From Cenococcum geophilum (Eukaryota): a DNA stretch of 64,000 bases. Shown here one piece after another: positions 1 through 64,000 of the stretch. The notes under the pieces were generated by a model. That model made no database searches, was not told where the DNA came from, and worked only from the letters and a program-made list of their open reading frames with translations. The number at the start of each line of letters is the position of its first letter. Position 1 is the stretch's first letter. Where the stretch lies: the NCBI GenBank assembly GCA_050273025.1, contig CP158635.1, positions 13,144,001 through 13,208,000 on the forward strand, given 5' to 3'. The position numbers and the translations under genes were made by a program.

Positions 1-1383
1 AATATATCCCTTTTTTCTACATCTAAAATATTCTCTATTTGCAGCTTATATTCTTTATTTGTTAGTTTTTAAGGGTGTATAGGATTAAGTAGCGTTAAGG
101 TCCATAGGGTTATATATAGGGCTTTTAGGTCTTAAAAACGGATTGCGCTTTAGGGTATATACCAATTTTATAAAATTTTAAACGCAAGGTATAGTTAGCT
201 TTAGAGAATAAGTTTATTTATTATATTAAAGGTCCTTATTAATTTGTTAATATATTATAGCAAATTTAGGTAAGTTCTTTAGTAGTTCTTTACCTACTAG
301 CTATGCTCTAATTTTATCTAAAATAGCTTAATAGAGAGTAGTAACTTTAGCGGCTTTATTCTAATCTAGTTTACTAATAAGGCCTAAAAATTCCAAAAAG
401 AAGCTAGTAAAGTCTCGGTTCCATTATTATAGGTTTTTAAGTTTAGTAATAGCTGTGTGTTTGCAGCTAGCGTTATTATACGTTCGTTCTAGTAGAGAGA
501 TAAAGATTTTAAAATTAACGAAGGTGCCGTTACGGAAGAATAGGTCTATAGTTTATATAGCGACTTTACTTAAACGAGACATTCTATAGCTAATCTTACT
601 AGCTTTAGTAGGGTATTGGTTATAGTTTATTAAAAGTTTAAGATAGAGCTTAGTTATAAAGGGATATAGGTTATTTTAATTTCCATTAAATATTAGAGGG
701 TTAGGGAGCTTTTTAGATTTTGTAGTAGGTACTAGGTTTATTATAGGTACGGGTTAAGCTACCGTTACTAGTTTGGGGTTTATATTTAACAGGTTAGGTT
801 CGTATATAGTTATTTTAATTTTGTTTATAGGTGTTACTATTAGGGTCTCTACTATAAGTACTTTAGGGTTACGGAGTTCTTCGCGGATTGCTCCTATTAA
901 TTACTAGTGCTAAGATTCTAATATCACTCGGTATTAGGCCAAAGCATCTATAAAGGACTATTGTATTATAGTTAACTATTCCCTAACTAGGGCTATAATG
1001 CTTATAGTTAACGCGGAGGGTTCGAGTTCGTTTGCCATTTTAATAGTGGTTATTTTAATGTAACATAATATAAGGGCGCGAAGAGACTTTAGGGAAGATT
1101 TAAAGGAATAATATAAATTCTATCTAAATCTAAGGGTATATAGCTCTCGTTAAGAACAAGACGTTACGTAAAGAAGAAAAGGGAATAATAAGAGAATTAT
1201 ATAATTAAATAGTCAGGGGCTTAGTGGTCGATGTGTGCGTACGTACGCACGCGGTCTTTGACGGACTTTGGTAGAATTTAATTAATCTAGCAGAATTCGG
1301 CAGAATTTGGTCAAAGCGTCGGAATTTATCTGTCGAGTGTTTTACTGAGACATTCCTATTATAACTAGGCTAGTCCCGTTACA
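1..1383 (-). mobile_element. Ty3/Gypsy family A, copy A1: 5' LTR (1069-1383) and RIP-inactivated gag (ATG at 1038, runs off the window start)
   Basis: Reverse complement begins TGTAACGGGACTAGCC, matching the LTR at 24699. De-RIPed gag reads ..KLPNPPMF..FVTKLRLKL..YPTEASKISY..ENLRQRNRDFASFFSEF (retrotransposon gag). It interrupts pol of B1 at 1383/1384. Confidence 0.88.
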
Positions 1384-4348
1384 GTAATAACAAGCTAAGA
1401 TAATATAGTATTAAGTAGGAGTAACTTATAAAGAAACAGACAAAGGACTAAGTTATATACTAAAGAAATACCATAAGTATAGTAAGAAACTATAGTTACT
1501 AGAAAGTAAGAAGCTATTAAAATATATAGTATAGAACTATAAGATAGAATTAAAACTAGAAATAAGTTTAAGGTTCTTTCTAATTTATAAGCTTACTAAA
1601 GAGGAAGGAAGAGCACTAAAAGAGTTTATCTAAGAGAACTTATAAAAGGGATATATTAAACCATTATAGTTATTAGCAGGTTATCCAGTACTATTCGTAC
1701 TAAAGAAAAACGGGAAACTTAGGCTATGTATTAACTATAGATAGTTAAACAGCATTACTAGAAAGGATAGGTATCCTTTACCCTTAATTAGCGAAATCTA
1801 AGATAGGATTAGCAATATATAAATCTTTACAAAGATAGATCTAAGATAGGCGTACTATTAGATTAGAATTAAGGAAGGCAATAAATAGAAGGCAGCTTTT
1901 AGGTTAAAGAAAGAACTATATAAACTATTAGTAATATAGTTTAGGCTTATAAACGTACTAGCAACGTTTTAAAAACGTATTAATAATATATTAAGAGAGC
2001 ACTTAGATGAATTTATTATGGTATACCTTAACAATATTATTATCTACTTAATAAGTAAGGAAAAGTATAAAGAATACGTTAAATAGGTCTTAAAGAGATT
2101 ATAAGAAGAATAGATGCTAGTAGCAATTAAGAAATGCAAATTCTTTACTAGGAAGATAGATTTTATTAGATTTATTATTAAACCAGGCCAACTTAGTATA
2201 GATTTAAAAAAGATTAAGGCTATAGTAAATTGGCAAGAACTAGAGAACGTTACGCAGCTAAAATCGTTCCTAGGGTTTTGCAATTACTGCAGAAGGTTTA
2301 TAGCTTAATAGTTAAAGGATATTAAGCTATTTATAAGGTTAATAAAGAAAGAAGAACCTTAGGTATAGGGAGAAGAGCAAAGGAAACTATTTAAGGAGGT
2401 TAAGGAGTTATTTACTTAAGACCTAATCCTTAAAATCTACTAACTAAAATTAAAGATAGTGGTCAAAATAGATGTATTAGACTTTATACTAGGGATATAC
2501 TTTCTATAAAAATATAAAGACGGATAGCACCTAGTAGCATACTATAGTTAAAAGATAATATTACCGGAACTAAACTATGACATCTATAACAAGGAGTTAT
2601 TAGATATAGTTACAGTACTTTAAGAATAAAGAGTATTCTTATAAGGTATAGAAAAACTATTTATAGTTAAAACAGATTATAAGAACCTAACGGGGTTTCT
2701 AATAATAAAAGAACTTAACTAAAAATAAGTTAGATAGATAGAAATGCTTATAAAATATTATTTTAAGATTTAGTATACTAAGGGTATAGATAATATATAA
2801 GCAGATACTCTAAGTAAAAAAGCTAAACTATAGAACAATAAAAAGCCATTAGGGGCTTTACTGCGAAAAGACATAGACGGATTAATTAGATATAATTATC
2901 TAAAGATTATAGTAATAAAAGAAATTAGCTAGACCTATAAATTACTAGAGAGTAACTAGTTATAAAAGATCTAAGATATATAGGCAGAGAATCCGAACTT
3001 AGAGCAGTACGAAAACTAAGAAGTAATATACGTGCCTAGAAATATCACAAGAGAGTTTATTAAGTTATTTTATAAGGGATTAACTTAAGGATATAATGGA
3101 GCTATAGGCTTAGTATTAAGACTCTAAGAGGAGTACATTATTAATGGAATTTAGGGATTAGCAAGATAAGTTATAAAGGAATATCTAAATTACTAAAGAA
3201 ATAAACTAATAAGATATAAGCTATATAGAGGGCTACAACCTATTAAAATACTAGAGAGACTATAGAAGGTTATATTATAGGACTTTATTGTAAAGTTGCT
3301 AAAATTAAGAGATCCTATTACTAAATAAGATTATAACGTAATCTTAGTAATAGTAAACAAGCTAATAAAGTAGGGATACTTTATAGCATACACAAAGGAA
3401 ATCTTAGTAGAAGATATCGCTAGAATCTATATTAAAGAAGTATTCGCAAGATATAAAGCACTAAGTAAAATTATATTAGATAGAGATTTAAGATTTATAG
3501 CAGTATTTTAGGAGGTATTTTTAGCGGAACAAAGAGTTTAAGTAGTAACTTCTACCGTATATTATCTATAGACAGACAGTTAAATAGAAAGATTAAATTA
3601 GATACTAGAGCAGTATCTAAGACACTATATTAATTATACATAGAATAATTAGGTATTATTATTACTAGTTATATAGTTCGCATATAATATAACACCTTAA
3701 GAAGGAATAGGAATATTACTATTTAAGGCGAATTACGGATATAAGCCAAAAACATTATTATTGCTATAATAAGTAAAGAAAATAAGTAGTAGAGCTAAGT
3801 AAAGAATAGAGATACTAATAAATCTTTATATAAACCTTACGGAAATAGTAAAGGTAGTATAGTAAAGAATAAAAAGGTACTATAACGCTAAGAGATCTAA
3901 GGGACTAGATTTTAAGGAGGGAGATAAAGTGTAGCTACTATATAAAATTTTTAAAAGTTAACAACTAAGTAAGAAGCTAAACTATATTAGGCTAGGACCT
4001 TTTAAAATTAAAAAGAGAATTTTATTAGTTATATTTAAGTTAAACCTACCAGCCAAAATTAAGATCTACCCTATATAGCATATTATAATGCTAGAGCCAG
4101 TATACGGGAATATTAAGCCACCGGTCTATAAAGCAGACACGTATAAAGGATAAGAAGAAGATAAATAGTAAGTTTTAAAGATTGTTAATTACAAGGACGT
4201 TAATAATAAAATATAGTATAAAGTAAAGTGGATAGGCTATAATAAGACTACCTGGGAACTACTAGAAAACTTAAAGAACGCTATAGAAAAGGTACAGGAG
4301 TATTAAAAGAGAAAAGGTTAGGCAATATTAATAAAGAAGAATTGCTAA
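1384..4348 (+). pseudogene. pol: RIP-inactivated Gypsy pol (RT, RNase H, integrase, chromodomain) of B1
   Basis: VYL(D)(D)IIIY at ~2021-2047; ORF-track fragment ..KSFLGFCNYCRRFIA; NYDIYDKELLxI at ~2575-2605; chromodomain ..YxVKWxGYxETTWEPLENLKNA at ~4215-4285. The 3' end is approximate. Confidence 0.92.
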
Positions 4349-4953
4349 AGAACGAACCACCTAAGGGGGATATAGGAAGAACGATTGCCGAATTACTTAG
4401 AGTTATTTCCTTCTCTACTAGAAGAGAATCTATTCTTTTATTGCTAAGTTCCTATAAGCCTTATTCTACAAGTTTCTACTCCTTAAAATAAACCTTTTTA
4501 TAAACTTTCTTAAGACGGATTAACTAAGCGGATATAGCCAGACGAGAATCTAGAGCGCGCTATTAAGCATTAGCTGCCTCTTTTTTAGCATTATAGAAAC
4601 GACAAAGTTTAAACAACGCTACTAAGAGCTTATTATCAAGCTTCGCAGTAGCTAATTAAACCCAAAACCCTAGTAGCAATTAATAAGGGAACTTAAAAAC
4701 TACTTAAAGTAATAGGGCGCGTATACTTAGCGTTAAAAACTAAGTAAATATTATAGGACAATTATATATTCGCTTTAGTACACTCTAAGTAAGAGGATAG
4801 TTGCTAAGATAAAGGACTTACTAATACAATATAGACTAACCCCTTTTTCGCATAACAAGAATATAGAGAGAGCATTATTTCACTAAGAGATAATATTATA
4901 GCAATGGTATAAGACTAATAAGCTATAGAAGAGGATAAAGGAGCCTTAGGTAT
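4250..4953 (-). pseudogene. Antisense accessory ORF of Gypsy B1: Zn(II)2Cys6-like cluster + coiled coil, one 55-bp intron (4724-4670); RIP-inactivated
   Basis: De-RIPed: MPKAPSSSS..GEIMLSP-C-SR-C-AKKGLV-C-IVLASPSSRQPSS-C-SE-C-TKANMRSS-C-DVRSVSDAEW|FWVQSATAKLDDELSAALSELRRFHDAEKEAADAQQRALDSRL.. The six Cys positions are TAT/TAC/TGT. The stop position is uncertain. Confidence 0.72.
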
Positions 4954-5061
4954 TATAAGTAAGGATATTAACCAAATTAATTAGACGGATATTATACCTC
5001 TAGTAAATAACCTAGAGATACTAGGTATCTTTAAGGACAAAGATAAAGAGGAGGGAGATAG

Positions 5062-5463
5062 TATTACGGACGCTTTAAGTACAATACTATAACTACTAGG
5101 AGAGGAGTTGGAAGAAGCTAGTTAGTTAATATAAGCACAGTCTAGAATAGAGCCGATAAAACTATATAATAAGGAATAGTAATTAGGTTATATAATATAA
5201 TCTATAAGATCTACTATAGAGTAAATAGAGTAGATAGAGCAGATAGAGTAACAACTTTCTTAGGAGTATAGTTATATATTTAAGGACCCTTAGTCCCTAC
5301 CTAGATAGTTCCTTTCCTTATAGTAATTCTTAGAATATAATTAGAGTTAATTTATTAGGCAACCACTCTACTAGTTATTATTACGTTGTTGACTATTCAC
5401 GCACCTATAAACCTAGCCTATTAATAGAACCCACCGTAGTTCCTGCTACAAGGTTCCGTTACA
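5062..5463 (+). repeat. Family B 3' LTR
   Basis: T(g>a)TTACGGACGCT...GTTCCGTTACA, directly preceded by the PPT. Confidence 0.9.
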
Positions 5464-8400
5464 CTCTTAGGTAAATAACTCCTTAAGTTTCTTAAATAAC
5501 TTCCCTTACTTATCTCTCTATACCTATAGTTCCTCTTTCTTTATAAGCCTAGTAAACGGTTTAATATTCTTTAACTATTATGCTATAAACCTTCTATAGT
5601 AGTTATAAAATCCTAAAAATAACCTTAACTATATTACATTCTCTAGTTTCTACTAACTCACCATAGCTTTAATCTTCTTTAGGTCTATACTAATATAACC
5701 TAGTTTAATAATAAATCCTACAAAATTGGTCTTCCTTATAAAGAACTCATATTTCTTAATTGCTACTAGTATCTATTCTTTTTATAGTCTCTTTAAGACC
5801 TATTTAATATATTCTTTATATTCTTCCTTTATTATTCAGTAGATAATAATATTATCAAAATATACTATAATAAATTTATTAAAGTATTCTCCTAACATAC
5901 TGTTAATTCTCTTTTAAAATATTACTAGTATATTTATTAACCTAAATTATATTACTAATAGTTTATATAGTCCTTCTCTTAACCTAAAGGCTGCCTTTTA
6001 TTTATTGCCTTCCTTAATTCTAATCTAATAGTACACCCATCTTAGATCTATCTTTATAAACATTTGCGCATTACCTATCCGATCCTAAATTTCACTAATT
6101 AGGGGTAAAGGATACCTATCCTTTTAAGTAATGCTATTTAACTATCTATAGTTAATATATAACCTAAGTTTCCCATTCTTCTTTAGTATAAATAATACTA
6201 GATAACCTACTAATAACTGTAATGGTTTAATGTATCCCTTTTATAAGTTTTCTTAGACAAACTCCTTAAGTGCTCTTAACTTCTCTTAGGTAAGTTTATA
6301 GGTTAAAAAGAACCTTAGACTTATTCCTAGTTCTAACTCTATCTTATAGTCCTATACTATATAATCTACTAGCTTTTTACTTTCTGGGCTCTATAGTTTC
6401 TTACTATACTTATAGTATCTCTTTAGTATATAACTTAAGCTTCGCTTAGTTTCTTTATATATCGCTCCAATTTAGTACTATACTAACTTAGTTTGCTATC
6501 GCATTTTACGTTATTAAGTATCCCTAATATTAACCTAACCTATAATCTAATTAATTTTTGGGTTATATTTCTATAACTAAGGCACTCCTAATACTGCCTC
6601 GTCCTGTCCTAACGGTAGGATATTAAAGGACATCTTAATTTATCTTCCTTTAATAGTTATCTAAATAGGTCCTATTTTAAGACTAATAATCCCTCCTCTA
6701 TAAGCTATTAGATCCCCTAAAATTATAACTAATAGGTAAGATTACTCCTTCTATCTATAAGGTAATCCTATTCTTTTAATTACTACTAGTAAGATATAGT
6801 TCCGCGTTGCTCTACTATCTATTAGTGCTTTAATCTGCTAATCTTACTAATTAACTTATAAATTTAGGTACTATCCTTAAATTCCTTTAAGGGTCTAAGG
6901 CTCTACTACTAGCTCCCTCTAGTCCTATAGGCCTCTACTTTTCCTAACTATTGGCTGCTTAATCCTTATATACTTGGCTCATTCTTTAGCTAATACTTAG
7001 TTTGCTTTTTATCTTTAATATACTATAGATATATATTTTCTAGGTATTCTTACCACTATTATCCGTCTAAGCATTCTTTTATAAGGAATCTTCCTAGTTA
7101 AAGTATTAAGTCTTTTATTTCTTAAACTTTTGCTAGATGCCAGCTGTAACGTTTCCCGCCCTAACGTCGCCATTCGGCCAAAAAGACACGGAGTGCTTGC
7201 GATATTGTTCGCAAGCGCGGCGGGATCTAATATATATACTCTTACACCAGCTGTGTATATACTTAGCATTTCTATACTATTGCTTATTTAGCGCCCAATA
7301 TATCCTTATAGGGTACTTCCGATTCTTTTCTTTTAAATTCTTATATATCTTATATATACTATCTACGCATGCAATCTATAATAGCATATAGTACGCTAGG
7401 TGTTTTAGGTTAACTCTTAACTTATCTTTATTTTTAAGTTTAAACCTTTATCGTATTAATCTAAACATTATAACTTTATTTATAGGTACTAAGATACGTC
7501 TCTCGCTTTTCTAGTCCTCTAATCGTTTTTTTAGATCCTTTAACGTTATAATTAAGGCTTCTTTAATATAATTTATTGCCTTCTCTGTAATTAGGTAGTC
7601 CTAGATAACTTATTTATCTAACTATATATAGAAATCTTCCTACTTATTATTGTGTTGCTATTTATAACACTTTTAGTACAGTTACTAGAGTGTATATAGT
7701 TTGTCCGTAAGGAAGTATCTTCTTATTACTATATTATAATAGCCCTTTATATGTTATTCTTTGAACCTAATAGGGATCCCTAAATCCTCTTTATTTTCTA
7801 GTTTAGTAAGCTATTTAGCTCTTAATATGCCTGCCCTAGGCCTATTAATAATTCTTTATATAGGTATTCTGTCCCTTATACAACCTAATATGCTAGATCT
7901 TTTATCTAGTTTCTGTTCTTACTATACGAGAATTCTTTATCTAAACTCCGTTATAGTTTTTTTTAGTTTTCGTTATGTAAGTAAATTCTTAAAGTCTTCT
8001 TACTTCTTAATCTTTATTTGTTTAATAGCCCTTATTTATATTTAAAAGTCTTAGTTCTATAGGATTCTTAATCTTAAGCTTGCTTCTATCTTAAGCTTAG
8101 CTCTTACCTTAGTTTAACTAGGCTTCTACAGTGTTCTTATCTCGTCTTAAGAGTCTTAAATCTCACTCATCTTATCTTAAGAGTTTTGTGTTTTTTAGAA
8201 ACTTTGTCCTAAGCTCATTTATATATTACTAAACTAAGCCGTTACTCTGCTCTATTGGTTATTATCTATTATAGGTTCTTAAGCTTGCCTTATTTTATCT
8301 TAAGAATCTTAATTATCTCTTATCTTACCTTAAGATTCTTAAGCCTTTAGCCTTTTGCCTTTATTAAGTGCTGAAGTAGTTTACTGTCCTACCCCTCTTG

Positions 8401-10323
8401 CGTCTTATAAAGCGATAGACATTGTATCTAATAGGGTCTTATTCCCTACTAATATTCCCTATTTTATAGTGGAATTATTTTTTACCTCTTTTATAATATC
8501 TCTAAGGTCTATATACTCCTAGTAAGCTGCCTTTATTACCTTATTATTACGGAATGCTTCGTCTATATTAAATTTATTATCCTTAATATCCGATTTATAA
8601 GATAGTTTATTAGTTCCTCTAAACTCTAATAATTTTAGCTCCTATAGCCAATAGCTTACGCTATACTTAGCGTCCTTATAAATTCGGCATGCATTATTAT
8701 AATAAAACGTAAAACTTTTAATTAAATATTCTTTTATTCCTTATAACACATTATTATCCCTCTATACGTATATGTCGTCCGCTAGTCTTATTCCTTTTAC
8801 TATATAGTAACTCTAACCACTTTTATAGTCTTTAACGTAGTAACCTTATTTTCCGCAATTTATATAAGCTCCTTCTTTAAACTATTTTTCTTACTATAGA
8901 GTCCGCCTAAATATCTTGTACTATTATAATCCCTAGTTTGGCCTCTACTCCTTAAACCTTTAATTACTTAATCCTTATCCTTTAGGTTTCTATAGTTATT
9001 TATTTTATTTCTTATTTTCTCTAGTACCACTTAGGTCTATTGGCTTTGCGCTATACTATAGTTTTTAACTTTAACTTTATCGTTGCGTGCCCTACGCCTT
9101 ATATAACTACAGAACTCTATTCTAACCCTTTTTAGTCTACTCTCTTTAGTAGATCCTATTATTAATCTTAATTACTTAATTAATTAAATCCCTAAGAGTA
9201 TCCGTATCTTCTATTAGGATAATTATATCCTAGACTTTTGCTTTAAGTCCCTGTTTATATTATGCCATAAGCGCTTTATTATTCTATTTAACCTATATTG
9301 CTAATATTTAAAATTATATTGTATATTTGATTGCTAAAGTCCTCTATACTAGGTTTTAATGCTTTCTTTTTACTATAGTAGTTACCTCTAAGTCTCTAAA
9401 TATCTGCGTTAAGCATTTTATAAACCCGCTTTAACTTAAGAATATATACCATATCTTCTAATTAGTAGTTATTACACTATGCTCCTATACCTCCGTAATG
9501 TAAGATTTAAACCGCTTAAGTGCCCTTCCTATTAAGAATAATCCTGCGTAAGCGACTTAATCTATAGGAGTTCCTAGTTTAACTCCTTTATATATAACCT
9601 TAAAGTGCATTTACGTAAGAAATCCCTTAAGTTTTAACTTCTTCCCTAAAAATCGTTTAATTAAGGGTAACTTAACCTTAGCTGCTCTAATCCCGTTAAT
9701 CCTTTCTTTAAGTATTCTATTATTATCTATTAATTAATTAACTATTTCCTATAGCTGTCTAATAGTAACTAGTTGCGAGTTAGTATCTACTATACTAGTG
9801 TTATTACCTAATCCTAAGGTAGTTGCTACTATGGACGCCGTCGTAGCTACTACTTTTAGTAGCATATTGTTTGACTTCTTTTATTATAACCTTGGTAGTA
9901 AATATATAATAAAGCCTTATAGGAAATACTACGGTGAACTTATTAATAGGCTAAGTATATAGGTATAGAATAGTCAACAACGTAAATATAATTAGTAGAG
10001 TGTTTGCCTAATAAATTAACTCTAATTATATTCTAAGATTTACTATAAAGAGAAGAACTATCTAAGTAGGGACTGTAGTCCTTTAAATATATAACCGTAC
10101 TCCTAAGAAATCCTCCTTATACGTAAGGTACGTCTCTTATATAAGGTATATAAGTTTCTCTTGTTCCTCTCGTTTAATACGTAGCATATTATATAACCTT
10201 AGTTACTATTCCTCGTTATATAGTTCTACCAGCTCTATCTTAGACTGTGCCTTAATTAACTAACTAGCTGCTTCCGACTCCTCTCCTAGTAGTTGTAACA
10301 TTGTACTTAAAGCGTCTGTAACA
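5464..10323 (-). mobile_element. Gypsy family B, copy B2 (5' part): 5' LTR 9905-10323, long gag (ATG ~9865), protease, RT truncated at 5464 by B1
   Basis: CCHC knuckle EGACINCGKQGHYAKDC at ~8826-8875; protease IKALIDSGATRNYI at ~6800-6835; RT 5464-6450 is the reverse complement of 1450-2360. Confidence 0.9.
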
Positions 10324-11728
10324 TTAGGTAAGGGGATAAAGTAGTAACTTAAGATATAAGCGTCGCTTCTATACTTAAAATAAAGGCTATATTTAATACG
10401 TCGTTTATATTTAGTAAATCCTTTTAGGGCGTAGAAGAGGGTTTTAGCGTTAATATTTATAGCGTCTATGTCCTTACGGGTGTTATATGGCTAGGGGGTA
10501 AAGTATTAAAGTATATATTTTAGGGCGAGGCGTAGTATATTATTATATAGGCCGTTAATAATATTAGCGTAGGTAGTAAGGATATTTAGCAGTTTAACTC
10601 CTATAAGGGAAGCCTTTAGTTTAGAGTTTAAGGATTCTACTAGGCGATTAATTAAGACGGGTTCGTTCTATCTAGTCTTTTTAGTATAGCGGTAGAACTT
10701 AGTAAAGTATAATAGGAAGCTCTTAGAGCTATATATTATCTTATTTAGTTTCCTTTATACTATTATAATTTAGTTAAGGTCGCTATAAAATACTTCTAGT
10801 ATAGTAACTAGTTTTTTTTATAGTGTTTGGCTAAAACGGGTATATAGTTTCCGCGGTATCTCCTATTAGACGGCTTATAGCATAACGTAGTTAATTATTA
10901 GGGGTGGGGTAGCAATTAATATTACCGTTTAGCTTATTCTTAAGTTAGTTAAGAAAGGAGCGTAGTTTATTCCTTTTACCTAAATAGGTAGGAGGATTAG
11001 GGAGATATTTAGTTAGCTTCTTTACAGAGGTACTAATTAGTAAATTTAGGGTTAAGAAGCTAGTCCTAGATATATCTTCTTTATTTAGTACTTATAGGTT
11101 AATACTAGTAGAAACGGGTGGGGGCGACGGTATAGTAAATAGTGGGTTATAGCGGATTTCTTTAATTTCTTTTTTTTAGGGATCTAATTATTTTTTAGTA
11201 TTAAGCCTTTTACTAAGCGAGGGTATTTATAAAGGCCTATTACAGGCCCTTTATTTATTTAGTAAATATATTATATAAGTTGGTTATAAATATAGGGGCT
11301 TCTAAGTTGTTCTATATATTAGACAGGGCGAGGTAATATAGGTTTAACGTAATGTAATATTACAGAGTAAGTATAAGTGACGATAATATATAGTAAAGTA
11401 GGTATTATTAAGCTATGTATATAAATTGTATAATAAGATTAAGATATTATATAAGGAAAGAAGGTAAGAAAACGGGAAGAAAGGGTATATATTATTAACT
11501 TAGTTGCCTAGTTAATATATATATAAGGCAGAATAGAGTTTAGGTTATAGTCCTAGTAGAACTTAGCAGAATTTGGTAGAACTTGGCAGAATATAGCAGA
11601 ATGCCGTAGATTGCCGTTAAATTGCCATTAGATTGCCATTAAATTGCTATTTCGCGGTTAGTCTCTAATTGCTAAGTTAGTAAAAACAGGTAGACGTATA
11701 TAAGGTGTTACGGGGGTGTCCTATAACA
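10324..11728 (-). mobile_element. Gypsy family C, copy C1 (5' LTR 11358-11728 + gag, interrupted by B2)
   Basis: LTR is the reverse complement of the 26873-27251 type (TGTTATAGGACACCCCCGTAACACC). Gag is homologous to 27286-28470, with the knuckle (LCFKCGSDAH..) cut at 10324. Confidence 0.87.
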
Positions 11729-14700
11729 GCTCGCTACTATATAAAGCTTAATATTATTTCTATATTTAACCGCCTCTATATAGCAAAAGGAGATAAATAG
11801 CTTACTGCATTTCGTACTTAGTATAGATTATTTAAATACTTAGTAACGCTATTTAGCCTTATAAATACTCTAAGCTCGTTTTAATATTACGTAAATAATA
11901 CCCTACGTCCCTACTTAGACATCTTGTATACTGTTTATATTAACGACATTCTAATATACAGTAATAACCTAACTAAATATTAGAAACACGTTAACCTTAT
12001 TTTATAAGCCCTATATAAAGCTAGTCTATAATTAGATATAGATAAATATAAGTTTTATAAAATAGAAGTTCTATACCTTAGACTCCTTATTTTTATAAAT
12101 AGTATATAAATAGACTTAAAGAAAGTTAAAGTAATTATAAACTAGTAAAAACCTAAGAACGTTAAGGATATAAGAGCCTTTATAATAGAAACCGTTAATG
12201 AATCAAAATGAAATCCCCATGACACATTAAGTGATTCCGAATCGATTCATCTAAATACTTGTATTGACACAGATTTGCCAATTTCTACTAATAGTTTATT
12301 AATAACTTCTCCGCCCTAGTTTTACCCCTTATTACTTTAATCTAAAAAGATAAAGCTTTTATCTTTAATAAGGAATATAAGAAGGCCTTTACTTATTTAA
12401 AGATTATATTTACTACTATACCTATACTCTAATACTTTAACCTAGAATAAATAAGTGTTATAGAAGCCAACTTATCTAATTACGTTATTAGAGGTATTCT
12501 GTCTTAATATAATAAAGAAGGAGTATTATACCCTATAGCATACTTCTTAAAGTAACTAAGCCCTACTAAATATAATTATAAGATTTATAATAAAGAATTA
12601 CTAGCTATTATTAGATACTTTAAGCAATAGTAACCTAAACTAGAAGGCGCCGGATTTTTAATTAAAGTCTTTAGCGACTATAAGAACCTATAGTACTTTA
12701 TAACCATAAAACAGCTAAGTTATTATTAGGCCCGCTAGTTAGAATATTTATTACGCTTCTAATTTTTAATTATATACCGCCTAGGCATTTAAGGTTAAAA
12801 GCCTAATACCTTAACCTAATACTTATAAGACGCGCTAGCCCTAAAAGAAGCGCGCTCTTACTAAAATTAAACCCTACTTCGCCCTAAACTATTTAACCCT
12901 CCTATTAAAGACCTTACGGTACACGTCCTTAAAATAACTAATTAATTAATTTAATAGATTATAGTTAATAAATACCTAAATAACGAGTTTATTTAAGAGA
13001 CGCTTAAGCTAATATAAGATGGCATTAGAAGCTTTAAAAAGATTTCTTTAAGTAAATATAAAGCCTATAGAAACCGCTTATATTACTAAAACCGTCTAGT
13101 TATCCCTAATTATAATAAGCTTAAGCTTAAGCTCCTTAAATATATATATAATCTACCCATCGCTAGCTACCTAGGCTAAAAAAAGACCCTAAAACTACTC
13201 TAACGGGAGTATTACTAGCTAAATATATATAATATAATACGAAGATATATCTCTAGCTACTATACCTATTAATAAGCTAAAGCCTCGTATAAGATATATA
13301 ACGGCCTTTTAAAGCTACTACCTGTTTTAGACTAAAGATAGAAGGATATCTTAATTAACTTTATTATTAACCTCCCTAAGAGTAGAGGCTATATAAATAT
13401 TATAATAGTTATAAACCAACTATTTAAAATAAGACACTTAATCGCCTACCCTAATATATTAACGCCTACTATTACCTAACTATTCCTAGGTTATATATAG
13501 AAACTCTATAGACTCTCTAAAACAATTATCTCTAATAAAGGCAGCTAGTTTATCTTAGCATTTTAAAAAAACTAACTACTTAACTCCATATTAAAGCACT
13601 ATTATCTACTATATATTATTTAGAAATAGATAGTTAAACGGAACGCGTAAATACTATAATAGAATAGTATATTCGGATATATACGTTATATTTATAGGAT
13701 AACTAGATTAACTAGCTTATATTTACTAAGTTTACTATAAATAATTCCGTCTTAGAAACTATAAAAAGTCTTCCCATTCCTAGCTAATTATAACTAGTAC
13801 CTATAAATAGGTTTTAAACCCTTTAGTAATATTTCTTACCCCGCTTATTACGCCTTATAAGTTATAGAAGTAAATAAATTTATAAAGAAGATAGAGGAAC
13901 TATAATAGTTCCTTACTAATAAGATAATATAGGCTTAATTTATCTATAAAGCCGTAGCGAATAAGAAATAAACCCTAGCACCGGCCTATTAAATTAGTAA
14001 TTTTATCTAGCTAGATATAAGAAATCTAAACATAAAACGACTTACTAAGAAACTTAATTAGGAGAACGCTAGCCCTTATAAAGTTAAAAAGGTTGTCTCT
14101 TCTTATACCTACTAACTAAAGCTCCTTAATACGGTTAAAATCCACCCTATATTTTATACGTCAGTCCTCTACCCTACTACCCCAATATTAAACGCCCTGC
14201 CTAAATAGATATAGGACCCTCCCCTACCAGTTAAGGTAGATAGTGAGGGTAAGTACTTTATTAAAAGAATTAATAGTATTAAGTATAATAAACGGAAACG
14301 CTAATATATATATCTTATAAAGTAAAGAGGCTATATTAAGCCCTTATAGGAACCTATTAACTCTATAGGACTTATATAAGCTATAAAAGACTTTTATAAA
14401 CACCACCTAGAACTACTATAGCCCCATCTCGCAGAAACTTAAGTTTAAAGGGGGGGTACTATTATAGGATACCACTGTAACACCTTATACACATCTACCT
14501 ATTTCTACTAACTTAGTAACTAAAGACTAACCATAAAACGGCAATCTAACGGTAACTTACTATATTCTGCTATATTCCACTAAGTTCTACTAAGTTTTAC
14601 TAAATCCCGCTAAGTTCTACTAGGACTACTACCTAAATCCTATTCTGCTCCGTATATATATTAACTAAGCAACCAAGTCCATAATATATACTCTTTCTTC

Positions 14701-14818
14701 CTATTTTCCTACCTTCTTTCCTTATATAACGTCTTAACTTTCTTATATAGTTTATATATATAGCTTAATAATATCTACCTTGCTATATATTATTACCGCT
14801 TATACTCACTCCATAACA
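11729..14818 (+). mobile_element. Gypsy family C, copy C2 (3' half: RT-RH-IN-chromo, PPT, 3' LTR 14460-14818)
   Basis: Starts ARYYTKLDIISAFNRL (RT) and is colinear with 29757-31283 + 44633-46090. PPT aaagggggggtac precedes the LTR. Confidence 0.9.
12185..12271 (-). other. nad5: NUMT: ~87-bp fragment of mitochondrial nad5
   Basis: Absent from the paralogous pol at ~30201 and ~26449, and not RIPed. The minus strand in genetic code 4 reads VSIQVFRW(TGA)IDSESLNVSWGFHFDSLTVS, matching the fungal ND5 N-terminal region. Confidence 0.88.
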
Positions 14819-15650
14819 GTTACTATATACCCTTAGGGCCTTGGCGTCCTAATAAACTAGGCGGTTTTAGTAGTATAAGCAGATTCTATATACTTTATAT
14901 TTACTTAAAGAGATTTTTAGTAAAAGGGTTAAATATTTTAAAATAAAGTAGGGTCTAATTTTAGTAAAAGCGCGCTTTTTTAGTACTAGTACGTCTTATA
15001 AGCGTTAGGTTAGGGTATTAAGCTTCTAACCTTAGACACCTAGGTAATATATAATTAAGAATTAAAAGCGAGATATATATTCTAACTAGCGGGCCTAATA
15101 ATAGCCTAACTATTTTATAGTCGTAAAGTACTATAAATTCTTATAGTTATAGACTAACTATCTAAGATAAGATACTTAATTGCCTGCCCTAATATATTAA
15201 TGCTTACTATTGCCTAACTGTTTCTGAATTATATATAGAAACTCTATAAACTCCCTAAAACGATTATCTCTAATAAAGATAGCTAGTTAATTTCTATATT
15301 TTAGAGAAAACTAACTACTTAACTCCGCATTAAAGCACTATTATTTATAGTATACTACCCAGAAATAGATCGTTAAATAAAATTATATATTTGGATTTAT
15401 ATATTGTATTTATAGGATAACTGGATTAACTAGCTTGTATTTACTAAGTTTACTATAAATAATTCTATTTTAAAAACTATAAAGGTTTCCCTATTTCTAG
15501 TTAACTATAGCTAGTATTTATAAATAGGTTTTAAACCCTTTAGTAATATTCCTTACCCCGCTTATTACGTCCTATAAGTTATAAAAGTAAAAATTTTTAT
15601 AAAGAAGATAGAGGAATTATAACGGTTTCTTACTAGTAAAATGATATAGG
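14819..15650. mobile_element. Rearranged family C pol fragments (minus-strand RH/IN piece ~14850-15150; plus-strand IN piece ~15160-15650 continuing at 22500-22561)
   Basis: Direct and reverse-complement similarity to 12680-13100 and 13430-13990. Confidence 0.75.
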
Positions 15651-18600
15651 TGTTACGGAACCCCACCGTAGGGGCCTCCATAAGAGAACCCCGTGCTCTT
15701 ACGTATACCTCGCGTACAGCTTATATTAGCTACGCGTAGGTATATTACCTCCTTACGCCCTCGACCCTTACGATCGATCGCGTAACGTCTTATAGACTCC
15801 TCGAATACATACGCTCTGTAGCTACTACCCTTGCCCTATAATATTACGTTGCGCCTTTTTTACTACTAATACTTAGCCTATAACTAATTCTACGTCTTTA
15901 TAATACCGTAGGCGCTGCTAGAAGCAGCGTATCTATAAGTTACTCTACTTTATACTTCTAAGAAACCCATAATAGTAAGATAATATTTCTTACTAGCTAC
16001 TATATTAAACCTAAAGAACAATCTAATACCTATACTTAACCTACACCGTCAATTAACCCTAGGAGAATTTAACTTATTAGCCCTAGCCTTAACCCTTAAG
16101 GGGAAGCCTAGTGGCTTAAAATATTATAATAACCTTAATAAGGTAGACATTAATAATATCTTATCCTTTATTAACTATATAACTATAAAAAAGTAAGTGG
16201 AAGAGCTACTACCTATTAAAATTAAAATATAAGACGCTAAGACGTTTATAAAAAAGGTAGTATAAGAACCCGATAAATACTACCGCCTTTTATAGAACTA
16301 CTACCTAAAGCTTATATAAGCTAAAATGCGTACTGCCTAAGATCGCGATATTATTTAAGACCTGTAAGCTTATAAGGCGCTCACTAATAATATACGCTAA
16401 AAGATTAAAGATAACCTCTACGTGTCTAAACGCGACGTCTAACGGTTAAAGAAGGCTAAGATTATACTTATTACTACGGTTACTAAAAAAGACGGCATAA
16501 TTAAATACCTATAATCTTAGCTTAATAAGTATATTTATAATAACGCTAGATACCTCTTTACTATATATAACGCTACCTAAGTCTTTACGCCCCTAATAAC
16601 TTTACCTACTTAACGCTTAACAGAGGGTTAGCGCTAAGCAGCTTTACCTAATAGGAACCCCTACTAAAGCAGCGATAATAAAAGCTATAACGATTAAACC
16701 TAAGCTGCTACCGTAGGGTCTAATACACGTTACTTTATCCCTTAGTTTTTTAGGGAGACTATAAGGAATATAGCCACTAAAAGATATAAATTTACAAAAA
16801 ACTAACCTAGAGCGCCTGCCTTTTTCCTACGGAAGATACTAAGATTAGTTATATTATTGGGCGAATAAAGGGTATACTATTTAATAGACTCTTTACTTAA
16901 TGGAAGACTAATGGCCCCTAGAAGTAGTAGTCTTATTAAGAAGTCCTTAATAATCTTAACCTAATATACCGTAACTATAACCTATTAGCCACTAGCTAAG
17001 CTAAACTATATACCCTAAAGATAAACCCTATTAAATTATTTAACAAATTCTATATTAAATTCTAGGAATATACTAAAGCTATTACCTAAGACAATACCGA
17101 AGACTAAGAGGACCTCCTTAAAAAAGTTACTTATTACCTTAGTTACGCAGCCGCCAGCTATAACTATAACGACATTTATAATATAGTAGCAGCTCTATAG
17201 AAGATTAAATAACAACTAAATTAGATTACTACTACTAACCTTTACCTAAAGACCTCTCTGTAGAAGCCTTCTAGGCCTACTAAACCTATATATACTAAGC
17301 CACTAATACCTACTACCTTAAGTGCTACCGGAGCCAATATTAATTTCTCTATACTAACCTTTTTATAAAAACTCTTAAATAGAGAGCGCAAGCTACTCCA
17401 AAAACTAGGATACTGCTATAAATGCTAATAAGAAGGCTACTATTGCGATAACCTAAACTGCCTAATAGCTAGGTTTAGTAGCCGCCGCCTAATACCTAGC
17501 CTAATACCCTAAATACTAAATACGTTACTATATACCACTACTATATAAAATAAAGACGTAGTAATAGCGGTAGAGTTAAATATGGAAGCGGAAAACGCCA
17601 AGTCCTAGCTCTAAGTTATGGGTTAGGACGCCCTAATAACGGAGGAATCTATATATTGGCTTACTTAATAGATAACTTAGTAAAGATAAATAGACGGAAA
17701 TAAATAGTTTTACCTATAATAGGAACTACTGCTAAAAAATAATATAAAAGCCGTTCTATAGTTAATTATAGAGTTACTAATAAATTTATAGATGCCTAAT
17801 TTATGCGTACTTATAACCTACCTACCTTACCCCTTACTAAAGCCCGCGCCCTATAACTTACTAATAGTAGTTATACTGTATAGAAGATTACCTATATAGT
17901 ATAACTTTACCTAGATATAAAAGGCATTAGGAAAAACTCTAGGCCTATATTATACCACTTACCAACTACCCTATTATCCTTAGAATAAACTAGCTTAAAT
18001 AATATAACTTTACTATTAACTAGAAAAAGAGAGAAGTAACCTTTAATTCTAAATACTATAGAGAGACTTGCCTAGGGTATAGCCTAGCCGCCTTTATTTA
18101 CTCCCTAGGATATTAACCCACAGAACCCCTTATTACCCTACCTATAACTAACTACTACTATATAAGTGCCTCGGCCTTCTACTATATAGTATATAGAAAA
18201 GGCTAAACCGTCGCTATAGCTTCCTAATTATAACTATATAAGCTTAATAAAGAATAGGACTACGTCCTCTATAGTAATAGGATAGACATAGTTAACCTTT
18301 TAGAAGATAACGCCCCTATAAAACCCTATAGACCTCTACCTCTAGACCCTAAGAAGTTTATAAAGCTTAAAAAAGGACTTACTAATAAAGAACTCCGTAA
18401 GCTCCTCCCTAAAAGGTACTATAACTTTACTAACATATGCTTATAAAAGGGCGTAGATATACTCCCCCTACATCGACCTAATAACTATACTATTAATATT
18501 AAATAAGGAAAAATGCTACCTTATAAGAGACCCTACTTAATATTAAAAGACGAACTTCTAGTTATAAAAAAGTATATTAACGAGCATCTTAATAAAGGAT

Positions 18601-21600
18601 TTATTCGTCCTAGTATATTACTAGTAGCCGCCCCTATTCTTCTTGCTAAGAAACTAAAAGGAGGTATTTAATTCTACGTTAACTATAGAGGACTTAACGC
18701 TATTACGATTAAAAACTAATACCCAGTACCGCTTATATATAAGACCCTTAAGCGGCTTAGTTAAGCTAAAATCTATATTAAGCTTAATATTATTGCCGCC
18801 TTTAACTATTTTTAAATACGGGAAGGTAACGAATAGAAAACCATATTTATATCGCGCTTTAGGCAATTTAAATATACTATTATGCCCTTTAGCGTATATA
18901 ACAGCCTAAGCACCTTCTAAAGCTATATTAATAATGCCTTATAGGACTACCTTAACGACTTCTACTCTATGTACCTAGATAATATACTTATTTATAGTAA
19001 TAACCCTTTTAAGTATACTAAACATATTTAAAAGGTCCTATAGCGCCTTCGGGACGTAGGACTTTATATTAATTTTAAAAAAATATGAATTCTTAGTTAT
19101 AGAAGTAAAATACCTTAAACTAATTATTACTACTAAGGGTGTCTGTATAGACCCCAAGAAAGTACGTATAATTACTAAATAGTAAGCCCCTAACTATATT
19201 AAGGACGTATAAGCCTTCCTTAGTTTCGCTAACTTTTATTAGAAATTTATATATAACTTCTTAAGCGTAGTAGTACTACTTATAGCAATAATGTAAATAA
19301 AGGGCCTTTTTATAAAAGAAAGAAAAACATACCTATGCTTTATCTAAACGCCTAAATATAAGAAGGCATTCTAAGACCTTAAAAATGTCTTTACTAAAGC
19401 ACCTATCCTAGCTTACTTTATACTAGGACGACAACTCTATCTTAAAACTAACTCCTTAAACTACGTTAACATAGGCGTCCTTTTCTAGATGGGCAACAAC
19501 GGTCCTCTTTACTTAGTTATATTCTACTCGTCTAAGCTTATACTATAAAAGTATAACTATAAGATCTATAATAAAAAACTCCTTATAATTATATAAGCGT
19601 TTAAAGAATTCTAACTAGAACTCTCCTTAGTAGAGCCCAACTAGCTAACTAAAGTTTTTACGGACCATTATAACCTTAAGTACTTTATAACTATAAAGTA
19701 GCTAAATTAATACTAGGTATATTAAAACGAGTTCGTCTTTAGTTTTAACTTTAAAATTATATATAGACTAGGAGTATAAGGTACTAAACCTAATAGCCTA
19801 ATACGCCGCTTATGTTACGGACGCTTTAAGTAAAGGACTACGACTACTTAGAGAGGAGTCGGAGGAAGTTAGTTAGTTGATTACGGCACGGTCCAGGATG
19901 GAACCCGTGGAACTATGTGACAAAGGGTAGTAACCGAGGTCATATAATGAGCTCTATAAGCTCTGTAAGCTCTATAAGCTTTATAAGGAACGTCCCGCGT
20001 ACCTCGCGTACCTTATATACCTCACGTACCTCACGTAGCGAAGGGATTTCTTAGGAGTATGGTTGTGTATTTAAAGGACCACAGTCCTTACCCAGATAGT
20101 TCTCTCTTTGTAGTAATTCTCAGAATACAATTGGAGTTAATCCGTTAGGCAACCACTCCACCAGTTGTACTTGTTACTATTATATTATTGACTCGTTCGT
20201 ATATCTACACACCTAGCCCATTAACGCGTCCATCGTAGTATTTCCTACAAGGCGTTCGTTACAGCTTATAAGACCTTCCTTAGTCTAAAGATAACCCCTA
20301 TAATTAGTTCTAATAATAGATAATCTTAAAAGGATAAAATTTGGCCCTAGGTATACTACCTATAATAGAGCTAACTATACCTTAGCTTTATACTATAAAA
20401 CTAAAGTTACCTCCTAAAATTAATAAGCTTATTACTACGGCATATAACACCTCTATTAACCTATTACTATATTAACTTATCGCCGTAAAGACCGCTAGCG
20501 CCTATATACTGCCTACTAACCTTTAAAACTTAGGCCAGATTAATATAGTAGCCTTAAAAGTAAAAGAGAATAGGCCGCCTATTTATCCCTAACTTAGAAA
20601 ATCTATAACGGCAATTAATCTAAATGGCCTACGACCTCTAATTAAGCGGCTACCTAGGTAGAGGAGGAACCTATAAGCTCCTTAGCCGATACTACTTCTA
20701 GCCAAAAATAATAGACTTAGTTAAACGCTTTATAGGCGTCTATTACGGTTATAAGCGCGCTAAGGCCTTTAATATAAAGTACTAAAGACTACTATACCCT
20801 TTACTAGTACCTATATAATAATAGGTAGATATTGCTATAGATTTTGTTATTAACCTACCACCCTATAAACAATATAGCCGTACCTATAAGAACATCTTTA
20901 TAATAATATACTAATTTATAAAAAAGCGCCACTACGTCCTAATTAAAGGCGTAGCCGTTAGCGACGTTACTAATACCTTCCTCTACGAAGTTTACTAACT
21001 ATATAGGTTACCTAACTCGATTATATCCAACTAAGGTATATAATTTAACTCTAATATATAGAGATAAATCTATTAATACCTTAGCATCTTCGTTAAGATA
21101 TCTATATCCTTCTATTATAAAACTACTAGGTAACTAGAAAACGCTAATACTAATATAAAAGCGTACCTATAATAGGTAGTTGCCTATAGTTAAGATAACT
21201 AGGTAGATTACCTCCTACTAGGTAAATTTGTAGCGAATAACTACGTCTTAACCACTATAGGACTTACCTCGTTCTTTACAAATAAGGGTTATTACCCCTA
21301 ATCCGGCATAGAGCCACTAGAACCTATTAATAAGAAACTACTATATAGAAAACGCCTTAAGATACTACTTGCTAACTAGCATATAGACTATATAAAAAAT
21401 CTACTTAACTACTATAAGGGAGAAATGGCCTAGGCTTAAGCAAAGTAGGCCTACTTCGCCGACTATTATAGAACGCTACTACCAGAGATGCGTGTTAGCG
21501 ACTAGGTATAGCTAAATATACGTAATATCTCTACGCAGAGGCCTATAAAGTTACTTAATTATAAGAACTTTAGCCCCTATTTAATTAAATAAGTTATTAA

Positions 21601-22494
21601 TAAGGGAGCTATATATAAGCTAAAACTTCTACTTACCCTAGCCACCTATAGGATATAGCCTATATTTTACCTATAGCTATTATACCTCTATTAGGCTAAC
21701 CCCTTACTAGGGTAGATATAGCCTAAACCCCTACTAGTACTAATCCGAGATAAGAACAAAGATAAGAACTATAAGGAGTGGACCATTAAACGAATTATTA
21801 ACTCTGAATACTTTAGTAAAGGTAGAGGACAACGGCTCTACTACAGAGCTATATATATATAGGATTTGATATAAATTAGCTAGAATAGTAACTATAGAAA
21901 GACTTTAAAAATGCAAAGGATCTAATTAGTGATTTTTATTACGCAAACCTATAGAAACCGGGCTTAAGCAGAGATTTTATACCTAATCCTCTATAGGAGC
22001 CCTTATAGAGTTAAACCGTTATATATTACCACGTAAAGGCAAATTGCCGTTAGATTACTATTAGATTACGGTAAAGTGCAATTATATAACCAGAATATCG
22101 TTAAGATGTCTAGGAACTTTAACTGGCGGTTAAAGTTATCTAATTAGTTAGATTCTTAGATGCTAAGCCTTATTATATAACGTTGTTTTAAGCCTTTAGC
22201 AATACCCCCCTTTCTTCTTTTCTATACCTTAAGTGTCCCTTTTATATATATATAGTAACCACAGCGTCGCCGGAGCTTCGCCTTTATAGGAGGGGGGGTA
22301 GTATTACGGAACCCTACTATAGGGGCCTTTATAGGAGAACCCTATACTCTTATATACACCTCGCGTATAGCTTATATTAGCTACACGTAGGTATATCACC
22401 TCCTTACGCCCTTAACCCTTATAATTAATCGTGTAATATCTTATAGACTCCTTAAATATATACGCTCTATAGCTACTGCCCTTACCCTATAATA
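15651..22494 (+). mobile_element. Full-length RIPed Gypsy chromovirus family D, copy D1 (LTRs 15651-15843 and 22302-22494; TSD ATAGG)
   Basis: Two 193-bp LTRs; TSD ATAGG at 15646-15650 and 22495-22499; PPT ggagggggggtag; RT YLD(D)ILIYS at ~18972; chromodomain EWT(V)ERI..YRAxYxG at ~21780-21960. Confidence 0.95.
19813..20263 (+). repeat. Solo LTR of family B inserted in D1 pol (TSD GCTTA)
   Basis: TGTTACGG...CGTTACA flanked by GCTTA at 19808-19812 and 20264-20268. Absent from D2 and less RIPed than its host. Confidence 0.95.
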
Positions 22495-22561
22495 ATAGGT
22501 CTAATCTATTTATAAAGTTATAGTGAATAAGAAATAAACCCTAGCACTAGCCTACTAAATT

Positions 22562-24698
22562 ATAATAATTTATTGCTTAACGTCTAATTTAGATCCTTAT
22601 TAGGCCTATATAGACTACTCCTTATTTATATATAGGGAGAAAACTCTACTTAAGAAAACCCCGTAATCTATCTCCCCGCCGTTTAAAACTTATCTACTTA
22701 GCGCCTATAAGGCGCCTGCGAGTTACCTATAGTACTTTACTACCTTACTTTTTAACCTTTTTAGGAACTACTACTGCCGTAATAAGCCTATAGACGCGCT
22801 AGTATTATAAACTTTACTTTACCACTATAGAGTTATTAGGGGGCGCCTATTACTCGCCCCTTTACCTTTTATTACTATTTCCCTTATAATTTAGAACTAG
22901 TTTAGCACACTTTAGCTAATAAGCCACTAGGTAACCGCCTTAAGACCTTTTTATATTAAGAGTAGCGTATTATAGTTCTCTATGCCAGCTACTAAGAGTA
23001 TTACTTCTTAGTTAGAGCGTAAGGGGTATACAGCTCTGGGCACGACCAGCTTCACCCCCCCCCCCTCTAGCAAAAATATTATTTCGCTACAGTACGCGGG
23101 CTCGCCAAATCGCCACCAACTGTACATAGTAATTGTAGCGAAGCTGTATACTTCGCTGCAAGAACTTTGCTTCTGGGGGACTTGCGATCAACCTTCCTCC
23201 GTAGTGTCGTGATCTTTGTCAAATATCGTAAAGCTTCCACCCATACGATATTGCTAAATTTCATCGACAATTGCAGAGACAGCGTTGTATTCGCGTTTTG
23301 GCGGCCGCAACAGAGGCGTCGTTAAGGGGGAGAAGAGGAAGCGTACGTCTTCAATTTGGTTCTCCCGGCCAACTAAGGCGATTCTTCTGGCCAACTAAGG
23401 TGATTCTCCAGGGCAACCAAAAAGGTCCTTGCGTGCAGACACATGCGTTCGCTACAATTACTATATACAGTTGGTGGCGATTTGGCGAGCCCGCGTACCG
23501 TAGCGAAATAATATTTTTGCTAGAGGGGGGGGAGGTGAAGCTAGTCGTGCCTAGAGCTGTAATAGTATTACGTATTTTAGTGTCTGTCTTAGCTAGCTAT
23601 ATTTATATCTTAGGCTACCTACTAAGATACCTACTTAGTAGAGCCAGTCTTTTAGTCCTATTATTCCTATTCTTAAGAGTATTACTATTATATTTTCTAC
23701 CTTTATTAAGCCTTCTTAGAGCCTTTAAGTATTTACCCCCTATAGCATTAACTATGCTATAGCTTAGGTTCCTCTTATCTAAGTTAACCTCTATACCTTT
23801 AACCTTTATATACCTCTCCATTATTAGTCTAACTAGTACTATATTGCGGTAGATAGTTTCCTAGCGTTCTTTTATACTTTACTTTAACTCCTTTTTCTTT
23901 CTTGCTATTATCTTTACTAGCCTTTTACGCGTCTCCTATTCTCCTTTATATAGGCCTAGGCCTTAAAGCGGCACTATTCTTCTTTTACTTTTTTTTTTAC
24001 CTATTTCTCTAATATATCTTCCCTACTTTAGGGTTATTAGCTTATTCTCCTATATAGCACCCTAGGGTCCCTTTATAGTTTATTTAGGCATATCCTAATA
24101 TACTTTATAATATTAGAGTTATGTTTCTTTTACGCCCTTTATATTGCAGCGGCTTTAATATATAGTTATAGGGGGGGAATATTAACTTCCTTCTTAAGCA
24201 GTACTGTAGCCATTCGCTTATACCCACCTATTATACTTTAAAGGCAGGCTATTTAGACCTTTTAGAGTAGTTTAAGGAGCGATTTAGGGGGGCCTTTCTC
24301 GGTTTCTTTAATAGCCTAAATACTAGACCTATATATTATGGTTAGCTAGATAACTACTATATATAATAGGCGTAACCTCTAAAAGTATAGGCCCTATATA
24401 GAATTAACGATCCTAGATACTGTAATATACTATACTTAGCTCTTATAGGCCACTTACGCCGTATATACGCTCTACTAGAGCTTACTATTTACCTATACTT
24501 TTAATACCCTTAGGCCCTAAACTAGTTAACCCCTAAAGCCTTAGATATTAATTATATACTAAAGATTTACAGTAGGTAGTTATATAGTAGAGTTTAGTAT
24601 ACTTGCTTATCTAGGCCTCTACCCTAGTTTTCTAGTAACTTTTCCTTTTTAAGGCCTAAGGGCCTAGGGCTTTTTATAAGTAATTAGCTGTCACTACC
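22562..24698 (-). mobile_element. Tad1-like non-LTR retrotransposon (LINE), 3' part of ORF2 and 3' UTR, RIPed; 5' side cut by A2
   Basis: De-RIPed minus strand: ..LEKVQIACLRSVTGGYKRTATAVLEKEVNIPPLQLHIE..; ..LLRTGxIGLKDWL..; zinc finger PRCxCGWPRQTPKHVILLC; ..GLKAVTQWLI..VLDQFQ. The 3' end reads caataaattattata near 22562. Confidence 0.82.
23031..23559. mobile_element. MITE / non-autonomous Tc1-mariner-type element, 112-bp TIRs, TA TSD
   Basis: TIRs 23031-23142 and 23448-23559 (CAGCTCTGGGCACGACCAGCTTCACC..). TA at 23029-30 and 23560-61. Removing the element restores the LINE reading frame. Confidence 0.93.
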
Positions 24699-25782
24699 TA
24701 TAATGGGACTAGCCCAGTTATAGTAGGAATGTCTCGGTGAAACACTCGATAGATAAATTCTAACGCTTTAACCGAATTCTGCTAGATTAATTAAATTCTA
24801 CCGAAGTCCGTTAAAGACCGCGTGCGTATATACGCACGCATTGACCACCAAGCCCCTAACTATTTAATTATATAATTCTCTTGTTATTCCATTCTCTTCT
24901 TTACGCAACGTCTTGTTTTTAGCGAGAGCTATATACCCTTAGATTTAGATAGAATTATATTATTCCCTTAAATCTTCCTTAAAGTCTTTCCGCGCCCTTA
25001 TATTACGTTACGTTAATACTAATACCCTTAAAATGGCAAACGAACTCAAATCCGCCACAATAACTATTATAACCCTAGTTAGGGAATAAATGACTATAAT
25101 ATAATAGTCCTTTATAGATGCCTTAGCCTAGTAACAAACTATACTAAAAGCTTAGCATTAATAATTAATTAAAGCAATATATAAAGAACTCTATAACGTT
25201 AAAGTACTCGCGTTAGAGACCCTAATAGCAACACCTATAAATAAAATTAAAATAACTATATGCGAACCTAACCTATTAAATATAAACCCCAAACTAGTAA
25301 TAGCAGCTTAACCTATACCTATAATAAACCTAATACCTACTATAAAATCTAAAAAGCTCCCTAACCCCCCAATGTTTAATAGAAATTAAAATAACCTATA
25401 TCCCTTTATAACTAAGCTCCGTCTTAAACTTTTAATAAACTATAACCGATACCCTACTAAAGCTAGTAAGATTAGCTATGGAATATCTTATTTAAGTAAA
25501 AACGCTGCATAATCTATGGACCTATTCTTTTATAATAGCACCTTTATTAATTTTAAAATCTTTATCTTTCTACTAGAATAAATATATAATAACGCTAGCC
25601 ATAAATATACAGCTGTTATTAAATTTAAAAACCTATAATAACGGAACCGAGACTTTGCTAGCTTCTTTTCGGAATTTTTAGGCCTTATTAGTAAATTAGA
25701 TTAGAATAAAGCCGCTAGAGTTACTACTCTCTATTAAGCTATTTTAGATAAAATTAAAGTATAGTTAGTAGGTAGAGAACTA
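24699..25782 (+). mobile_element. Gypsy family A, copy A2: 5' LTR 24699-25002 + truncated gag (ATG 25033)
   Basis: Reverse-complement homolog of ~285-1383; ends abruptly at ..GGTAGAGAACTA. Confidence 0.88.
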
Positions 25783-26872
25783 GATATCCCAAAATAAACT
25801 CTAAGTACTATAAAAATATTTAGATAAAAACCTAAGTAAAGGATTTATTAAAGTAAGCTTACTACCTATAGCCGTATTAGTGATCTTTATTAAGAAACCT
25901 AGTAGCGGTCTACGCTTCTATATAGACTACTAAGCTCTTAATACTGTTACTATTAAGAACTAATATCTAATCCTGTTAATATAAGAGACGCTAAACTAAC
26001 TAAGGCTCGCTACTATATAAAGCTTAATATTATCTCCGTATTTAACCATCTCTATATAGCAAAAGGAGATAAATAGCTTACTATATTTCGTACTTAGTAT
26101 AGATTATTTAAATACTTAGTAACGCTATTTAGCCTCGCAAATGCCCTAAGCTTATTTAATATTATATAAATAACACCCTACGTTCCTACCTGGATATCTT
26201 CTATACCGCTTATATTAACAACATCTTAATATATAGTAATAACCTAACCGAATATTAGAAGTACGTTAACTTTATTTTATAAGCCCTATACAGAGCTAGT
26301 CTATAATTAGATATAGATAAATATAAGTTTTATAATACGGAAGTTCTATATCTTAAACTCCTTATTTTTATAAATAGTATATAAATAGACCTAAAGAAAG
26401 TTAAAGTAATTATAAACTAGCAAGAACTTAAGAACGTTAAGGACGTAAGAGCCTTTATAGAATTTACTAATTTCTACCAACGGTTTATTAATAACTTCTC
26501 CGCCCTAGTTTTACCCCTTATAGCTTTAACCTAAAAGGATAAAGTTTTTATCTTTATAAGGAATATAAGAAGGCCTTTGCCTATCTAAAGGTTATATTTA
26601 CTACTGCGCCTATACTCTAATACTTTAACCTAAACTAAATAAGTATTATAGAAGCCAACTTATCTAACTACGTTATTAGAGGCATCCTGTCTTAATATAA
26701 CAAGGATAGAGTATTATACCCTATTGTATACTTCTTAAAATAACTAAGCCTAGCTAAATATAACTACAAGATCTACAATAAGGAATTATTAGCTATTATT
26801 AGATATTTTAAATAATAAAGACCCAAACTAGAAGGCGCTAGATTTTTAATTAAGGTCCTTAACAACTATAAG
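25783..26872 (+). mobile_element. Family C pol fragment (RT-RNase H), copy C4
   Basis: Colinear with ~29531-30626. Confidence 0.88.
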
Positions 26873-29800
26873 TGTTATAAGACACCCCTGTAACACCTTA
26901 TATATGTCTACCTATTTCCACCGACTTAGCAATTAGAGACTAACCGCGAAATAGTAATCTAATAGCAATCTAACGGCAATCTACGGCATTCTGCCATATT
27001 CTGCTAAGTTCCACTAAATTCTGCTAAGTTTTACTAAATTCTGCTAAGTTTTGCTAGGACTATAACCTAAACCCTATTTTACCTATATACGTGTTAACTA
27101 AGCAACTAAGTTAACAATATATACCCTTTCTTCCCATTTTCCTACCTTCTTTCCTTACGCAATGTCTTGACTTCCTTACACAGTTTATATATATAGCTTA
27201 ATAATATCTACCTTGCTATATATTATCGTCGCTTATACTTACTCTATAACACTACGTTGCGTTAACTACCTATACTACTATTAATATGCAGAACGAACCC
27301 AAAGCCCCTATAACGGCCGCTGGTATCATATCCGCACTCTAAAAATAATTGGTAGGGATACAAAAGTCTTTTATAAATGCCCTTAAATAAAACCAAGCCA
27401 CTTTAAATTAACGATAAGCCGAATAAGAAGCATGATACTAGTAATTAATTAAGAACCTCTAAGAAGAAGTCTATACCCTTAAGATACCTATACTAGGACC
27501 TTAAGACTAAATACCATCTCTAGAGATAAACACGCGGAACGCAAGCCCCAAACCTATAGTAGCCACTATACTAAAACAATTTAAACAACTACTAAATCCC
27601 CTAGTATTTACTAGTAAATAATAAGAGCTCCAATTATTTCTAAGCTAGCTTAAAAATAAGCTAACTGGTAACGCTAACCGTTACCTAACTAAAGTTAACC
27701 GACTCTATTACGCCCTAAGTTAACTAGGAGGAGATGCAGCTAACCTTATTAAACCGCTTTAGCCAAACTTAGTATAAAGCCTAGTTATACTTCTTAAAGC
27801 TATATATAGTAACCTAAACCGCCAAGCTACTACTTAAAGAAAGATAAATTACATGACTTAAGGAATAAAAAGTTTCCTAGTATACTTCTCCGAATTTAAC
27901 CGTTACGTAAAGGAAATAGGCTAGAACGACTCCGCACTAATTAATAGCTTCATTAAATCCCTAAGCCCTAAACTAAAAACCTCCCTAATAGGCGTAGACC
28001 TACCGGGAGCCCTTAATGCCTGCGTAAACATCATTAATAAACGATATAATGATATACTACGCCTAACACCGAAGCCCGCTCCTTAATATAATATAGCAAC
28101 CCCGCGAATATCTACTAAGTTATCGTTTTAGCCTAAGCACCCTAACGCTATAGATATTAACACTAGGACCTTAGGGTACGCCCTACTAGGGTCCTCTAAA
28201 TAAGAACGACGCATTAAGCTAGGCCTCTGCTTTAAATATAAAAGTAGCTCTTACCTCTCTAACTACTACTCCGTCCCTATACCTAAATATAAATTACGAA
28301 CGGCTAATACTAGCAGCCGTTTACCGTATTGATCTTCTGGTTACCATCCCCAATCTCTATTTGGTTTTAGCCCTATATCTAGCAAGTACTATTTATAAGG
28401 ATAAAGCTATAGCTAACGTCCTATAAGAACCCCACCCTAATTACCTCTAAAAGGAAGGTCCTAGAGCTAAGTCGCTCTCCGGGGCGGCTCTGCTATAGGA
28501 TCTCATTAAACGCATTTAACGTTACGAACTCTAACTCTTAGGACCGTAGCATAACCATTAACTGCTATCTTTAGTAGAATGGTTAATAGGCTAACACTTA
28601 AATCCTAATTGACATAGGAGCTAGCGGCATAGGATTTATTAATAAGATCTTTGCATAAGATAATGATTTTACCTTAACCCCCCTTAACCGGTATATTAAC
28701 GTATTTAGATTTAATGGCAAACGCACCGTCTTAGGCCGTATTACCCATGTAGTATTTCTAAGACTCCAATACCTAAACTATAAAGAATTAATTAAACTTT
28801 TTGTTACCACCCTAGGTCACTTAGTGATCCTAAAACAACCCTAGATAAAGCTATATAAGGTAACTATTAATTAGGACAACCTTAAGCTTCTATTTACTGC
28901 CTTCCGTTACAAGCAGAAGTGCCTTATAACTCGCTATATAGACCTAGAACTAAAATCTAAAAAATCTACCAGGATCCACCAGTCTAAAATTTCCACAACT
29001 GTCCACCCTATACCTAAGAAATCCACTAGATTCTACTAACCTAAGAACTCCACTAAATTTTATAAGTTATTACCAAGTACTGCACCGCCCTAAGCTAAGT
29101 AAAAGCTTAAGCTCTATATACGAAAATACTAGAAGGATTAGTATTCCACTATAAAAAGGATTCTTAAAGAACCCGAACCTAAATCTAATACTAACTCTGT
29201 ACCTAATACCGAACCTAAACCCAAATAAAAAACTATAGACAATTTAAGCGAGCTCAGCACCCTAGATATCTGTATAATTAGAGCTACCCTACTAGCGTAA
29301 CTTACTAAGAAACCTGAGCATACAATCTTCGCTGTTATAATAGCTAATATTAAGAAGGCCTTAGCACTAAAGAAGTATACTAACCCTGCTATAAAGGTAC
29401 TAATAGAGTATTATTATCGCCTAGATGCATTCTTATAAAAGAAAGCTAATAAGCTACTAGAACACCAACTATATAACTATAAGATTATACTTAAAGAAGG
29501 AAAGCAGCCTGGATTTAGACCCTTATACAGGATATCCTAAAATAAACTCTAAGTGCTATAAAAGTATTTAGATAAAAACCTAAGCAAAGGATTTATTAGA
29601 GTAAGCTTATTGCCTATAGCTATACTAGTAATCTTCGTTAAGAAACCTAGCGGCGGTCTGCGCTTCTATATAGACTACTAAGCTTTTAACGCTGTTACCG
29701 TTAAAAATTAATATCTAATCCCATTAATATAAAAGACGCTAAACCGGCTAAGTAAGGCTCGTTACTACATAAAGCTTAATATTATCTTTATATTTAACCG

Positions 29801-31283
29801 TCTCTATATTATAAAAGGGGACGAATAGCTTACTATATTTCGTACCCAATATAGACTATTTAAGTACTTAGTAACACCCTTTGGCCTTATAAATACTCTA
29901 AGCTCGTTTTAATATTATATAAATAATACCCTGCGCCCCTACCTAGACATCTTCTATACTGCTTATATTAACAACATTTTAATATATAGTAATAACCTAA
30001 CCAAATATTAGAAACACGTTGACCTTATTTTATAAGCCCTATATAGAGCTGGTCTATAATTAGATATAGATAAATACAAATTTTATAAAACGGAAGTCCT
30101 ATACCTTAGACTCCTTATATCTATAAACGGTATATAAATAAACCCGAAGAAAGTTAAAGTAATTATAAACTAGTAAGAACCTAAGAACGTTAAGGACATA
30201 AGAGCCTTTATAGGATTTGCTAATTTCTACTAATAGTTTATTAATAACTTCTCCGCCCTAGTTTTACCCCTTATAGTTTTAACCTAAAAGAATAAAGTTT
30301 TTGTCTTTAATAAGGAATATAAGAAGGCCTTTGCCTATCTAAAGGTTATATTTACTACTATGCCTATGCTCTAATACTTTAACCTAAACTAAATAAGTGT
30401 TATAGAAGCCGACTTATCTAACTACGTTACTAGAGGTATCCTATCTTAATATAATAAGGATAGAGTATTATACCCCATAGTATACTTCTTAAAATAACTA
30501 AGCCTAGCCAAATATAACTACGAGATCTACGATAAGGAATTATTAGCTATTATTAAGTGTTTTAAACAATAGCAACCTAAACTAGAAGGCGCTGGATTTC
30601 TAATTAAGGTCCTTAGCGACTATAAGAACCTATAGTACTTTATAACCACAAAATAGCTAAGTTATTATTAGGCCCGCTAGTTAGAATATCTATCTCGTTT
30701 CCGATTCTTAATTATATACTACCTAGGCGTCTAAGGTTAGAAGCCTAATACCCTAACCTAATACTTATAAAACGCGCTAGCCCTAAAAGAAGCGCGCTTT
30801 TACTAAAATTAAACCCTACTTCGCCCTAAACTATTTAACCCTTCTACTAAAGATCTTACGGTACACGTCCTTAAAATAACTAATCAATTAATTAAATAGA
30901 TTATAATTAATAAATACCCGAATAATAAGTTCATCTAAGAGACGCTTAAGCTAATATAAGATGGCATTAGACGCTCTAAAAAGATTTCTCTAAGTAAATG
31001 CAAAGCCTATGGAAACTACTTATATTACCAGAATCGTCTAGTTATCCCTAATTATAATAAGCTTAAGCTTAAACTCCTTAAATACGTATACAATCTACCT
31101 ATCGCCGGCTACCTAGGCTAAGAAAAGACCCTAGAACTACTCTAACGGGAGTATTATTAGCCGAATATATATAATATAACACGAAGGTATATCTCTAGCT
31201 ACTATACCTGCCGATAAGCTAAAGCCTCGCATAAGACGTATAACAGTCTTTTAAAGCCACTACCTGTTCTAGACCGAAGATAG

Positions 31284-34200
31284 TGTTACGGCACTGACTT
31301 GCCACATACTGTTCCATACTGTCTTGTACTGTTTCCTACCGTTAGCTAGCCCACTACTAGCGCCTCGGCGGCTGGCCCTACTATTTATATACGATACCCC
31401 TTTTCACCTTCTTCTCCTCTTTATACCACAACGTAGTTATTTGGTCTACTTTATTGCAGCACTGTAACAGTTTGTAGTATCTCTAATTGCGCCCTATTGC
31501 GATCTCTGCTCTTCCTAATCTACTGTCTCCGTTTTCCCAGTATAATCGCGACCTGGCGCGACCAATAATACTATATTATAGTCCCAGACAATCTTAGTAT
31601 AATCCTAAATAATCTTAGTATTATAGCTAGCCTTATAGATTTTAATTGCTCTACCTAGACCCTTTGGAATGGGCGACTATAATATAGATAATACCCCGTT
31701 AGCGAATATACGCGAAGCACTCGCCTGCCTCTTTAATACCTTCTATAACTATATCGCCTAGGTAATTAGGAGTGGTCCGGAGTACCCTAAGGACCTTAAC
31801 GTAGTAGGAACCTTCTAGCATCTCTCTATATATACAACCTTCTTAATTAGCGTTAAGAGCGGCCTCTAAGCCGTCTATAATGAAGGTTAAACCGTAAAGT
31901 CCTAACTTAAAGAAGCCTAGTATAGGATTAACTCCCTTATAATACTTAAACTATGTCTATAATAATATAAACAGTAAGCCTTAATATATACTACGACTAT
32001 ATAAAACCTAAGCTTTTAGATTACTATACTTACCTAGACTATTGCCGATAAGAATATAGCTGCTAGCTCCTATTCTCTTGCTAAGCCCTATAGGAAAAAG
32101 CGTAAAGTAAAAGATCTAACCCTATTTAATGGTAAGGGATTACTAACTAAAAAGTAAGAAAAATTTGAAATATAGGAAATGAAGGTCTAAGGCGTTTTTT
32201 AGAGGGACGTAAAGTGCTTTAAAACCCTAATAGATAAAGTCCTCTATATGTTAGACATGCTAATAGATAAGGCTTATAACTATGTTAAGCATGGCCTTAA
32301 TACGCTATATATACACCTAAGCGACCTAAGTAAATGGATCTTCTCTGACCGAGAGTCTATGCTTATGTATATAAGGAAGCACTATAAGACTATAGATATA
32401 ACCTAAGCAGCTAAAAATAAGTTGGATACCCTAAACTAGGGTAAGCGTAACTACTAGTCCTAGAAGGTAGAGCTTAATGAATTAATAATTAAAGCAAATA
32501 AGACTGAGGAATAAAAAGTGGATTTGCTTAAGAAGAATATTTCCTTAAAGATAAAGGACCTAGCCCTTACCCTCAGCCGCAAGATCAGCGATGCTAACTA
32601 TGTAGGATGGAGTAAGTAGATAGATGTATTTGCTTATAACTTATAGAACCACGCTTACTATACCAAGCTAAATACCGCTAAATTAAGCACCGCTGGCGGC
32701 TATTAACCTATATTACTGTAGAATAATCTAATAAACCTTGACGCCGCTAAATTTGGTAGCGGTAGCGGTAGCCTCCCTAATAACGTCTGAAGATATTATA
32801 TGGATAATAGACTCTATATAGTATGTAGTTAACCTAGCTACTAGAAAGACGCTTATAACCCTAACAAGAACCTAAATCCCCTTCTAATGCTATGGCGCCA
32901 ACCCCTTCTTAGCCGCGGCAGATTCTTTAATAAAGGGGATAGTAACTAAGGCGGTAACTATAAATGGGGACGTGGGTCCGAATACAGAGACCTACCCCTA
33001 TAATTTCCTTCCCTAATATAGCCCCAGCCGATAGTCCCGTACGTAAACTACGGATAAATACTCCGTACTAGTACTAACCGTAAGACCGGCTATATCCTTA
33101 GTAAAGTATCCCCTAGCATATATACACTATTAGAGACCAACACATTAGGATATATTAACTAAGACCATAGCTACTAGCCGAGCCCCACGATCTAGTTATT
33201 AAAAGGCTAACCCTTGGACTAAGTCGCCTCTAAGGGTTAGAACTATATAGGGAGGAGGATAAAAGGATTAGATTTATACTACTAGATTAGTTAGACCTTG
33301 TTCTAAGCCAGCTACTACTTAACCTTAGAATAGTAAATAATAACAGAAATGCTATCCTTATTTAGACCTACCTCTCCTTACTACGCAACCTACTCCTAGA
33401 AGTTTTTATTGAAATAGTTAGCCTTATTAATAGTAGTAGTATAGTACTAGCGTTTGTAGATAAAGACTTGCTTATAAAAAAGCATAATATTATAATAAAA
33501 AGACTCCTAGCCCTAAAAACACTCCGCCTTACTAACGGACTCCTATCTAGCTTTATTACTTATTACTTTATAGTAAAAATAATAATTGGCCACTATACAG
33601 AATCCATACTTTTCTACGTCATGAAGTTATTACCCTTAATACTAGTAATTCTTAGAATGCCCTGGCTTAAAAAGCATAACCTAAGAATAGACTTCCCCGT
33701 CCTAGAGCTTAAGTTTAACTCTAATTACTATGCCTATAACTATCTCCTATAGCATATCCCTAACTATAACCGAGTAGTATTAAGCGGACGTATTATATAG
33801 CTAACGCTTAGATACTAACAGCCGATAGTAGAAGAAGTGCCTAATACTAGTAAACTAATATACGCAGTAAACGAAGCGGAGATTCTAGAAGACTGGACTA
33901 CTGTCCCATCCCTAAGAAAACAACTTTTTACTAAGTCCCACTATAACTGTCTACTAAGTTCCACCGTAACTGTTACGGGACGGGGCAGTGGCTATAAGAC
34001 GTATGTATTCGAGGAGTCTATAAGACGTTACGCGATCGATCGTAAGGGTCGAGGGCGTAAGGAGGTGATATACCTACGCGTAGCTGACATAAGCTGTACG
34101 CGAGGTGTACGCGAGAGCACGGGGCTCTCCTATGGAGGCCCCTGCGGTGGGGTTCCGTGACACTACCCCCCCTCCTATAGAGGCGGAGCTCTGGCGACGC

Positions 34201-37200
34201 TGTGGTTACTATATATATGTAGAAGGGACACTTAGGGTATAGAAAAGAAGAAAAGGGGGGTATCGCTGAAGGCTTAAAACAACGTCATGTGATAAGGCTT
34301 GGCATCTAAGAATCCGACTAATTAGACAACTTTGACCGTTGGTTGAAGTTCCTAAACATCTCAATAATATTCCGGTCACGTGATTGTACTTTGCCGCAAT
34401 CTGACGGCAATCTAACGGCAATTTGCCCCTACGTAGTAATGTATAACGGTTTAACTCTATAAGGGCTCCTATAGAGGATTAGGTATAAAATCTTTGCTTA
34501 GGCCCAGTTTCTGTGGGTTCGCGTAGTAAAAGTCGCTAATTAGATCCTTTGCATTTTTAAAGTCTTCCTATAGTTGCCATTCTGGCTGGTCTATGTCGAA
34601 TCCTATATATATAGCTCTATAGTAGAGCCGTCGTCCTCTGCCTTTGCTAAAGTATTTAGAGTTGATAATTTGTTTAACGGTCCACTCCTCGTGGTTCTTA
34701 TCTTTGTTCTCGTCTCAGATTAGTACTAGTAGGGGTTCGGGCTATATCTACCCCAATAAAGGGTTAGGCTAGTAAAGGTGTAGTAGTTATAGGTAAAATA
34801 CAGGCTATATCCTGCGGGTAGCTAGGGTAGGCAGGAGCTCTAGCTTGTATGCGGCTCCCCTGTTAATGACTTATTTAATTGGGTAGGGGCTGAGGTTCTT
34901 ATAATTGAGTGACTTTATAGGCCTCTGCGTAGAGATATTGCGTGCATCTAGCTATACCTAGTCGCCAATACGTATCTCCGGTGGTGGCGTTCTATAATAG
35001 TCGGCGAAGTAGGCCTGCTTTGCTTGAGCCCAGGCCATTTCTCCCTTGCAGTAGTTAAGTAGATTTTTTATGCGGTTTACATACTGGTCGGTAAGTAGTA
35101 TTTTAAGGCGTTTTCTATATAGCAGTTTCTTATTAATAGGTTCTAGTGGTTCTATGCCGGATTAGGGGTGATATCCCTTATTCGTGAAGAATAGGGTAAG
35201 TCCTATAGTAGTTAAGACGTAGTTATTTACTACGAATTTACCTAGTAGGAGGTGATCTACCCAGTTATCTTAACTATAGGCAACTACCTATTGTAGGTAC
35301 GCTTTTATACTAGCATTAGCGTTTTCCGGTTACCTAGCAGTTTTGTAGTGGAAGGATGTAGACATCTTGATAGAGATGCTAAGGCGTTGGCAGATTTGTC
35401 TCTATATATTAGAGCCGAACTGTGTGCCTTAGTCGGACGTAATCAAATTAGGTAACCTATGTAATCGGTAGATTTTGTAGAGGAAGGCGTTAGTGACGTT
35501 GTTGACGGCTACGCCTTCGGTTGGGACGTAGTGGCGCTCTTTTGTGAGTTGGTATATTATTATAAGGATGTTTTTGTAGGTACGGCCATATCGCTTATAG
35601 GGTGGTAGGTTAACAACGAAATCTATGGCGATATCTGCCTATTATTGTATGGGTACTAGTAGAGGGTGCAGTAGTCCTTAGTACTTTGTATTAAAGGCCT
35701 TAGCGCGCTTATAACCGTGGTAGGCGCCTATAAAGTGTTTAACTAAGTCTATTATTTTAGGCCAGAAGTAGTATTGGCTAAGAAGCTTATAGGTTCCTTT
35801 TTTACCTAGGTGGCCGCTTAATTAGAGGTTGTGGGCTATTTGGATTAGTTGCTGTTATAGATTTTTTGAGTTGGGGACAAATAGACGGCCTCTATAATAG
35901 AGCCTATTTTCTTTTACTTCTAAGGCTGCCATATTAATCTGGCTTAAGCTTTAGAGTTTAGTCGGTAGTGTACGGGCGCTGGCGGTTTTTGCGGTAATAA
36001 GTTAATATAGTAATGGGTTAATAGAGGTGTTATATACCGTAGTAATAAGCTTGTTAATTTTAGGAGGTAATTCTAGTTCTGTGGTATAGAGCTAAGGTAT
36101 AGTTGGCTCTATTGTAGGTAGCATACCTAGGGCCAAATTCCGTGCTTTTAGGATTGTTTGTTATTGGAACTGGTTATAGGGGTTATTTTTAAACTAAGGA
36201 AGGTCTTATAAGCGGCGTGTTAGGCTATTAGGCTTAGTACCTTATACTCCTAGCCTATATATAATTTTGAAGTTAAAACTAGAGAGGAACTTGTTCTAGC
36301 GTGCTTGGCGTTGGTTTAGCTATTTTATAGTTATAAAGTACTTAAGGTTGCGATGATCCGTAAGGACTTTAGTTAGCTAGTTAGGTTCTGCTAAGGAGAG
36401 TTCCGGTTAGAATTCCTTAAATGCTTATATAATCGCGAGAAGTTCCTTATTATAAATCTTATAGTGATATTCTTGTGGTATAAGCTTAGATGAATAGAAT
36501 GTGACTAGGTGGAGGAGACCGTCGTTGCCTATCTGGGAGAGGACGCCTGCGTTGACGTGGTCTAAGGAGTTAGTCTTAAGATAGAGTTGTTGTTTTGGTA
36601 TAAAGTAAGCTAGGATAGGTGCTTTAGTAAAAGCATCTTTAAGGTCTTAGAACGCCTTCTTATATTTAGGCGTCTAGATAAAATGTAAATATGTTTTTCT
36701 TCCTTTTGCGGAAAGGCCCTTCGTTTATATTATTGCTGTAAGTGGTGCTATAACACCCGAGAAGTTATATATAAATTTTTAATAAAAGTTAGTAAAACTG
36801 AGGAAAGCTTATACGTCTTTAATGTAGTTAGGGGTTTGCTATTTGGTAATTATACGTACCTTCTTGGGGTCTATACAGACACCCTTAGTAGTAATAATTA
36901 GTCTAAGGTATTTTACTTCTGTAACTAAGAATTCGCACTTCTTTAAATTAATATAAAGTCCTGTGTCCCTAAGGCGCTGTAGGACCTTTTAAACGTGCTC
37001 GGTATGCTTAAAAGGGTTATTGCTATAAATAAGTATATCGTCCAGGTACGCAGAGTAGAAGTCGTTAAGGTAGTCCCGTAAGGCGTTATTAATATAGCTT
37101 TAGAAGCTGCCTGGGCTATTATATACGCTAAAGGGCATAATGGTATATTCGAATTGGCTAAAGCGCGATGCGAATGTGGTTTTCTATTTATTACCTTCTC

Positions 37201-40200
37201 GTATTTAGAGGCGGTTAAAGGTGGCGATAATATTAAGCTTAGTATAGATTTTGGCTTAGCTAAGCCGCTTAAGAGTCTTATATATAAGCGGTATAGGGTA
37301 TTAGTTCTTAATTGTGATAGCGTTAAGTTCTCTATAGTTAACGTAGAATTAAATACCTCCTCCTAGCTTCTTAGTAAGGAGGATGGGGGCGGCTGCTAGG
37401 GATATGCTAGGGTAAATAAACCCTTTATTAAGGTGTTCGTTGATATACTTTTTAATAACTAAAAGTTTGTCTTTTGATATTAGGTAGGGTCTCTTATAGG
37501 GTAGCGTTTTTCCTTATTTAATATTAATGGCATAGTTATTAGGTTGATATAGGGGGAGTATATCTACGCTTTTTTATAAGTACACGTTAATAAAGTTATA
37601 GTACCTCTTGGGGAGGAGCTTGCGGAGTTCCTTATTGGTAAGTCCTTTTTTAAGCTTTATAAACTTCTTAAAGTCTAAAGGTGAAAGTCCGTAGAGTTTT
37701 GCGGGGGCATTGTTTTCTAAAAGGTCAACTATATCTATCCTGTTACTGTAGAGGACGTAGTTCTGTTCTTTATTAAGCTTATATAGTCGTAATTGGGAGG
37801 CTGCGGTAACAGTTTAGCCTTTCCTATGTGCTATACGGTAGAAGGCCGCGGCACTTATATAGTGGTAGTTGGTTGTAGGTAGAGTAATAAGGGGTTCCTT
37901 GGGTTAGTATTCTAGGGAGTAAATAGAGGCGGCTAGGCTATGTCCTAGGCAGGTCTCTCTATAGTATTTAGAGTTAAAGGTTACTTCTCTCTTTTTCTAG
38001 TTAATAGCGGGGTTGTGTTGTTCGAGCTAGTTTATTCTGAGGATAATAGGGTAGTTAGTAAGTGGTGTAATATAGACCCAGAGTTCTTCTTGGTGCCCAT
38101 TTATATCTAGGTAGAGTTATGCTATATGGGTAATCTTCTGTGCGGTATAACTACCGTTAGCAAGTTATAGGGCGCGGGCTTTAGTAAGGGGTAAGGTAGG
38201 TAGGTTATAAGTGCGCACAAATTAGGTATCTATAAATTTATTAATAGCTCCGCAATTAATTATAGAACGGCTTTTATATTATTTTTTAGCAGTAGTTCCT
38301 ATTACGGGTAAAACTATCTATTTCCGTCTATTTATCTTTACTAAGTTATCTATTAAGCAGGCTAATATATAGATCCCCTTATTATTAGGGCGTCCCAACC
38401 TACGACTTAGGGCTGGGACTTAGTGTTTTCCGTTTCCGTATCCAACTCTACCGCTATTACTGCGTCTTTATTTTGTATAGTAGTGGCATATAGCGACGTA
38501 TTTGGTGTTTAAGGTACTAGGTTAGGTATTAGGCGGCGGCTGCTAAACCTAGCCATTAGGCAGTTTGGGCTATAGCTGTAATAGCCTTCTTAATAATATC
38601 TATAGCAACGCTTTAGCTTCCAGAGTAGCTCGCGTTCTCCATCTAGTAGCTTCTGCGGGAAGGTTGGTATAAAAAGGTTAATATTAGGACCAGTAGTGTT
38701 GCTTAGGGTAGTGGGTGTTGGTGGTTTAGTAGGTCCGGAGGGCTTCTGTAGGGAGGTCTTTAGGTAAAGGTTTACAGTAGCGATCTAATTTAGTTGTTGT
38801 TTAATCTTCCGTATGGCTGCTACCATATTATAAACATTATTGTAGTTATAGCTGGCGGCTGCGTAACTAAGGCGATAAGTGACTTTTTTAAGGAGATCTT
38901 TTTAGTCTTTAGTATTGTCTCGGGCGAGGGCTCCGGTATATTCCTGGAATTTAATATAGAACTTGTTAAATAATTTAGTAGGGCTCATCTTTAGGGCATA
39001 TAGTTTAGCTTAGTTGGTGGCCAGTAGGTCGTGGTCGCGGTATATTAGGTTGAGATTGTTAAGGACTTCTTAGTAGGACTACCACTTTTAGGGGCTATTA
39101 GTCTCCTATTGGGCGAAGAGTCTGTTAAATAGTGTACCCTTTATTCGCCTAATAATGTAGCCAATCTTAGTGTCTTTTGTAGGAAAAAGGTAGGCGCTTT
39201 AAGTTAGTTTCTCGCGGATTTGCATCTTCTAGTGGCTGTATTCTTTGCGGTCTCCCTAGAAAACTAGGGGATTAAGGTAACGTATATTAGACCCTACGGT
39301 AGCAGCTTAGGTTTAGTTGTTATAGCTTTTATTGTTGCTTTAGTAGGGGTTCCCGTTAGGTAAGGCTGCTTAGCGCTAACTCTCTATTAAGTGTTAAGTA
39401 GGTAAAGTTGCCGGGGGCGTAGAGACTTAAGTGGCGTTATATATAGTAGAGAGGTGTCTGGCGTTGTTACGAATGTGCTTATTAAGCTAAGATTATAGGT
39501 ATTTAATTATACCTTCTCTTTTAGTGACTGTAGTAATAAGTGCGATCTTAGCCTTCTTTAACTATTAGATGTCGCGTTTAGACACGCGGAGGTCGTCTTC
39601 GGTTTCTTAACGCGTGTTATTGGCGAGCGCCTCACGAGCTTATAGGTCTTGGATGATATCGCAATTTTAGGTAGTATGCATCTCAGCTCGTGTAAGCTTT
39701 AGGTGGTAGTTCTATAGAAGGCGGTAGTATTTGTCGGGTTCTTATGCTACCATTTTTACGAATGTCTCGGCGTCTCGTATTTTGATTTTAATAGGTAGTA
39801 GCCCTTCCGCTTACTTGTCCGTAGTTATATAGTTAATAAAAGATAAGATATTGTTAGTGTCTATCTCTTTAGGGGTTAAGGCTAGGGCTGATAAATTAAA
39901 TTCTTCTGGGATTGATTGGCGTCGTAGGTTAAGTGTAGGTATTGGATTATTCTTTAGGTTTAATATAGTGGCTAGTAAGGAATATCGTCTTACTATTGTG
40001 GGTTCCTTAGAAGTATAAAGTGAGGTAACTCGTAGGCACGCTACTTCTGGCAGCGCCTGTAGTATTGCAGAGACGTAGAATTGGTCGTAGGCTAGGTGTT
40101 GGTGGTAAAAAGGCGCAACGTAATGTCATGGGACGGGGCAGTGGCTATAAGACGTATGTATTTAAGGAGTCTACAAGACGTTGCGCGATCGATCGTAAGG

Positions 40201-43200
40201 GTCGAGGGCGTAAGGAGGTGATATACCTACGCGTAGCTGACATAAGCTGTACGCGAGGTGTACGCGAGAGCACGGGGCTCTCCTATGGAGGCCCCTGCGG
40301 TGGGGTTCCGTGACAGTAACTGTCTACTAAGTTCCACCGTAACTATCTACCAAGTTTTACTATAATCCACCGTCTCCTGCCCGTACTATAACACTACTAG
40401 AACTATAAGCCTCCTATATACACCCGCTTAACCTAGGTTAGGTAATAAGATACCCGACTTTAAGATATTTACTATACGTATATATGACCGCATGTATAAT
40501 AGCCAAGGCCGTTATAGCTAAGGCCGAAACCAGAGCAATTAAGACCTCCCCTTTGTAACGTTTAACCTTATACCTATCTCCCGCGCGTACTATATAGGGC
40601 CGCCGCCTCGTTTCCGTCCCTCTGGGCCAACTAAGTTATACTAGCCTAACTATAGCACTGGGGAACTAGACACGCCCTAACCTGGACAATATTAAATGCA
40701 CTTATACCGTTAATTTTACCCAGTTCTATAAATAAAAAGGCGTAAAGGTAATAAGGATCTATATGGCGGAGCTAGTAGAACTAGTTAAACAAGAACACCG
40801 ACGGCTGCTTAAGGAGCTGCCTATAGGCCTAATAGAAGTACCAAACCTATTAAAAAGGTCTTTTTGCTAGCTGGTAGAAGGCGACTATATAATAGAGGAA
40901 GCCCGTAAAGCGCTACCCCCTTATTTTTATAACTTCCTTAAGACAAACCTTAAAACCAAGTCCGAGCTCCTACGCCGAAAGATAGTTAATACTAATATTA
41001 AGAAGTTCCTAAAAGGCAAGCTAGGATTAACCTATAAAGATATTTTATAATGCTTACTAAAAGAGTTCCGCGAATATATTAAACACTTTCTCCCTAAGAA
41101 CGCGGATAAGCTACCCCCTTATTGACCATAGGACTATAAAATTAAGATTATGCCTAGAAAGCAAGCCCCGTACTATAAAAATAGACTACTCTTACCCGCT
41201 AAACTTATGTGCGTAAAGAGGTGGATTAACGAAATGCTGGATAAGGGTTTTATCCGCGAGTCGACCTTACTAGCCGCTATACTACTCCTCCTTGCTATAA
41301 AACCTGGCGGCGGTATATAAATCTACTATAACTACCGAGGCCTAAATATAGTCACTATTAAGAATTGATACCTATTGCTACTAGTCTGTGAGACACTTAA
41401 CGTACTCTATAGTGCTAAGTACTTTACTAAGCTTAATATAATTGCTGCGTTTAACTAGATCCGGATCGCGGAAGGCTATAAATAGCTTACAGCATTTATT
41501 ACCTAATTTAGACTCTATAAAATATTAGTTATACCATTTAGTCTCTATAACGCGCCCGCTATATTTTAGAACTATATTAATTATGTCTTACATAACGCCC
41601 TTAACGACTACTGCACTGCGTACCTTAATAATATCCTTATCTTCTCTAAAACACGTACTAAGCACACGAAATATATAAATGAAATTATCTAGAGACTTAG
41701 TAATGCCGGACTCCAGATTAATATTAATAAGTCTAAGTTTTATGCTACTAAAACAAAATACCTTAGCCTAATTATCTCGACTAACGGCATAACTATAGAC
41801 CCTGAGAAGGTATAGGCCTTGTAGAAATGGAAGGACCTAACGTTAGTAAAGGAACTACAGCAGTTTCTTGGCTTTGTGAATTTCTACTAATAATTTATCC
41901 AAAGCTATTCCAAGATAGTTAAGCCTATAACTAGGCTACTAAAAAAGAGCACTAGCTAGTTATAGGGCCCTAATTAAGCAGAAGCGTTCCAGACCCTAAA
42001 AATAGCGTTTACTACAGCACCGGTCTTAGCATATTACAACTATACGAAGAAGACTGTAGTAGAGACAGACGCCTCAAACTGGGCTTTAGGTAGAGTGCTC
42101 TACTAAGCTAATGAAAACAACAAGCTTAAGCTAGTCGCATTCTTCTCTGCTAAGTACTTAGCCCCTAAATACAACTATAAAATATACAATAAGGAGCTCC
42201 TAGCAATAGTTAAGGCACTAAAAGAATAGCGCCCTAAACTATAAGGAACTGAGCAGCTGTTTAAAATTATCACGGACTATAAAAACCTTTAGACCTTTAT
42301 AATAACAAAACAACTAAACTAGCACCAAGTCCGCTGGGCTAAGTTCCTTTCCTAATTTAACTTTGTTATTACCTATAGGCCTAGCACTAAAGCCACGATC
42401 TTAGATGCTCTTAGCCGCCTCCTAGGCGTAACACCCGCTAATACTAGTAACGAACGTCTACGACACCGAGACCGCGTTATCTTACCACCAAAGAAAGTTA
42501 ACCCCGCTATCCTAGAAGAGCTACTAAGCGAATCCCGAGACTAGAGCGTTAAAGACTTTATAGCAGTAATAGACCCAAAGCTTAAGAAAAAAACCCCTTA
42601 AGGAGCTTATTAAGAATGCTTATAAGGAGAATAAACTCGCTAGGGATATATTAGCTGCGCTACGCGAACGGGAAGGCCATAAAGCACGCCGTTGGCCCAA
42701 GCAGATTAGGAAGTTACTCCGCTGTAACAAATCTAAATATTTAATTATCGACGGCCTAATCTACTATAGGAATTAAGTATTTATCCCTAATTCGCCTAAA
42801 CTCCGACTAGAAGTTATATATCACACGCATAGTTTAGGTCCTACGGACCACCCAGGCCGCGTTAAGATACTAGACCTCCTTAATTAAACCTATTAGTAGC
42901 CAGGTATTTTATAGTTCATAGCTACCTTTATAAAAGACTGCGCTCTCTGCTTCTATATAAAGACCCTATACTTAGCACTGCCTGGTTTCCTAAAACTACT
43001 AAAACTACCAGTCCACCCGTAAACTGATATCTCTATTGACCACGTTATCGACCTACTTAAGTGCCTTCGCAACAGCAAAATATATAGATATATCTTCGTC
43101 GTTATTGACCGCCTAACAAAGATAAGACACTTTATTCCTATTACTAGCCTAAATACTAAGGAGCTTATTAAAGTATTTATCTATACTGTCTATAAGTTAC

Positions 43201-44627
43201 ACGGTGCTTTGAATACTATCGTTTCTAATAAAGGCTCTTTATTCGTTTCTAACTTCTAGCGTCGCCTAAACTAGCGCCTAAAGGTAACCCTAAGCCCCAG
43301 TTCTATATAGTACCCTAAAACAGATAGCCAAACCAAGATTATTAATGCAGCAATAAATAAGTACCTACGCGCCTTTGTGAGCTTCACCTAAGATAACTAG
43401 GTAGATTAGCTCCCCCTTACTGAGTTTACTATAAATAACTAGGTTAACGAGACCACGGGATTTTTACCGTTCTTCGCCAACTATAGCTATAACCCACGTC
43501 TAGGCGTCGAACTAGCGGGCCCTTAGCCATTAGCCCTATCTATATATGCAAAGAAAGAGTACCTATAAGCTAATACTATTGCGAACCGCTTTAAGCGTAT
43601 CCTAACTCAGCTTAAGGCCCTAGCCCGTATCTCCCAGCAACGCTATAAAGATAACGCTAATATGAAATGGGACGAAGGTATAATATTTAAAAAGGATGAT
43701 ATAGTTATAGTTAGCCTCAAAAACATAAAGACTAACCGGCCTAAGAGGAAGTAGGATAACAATTAGGATAGACCTTGGCCCGTCTTAGCTACCTATAGAG
43801 GGGCAGTTATAGTAAACCTCCTAGATTATATTTACGTTAATAAGTCTTTCTATACGTTAAAAGTCCGCCTCTGGTTCCCTAAGGAGATCCCTGGCTAAGC
43901 ATGCATTAATAAAAAGGAACGTCATAACGTTATAGGTAGGATAGCTAAAAGGGACGATAACGGCAATATTACAGATAAGTGGGAATTTGAGAAGATCCTT
44001 AATGTATACGATAAATAAAGGGACGAGTATAGCTTAATATACTATATTAAGTGGAAGTATTATAACAAAGAAACCTAGGAACCTAAGAAATCCCTAAAAG
44101 GGTGCGAGCGCGTACTATTTAAGTTTTATAAGCAACACCCTAAGAAGCTAGGATCTCTAGACTGGGCATAAGATAAGGGAGAGTTGTTACGCCAAGGTTA
44201 ATTATGTAATAGTTAAGATATTATAGAACTTTAACCACTAGTTAAAGTTATCTAATTGGTTAGATTCTTGTAAAAGGCGCAGCGCTAGACTAATTTAGAT
44301 GGCGGTGTGGAATTCTACTAACTCCATTTACTAAGCCAACTAATTAGGATTTTCTATCCCCGGGATAGAAAATCGCGCATTACCTGTTTTTGGAGTTACC
44401 TATTCGGTTTAGGGACTAAACCTTTTGGGGAAAGGGAGTACTATCACGGTACTAACTTACTATATACTGTTCCATACTGTCTTATACTATTTTCTACCGT
44501 TAACTGGCCCACCACTAGCGCCTCAGCGGCTGGCCCTACTATTTATATACAATACCCCTTTTCACCTTCTTCTCCTCTTTATACCATAACGTAGTTATTT
44601 AGTCTACTTTATTGCAGCACTGTGACA
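31284..44627 (+). mobile_element. Full-length RIPed Gypsy chromovirus family E (LTRs 31284-31469 and 44442-44627; TSD GATAG), hosting D2
   Basis: 186-bp LTRs; TSD GATAG at 31279-83 and 44628-32; gag ~31669-33210; RT AYL(D)(D)ILIFS at ~41618; VETDASNWA at ~42059; chromodomain WEFEKIL..Y.IKWK at ~43980-44160; PPT ggggaaagggag. Confidence 0.95.
33971..40315 (-). mobile_element. Full-length Gypsy family D, copy D2 (LTRs 33971-34162 and 40124-40315; TSD GTAAC)
   Basis: 192-bp LTRs differing at 6 transitions; TSD GTAAC at 33966-70 and 40316-20; reverse complement of D1 without the solo LTR; RT motif AYLDDILIY is intact at ~37030-37052. Confidence 0.96.
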
Positions 44628-46909
44628 GATAGAAGGATATCTTAATTGACTTTATTATTAACCTTCCTAAAAGTAAAGGCTGTATAAATATTATAGTAGT
44701 TATAAACCGACTATTTAAAATAAGACACTTAATCGCCTACCCTAATATATTAACGCCTGCTATCGCCTAATTATTCCTAGATTACGTATAGAAACTCCAC
44801 GGACTCCCTAAAACAATTATCTCCGATAGAGGCAACCAGTTTATCTTAGCATTCTAGAAAAAACTAACTACTTAACTCTGCATTAAAGCACTATTATCTA
44901 CCGTATATTACCTAAAAATAGATGGCTAAACGGAACGCGTAAATACTATAATAGAATAGTATATTTGGATATACACGTTATATTTATAGGATAACTAAAT
45001 TAACTAGCTCGTATTTACTAAGTTTACTACAAATAATTCTATCTCGGAAACTATAAAAGTCTCCCCGTTCCTAGCTAATTACGGCTAGCACCTACAAATA
45101 GGTTTTAAACCCTTTAGTAATATTCCTTACCCTACTTATTACGCCTTATAAGTCGTAGAAGTAAATAAATTTATAAAAAGATAGAGGAACTATAACAGTT
45201 TTTTACTAATAAGATAATATAGGCTTAATCTATCTATAAAGCCGCAGCAAATAAGAAATAAACCCTAGCACCAGCCTACTAAATTAGTAATTTCGTCTAG
45301 CTAAATACAAGAAATCTAAACACGAAATAACCTACTAAGAAACTTAATTAGAAGAACGCTGGCCCTTATAAGGTTAAAAAGGTTATCTCTCCTTATACCT
45401 ACTAACTAAAGCTCCCTAATACGGTTAAAATCCACCCCGTATTCCATATATTAGTCCTCCGCCCTACTACCCCCATATTAGATGCCCTGCCTAGACAAAT
45501 ATAAGACCCTCCCCCACCAGTTAAAGTGGATGGTAAGAACGAGTACTTTATTAAAAAAATTAACGATATTAAGTACAATAAACGGAAACGCTAATATATA
45601 TATCTTATAAAATAGAGAGGCTTTACTAAGCCTTTATAGGAACCCGTTAACTTTATAGGACTTATATAAGCTATAGAAGACTTTTATAAACTCTACCTAG
45701 AATTACTATAACCCTATTTTGCAGAAGCTTAAATTTAAAGGGGGGGGTACTATTATAGGATACCTCCGTAACACCACCTCTTTCTACTAACTTAATAACC
45801 AAAGACTAACTATAAGATAGTAATCTAACGATAATCTGCTATATTTTACTATATTCCACTAAGTTTTATTAAATCCTGCTAAGTTCTGCTAGGACTACTA
45901 CCTAAATCCTATTCTGCTTTATATATATATATTAACTAAGCAACTAAGCTAATAATATATACCATTTTTTCCCCATTCTTTTACCTTCTTTCCTTATATA
46001 ACCTCTTAACTCTATTATATAGTTTATATATATAGCTTAATAATATCTACTTTATTATATATTATTATCGCTTATACTTACTCCATAATAGTTAATATAC
46101 TTCTTTAGTACTAATGCTTTCTTAATATCGGCTATTATAATAGCGAAGATTATATATTTAGGTTTTTTAGTAAGCTAAGCTAGCGGAGTAGCTCTAATTA
46201 TATAAATATTTAGGGTGTTAAGCTTGCTTAGGTTATCTATAGTTTCTTATATAAGTTCTTATTTAGCTTTAGGTTTAGTATTAGGTATATGGTTAGTATT
46301 AGATCTAGGTTTAAGTTCTTTAAGTATCCTTTTTATAGTAGAATACTAGTTCTTTTAGTACTTTTATATATTAAGCTTAAGCTTCTACTTGGTTTAGAGC
46401 GGTATAGTGGTTAGAATTGGTTTATATAGTTTAGTATAATTTTTAAGTCCTTGGTTAATATTAGCAGAAATCTTATACTGGTGAAATTTGGTAGAATTCT
46501 TAGATTAGCAGACGTTGACAGAAATCTTATACTAGTAAAATTTAGTAGAATCCTTAGGTTAGTAAAATTAAGTAGATTTTTTAGGTACGGCGTAGATAGT
46601 TATAGAAGTCTTATATTAGTAGATTCTGGTGGATTTTTTAGATTTTAGTTTAGGGTCTAAGTAGCGAGTTATAAAGCACTTCTACTTATAATAAGAAGTA
46701 GTAAATAGAAGCTTAAGGTTGTCTTAATTAATAGTTACCTTATATAGCTTTACCTAGAATTATTTAAGAATTATTAGGTAACTTAGGGTAGTAATAAAAG
46801 GCCCAATTAGTTCTTTATAGTTTAGGTTTTAAAGTTTTAAGTATACTATATAGGTAATTTAGCCTAAGACCGTTTATTTACTATTAAATCTAAATATGTT
46901 AATATACTA

Positions 46910-47851
46910 TATTAGCAAAATATAGTACCCTACCAATGGCCTAAATAGTTCGTAGTTGACGCAATTGGCGCGCAGTTAAGGGCATTTGGCAACTCGACCA
47001 ACTAGCCTATATCGTATTTTTTTTAACACGCAGCCTGCGTATAACCTGTGTATTTGGCAACTATAGAGCTACCTACCTCTTTTATACTAATAGTATATTT
47101 TAGATAATAAATAATAAATAAAAGCTATTTTTAAGCTATTTATAAAGTTGGCAAGGTAAATTATATATACTTCTTTATATAATCTCTATATATAGTTAAA
47201 AAGTAGTTACTAAGAGTAGTAGATATAGACCTATCTGTATCCACCTATCTATATCTACTTACCTATTTATATCGCCTACCTATCTATATTTACCTACCTG
47301 TCTATATCTACCTACCTATTTATATCTATCTACCTATCTATATCTGCCTATCTATTAGTATTTACTTACCTACCTATATCTACTTCGTGTAGAGCTTTAT
47401 ATAGAGCTTTGTATAGAGCTTTATATAGAGCTTTATACAGAGCCTTATACAGAGCCTTATATAGAGCCTCTATACGTAAAGGTTTATATAGAGCTTTATA
47501 TAGAGCTTTGTATAAAGCCTTATGCAGAGCCTTATACAGAGCCTCTAAGTAATAAAACTATATAAGATTGTATAAGATTGCGTAATTAGTATATAACTTT
47601 ACCTTAATTGCATATTAAGGAATATACAGTTAGCTTTTAAAGTTGTTAAGTAGGTTAACTGCGTATTATTTAACTTTTAAATGTGTTAAGTAGGTTAACT
47701 GCGTGTTATTTAACTTTTAAATGTGTTAAGTTGGTTAATTTCGTGTCAAGTTAGTCAATTGCGTATCGAGTTAGTTAATTTGCATGTCAATTACGCGAAA
47801 CGCGCTAAATAAAGTCTACGTAAATCTCATCCTGCGAATATTTTCCCGATG
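46910..47851. mobile_element. Non-autonomous TIR element (~14-bp TIRs CATCGGGAAAATAT, TA TSD) rich in internal tandem repeats
   Basis: Left end TATTAGCAAAATAT, right end ATATTTTCCCGATG; TA at 46908-09 and 47852-53; the host C5 sequence resumes colinearly. Confidence 0.78.
47229..47745. repeat. Tandem arrays: degenerate (CTACCTATCTATAT)n 47229-47380, 12-mer (AGAGCTTTATAT)n 47390-47545, ~37-mer x3 47630-47745
   Basis: Periodicity is directly visible. Confidence 0.9.
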
Positions 47852-48945
47852 TAGTTAAGGGGGTTTAGGGTAAAACCATTATCTTACGCAAAAATCTTAT
47901 TAATAAATCCTATACTACTAGCTCCTATATTAATTAGAACTTCAGTATTAGTTTATTAGTTATTCTGCTAAAGGTAATAATTAATGGTTATACTACGGTC
48001 CTAAGAGTTAGAGTTTACAATATCTAAAGTATTTAATAAGATTTTAAGGTAGAGCTGTCCTAAAGAGCGACTTAACTCTAAACCCTTTTTTAGAGGTAAT
48101 TGGGGTGGAGTTCTTATAGCGTCTTAATTATAACTTTGTCCTTATAAGTAGTATTTACTAAATACTAGGCTAGAGCTAGGTAATAATTAGGGTTACTAGG
48201 TAGGGCTTAGTTAAGGAGATTGGTTACTTATACTAGCTATCCCTATATATATTTAGGGTATTAGGATAGAGTAGTAACTTAAAATATAAGTATTACTTCC
48301 GCATTTAAAATAAAAGCTATATTTAATGCATTATTTTTATTTAATAGATCCTTTTAGGGCATATAAAGGGTTTTAGCGTTAATATCTATGGTGTCTAGGT
48401 CCTTACGGGTTCTAAGTAGTTAGGGAGTAAAGTATTAAGGCGTAGTATATTATTATATAAGCTATTAATAATATTAGTGTAGGCAGTAGTAGTATCTGGC
48501 AGTTTAACCCTAACTAGGAATGCTTTTAATTTAGGGTTTAAAGATTTTATTAAACAGTTAATTGGGGTAGATTTATTCTATCTAGTCTTTTTAGCGTAGT
48601 AGTGGGACTTAATAAAATATGATGGGAAGTTCTTAAAGTCTTATATTATCCTATTTAGTTTCCTTTATATAGTAGCGGTTTAGTTAGGGTTGCTATAAAA
48701 GGCTTATAGTATAGCAACTAGCTCTTTTATAATGTTTAGCCAGAATAGGTATATAGTTTCTACGGCGTCTCCTATTAGATAGCTTATAGTATAGTGTAAC
48801 TAACTATTAGGAGTAGTATAATAATTAATATTACTATTTAGCTTGTTTTTAAGTTAGTTATAAATATAGGGGCTTTTAGGTTATTTTATATACTAGGCGG
48901 AGCGGAACGAGGCTATATAAAATATAGGTTTAATATAATATAGTA

Positions 48946-49528
48946 GGGGCGATGGCGCAGTGGTAGAGATGTGCTATCGGGAAGTCTAACGCGGAGTGGT
49001 GACCGCGAAGGTCGTAGGTTCGAATCCTACAGCCCTTTTCTTTCCTGTGGCTTTTTACTCTCCATATAAACCTCAAAAGGGTATATAGGCGCCACTATCT
49101 GTAGTATCAAGATAGCTAAAGGGCGCTTACCAGCGCTAAAAAAATAGGCCCGTTGGCTTATAACGGTAATAGGAGCAACCGACCCCTAGTCTTAGTGTGG
49201 CGCACAACAGGGCGGTGGAGAATGTCGGTGAGGGCGCTATCTATCGCAACAGTAGGGCGGGGATATACTATTGGTCACGGCTAGGGGGAGTTTACGATAA
49301 TGTGACTAAAAATCGTGCTTAGCAGTGTACACCTTGGCTATTGGCTACACTAGTCCACTAACAGTGGGAGGAGGCATCTGTATGTAGTATACTGGTTTAA
49401 CTAGCCAGTTCTAGGAGGAGGTTTTTCCCAGTGTGCTGGTTTCCTCCTCTGTAGAGAATAGCGCTCTATAGAACCGCTGCATGGACCTTAAGGAACCGCA
49501 ACAGCGTAATAGAATTGATCTATCTATC
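48946..49528 (+). mobile_element. tRNA-derived SINE with (TCTA)n tail and 12-bp TSD TATAATATAGTA
   Basis: Head GGGGCGATGGCGCAGTGGTAG (A box)...GTAGG-TTCGAAT-CCTAC (B box/T arm); tail gatctatctatcta; TSD at 48934-48945 and 49529-49540. Confidence 0.85.
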
Positions 49529-49851
49529 TATAATATAGTATTACGGAGTAAGTATAAGCGGCGATAATATATAGCGGAGTAGATATTATTAAGCTATATA
49601 TATAAACTATATAATAAAGTTAAGACGTTATATAAGGGGAAAAGGTAAGAAAATAGGAAGAAAGGGTATATATTATTAACTTAGTTGCTTAGTTAATATA
49701 TACATAGAGTAGAATAGGATTTAGGTAGTAGTAGATTGCCATTAGATTGCTATAGATTGTAGTAAATTGCGGTCTCGTGGCCCGTCTTTAATTGCTAAGT
49801 CGGTAAAAACAGGTAAATATGTATTAGGTATTATGGGGATGTCCTATAATA

Positions 49852-50145
49852 AGTAGTTCGGTTAGGGTTATTATAAAAGGTTTTTAGTATAATAACTAAC
49901 TCTTTTATAGTGCTTAGCTAAAACGAGTATATAGTTTCTACAGCGTCTCTTTTTAAGTAGCTTATAGTGTAATATAGTTAGCTATTAGGAGTAGTATAGT
50001 AATAAATATTACTATCTAGTTTATTCTTAAGTTAGTTAAAAAAGAAGCGTAGTTTACTTCTTTTACCTAAGTAGGCGGGAGAATTATAAAGATATTTAGT
50101 TAACTTCTTATAGGGGCACTAATTAGTAAATTTAGGATTAAGGAG
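49852..50145 (-). mobile_element. Family C gag fragment
   Basis: Homologous to ~10770-11058. Confidence 0.8.
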
Positions 50146-50334
50146 TGTTATAAAAGTAGGTATAAACTAAAATATAATATACTAAACGGGGTAGTAATTA
50201 AGAAGGCTACGTACGTATAACTATATATAGTTAATATAAAGACATTTAGATAAAGAAAAGTCTTTATATATATAAAGGTATATTTATAAAAGTAAATCTA
50301 TATTAGGAAATAGATGCTTCCTTTACGGGCAACA
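50146..50334 (-). repeat. Possible LTR of a sixth family (TGTT...AACA termini, PPT-like gagggtg on the minus strand)
   Basis: Terminal TGTT/AACA; interrupts the C gag fragment; no partner LTR or TSD in the window. Confidence 0.35.
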
Positions 50335-50595
50335 CACCCTCGCTTATTAGCTCGCCGCTTTATCCTAGCCCGTACTTTAACCTTATTACATAAAAGCGTC
50401 CACCTCTCGCCGTTTTACTTTCCCTCCTCTATCTTCTCTTCCTCCCTAACGCCGCGCATCCCTCTTATTAGATATTATTGCCTTAGTTAAACCTCCTTAC
50501 TTCGCCCCTAAGCCATTTTATTCCCCTATTAGGGTCCGCGTATATATAAGCCCTACTACTTCCCTTAATTTTTATATCTTAGACTAATAGTAGCA

Positions 50596-51875
50596 TAGCG
50601 CCTCTTATGCTTTTTAATAACGACTTCTTCTATATTTTCTTTATAGTAATAGATAAAACGGCTCTTTCTACTCTTGTTACTGGAGTAGTAATTACTATTT
50701 ATCCTTTCCGTAGCCCGACCTTAAGAGACTTATCCCACTTATATATATAGGCATTTATAATATTTAAAGCTTTCCCCCCTCCTATTTAAGTTATTTTTTT
50801 ACCTTTAAGGAGCTACCACCCGCAGCTACCAATTAACGGGATCTATAGGAATTACCACGCCAGTAATACTGCCTACTTTATTTTTCTAGAAGAGTCTTCT
50901 TCCTAGAGTAACAGCACCTAGTCCCTTACCGCCGTAAGCCCCCTTATATTACTAGATAGGCCTTATATCTTATTACATTTTAGCTAGCAACCCTACTTAA
51001 TTATACGGACATCCTCTCCCCAAAATTAGCTGTATGCTATTAGCCCTAAGTTACCTTAAGTTATAGAATTTATAACTTAGTCCCTATTAGTATAGCTATA
51101 AATAGCTATAGGGGGCTATATTAGGCATTATTCGAACGGATATTATATAGAGTATTGCCTAGGTAGCTATATATACCTACCTAGTAGTATAATTATATTA
51201 CTACAGATATTTTAAAGACGCCGTTTAATCTGCTAGTTTAGGGCTAAGGGGCTATTAGCTCTGCCTAACTGCTTAATAATAAAGTAGTAAAGGATTAATA
51301 ATTTAGGCTCCTAAGCTATAGGGCTATAGTAGGAACTATCTAGATTAAAATTAAAAGGTTGCAGCTTTTAGGCGTATAATAGTTTAGCGGTATAACTATA
51401 AAGGAATCTCTAACGCTAGCTAGCCACATTAGGAGGGCGAGTATTAAGTAGCACCTTATATAGTCTTTTACCTAGTATATTTATAGATATATATATAATT
51501 ACTATGCGAGCGGCAAGCGTATCCGTTACTAGGCGGTTAGCATTAAAGAGCCCTATCCGCTACTAATAAGGGCACTACCTCTTTCTATTATAGAGAGCTC
51601 GTAACGCGTATATATAAGTAGGGCTTTACCTACTAATATAAGCGGCGTAGAAGATTAGCTGGGTCGGTATTATTAGGAAGTAAATAGATATATTAGCGCT
51701 GCCCTTTACTAAGAAACAAGGGTAGAGAATTTGCGCCATTAACCTCCTAATAAGGGGCTAGATATAATAGCTATGTTAAAGCTAAATACGCTAGCTCGGA
51801 TGGGCGGATATAGTTTAACTATAATTTACTAAGGGTGTTAATTAGGCGCTGGGATTTAAGCCCTTATAAACCTTA
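50596..51875 (+). pseudogene. RIP-degraded unknown coding sequence
   Basis: Long frame whose stops are TAA/TAG (RIP-type), starting (M)APLVLFDDDFF..; no domain recognised; limits approximate. Confidence 0.35.
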
Positions 51876-52597
51876 CCCTATAAATAGTAATTGACCCTAG
51901 TCTATACCGGAGGCATATATATTAAATGCTTTAATTTAATAAGAAACCTAGATAAGGGGTAAGGGGTAAAGGGTAATAGGCGAGAGCTAGTGGCGAAGGG
52001 AGGACTAATATACACTTAAAAAGACCTTTAATTCCCCCCTAAAGCTTTTAAAAGCTATAAAGCAATAGCAACTCTAATAATAATAATAACGTTAGCACTA
52101 TCTTAATCTTCATTTTAAATCCCTCCTAAAATTTTGCTTAATAATAACAATTTCTATACTAGTCCCCCTAAAAAATTAATAGCTTTATCTTAGCACTATA
52201 TAATTATAGCCCCTAAGAAAAGCGCGAGTAATAAGCCTAAAAGGAGGAGCAGGGGAGTACCTCTTTTTCCCCTATAAAGTTAAGAAGCATTATAAGCTTA
52301 GGCAATTAATAGTATATTATTCTACCTAGGATCTTAGTTTAGAGATTCTGTTTAATAAAGCGCCTATAGACCGTATATATAATTACAAGAAAGCTTATAA
52401 TAAGTATTATAAGAATAATAAGGATAATAAGAATAACGAGGAAGATTTCTATAGGGATAGAAATAACAGTTAAGTCGCTAGAGGAAGTAGTTAGTAATTA
52501 TCCCAACAATTACCCTACCACTCTCCCTCTTTCCCTAGCAGTTTTAAATATATAGTTTTAATAACTAGTAGTAAATCTAATAGTTATTAAAAATAAT

Positions 52598-54126
52598 ATA
52601 GCCGATCTAGACTTAGAAGCTAAGGGTAATAAAGCTAGTAACGCTAATAATAAAGCTAACGGAGCTGGCGAAGCCGATAATTAACTAATACCTTATAGAT
52701 TAGGTATACGCTTCCCCTTTTAATTTATAATAGCCTTATTTAAAAATTAGTAGATAATAGGAATAATAGCAGTAATAAGGATAATAAAGATAATAAGGAG
52801 CTGCCTTTATTAGAAGCGCTAGAAAAGAAGGTACGCGTACCTATATATAATTATACTATACCCTTAACGCTAGACGGCAACCAAACGGATAATTTAGCAA
52901 AGGGGCGTCGCATTAAAACCATTTCGCAATTCTGGTAGGAGCTTAGGATATTAGTTACTACTAATTAAGGGTTTTTAGGAGCCCAGAAGTTAAGGAAGCG
53001 GAGGTTTAATTATATTAAACAACTAGATAATATTAATTATATCTCCAATACTTCTATTAGTAAGAGTAGTAAGAGCCTATAACCTAGGAAGCAATAAAGC
53101 TTACTAGCTCCCTAGAAGACCTTACCTTCTAGCCCTTCTACCCTTAGCCTTAATAATAGCGATAAATATATTAAGGAGTAAGCTACCTTTACTGCGCGGT
53201 CTACTAGCCCTTCCCTTTAGCAATCTTTATCTTCTTATAATGTTAGATTAGATATTAAATTACCGTAAGATAAGGTTAATAACAATTATAATTAAATTCT
53301 GAACGATCTTATTAATGGCCTAGCTAAAGAATGCGATTATAGCAATAATGCTAAGGACGGCGAGGTTATAGATAAAGGCAATGCCAAGAACTGCAACTAT
53401 GGAAGCGACAACAGCGGCAATACGGATAATAATGACGCTAGGAACGGCGACAGTAGCAATAGCGACAGTAGCAATAGCAATAGCAGCAATAGTAATAAGG
53501 GTAACGAGGCCTATGGGTGTATAGGGCAGCGAGAATCGCTAGCGCCTATTAGTAGTAAATTAAAACCAAAGCGTACTGCAAAGTATTATCTTTAGCGGTC
53601 TTACCTTTCTCCTTTAATTCTATTTATGCGCACGTCTAACCGGAGCACTACGCTTAGCAGTAATTATCGTAAGTAGGCTAGATCCCTTATATATAATCGC
53701 CTTTATACCTAAAAACTGCTATTAAACTTAGCCCCTAATTTTAACTCTAGTAAAGCGATATTAGGAGCCGTCTTAAATACTAATTTAAAAGAATAGTTAA
53801 TCTAAGTAGCTCTTAGGCGCTAGGAAAACGGGTTATATATACTAGATATCCTTCCTTAATAATTCCCTTTACCTTTTAACTTAGTTAAATAGCCCTAGGA
53901 CCTAAAGCCCTAAGAGCTAAAATTTAAAGTAAAATTTACTAAAAAGAAAGACGCGCTACTTATTAAATTAAAGGAGGAATATAATCTTTTATGGGAACAA
54001 ATTAAAGACTACTTTTTAAAGAAAACTCTTGGATTACTATAGGCGCATTATTATTTAAAATTAAAGGCCCGGCCTACTATATAGAAGAAAAGGGGCCAGC
54101 CTACTAGGTAGAAGAGACGGCAATAA
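52598..54126 (+). pseudogene. RIP-inactivated acidic protein with C-terminal Myb/SANT domain
   Basis: 53932-54072 de-RIPs to KFTEEEDALLIELKEExDLSWEQIEDxFxKKTLGSLQAHYxSKLKAR. Upstream are ..DADLEEWxIQAALRR.. and D/S/G-rich low-complexity tracts. The start is approximate. Confidence 0.72.
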
Positions 54127-54849
54127 TAGTAGGGCCCTATAGCGCATTTTCTGCAACGTCTTATAATTTTCCGTTATTAGCCTATTTTTTCAGCACTACA
54201 ATTATAAGGCGGTTGCGGCTTTAGCATATATTACGAGCCTAGGAGGCGTAAAGGTATAGGCTTAGTAAGTTTCTACGCAAGCTTTTAACTATTTGCCGGG
54301 ATTAGGGTCCTATTAGTTTAAAGCGTTTAAGGCGGGATAGGAATTTAATATTAGTGTTTTGGGAGGTATAAGTTTAAGATAATATACTAGGTCTTAGGTG
54401 GGTCCAATTATACAGTAACGTATATTATAGGGTAAGGCTAATATCTAGGTTGACGTAAACTACAGTATCCCCACTTTTTAGTGGCTTTATAGTAGCGGGT
54501 TCTATAGAGATAGGAAGCCGAGGTTTACATTTAATAGTCCAATTATTTAAGTGCATTTTCTTAAGGCGGTGTTGCTATATATAGCCGTTTTTATTTAAAT
54601 TTTACTGCTAATATATCTATATTATATATCTCTAATTAAAATAGAGCCTTATAAGCTGTAAGACTCATTATATTACTAAGCATTACAGCACCTATAGCTA
54701 TTAGTTTATATTATACTAAAGCTAAAATACAAATCCTCTCTTTTACTACTAATACGCTTAAAAGAATTCGTTAAGTTATAAACTTCTCTATACTTAAGAT
54801 ATACCAATCTACTAAGATTATAGTGAAATATAAAGAGTGCTAAAAGAAA

Positions 54850-56200
54850 CTAAGATATTCCTTAAAGATAAATTACATCATCCCCTGCCCTAGCGTTATT
54901 ACGCTAAGTAGGTAAGCGTATCTTAACCTAATACCTATAATATAAAGTACGGCGTAGTTTAGGAGCTTGCTAGTAAGCGGAAAGCGTTTAGTATATCTAG
55001 AATAAAAGATAGTTAGTATATTATACTATATATAAGAATAGTAAGACTAATAGACTTATAAAGCATAAAACTTACCTTTATTAACGCTAATAACGCCTAA
55101 GAAATAGGTAAAGTATAAATCTAGACAGAGAAGCCTTTAGATTTTTAAGTAAAGGATAAGATATCGCAAATATTAAAAGAAAAGCCTTAAGAGTATAAAG
55201 GAAATGCCGTGGCGCCGCTACCGGAGATAGATTTCGTAAACCTATAAATAAGTTTAGATAGTTTAAAAAAAATTCTAGTTTTATAAACATACCTTACTTA
55301 TCTATTTCTTTAATAACGCTATCTATATAGTTATATTTGCCATTTTAATAGCCTCTAATAATAACTCTAAAGGCCCCTAGGGACTTTAATTTAGGAAATA
55401 TTCCTTATTTATAATAATCCTCTATATTATTGTTAGAAAGTTTATAAAAGGCAATATAATATATTAAGATATAATAATAAGCCGATCTAAAGGTAAAAAT
55501 TTTATTCTTTTAAGGCATACTTAAATATAAAGGTTAGGCTTAAATAGAGTATAAAGCGAGAAGAGGGGACCTATTAATTAATAAACTAGCAAAGTTAATT
55601 AGCTTTACGTTTAAATGTTTATCTAAAAAAATATTATAGCATAAAATATCACTATATATAACACCTTTAGAGTAAATATATTTAAGAATATCTGTAAGCT
55701 ATAAAATCTAACGCATTTATAAAGTTTAATTAATGTTATTACTTCTATCCTAAAGAAACCTATAGAGCTAGCTGTTTAGAGCGCGTTCTAAATATATCGC
55801 TATACGGTTATTCTTTTAGAAAAGTTCGCTGCTATAGTATTATAAGAGTCTATTATATTAACCGAGTCTCTTATAGATCTCCTTTTCGACTTTAATAAAG
55901 TATTAAGAATTCGCGTTATTTAGAGCTTTAATAACCTTATTTTAAAGTTTGTTGCAATATATAGTGCCTAAAACTTCCTAGTTAATAAGATTTTTATAGC
56001 TATAGCTAGGGGGTAGCACTACAATAAGGTCTATAAGTGTTAAAGTAGTAGTTAATATTAAATATATAAAGAGCTTTAAAGGGGTAGTAAAACCCCAGTG
56101 TCTAGCTAACTAATTTATTATTCGCCCTATATTTTAAACGTTATTCCTAAATAAGATTAGTCTCTATAGCAGATACACTAACTTTATACTCTATAATAAG
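54850..56200 (+). pseudogene. RIP-degraded unknown coding sequence
   Basis: Codon-like frame with RIP-type stops; no domain recognised. Confidence 0.3.
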
Positions 56201-56659
56201 ATAAATATAAAGAGGGGTAATAACTTCTAGCAAAAGAGACGGCAATAATTATAGTGTGCCCTTCTTTTTGGCCTAGGGATCTCTTTCTAGCTTTAGGTTC
56301 TACTTCTAGCTTATTCTATTATAGCGCATTTTTTATAACTAAAAATTATTGCTAAATATAGCTATATACTAACTAAGGCTACAGTTATTAAATATACTAG
56401 GCTATACTACTAACTATATAATTACTATAGCTAAATATAAAGCCGGGCCTAGTATATAGTAAGAACTTACTAATATAAAAAGAAAGTAGATTTTTAAGAG
56501 GTTAAGGTATATAGGAAATAATTACATTAATTAGCAGAAAGAAGAGTTAGCTAATTTATAGAATTTTATATCTACCGCATTATTAAGAACTATAGACCTA
56601 CTAATTAATCTATATACTAGAGTTAGACTACCTTTAGGTTAATCTTTACCTATTCTTTA

Positions 56660-57442
56660 ATATTAGATTAAAGGACTGCTTACACCACTATACTAGTCTA
56701 TAGATTTTAGACTATTACTTTCGTACTCTAGAAGCAGTTGGACTATTATAGTATCTCTATATACTTTAGCTATAAATAACGGCGTTCTACCTAAGGAGTC
56801 CCTTAAGTTAATATTAACACCCCTATGCTTAACTAGAAGTTATACCACTATATTATACTTATAATCAACAGTCTATAATAGTAGTATCTAACTAAAGCAG
56901 TCTCTTATATTAATATAAATATTCTTATATTCTAGAAGCAGTTAAACCATATCTTTATACCCCTTTTTTACGGCTAATAATAGTGGTATCTAGCCGTTTT
57001 CCTACTTGCAGTTTATATTAACGCCTTTTAAAAGTAGCTATACTACTACCGTCTGCCTAAACCTTATAGCGCATAACAGCTTATAGGAAAAGTCCTCTAG
57101 GTTAAGACTACTAAGTCCACTTTTAATTAACAGCCGTACTACTAATTTATGTCCGTTTCTTACTGCCCATAATAAATCCGCACGCCCATAGTATCGATAT
57201 TAAGTTACCACTCTAATTTTAGCAGCTTTAAGAGATTTTTAAGCAGTTATATCTTGTCCTTGTTTTATAGCCCATGTTAATACCGTGCTATCCTCCCGTT
57301 TAACATTATAGCGATAAAGGTAGGGATTTAGAATACTATAGAGGCGGTTATTTATCCGGGCGAAAGTATTAATGTCTCCCTCCACTTATAGGTTCTTGGC
57401 TATTAATAATAATATTTTAATTAATAGATTAAGTAGTAATAT
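56660..57442 (-). pseudogene. RIP-inactivated F-box + ankyrin-repeat protein
   Basis: De-RIPed (M)SLLDLPTEILLLIAENL..GDINTFARxNxRLYSILNPYLYR; ANK units GQTPLSLAVKKGYEDMVQLLLE..VNxRDxFGxTPLLW.. and INxRDSLGRTPLF..VQLLLE. Confidence 0.82.
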
Positions 57443-57624
57443 TCTCTGTAACTATTAATTAGGACCATAAGTAGTTATACTTAAGTAGCGAGAATACTTA
57501 CTACTAAAGTAGAAAATCTAGCTAGGGCAATTATTATAGTTTAATTAAAGGACCTATTATATCCCTTAAAACTAAGGGTTAATTTTTTTAGAGAATAAAT
57601 TTATATTAGCGTAAATCAAAATTA

Positions 57625-58143
57625 AGATTCCTTAAGCGCTGTGGCTTTAGGCAGCACGTCCTTAGCATACTACTATTAACCACTTATGTTCCCGCTAACG
57701 CTATAGTACGCGCTAAGCAGAAATCTAATTTAAGATTTCTAAATCTGTTTTATGCGTATAAGATATAAGTAGCAGTTATCGGTAGTCCTTATATTCTAAT
57801 TTATAAACTCTTTATTCTAATCTTTACTCTTTCCCCTTATATGTCTTTTATAAGTTTGGAATATATAGTAAGCTCTTATAATTCTTTAGCGACCTACCTA
57901 AACTTTGCGAAATAGTATATAAGCCTATAAAGGATTCTTAAATGCCGGATTATACTACTTTACAGTCTAAAAGATAAAAGAGAAAGTATGCTATTAATTT
58001 AACGAATTCTCCGCTTCTTAAAATGTTACTAAAATTATTACCTATTAGTATATCTTATTCTATACCCCTTAAAGGTTCTTTATAGGCGTCGCCTATTAAG
58101 TAGATTTCGTCCTTTTTAGAAGGCGAAGTAACTAGAACTTCTA
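57625..58143 (-). pseudogene. RIP-degraded hypothetical protein
   Basis: Frame de-RIPs to ..HFEESFxGLYTISQSLGRSLEELQELTVYSKLMED..NRFGNLESDFCLARTVALA; function unknown. Confidence 0.4.
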
Positions 58144-58244
58144 TGCGATAATATAACACCCTAAGGATAACCCTACGGCTAACACTAAAATAGTTAAGCT
58201 GTAGTAATGTTATATTGGATAAATAGGGCCCTAATAGATCTCTA

Positions 58245-58610
58245 ATAAGTAATGCTTCTAAAGAAGATGGAATAAGACCTAGAATTAAAACAACTCTATT
58301 AGATAAGGGTGAAGTCTACACGCAAACTCTAGAAAAACGGCAATAACTTAGGTTTAGTAGACAAAGCAGCACGTTATTTAAAAAAGCTAATAAGCTTAGC
58401 GATCTAACTAAAGCTAAAATATTTATAATCGTGCGTTATAAGGGAAAGCACTTTATTTATATTTTTAATAAGAGCTTGTCCTGGCCAGAAAAGCTTCTAT
58501 AGGTAAAAGATCTCCTTAGGAATTTCTTAATATACTATTACTAATCTATTATAGGGATCTAAGGTTGTTGTTATCCCTACTAATATTAAAGCTGTTAAAG
58601 CTTGGGAGTG
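58245..58610 (+). pseudogene. RIP-inactivated small MADS-box (SRF-TF-like) protein, intron 58503-58554
   Basis: 58335-58487 de-RIPs to KRQQLRFSRxSSTLFKKADELxDLTEAEVFxIVRxKGKHFIYxSDESLSWP; intron GTAAAAG..TACTAAT..TAG. Confidence 0.72.
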
Positions 58611-58914
58611 TATGTTTTAAGTTAAGCTTTAATAGGTATTTTCTAGGGGATTTAATAAGGATATTAAGTTACTGCTTTAAACTATCTATATATTTACTAT
58701 AAATTTAAATTTTAAGTTCTATTTTATATTTAATAGATATAGTTTTTAATTAGCGAAGTGTAACTATGCTTTAAATTTATAAGTTGTAATTTAATCTATT
58801 AAATTTTTTACTACATAATTTAGAACCTAATTCGCTATTAAATAATTAATATATCCATATAGGTAGTGTATATTTTAATTTTACCCTTTAGTAATATAGG
58901 CGGGCTTATAACTG

Positions 58915-61900
58915 TTAGCTAATCCTAAACCTAGTATAATATATAGAGACTTCCTCTAACTAGATCTTTAGGGAGAGTAACTTCTATTCTATACCACAAA
59001 TCGTTCCCTTTAAAAGACTCGTAATGCCGCTATAATAAAACCCTTCGGCGGTTTAATTCTGGGCTGCTATTAATTTAGTAGCAGGTACTATCGTTAAATA
59101 ATACTTCTTTAAAAAGACGTCCTCTAGCATTACCGCCGCTGCTATCCGGCGTTTATATATTATAAATCCCTTTAAGAGTATCTAATAATAAAGACTGATC
59201 CGTTCTATAGACAAAGACATTTCTAGAGAAAATTTTACCGGGGGTCTAATTAAGTAGGGTAATATAGCTATTCTCCTAGTATATTAGCAGTAAAGTACTA
59301 CCGGAATAGGCAGATAATATTAGACTTCCCACTGTCTAATTGGGCTGCGATTAACTATCTTTATATATAAGATTAGTAGATAGAAGAATATTATTATCAC
59401 GAGTATTAGGAGAAAGAAGATATATTATAGACAGATCTTTAAATTTAGGGGTCCGTGGCACTTATAATAAGTTTAGCTAAATATTAGAGTTCTTATAATA
59501 AGTATTTCTTACTATATCCTTAAGGAAATCTAGAAAATCCTTTAAGTACTCTACTGGTAGCGAGAACTAGTATTCTTTCCACCTATATATACGCGGATGC
59601 GGATTACAAAAATTAAACAGTAATATAAAATATCCAAGCTATATATAATATGGCTATTAGTGTTAATAAGGTGGCGTTATAAGATACTATAGGGAAGACT
59701 ACCTTAGAATAAGTTTATGGTACTGCTATAAAAGAGCCTAAAGGGAATGCGCAGAATTTATATGGGCAATATTAGACTAAAAACTTAATATAGTTTACTA
59801 TTCCGTATTCTTAATAATTTTATTAGCTTTTTTATTTTTAGTCTTTAGGTTATTTAATAGATACAGTAAGCATAAAAAGTACCCTATTTACTCTTAAGGG
59901 GCTATATTAACAACTAATATAGAATTAATAGGGATATTGTTTAGTATTAGTTATATAGGGCACTAGATTTTTAACCCCGCTTACCTATAAACAAAATATA
60001 TACGTGCTAGATATTTATCCACTTCTATTAAACCAACCCTCCACATAAGAATCGTTAGGTATTTACCCTAATTATTACTTAGATATGCCTCTACCTTAAG
60101 TATAATACGCTTGCTAGTATCTCTACGCTTTTCCTACTACATTTTATTTATAATTCCCCTTTTTCTTTTAAGAGACACTACCTCCTCTCTTAGCTTCTGG
60201 TTGGCCTTCTTTAGTATTTTAGTTTTAATTTTAGTCTACAGGTAGCTTATTTATAGAGTAATAGCATAACCAGGATTGCTGCTATTAAATATATTGTTGG
60301 TAATATCTAAGACGGTAAGTCCTAACCTAACTGCGATATATTTATATACTTACAATAACTTCTAGGTTATAATGCCAAGTTAATCTCTTTTACACTTTAA
60401 TTTGGAGCCTTAATAGTTCTAGTTTTAGCTTTAACTCTAGTACCCTATTAGTAAGGCCTCTTACTACTATAGCACGGGAAGCATTCCTTATCTTTAGAAG
60501 CGCCTTTCCCCTAATAGACATGCCCTTTGCTCTAGATCTCTCTGCATACCTTTCTCCGTCACTTATTATTTCGCTATTACTTATATTAATTATTCTTTCT
60601 ATAACCTTTATTATCGATATTTAATTAGCTAACTTTAGGACGGAATATATACTATAGATTACTTAAGAAGTATTTTATATGGGTTCCTGGTAAGGGGACA
60701 TAAGATTCTTTTATATCCTCCTTCCTACCTATGCATAGGGCTAGACGGATCCTTAAACCCTACCGGCGGTATAATTAATGCCTATTATTATTCTACAGCC
60801 TAGACTAACGTAAAATGTATAGGTTATAACGTATAAGCTTACTCCGCCTTTATAGGAGTAAGGCATTATATAAAAGAGGCTGTCGCTACTTTCTTTCTAA
60901 TACGCTAGACTATATCCTATATATAGCTAAGCCCGCTTTACTAATGTCCCAACATTTGGTTAGATAGGATCTTAATCTATATATCTTAGACTATAGCTTC
61001 CTATACTATGGCTAAGACATTTATAGATTTATCTGCAACGGTTAAAGGGGCTTAAAGTATTACTATAAAGCCATTATTAAACGCTATCTTACTTAGCTAC
61101 TTTTAAGAGTAACAGAGCGCTAAATTATAATAGGTATAAAGAATCCTAGCGCTTTATACTTAGAGCTGCTTTTAGTGACTTCGGTAGTATATTAAGACTA
61201 TTTATAATTTAATAAGTAATAGTAGCTAAGTACTGCTTATAAAGCTAGAGACTGGTGCGTTAGTTCTTCCATACTAATATAATATATTTTAGTTAGGTAT
61301 TTATATTTAATAACAGCTTAGCCAATAATTACCCCTAGTAATACCTCCTTTAATTTAAACAGCCACCGTTAGATTTAGTTAAGTAGCCTACGCTTTTAGG
61401 CGCAGATAGTACGCTAAGTAAGGAGTAATTATAGCTAACGGATATTACGCGCCAGCTTTAGGGTAAAGGGGCCGCTAATGTACTTTGCCTTATTTAGGTA
61501 ATATTAGTCTCCCTTTTTAAACTTAGCCTTAGCTCTATTAAGTAGTAAAGGAAACATTATAAAGGTGGTATTTACCTTATCTTTAAATGTCCTTAGATTA
61601 AGCTACCTTTTCTTTAAATACTAAGCCTCGCTAAAATATAGTTCTTTTCTGTGCTTGTTAAATAAGTCCTATTATATATAATGCCTTAGATAAACCTAAA
61701 TTAGATTACTAATAATTCTTATAGGTCTGTAGGAAGAGCTTAGGAGACGATCTGTATATACCCTAGCTTTATATATTTTACACCTTATAATTAAGGATAG
61801 GAAGAGGATAGTAATAAAGATAGTAATAAAGAGACAGTGGTTTTAAACCGTAGTAATAAGTTACGGAGTTTTAGCTACCTTATTAATAGATTGCGCTAAA

Positions 61901-63945
61901 GTAACCTAGTAGAAGGGCGAATTGATACTATTAATATCGATAAACTGAGCCGGAGTAATGATAACGGATTATTAAGTAACAATAGAAAACTTGGGATTTG
62001 GTATAATTTAGTAGGCAAGACTCTATAAGTATAATGCTATATAAAAGAATAAAGTAGAAATTTAATAAGAAATTGTAGGACGCCTATAGAACGCCTAGTG
62101 GTCTGTCTACGTCCTAAAATTCCCGCTTTTATCTCTCTTAGCTTAATCTCTTCCAAGCTCTATATAATTTATAATAATCTCTTAAATCTCTTAATACGGG
62201 CGGAAGATTTTATTTACTATATTACCGATAAAGGACAACTAATATATAACAATAACTCTAAACTCTATAAGTTTCTTTTTAAGCTTAAACACTTATATCC
62301 TAAACAAGTACCAGTTATATTTAAGGTTAGTAGGCTTATAGATTTACATATTAAAGAGTTTAAAAATAATATCTAGTATATACTCTTTAGCGCTTATTCC
62401 ATCCATTGTAATCTGCTAAGTGGGATTATATACCTCTACTAGTGTAGTAGGAAAGGGTTAGGAGGAAGTATAGTGGGACTTCTACTTATCGCTAAATTCG
62501 TAGGGCTTCTTCTATAGGAATTTCTCTCGTTCTTTAAGATTAAAGTCGTTTTTATTTTTATATATCTACTATTAGTACTTTCTTAGCACCTGCTTTGTAT
62601 CTGTACTTACTAGAATAGTTTTCTAATTACTACCCTTTTCTTTTAAAGAAGCTTCTTAAATTAGGGCTTAAAAATCGGTTTACCCTCTATTAAGGGTTCT
62701 AATGCTATACGATTAGTTAAATAAGAAGACTATTAGGAGGTATAACTATTAATAGAAGTACTTTCTCTATTACTTTTATCCGGTTTTTAGCTAAAATATA
62801 GCTATCTTTTAATTGCATCTAAGCTTTTTATAACATAATTATAATGCTATTACTCTATATTACGAAGCTTCCGGATTTCTATACGCAAAGAGCGTATAAC
62901 TACGGTTTATTTAGTAAGTATATTAATTTTACTTTCCTATAGTACACTTTTATTTGATAAAGTCGTGTTAAAGCTATAAAAATAATTTACTAATTCCGAA
63001 ACTAAAGCTTTGCTTACTTATCCGTTATTTCTAGTAATTTACACCTATTTTGCTAATAACCCTACGCTAAACTATTTTAAAGCTAAGAAATTTGGCAGTA
63101 TTTTTAGCTCTTATTAGTATTAATATAAAGAAGCTTATATAAATACCGCACATTTTAGCAGCTAGAGAAAAGTTACTCTAAGATTAATATTTCTGCTTAA
63201 ATCTATATAATATAGGTAAAAGCAATACTACTTTCTAAGCGCTGTGCTATGGTTTCTAAGGTATATAGTATAAGTAAGAGTTAGGAGATAAAGCCGCGGC
63301 ATATTTAGCTGGCACTGCCGTAACTAAGAAGAAGTTTAGGAATATAGTTCCTACTCTATCTAGAACTGGATAAGGGGCTTTACGTACTAGTGTTTAGGGG
63401 TAGCCCTAATAAGTTAATTATTACTTAAAGCTAATAATCCGACTAAGCTAAGTTTTATATTTGGAATTAAATAGGGGACTTATTTAATATTATAAGAAGC
63501 TTATATATTCTATATAACCTTATCTTTATAACTCTCTTAAATATAGTATATACTCGTGTTTAGCAAATCGATCTAAAAGGCCTGTATAACTCCGCGTAGT
63601 CTTAAAAATCTTATTATTTCCCTTAAAATAGATATAAAAGCTCTTCTATAGGTCCGCAAGCATCTTTCCTATACTAGGAGAAACCTTAGATCTCTGCGAC
63701 AAGCGTATATCTATAACCTCTTCTTATATATTCTTTTCGAACTCTTCAATTTCTAGGTACTAATATCTCTTGACGATCTCTAATATATTAAACTAATCTA
63801 CCTATATCTGCTTTTACTCTAATATAACCTTATTAGCTAGGGCTATTAAGTTATACTAATCACTATATTATAGCATCTTATCGTTATCTAAAGTTGTTAG
63901 TTGCCTCCTAGTTCGAGAAGACCTTTAGTGTTAGGTAGACTGCAT
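58915..63945 (-). pseudogene. One or more long RIP-degraded unknown coding sequences (an ATG at 63945)
   Basis: Long minus-strand frames with only RIP-type stops (e.g. MQST..; ..YLDEAKYIGGPFTPELARDIR..). No domain recognised, and gene boundaries are unresolved. Confidence 0.35.
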
Positions 63946-64000
63946 TTTATATATATAATAATCCACCTTATTATCAATAATAATTAGATTTACTATCTAT

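Follow-up and report, generated by a model that had tools for sequence, protein, structure and literature searches.

Between the end of pol and the 3' LTR of a RIP-mutated retrotransposon (B1) in the window, the whole 64,000-nucleotide stretch of Cenococcum geophilum DNA analysed here, the minus strand holds tyrosine and cysteine codons in a spacing that recalls a zinc-binding domain. Is there a gene on this strand and, if so, what might it encode? An earlier note, made from the letters of the sequence, had proposed a spliced antisense gene for a Zn(II)2Cys6 protein with a coiled coil; its observation is confirmed by the present analysis and its interpretation partly supported. In our judgement, positions 4281-4953 represent, with a probability of roughly 0.85, the RIP-killed copy of a genuine antisense, one-intron accessory gene belonging to a fungal Ty3/gypsy chromovirus family (Table 1).

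Table 1. Positions in the window of the antisense gene, its parts and the neighbouring features of the carrier element
Feature	Position	Strand	Remarks
Antisense accessory gene, window copy	4281-4953	-	dead; ~205 codons; in chromovirus B1 between pol and PPT/3' LTR
Exon 1, 76 codons + 1 base	4725..4953	-	periodicity, strand test, in-frame indels
Six-cysteine module, C-x2-C-x6-C-x13-C-x2-C-x8-C	4753..4863	-	two internal stop codons in window copy
Intron, 55 nt	4670..4724	-	donor GT changed to AT in window copy; acceptor AG intact
Exon 2, 2 bases + 128 codons	4284..4669	-	long predicted helix, variable linker, conserved C-terminal motif
C-terminal motif, ~30 residues	4284..4373	-	conserved, hydrophobic and acidic, ends ...TP(V/I)PF; predicted disordered
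Stop codon TAG of antisense gene	4281..4283	-	TAG in 25/26 copies; inside last pol codons
Chromodomain and pol end of B1	4172..4321	+	Ty3/gypsy chromovirus, single frame with RIP stops
Stop codon TAG of pol	4319-4321	+	present in 22/26 copies
Polypurine tract (PPT)	5045..5058	+	directly upstream of 3' LTR; read from sequence
3' LTR of B1	5062..5463	+	metagenome locus matches begin at 5062/5064

The antisense reading frame

Judged by its sequence, B1 is a Ty3/gypsy chromovirus, with reverse transcriptase, RNase H, integrase-C and chromodomain in one frame and with LTRs and a PPT. Pfam matches to the pol frame, read through with stop codons as X, comprised RVT_1 (E 8.6e-14), RT_RNaseH (E 1.3e-13), SH3_Tf2-1 (E 7e-07; 29.7 bits, under the curated cut-off of 30) and Chromo (E 1.7e-04; residues 1391-1437 of the frame, 21.9 bits, under the cut-off of 25.1); the integrase core was absent among the matches at E <=0.01. 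Further LTR copies lie at 10321-9915 and 19815-20263, and neither self-comparison nor a scan of the other elements with four profiles revealed a second copy of the antisense segment or gene in the window. Elsewhere the segment recurs, and it is thus not unique to this copy. A metagenome scan yielded 23 loci with 26 further RIP-mutated copies, contiguous from pol to LTR, at 73-82% identity; these were fished with a pattern inside the cysteine module, and the set therefore gives no share of family copies carrying the antisense gene. Among database sequences, a profile of exon 1 matched 1473 proteins or ORFs, one of exon 2 matched 94 representatives in the same strand and frame, and one of the un-mutated relatives matched 79 proteins. 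The layout, from pol end through antisense gene to PPT and LTR, is identical in 26 of 26 copies, with position and orientation fixed, and the 3' ends of pol and of the antisense gene overlap by about 40 nt.

The tyrosine/cysteine pattern itself was found where the earlier note had placed it. The minus-strand codons at 4863, 4854, 4833, 4791, 4782 and 4755 read Y, Y, Y, Y, C, Y in the window, spaced x2, x6, x13, x2 and x8; as to the third motif residue the earlier note erred, since it was Arg and not Cys. By one count four cysteines of the module have turned to tyrosine in the window copy; the codon reading gives five Y and one C. Taken alone, the pattern does not exceed chance in a window so rich in Tyr and so mutated by RIP: Tyr and Cys account for 7.6% and 1.3% of all six-frame codons, the exact Y/C spacing is seen 2 times (once in a low-complexity run, 53503-53393), and a PROSITE-like flexible spacing occurs 11 times. 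That TGY became TAY and GT became AT through RIP in the window copy, as had been supposed, is seen from other copies, which between them keep the G at all six codons and at the splice donor. The middle G is present in 12/26 copies at 4862, 7/26 at 4853 and 9/26 at 4832, and in 3/27 at 4790, 21/27 at 4781 and 10/27 at 4754. In 123 database proteins the six positions hold C or Y only, except for one L at the sixth, and the un-mutated proteins P0273 and P0248 have Cys at all six.

Codon periodicity, a strand test, in-frame indels and the database proteins show that 4281-4953 is real coding sequence, under purifying selection in active masters, and bear out the proposal of an antisense protein-coding gene between chromodomain and PPT. 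Transversions were counted by codon phase because RIP cannot cause them; they fall 2, 6, 26 in 4725-4983 and 22, 51, 21 in 4286-4669, the controls being 22, 15, 44 in pol and a flat 17, 14, 19 in the LTR, and the phase changes between about 4664 and 4710, at the proposed intron. Indels are multiples of three in 42 of 42 cases (34/34 in exon 2 and 8/8 in exon 1) versus 12 of 127 in the LTR; the intron has zero indels and no codon periodicity. At four-fold sites, exon 1 gave an OR of 5.15 (p 0.004) for the minus strand and 1.1 for the plus strand, and the pol control gave 5.7 in its true frame and 0.65 in the antisense frame. This last test alone is indecisive on the strand of exon 2, which is assigned to the minus strand by the database proteins and the splice junction. 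Upstream of exon 1, 4954-5061 is strongly conserved with zero indels and doubles as the antisense gene's 5' leader. A coding signal can evidently be retrieved from fully RIP-mutated DNA by means of codon periodicity, indels kept in frame and comparisons at four-fold sites, a method that may serve elsewhere.

The window copy of the gene is dead, killed by RIP. Its start codon at 4953-4951 reads ATA, where 6 of 25 copies have ATG; its splice donor reads AT, its spliced read-through is broken by 10 stops, and its RIP indices are 1.70 for TpA/ApT and 0.49 for (CpA+TpG)/(ApC+GpT). An in-frame TAA stands upstream, at 4983-4981, in 22 of 25 copies. At the other end the antisense ORF, real as the earlier note had it, stops at the TAG 4283-4281 and not at 4250. 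The TAA at 4658-4656, a stop in 26 of 26 copies, is the saturated RIP product of a Gln codon; considered as fatal to the splice model, it was rejected on two counts, in that, of the 32 pol codons that are stops in most copies, 5 are stops in every copy, and that natural proteins have Gln at 4658-4656. Pfam gave no match on the window's own minus-strand read-through of the segment. A profile made from database proteins only (A3) matches window positions 4652-4296 at E 1.2e-27. In the DNA runs, read depth over 4545-4922 was only about 0.3-15% of that over pol and LTR, which implies that most family copies either are without the segment or are more than 20% divergent there. As evidence against the gene this drop was withdrawn, the stretch being the fastest-evolving one and rich in indels.

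Splicing and transcription

Nine un-mutated natural proteins (P0121, P0138, P0248, P0249, P0273 and P0284-P0287) read across 4725|4669 with the junction peptide ...AEW|S(R/Q)V(Q/V)..., and P0176 has a variant junction. What they remove is exactly the 55-nt segment 4724-4670 that had been put forward as the intron, and which splits a TGG (Trp) codon as T|GG. Two other proteins, P0251 and P0283, retain the intron and fall in the same 90%-identity cluster as intron-less forms; their read-through implies a GT right after the split T and an AG before the GG. At the DNA level, 4 of 27 copies still have the donor G (4724) and 27 of 27 the T that follows it (4723), and the acceptor has its A (4671) in 27 of 27 and its G (4670) in 23 of 27. 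On the evidence of these sequences, the splice junction at 4725|4669 is shown. A natural GT at 4726, which would make an intron of 57 nt, was rejected as the donor: the frame would be kept, but the phases differ and natural proteins use 4724. Other donor-acceptor pairs were examined and none is required.

The intron-bearing P0251 is on a contig of 120,785 nt, and the contigs that encode the nine intron-less proteins measure 0.9-1.6 kb; these short contigs are very probably derived from mRNA. An intron so placed would outlast retrotransposition, since in the sense genomic RNA it is not recognisable as one. As to where the antisense transcript begins, the N-terminal read-through of spliced P0248 can be aligned with about 5053-4978; it crosses the PPT complement and extends as far as the LTR edge. 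Such a leader fits transcription from the side of the 3' LTR, the drive that the earlier note had thought possible. The 3' LTR of B1 appears to be the likely site of an antisense promoter, and we lean towards a start of antisense transcription in the LTR or at its edge. RNA run X21, from a library whose strandedness is not given, contributed only 49 partial reads, of a relative less than 95% alike, and zero in 4545-5048.

Identity of the protein

The product of an intact gene would have about 205 residues and comprise a short N-terminal helix, the six-cysteine module, a helix of about 100 residues, a variable linker and the C-terminal motif. Its six cysteines were invariant before RIP, and the module probably binds zinc. 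By analogy with retroviral antisense factors, we tentatively suggest, at rather less than even odds, that the protein may be a zinc-binding factor directed at nucleic acids, which would regulate or assist the expression or replication of its own element.

A more specific version of this suggestion would make the protein a divergent, true Gal4-type Zn(II)2Cys6 factor, in which the zinc cluster is followed by a coiled coil for dimerisation and, at the C terminus, by an activation motif, and which binds the element's own LTR. The Zn(II)2Cys6 family abounds in fungi, the lineage of the host, and in Gal4 and PPR1 a long helix follows the zinc cluster, as is predicted here after the Cys module. The six invariant cysteines form two CxxC...C triads in the layout C-x2-C-x6-C ... 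C-x2-C-x8-C, the Pfam domain Zn_clus (PF00172) is the most recurrent match, albeit under threshold, and the best zinc-protein match in a PDB search was PPR1 itself (1pyi_A, Zn2Cys6), with PSCSRCAKEGLVCV aligned to PSCKRCAKLEVPCV of PPR1, a weak local similarity to its second triad. The family nevertheless stays under every threshold. Zn_clus was matched in 7 of 129 exon-1-bearing sequences at E <=1, and in addition by P0176 at E 1.5 and by P0248 at E 4, the best score being 14.5 bits against a gathering cut-off of 21 and the coverage being confined to the second half of the profile (positions 17-38); the un-mutated P0273 and P0248 scored 13.6 and 8.1 bits. At E 0.56 and 4.4, the PDB matches fall short of significance, and a PDB search with the profile of exon 1 gave none.

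The details of the module also depart from the Gal4 type. PROSITE gives the range C-x2-C-x6-C-x(5-12)-C-x2-C-x(6-8)-C for Zn(II)2Cys6, which the 13-residue inter-triad loop exceeds by one residue, and the first triad is without the basic residues of Gal4 and PPR1: in the stretch from Cys 2 to Cys 3 the family has several such residues, the present module a single Lys. The fold was not predicted either: AlphaFold2 left the Cys module unfolded in the metal-free models of both P0273 and P0248 (pLDDT <50), and placed a helix at 58-151 in the former and at 77-199 in the latter with pLDDT >94. Of the heptad-rich helix described by the earlier note, the length is therefore sustained by prediction, and the heptads, no better than those of shuffles, are not. 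No homologue of 266-2000 residues, such as a full-length host factor that could be the parent, was present among 8000 candidates scored, which is weak evidence. Taken together, the PF00172 scan and the unfolded module do not uphold the Gal4-type membership claimed at the outset, and we consider it rather unlikely.

Still less probable, on the same kind of evidence, is that the module is DUF3716 (PF12511), a transposon-associated domain, and that the protein would act as a non-DNA-binding adaptor or an RNA-binding factor. The match that suggests it, to P0086 at E 0.028 (profile positions 4-48 of 59), spans both CxxC groups and is a lead only, being found in 1 of 129 sequences and at 14.8 bits against a cut-off of 22; the un-mutated P0273 and P0248 gave none. 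A search of a protein atlas returned only Ascomycota clusters without a name, at scores <=0.85, besides a second lead of this sort: the first Pfam-bearing cluster for residues 1-80 of P0273 has DUF3716 in 28% of its members, at a score of 0.78, and below 0.9 such a score counts as a lead only. There is a parallel in Zymoseptoria tritici, where DUF3716 proteins are reported to ride as passengers on the class II transposon REP9 (PMC8232023). Like the present protein, they are small, cysteine-rich passengers of a fungal transposon, of a different class however, and the domain assignment that would join the two rests here on signals under threshold.

Origin and known antisense genes

Could the segment instead be a transduced fragment of a host gene, carried along to no benefit of the element? 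Capture of host fragments is known from LTR elements, and the protein is without a recognised retroelement domain. A passenger would nonetheless be hard to reconcile with a selection signature that equals or exceeds that of pol, with in-frame indels that built up during the evolution of the masters, with the occurrence of the gene in several subfamilies whose mutual identity is only 40-60%, or with the position and orientation held constant throughout the 26 copies; nor was a longer host parent found among the candidates scored. We regard this origin as very improbable. That the segment is a non-coding spacer or a sense ORF (a pol extension or an env-like ORF3), its Cys pattern a chance product of RIP, can be practically dismissed: the Y/C pattern does occur at chance rates in the window, plus frames look rather open once the consensus is de-RIPped to excess, and at 4246-4491 the plus strand holds an ORF of 81 codons, but periodicity, in-frame indels and the strand test contradict it, having already refuted it for exon 1, and database ORFs in the minus frames number in the hundreds, with nine proteins joining the two frames.

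By its place and orientation, the antisense accessory gene falls among the antisense extra ORFs that lie between pol and 3' LTR, an already known class to which it adds a member and whose fungal example is brtn of Boty. To call it outside the gag-pol canon, as the earlier note did, was an overstatement, since antisense extra genes have been described for Boty and for several plant elements. As cited in later papers (PMC8365987, PMC7264820, PMC4227169, PMC5987419), brtn (2011, Virology 417:248) is an extra gene of Boty, a fungal chromovirus of Botrytis, where it lies antisense between pol and 3' LTR. Carrier, location and orientation relative to gag-pol are thus alike, and one Monilinia transcript is matched both by a BRTN protein and by a truncated, chromodomain-bearing Pol, in keeping with the 3' ends that overlap in the window. 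The two differ in host lineage and element family, and the likeness is one of place and orientation; no protein named BRTN was among the database matches of the exon-1 and un-mutated-relative profiles. In plants, the same place and orientation are occupied by the aORF-3R genes, exemplified by gene23 of Grande, RIRE2, the TRP28 ORFs of Retand and PvRetro13 (PMC7264820, PMC11963269). By these accounts such ORFs show conservation within families and, in some cases, a separate promoter, and they are suspected of a nuclear or DNA-binding role (PMC7264820, PMC11963269); unlike the window gene, they belong to non-chromovirus lineages, are far longer and bear other domains (TRP28, SMC-like). No sequence relation between them and the window gene was seen.

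HBZ of HTLV-1 has a spliced mRNA and a bZIP domain. Its antisense promoter lies in the 3' LTR (PMC7264820). In outline, the window gene may resemble it as an antisense spliced mRNA from the 3' LTR that would encode a small regulator dominated by a long helix; HBZ, a bZIP protein of a human retrovirus with no Cys module, is unrelated to the window gene, and the analogy is functional only. One could go further and imagine that the family encodes, from a spliced antisense 3'-LTR mRNA, a miniature Gal4-like activator built of a divergent binuclear zinc cluster, a helix for dimerisation and an acidic-hydrophobic activation motif at its C terminus, which would bind the element's own LTRs in activation or anti-silencing, as a fungal counterpart of the retroviral antisense regulators, and that it forms with brtn one old and widespread family of chromovirus accessory genes. 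So full a picture is improbable.

A literature search, which covered brtn through the papers that cite it, found no description of a six-Cys module in an antisense gene of a fungal retrotransposon. To our knowledge, the antisense extra genes of LTR retrotransposons have barely been studied, and we are aware of none with a known function. Repeat annotation in fungi that looks for gag and pol only misses a recurrent gene. Its un-mutated, full-length relatives P0248 and P0273 make direct tests possible and, should the gene turn out to encode a regulator of its own element, the bursts of fungal transposons and the defence of the genome against them would have to be read differently.

The carrier element and its RIP marks

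The earlier note had read, on the minus strand of the mutated chromovirus B1, a spliced gene for a Zn(II)2Cys6 cluster and a coiled coil. What it observed is confirmed, and so is the heart of its interpretation, a gene that is antisense and spliced. The gene with its proposed 55-bp intron is supported by a switch of codon phase, by in-frame indels and by nine proteins that read across the junction. The gene model comprises 205 codons, and its 3' end overlaps the last codons of pol.

Features of element B1 and its antisense gene
Feature	Position	Strand	Remark
Element B1	left end of window	+	one-frame reading, stops as X
pol stop codon TAG	4319-4321	+	
Polypurine tract (PPT)	5045-5058	+	read from sequence
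B1 3' LTR	5062/5064 to 5463	+	
Further family-B LTR copy	10321-9915		5' LTR of second copy
Further family-B LTR copy	19815-20263		solo LTR
Upstream in-frame TAA	4983	-	
Start codon	4953	-	ATA in window copy; ATG in 6/25 copies
Exon 1	4953-4725	-	
Intron	4724-4670	-	
Exon 2	4669-4284	-	
Stop codon TAG	4283-4281	-	

The window is AT-rich, with GC per kb of about 0.26-0.45, and as a whole gives RIP indices of 1.72 for TpA/ApT and 0.41 for (CpA+TpG)/(ApC+GpT). By the usual thresholds for these indices, it shows the signature of RIP, the repeat-induced point mutation of fungi. Pfam finds RVT_1, RT_RNaseH, SH3_Tf2-1 and a chromodomain ending near 4312 in a single frame of B1, so that the element is a Ty3/gypsy chromovirus with no frameshifts, the state expected after RIP. 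The positions of the pol stop and the PPT thus leave some 740 bases between pol and the tract, and it is here that the antisense gene lies. The window copy of the gene is dead: its start is ATA, its donor AT, four of its Cys are now Tyr, and its spliced reading frame is broken by 10 stops. No second copy of the segment was found within the window, nor did a profile search reveal other copies of the gene there.

Other family-B material is found nearby. A second copy (5465-10321, minus strand), without the antisense gene, adjoins the B1 3' LTR tail to tail; its internal part ends at the equivalent of B1 position 2421, and 5465-6499 is an inverted 1387-2421 at 82%. A third fragment is present at 24684-25782, an inverted copy, 86% identical, of the B1 sequence lying 5' of RT (283-1398). 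The solo LTR, 67-71% alike, sits inside another element, whose halves (15651-19813 and 20264-22481) match 40315-36208 and 36213-33983.

Contigs of three DNA runs aligned to the window show that the family is hugely repeated and that depth over 4545-4922 drops to some 0.3-15% of the pol and LTR level. Most differences between copies are transitions (437 of 507 variant places in one DNA run, X1). Metagenome contigs were scanned with a RIP-degenerate 27-letter pattern taken from within the motif. The scan returned 23 loci, every one RIP-mutated (GC 0.26-0.39), and these contain 26 copies that align to the window from pol through LTR at 73-82% identity; the segment is not unique to the window. The share of family copies that carry it cannot be read from these loci, because the scan pattern sits in the motif. 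One metagenome copy (locus L006, about 1890-2497) has an insertion of some 600 bp in exon 1, between window-equivalent 4818 and 4827.

Coding signal and splice junction

Since RIP makes only transitions, alignment columns were scored as purine versus pyrimidine. Transversion-polymorphic columns are distributed over the three codon phases as 2, 6 and 26 in 4725-4983 and as 22, 51 and 21 in 4286-4669; the corresponding counts are 22, 15 and 44 for pol and 17, 14 and 19 for the LTR. The phase switches between about 4664 and 4710, matching the intron site proposed earlier. The 27 columns of the scan pattern were barred from transversion, which reduces variation to the same degree at each codon position and creates no periodicity. 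Indels come in multiples of three in exon 2 (34/34) and exon 1 (8/8), and in 12/127 cases in the LTR.

Since each strand has one frame that agrees with such periodicity, we tested whether third-position transversions fall in four-fold codon boxes. In the pol control the odds ratio (OR) was 5.7 for the true frame and 0.65 for the antisense frame. Exon 1 gave 5.15 (p 0.004) for the minus frame and 1.1 for the plus frame; in exon 2 the strands were not separated. Opposite exon 2, an 81-codon open frame on the plus strand (4246-4491) has its third codon positions in common with that exon, and is most likely just a side effect of codon structure in the antisense gene.

At the level of sequence comparison, relatives in the protein databases are the decisive evidence for the splice. 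An exon-1 profile built from natural copies retrieved 1473 short ORFs, an exhaustive search with an exon-2 profile 94 representatives, and a profile of un-mutated relatives 79 more proteins. Nine proteins (P0121, P0138, P0248, P0249, P0273 and P0284-P0287) read unbroken ...AEW-S(R/Q)V(Q/V)..., joining the two minus frames at 4725/4669 through a split Trp codon. All nine have Gln where mutated copies have TAA (4658-4656). This stop, found in 26/26 copies, could be raised as an objection to the splice; it fails, because in pol, too, 5 of 32 mostly-stop codons are stops throughout the copies, which shows that RIP saturation occurs. A 57-nt intron starting from the natural GT at 4726 would preserve the frame, yet the two parts differ in phase and only the 55-bp segment fits.

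In P0176, from another subfamily, the same two parts are joined at a slightly different point. P0251 and P0283, which fall in the same 90%-identity cluster as P0284-P0287, retain the intron and read through it in frame; the boundary residues of P0251 require GT directly after the split T, and AG before GG. P0251 is encoded on a contig of 120,785 nt and the intron-less P0284-P0287 on contigs of 984-1629 nt, and we infer that these short contigs are mRNA-derived. Among the natural copies the GT donor can be restored, as G persists at 4724 in 4/27, and the acceptor AG is conserved.

The cysteine module and the predicted protein

The minus strand from 4863 to 4753 reads Y-x2-Y-x6-Y-x13-Y-x2-C-x8-Y. 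Taken alone, this Y/C pattern is weak proof of a Cys module: Tyr accounts for 7.6% of all six-frame codons in the window, where the exact spacing occurs 2 times and 11 cases fit a flexible, PROSITE-like spacing. A Pfam scan of the window's own read-through of the segment gave no match. The other copies do restore TGY at the six codons, the middle G being present in 12/26, 7/26, 9/26, 3/27, 21/27 and 10/27 of them, and two natural copies are free of stops over the 88 codons examined around the motif. In 123 database proteins, every one of the six positions is C or Y, except for one L at the sixth; both un-mutated relatives, P0273 and P0248, have all six Cys. Three database ORFs of the exon-1 family (P0054, P0061 and P0070) carry the module twice in tandem in one open frame.

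Of the Gal4-type cluster proposed earlier, the six Cys are conserved, as is their spacing, but Zn_clus (PF00172) stays below its cut-off. At E values of 1 or less it matches 7 of the 129 natural sequences scanned that bear exon 1; the top score is 14.5 against a cut-off of 21 bits, and the profile's second half alone is matched each time. Among zinc proteins in the PDB, PPR1 matches best (E 0.56 and 4.4), with PSCSRCAKEGLVCV aligned to PSCKRCAKLEVPCV. DUF3716 (PF12511), which according to excerpts of PMC8232023 a DNA transposon of Zymoseptoria carries as a passenger domain, gives a second lead, also weak. A search for relatives of 266-2000 residues found none. Membership in neither Zn_clus nor DUF3716 is therefore established. 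We hypothesize that the protein may be of Gal4 type and that it may act as a regulator.

AlphaFold2 models of P0273 and P0248 share a short N-terminal helix and a single very long one (residues 58-151 and 77-199, respectively; pLDDT above 94), and give the Cys module a pLDDT below 50. In a simple test, the heptad pattern of the long helix was no better than in shuffles. The last ~30 residues form a conserved hydrophobic-acidic motif; the C-terminus is covered only by the P0248 model, with low confidence.

Possible leader, RNA reads and antisense genes elsewhere

Among 26 sequences, the stretch from the antisense start codon to the LTR (4954-5061) is the most conserved part outside pol, without indels and with only four columns of shared transversion (4954, 4963, 4981 and 5023). 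The PPT falls inside this stretch, which would double as the 5' leader, or the promoter-proximal region, of the antisense gene. In the spliced P0248, the read-through at the N-terminus matches the PPT region in complement (about 5053-4978) and passes beyond it by 7 residues; the mRNA would therefore extend to the LTR edge. An RNA run (X21) yielded 49 partial reads from a relative, every one less than 99% alike (1 at 95-99%, 16 at 90-95% and 32 under 90%). Those between 3726 and 4544 all have the same direction and most LTR reads the opposite one, which, if the library is of the dUTP type, would amount to antisense RNA covering exon 2 and extending past it.

Antisense genes have precedents. As related by papers citing Zhao et al. 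2011, Boty-like chromoviruses of Botrytis and Sclerotinia carry brtn, an extra gene in antisense orientation located between pol and the 3' LTR. Excerpts of PMC7264820 and PMC11963269 describe several antisense ORFs (aORFs) of unknown function in plants, and the former also a known antisense promoter in the 3' LTR of HTLV. The antisense gene of B1 is a further case of this known but little-studied kind.
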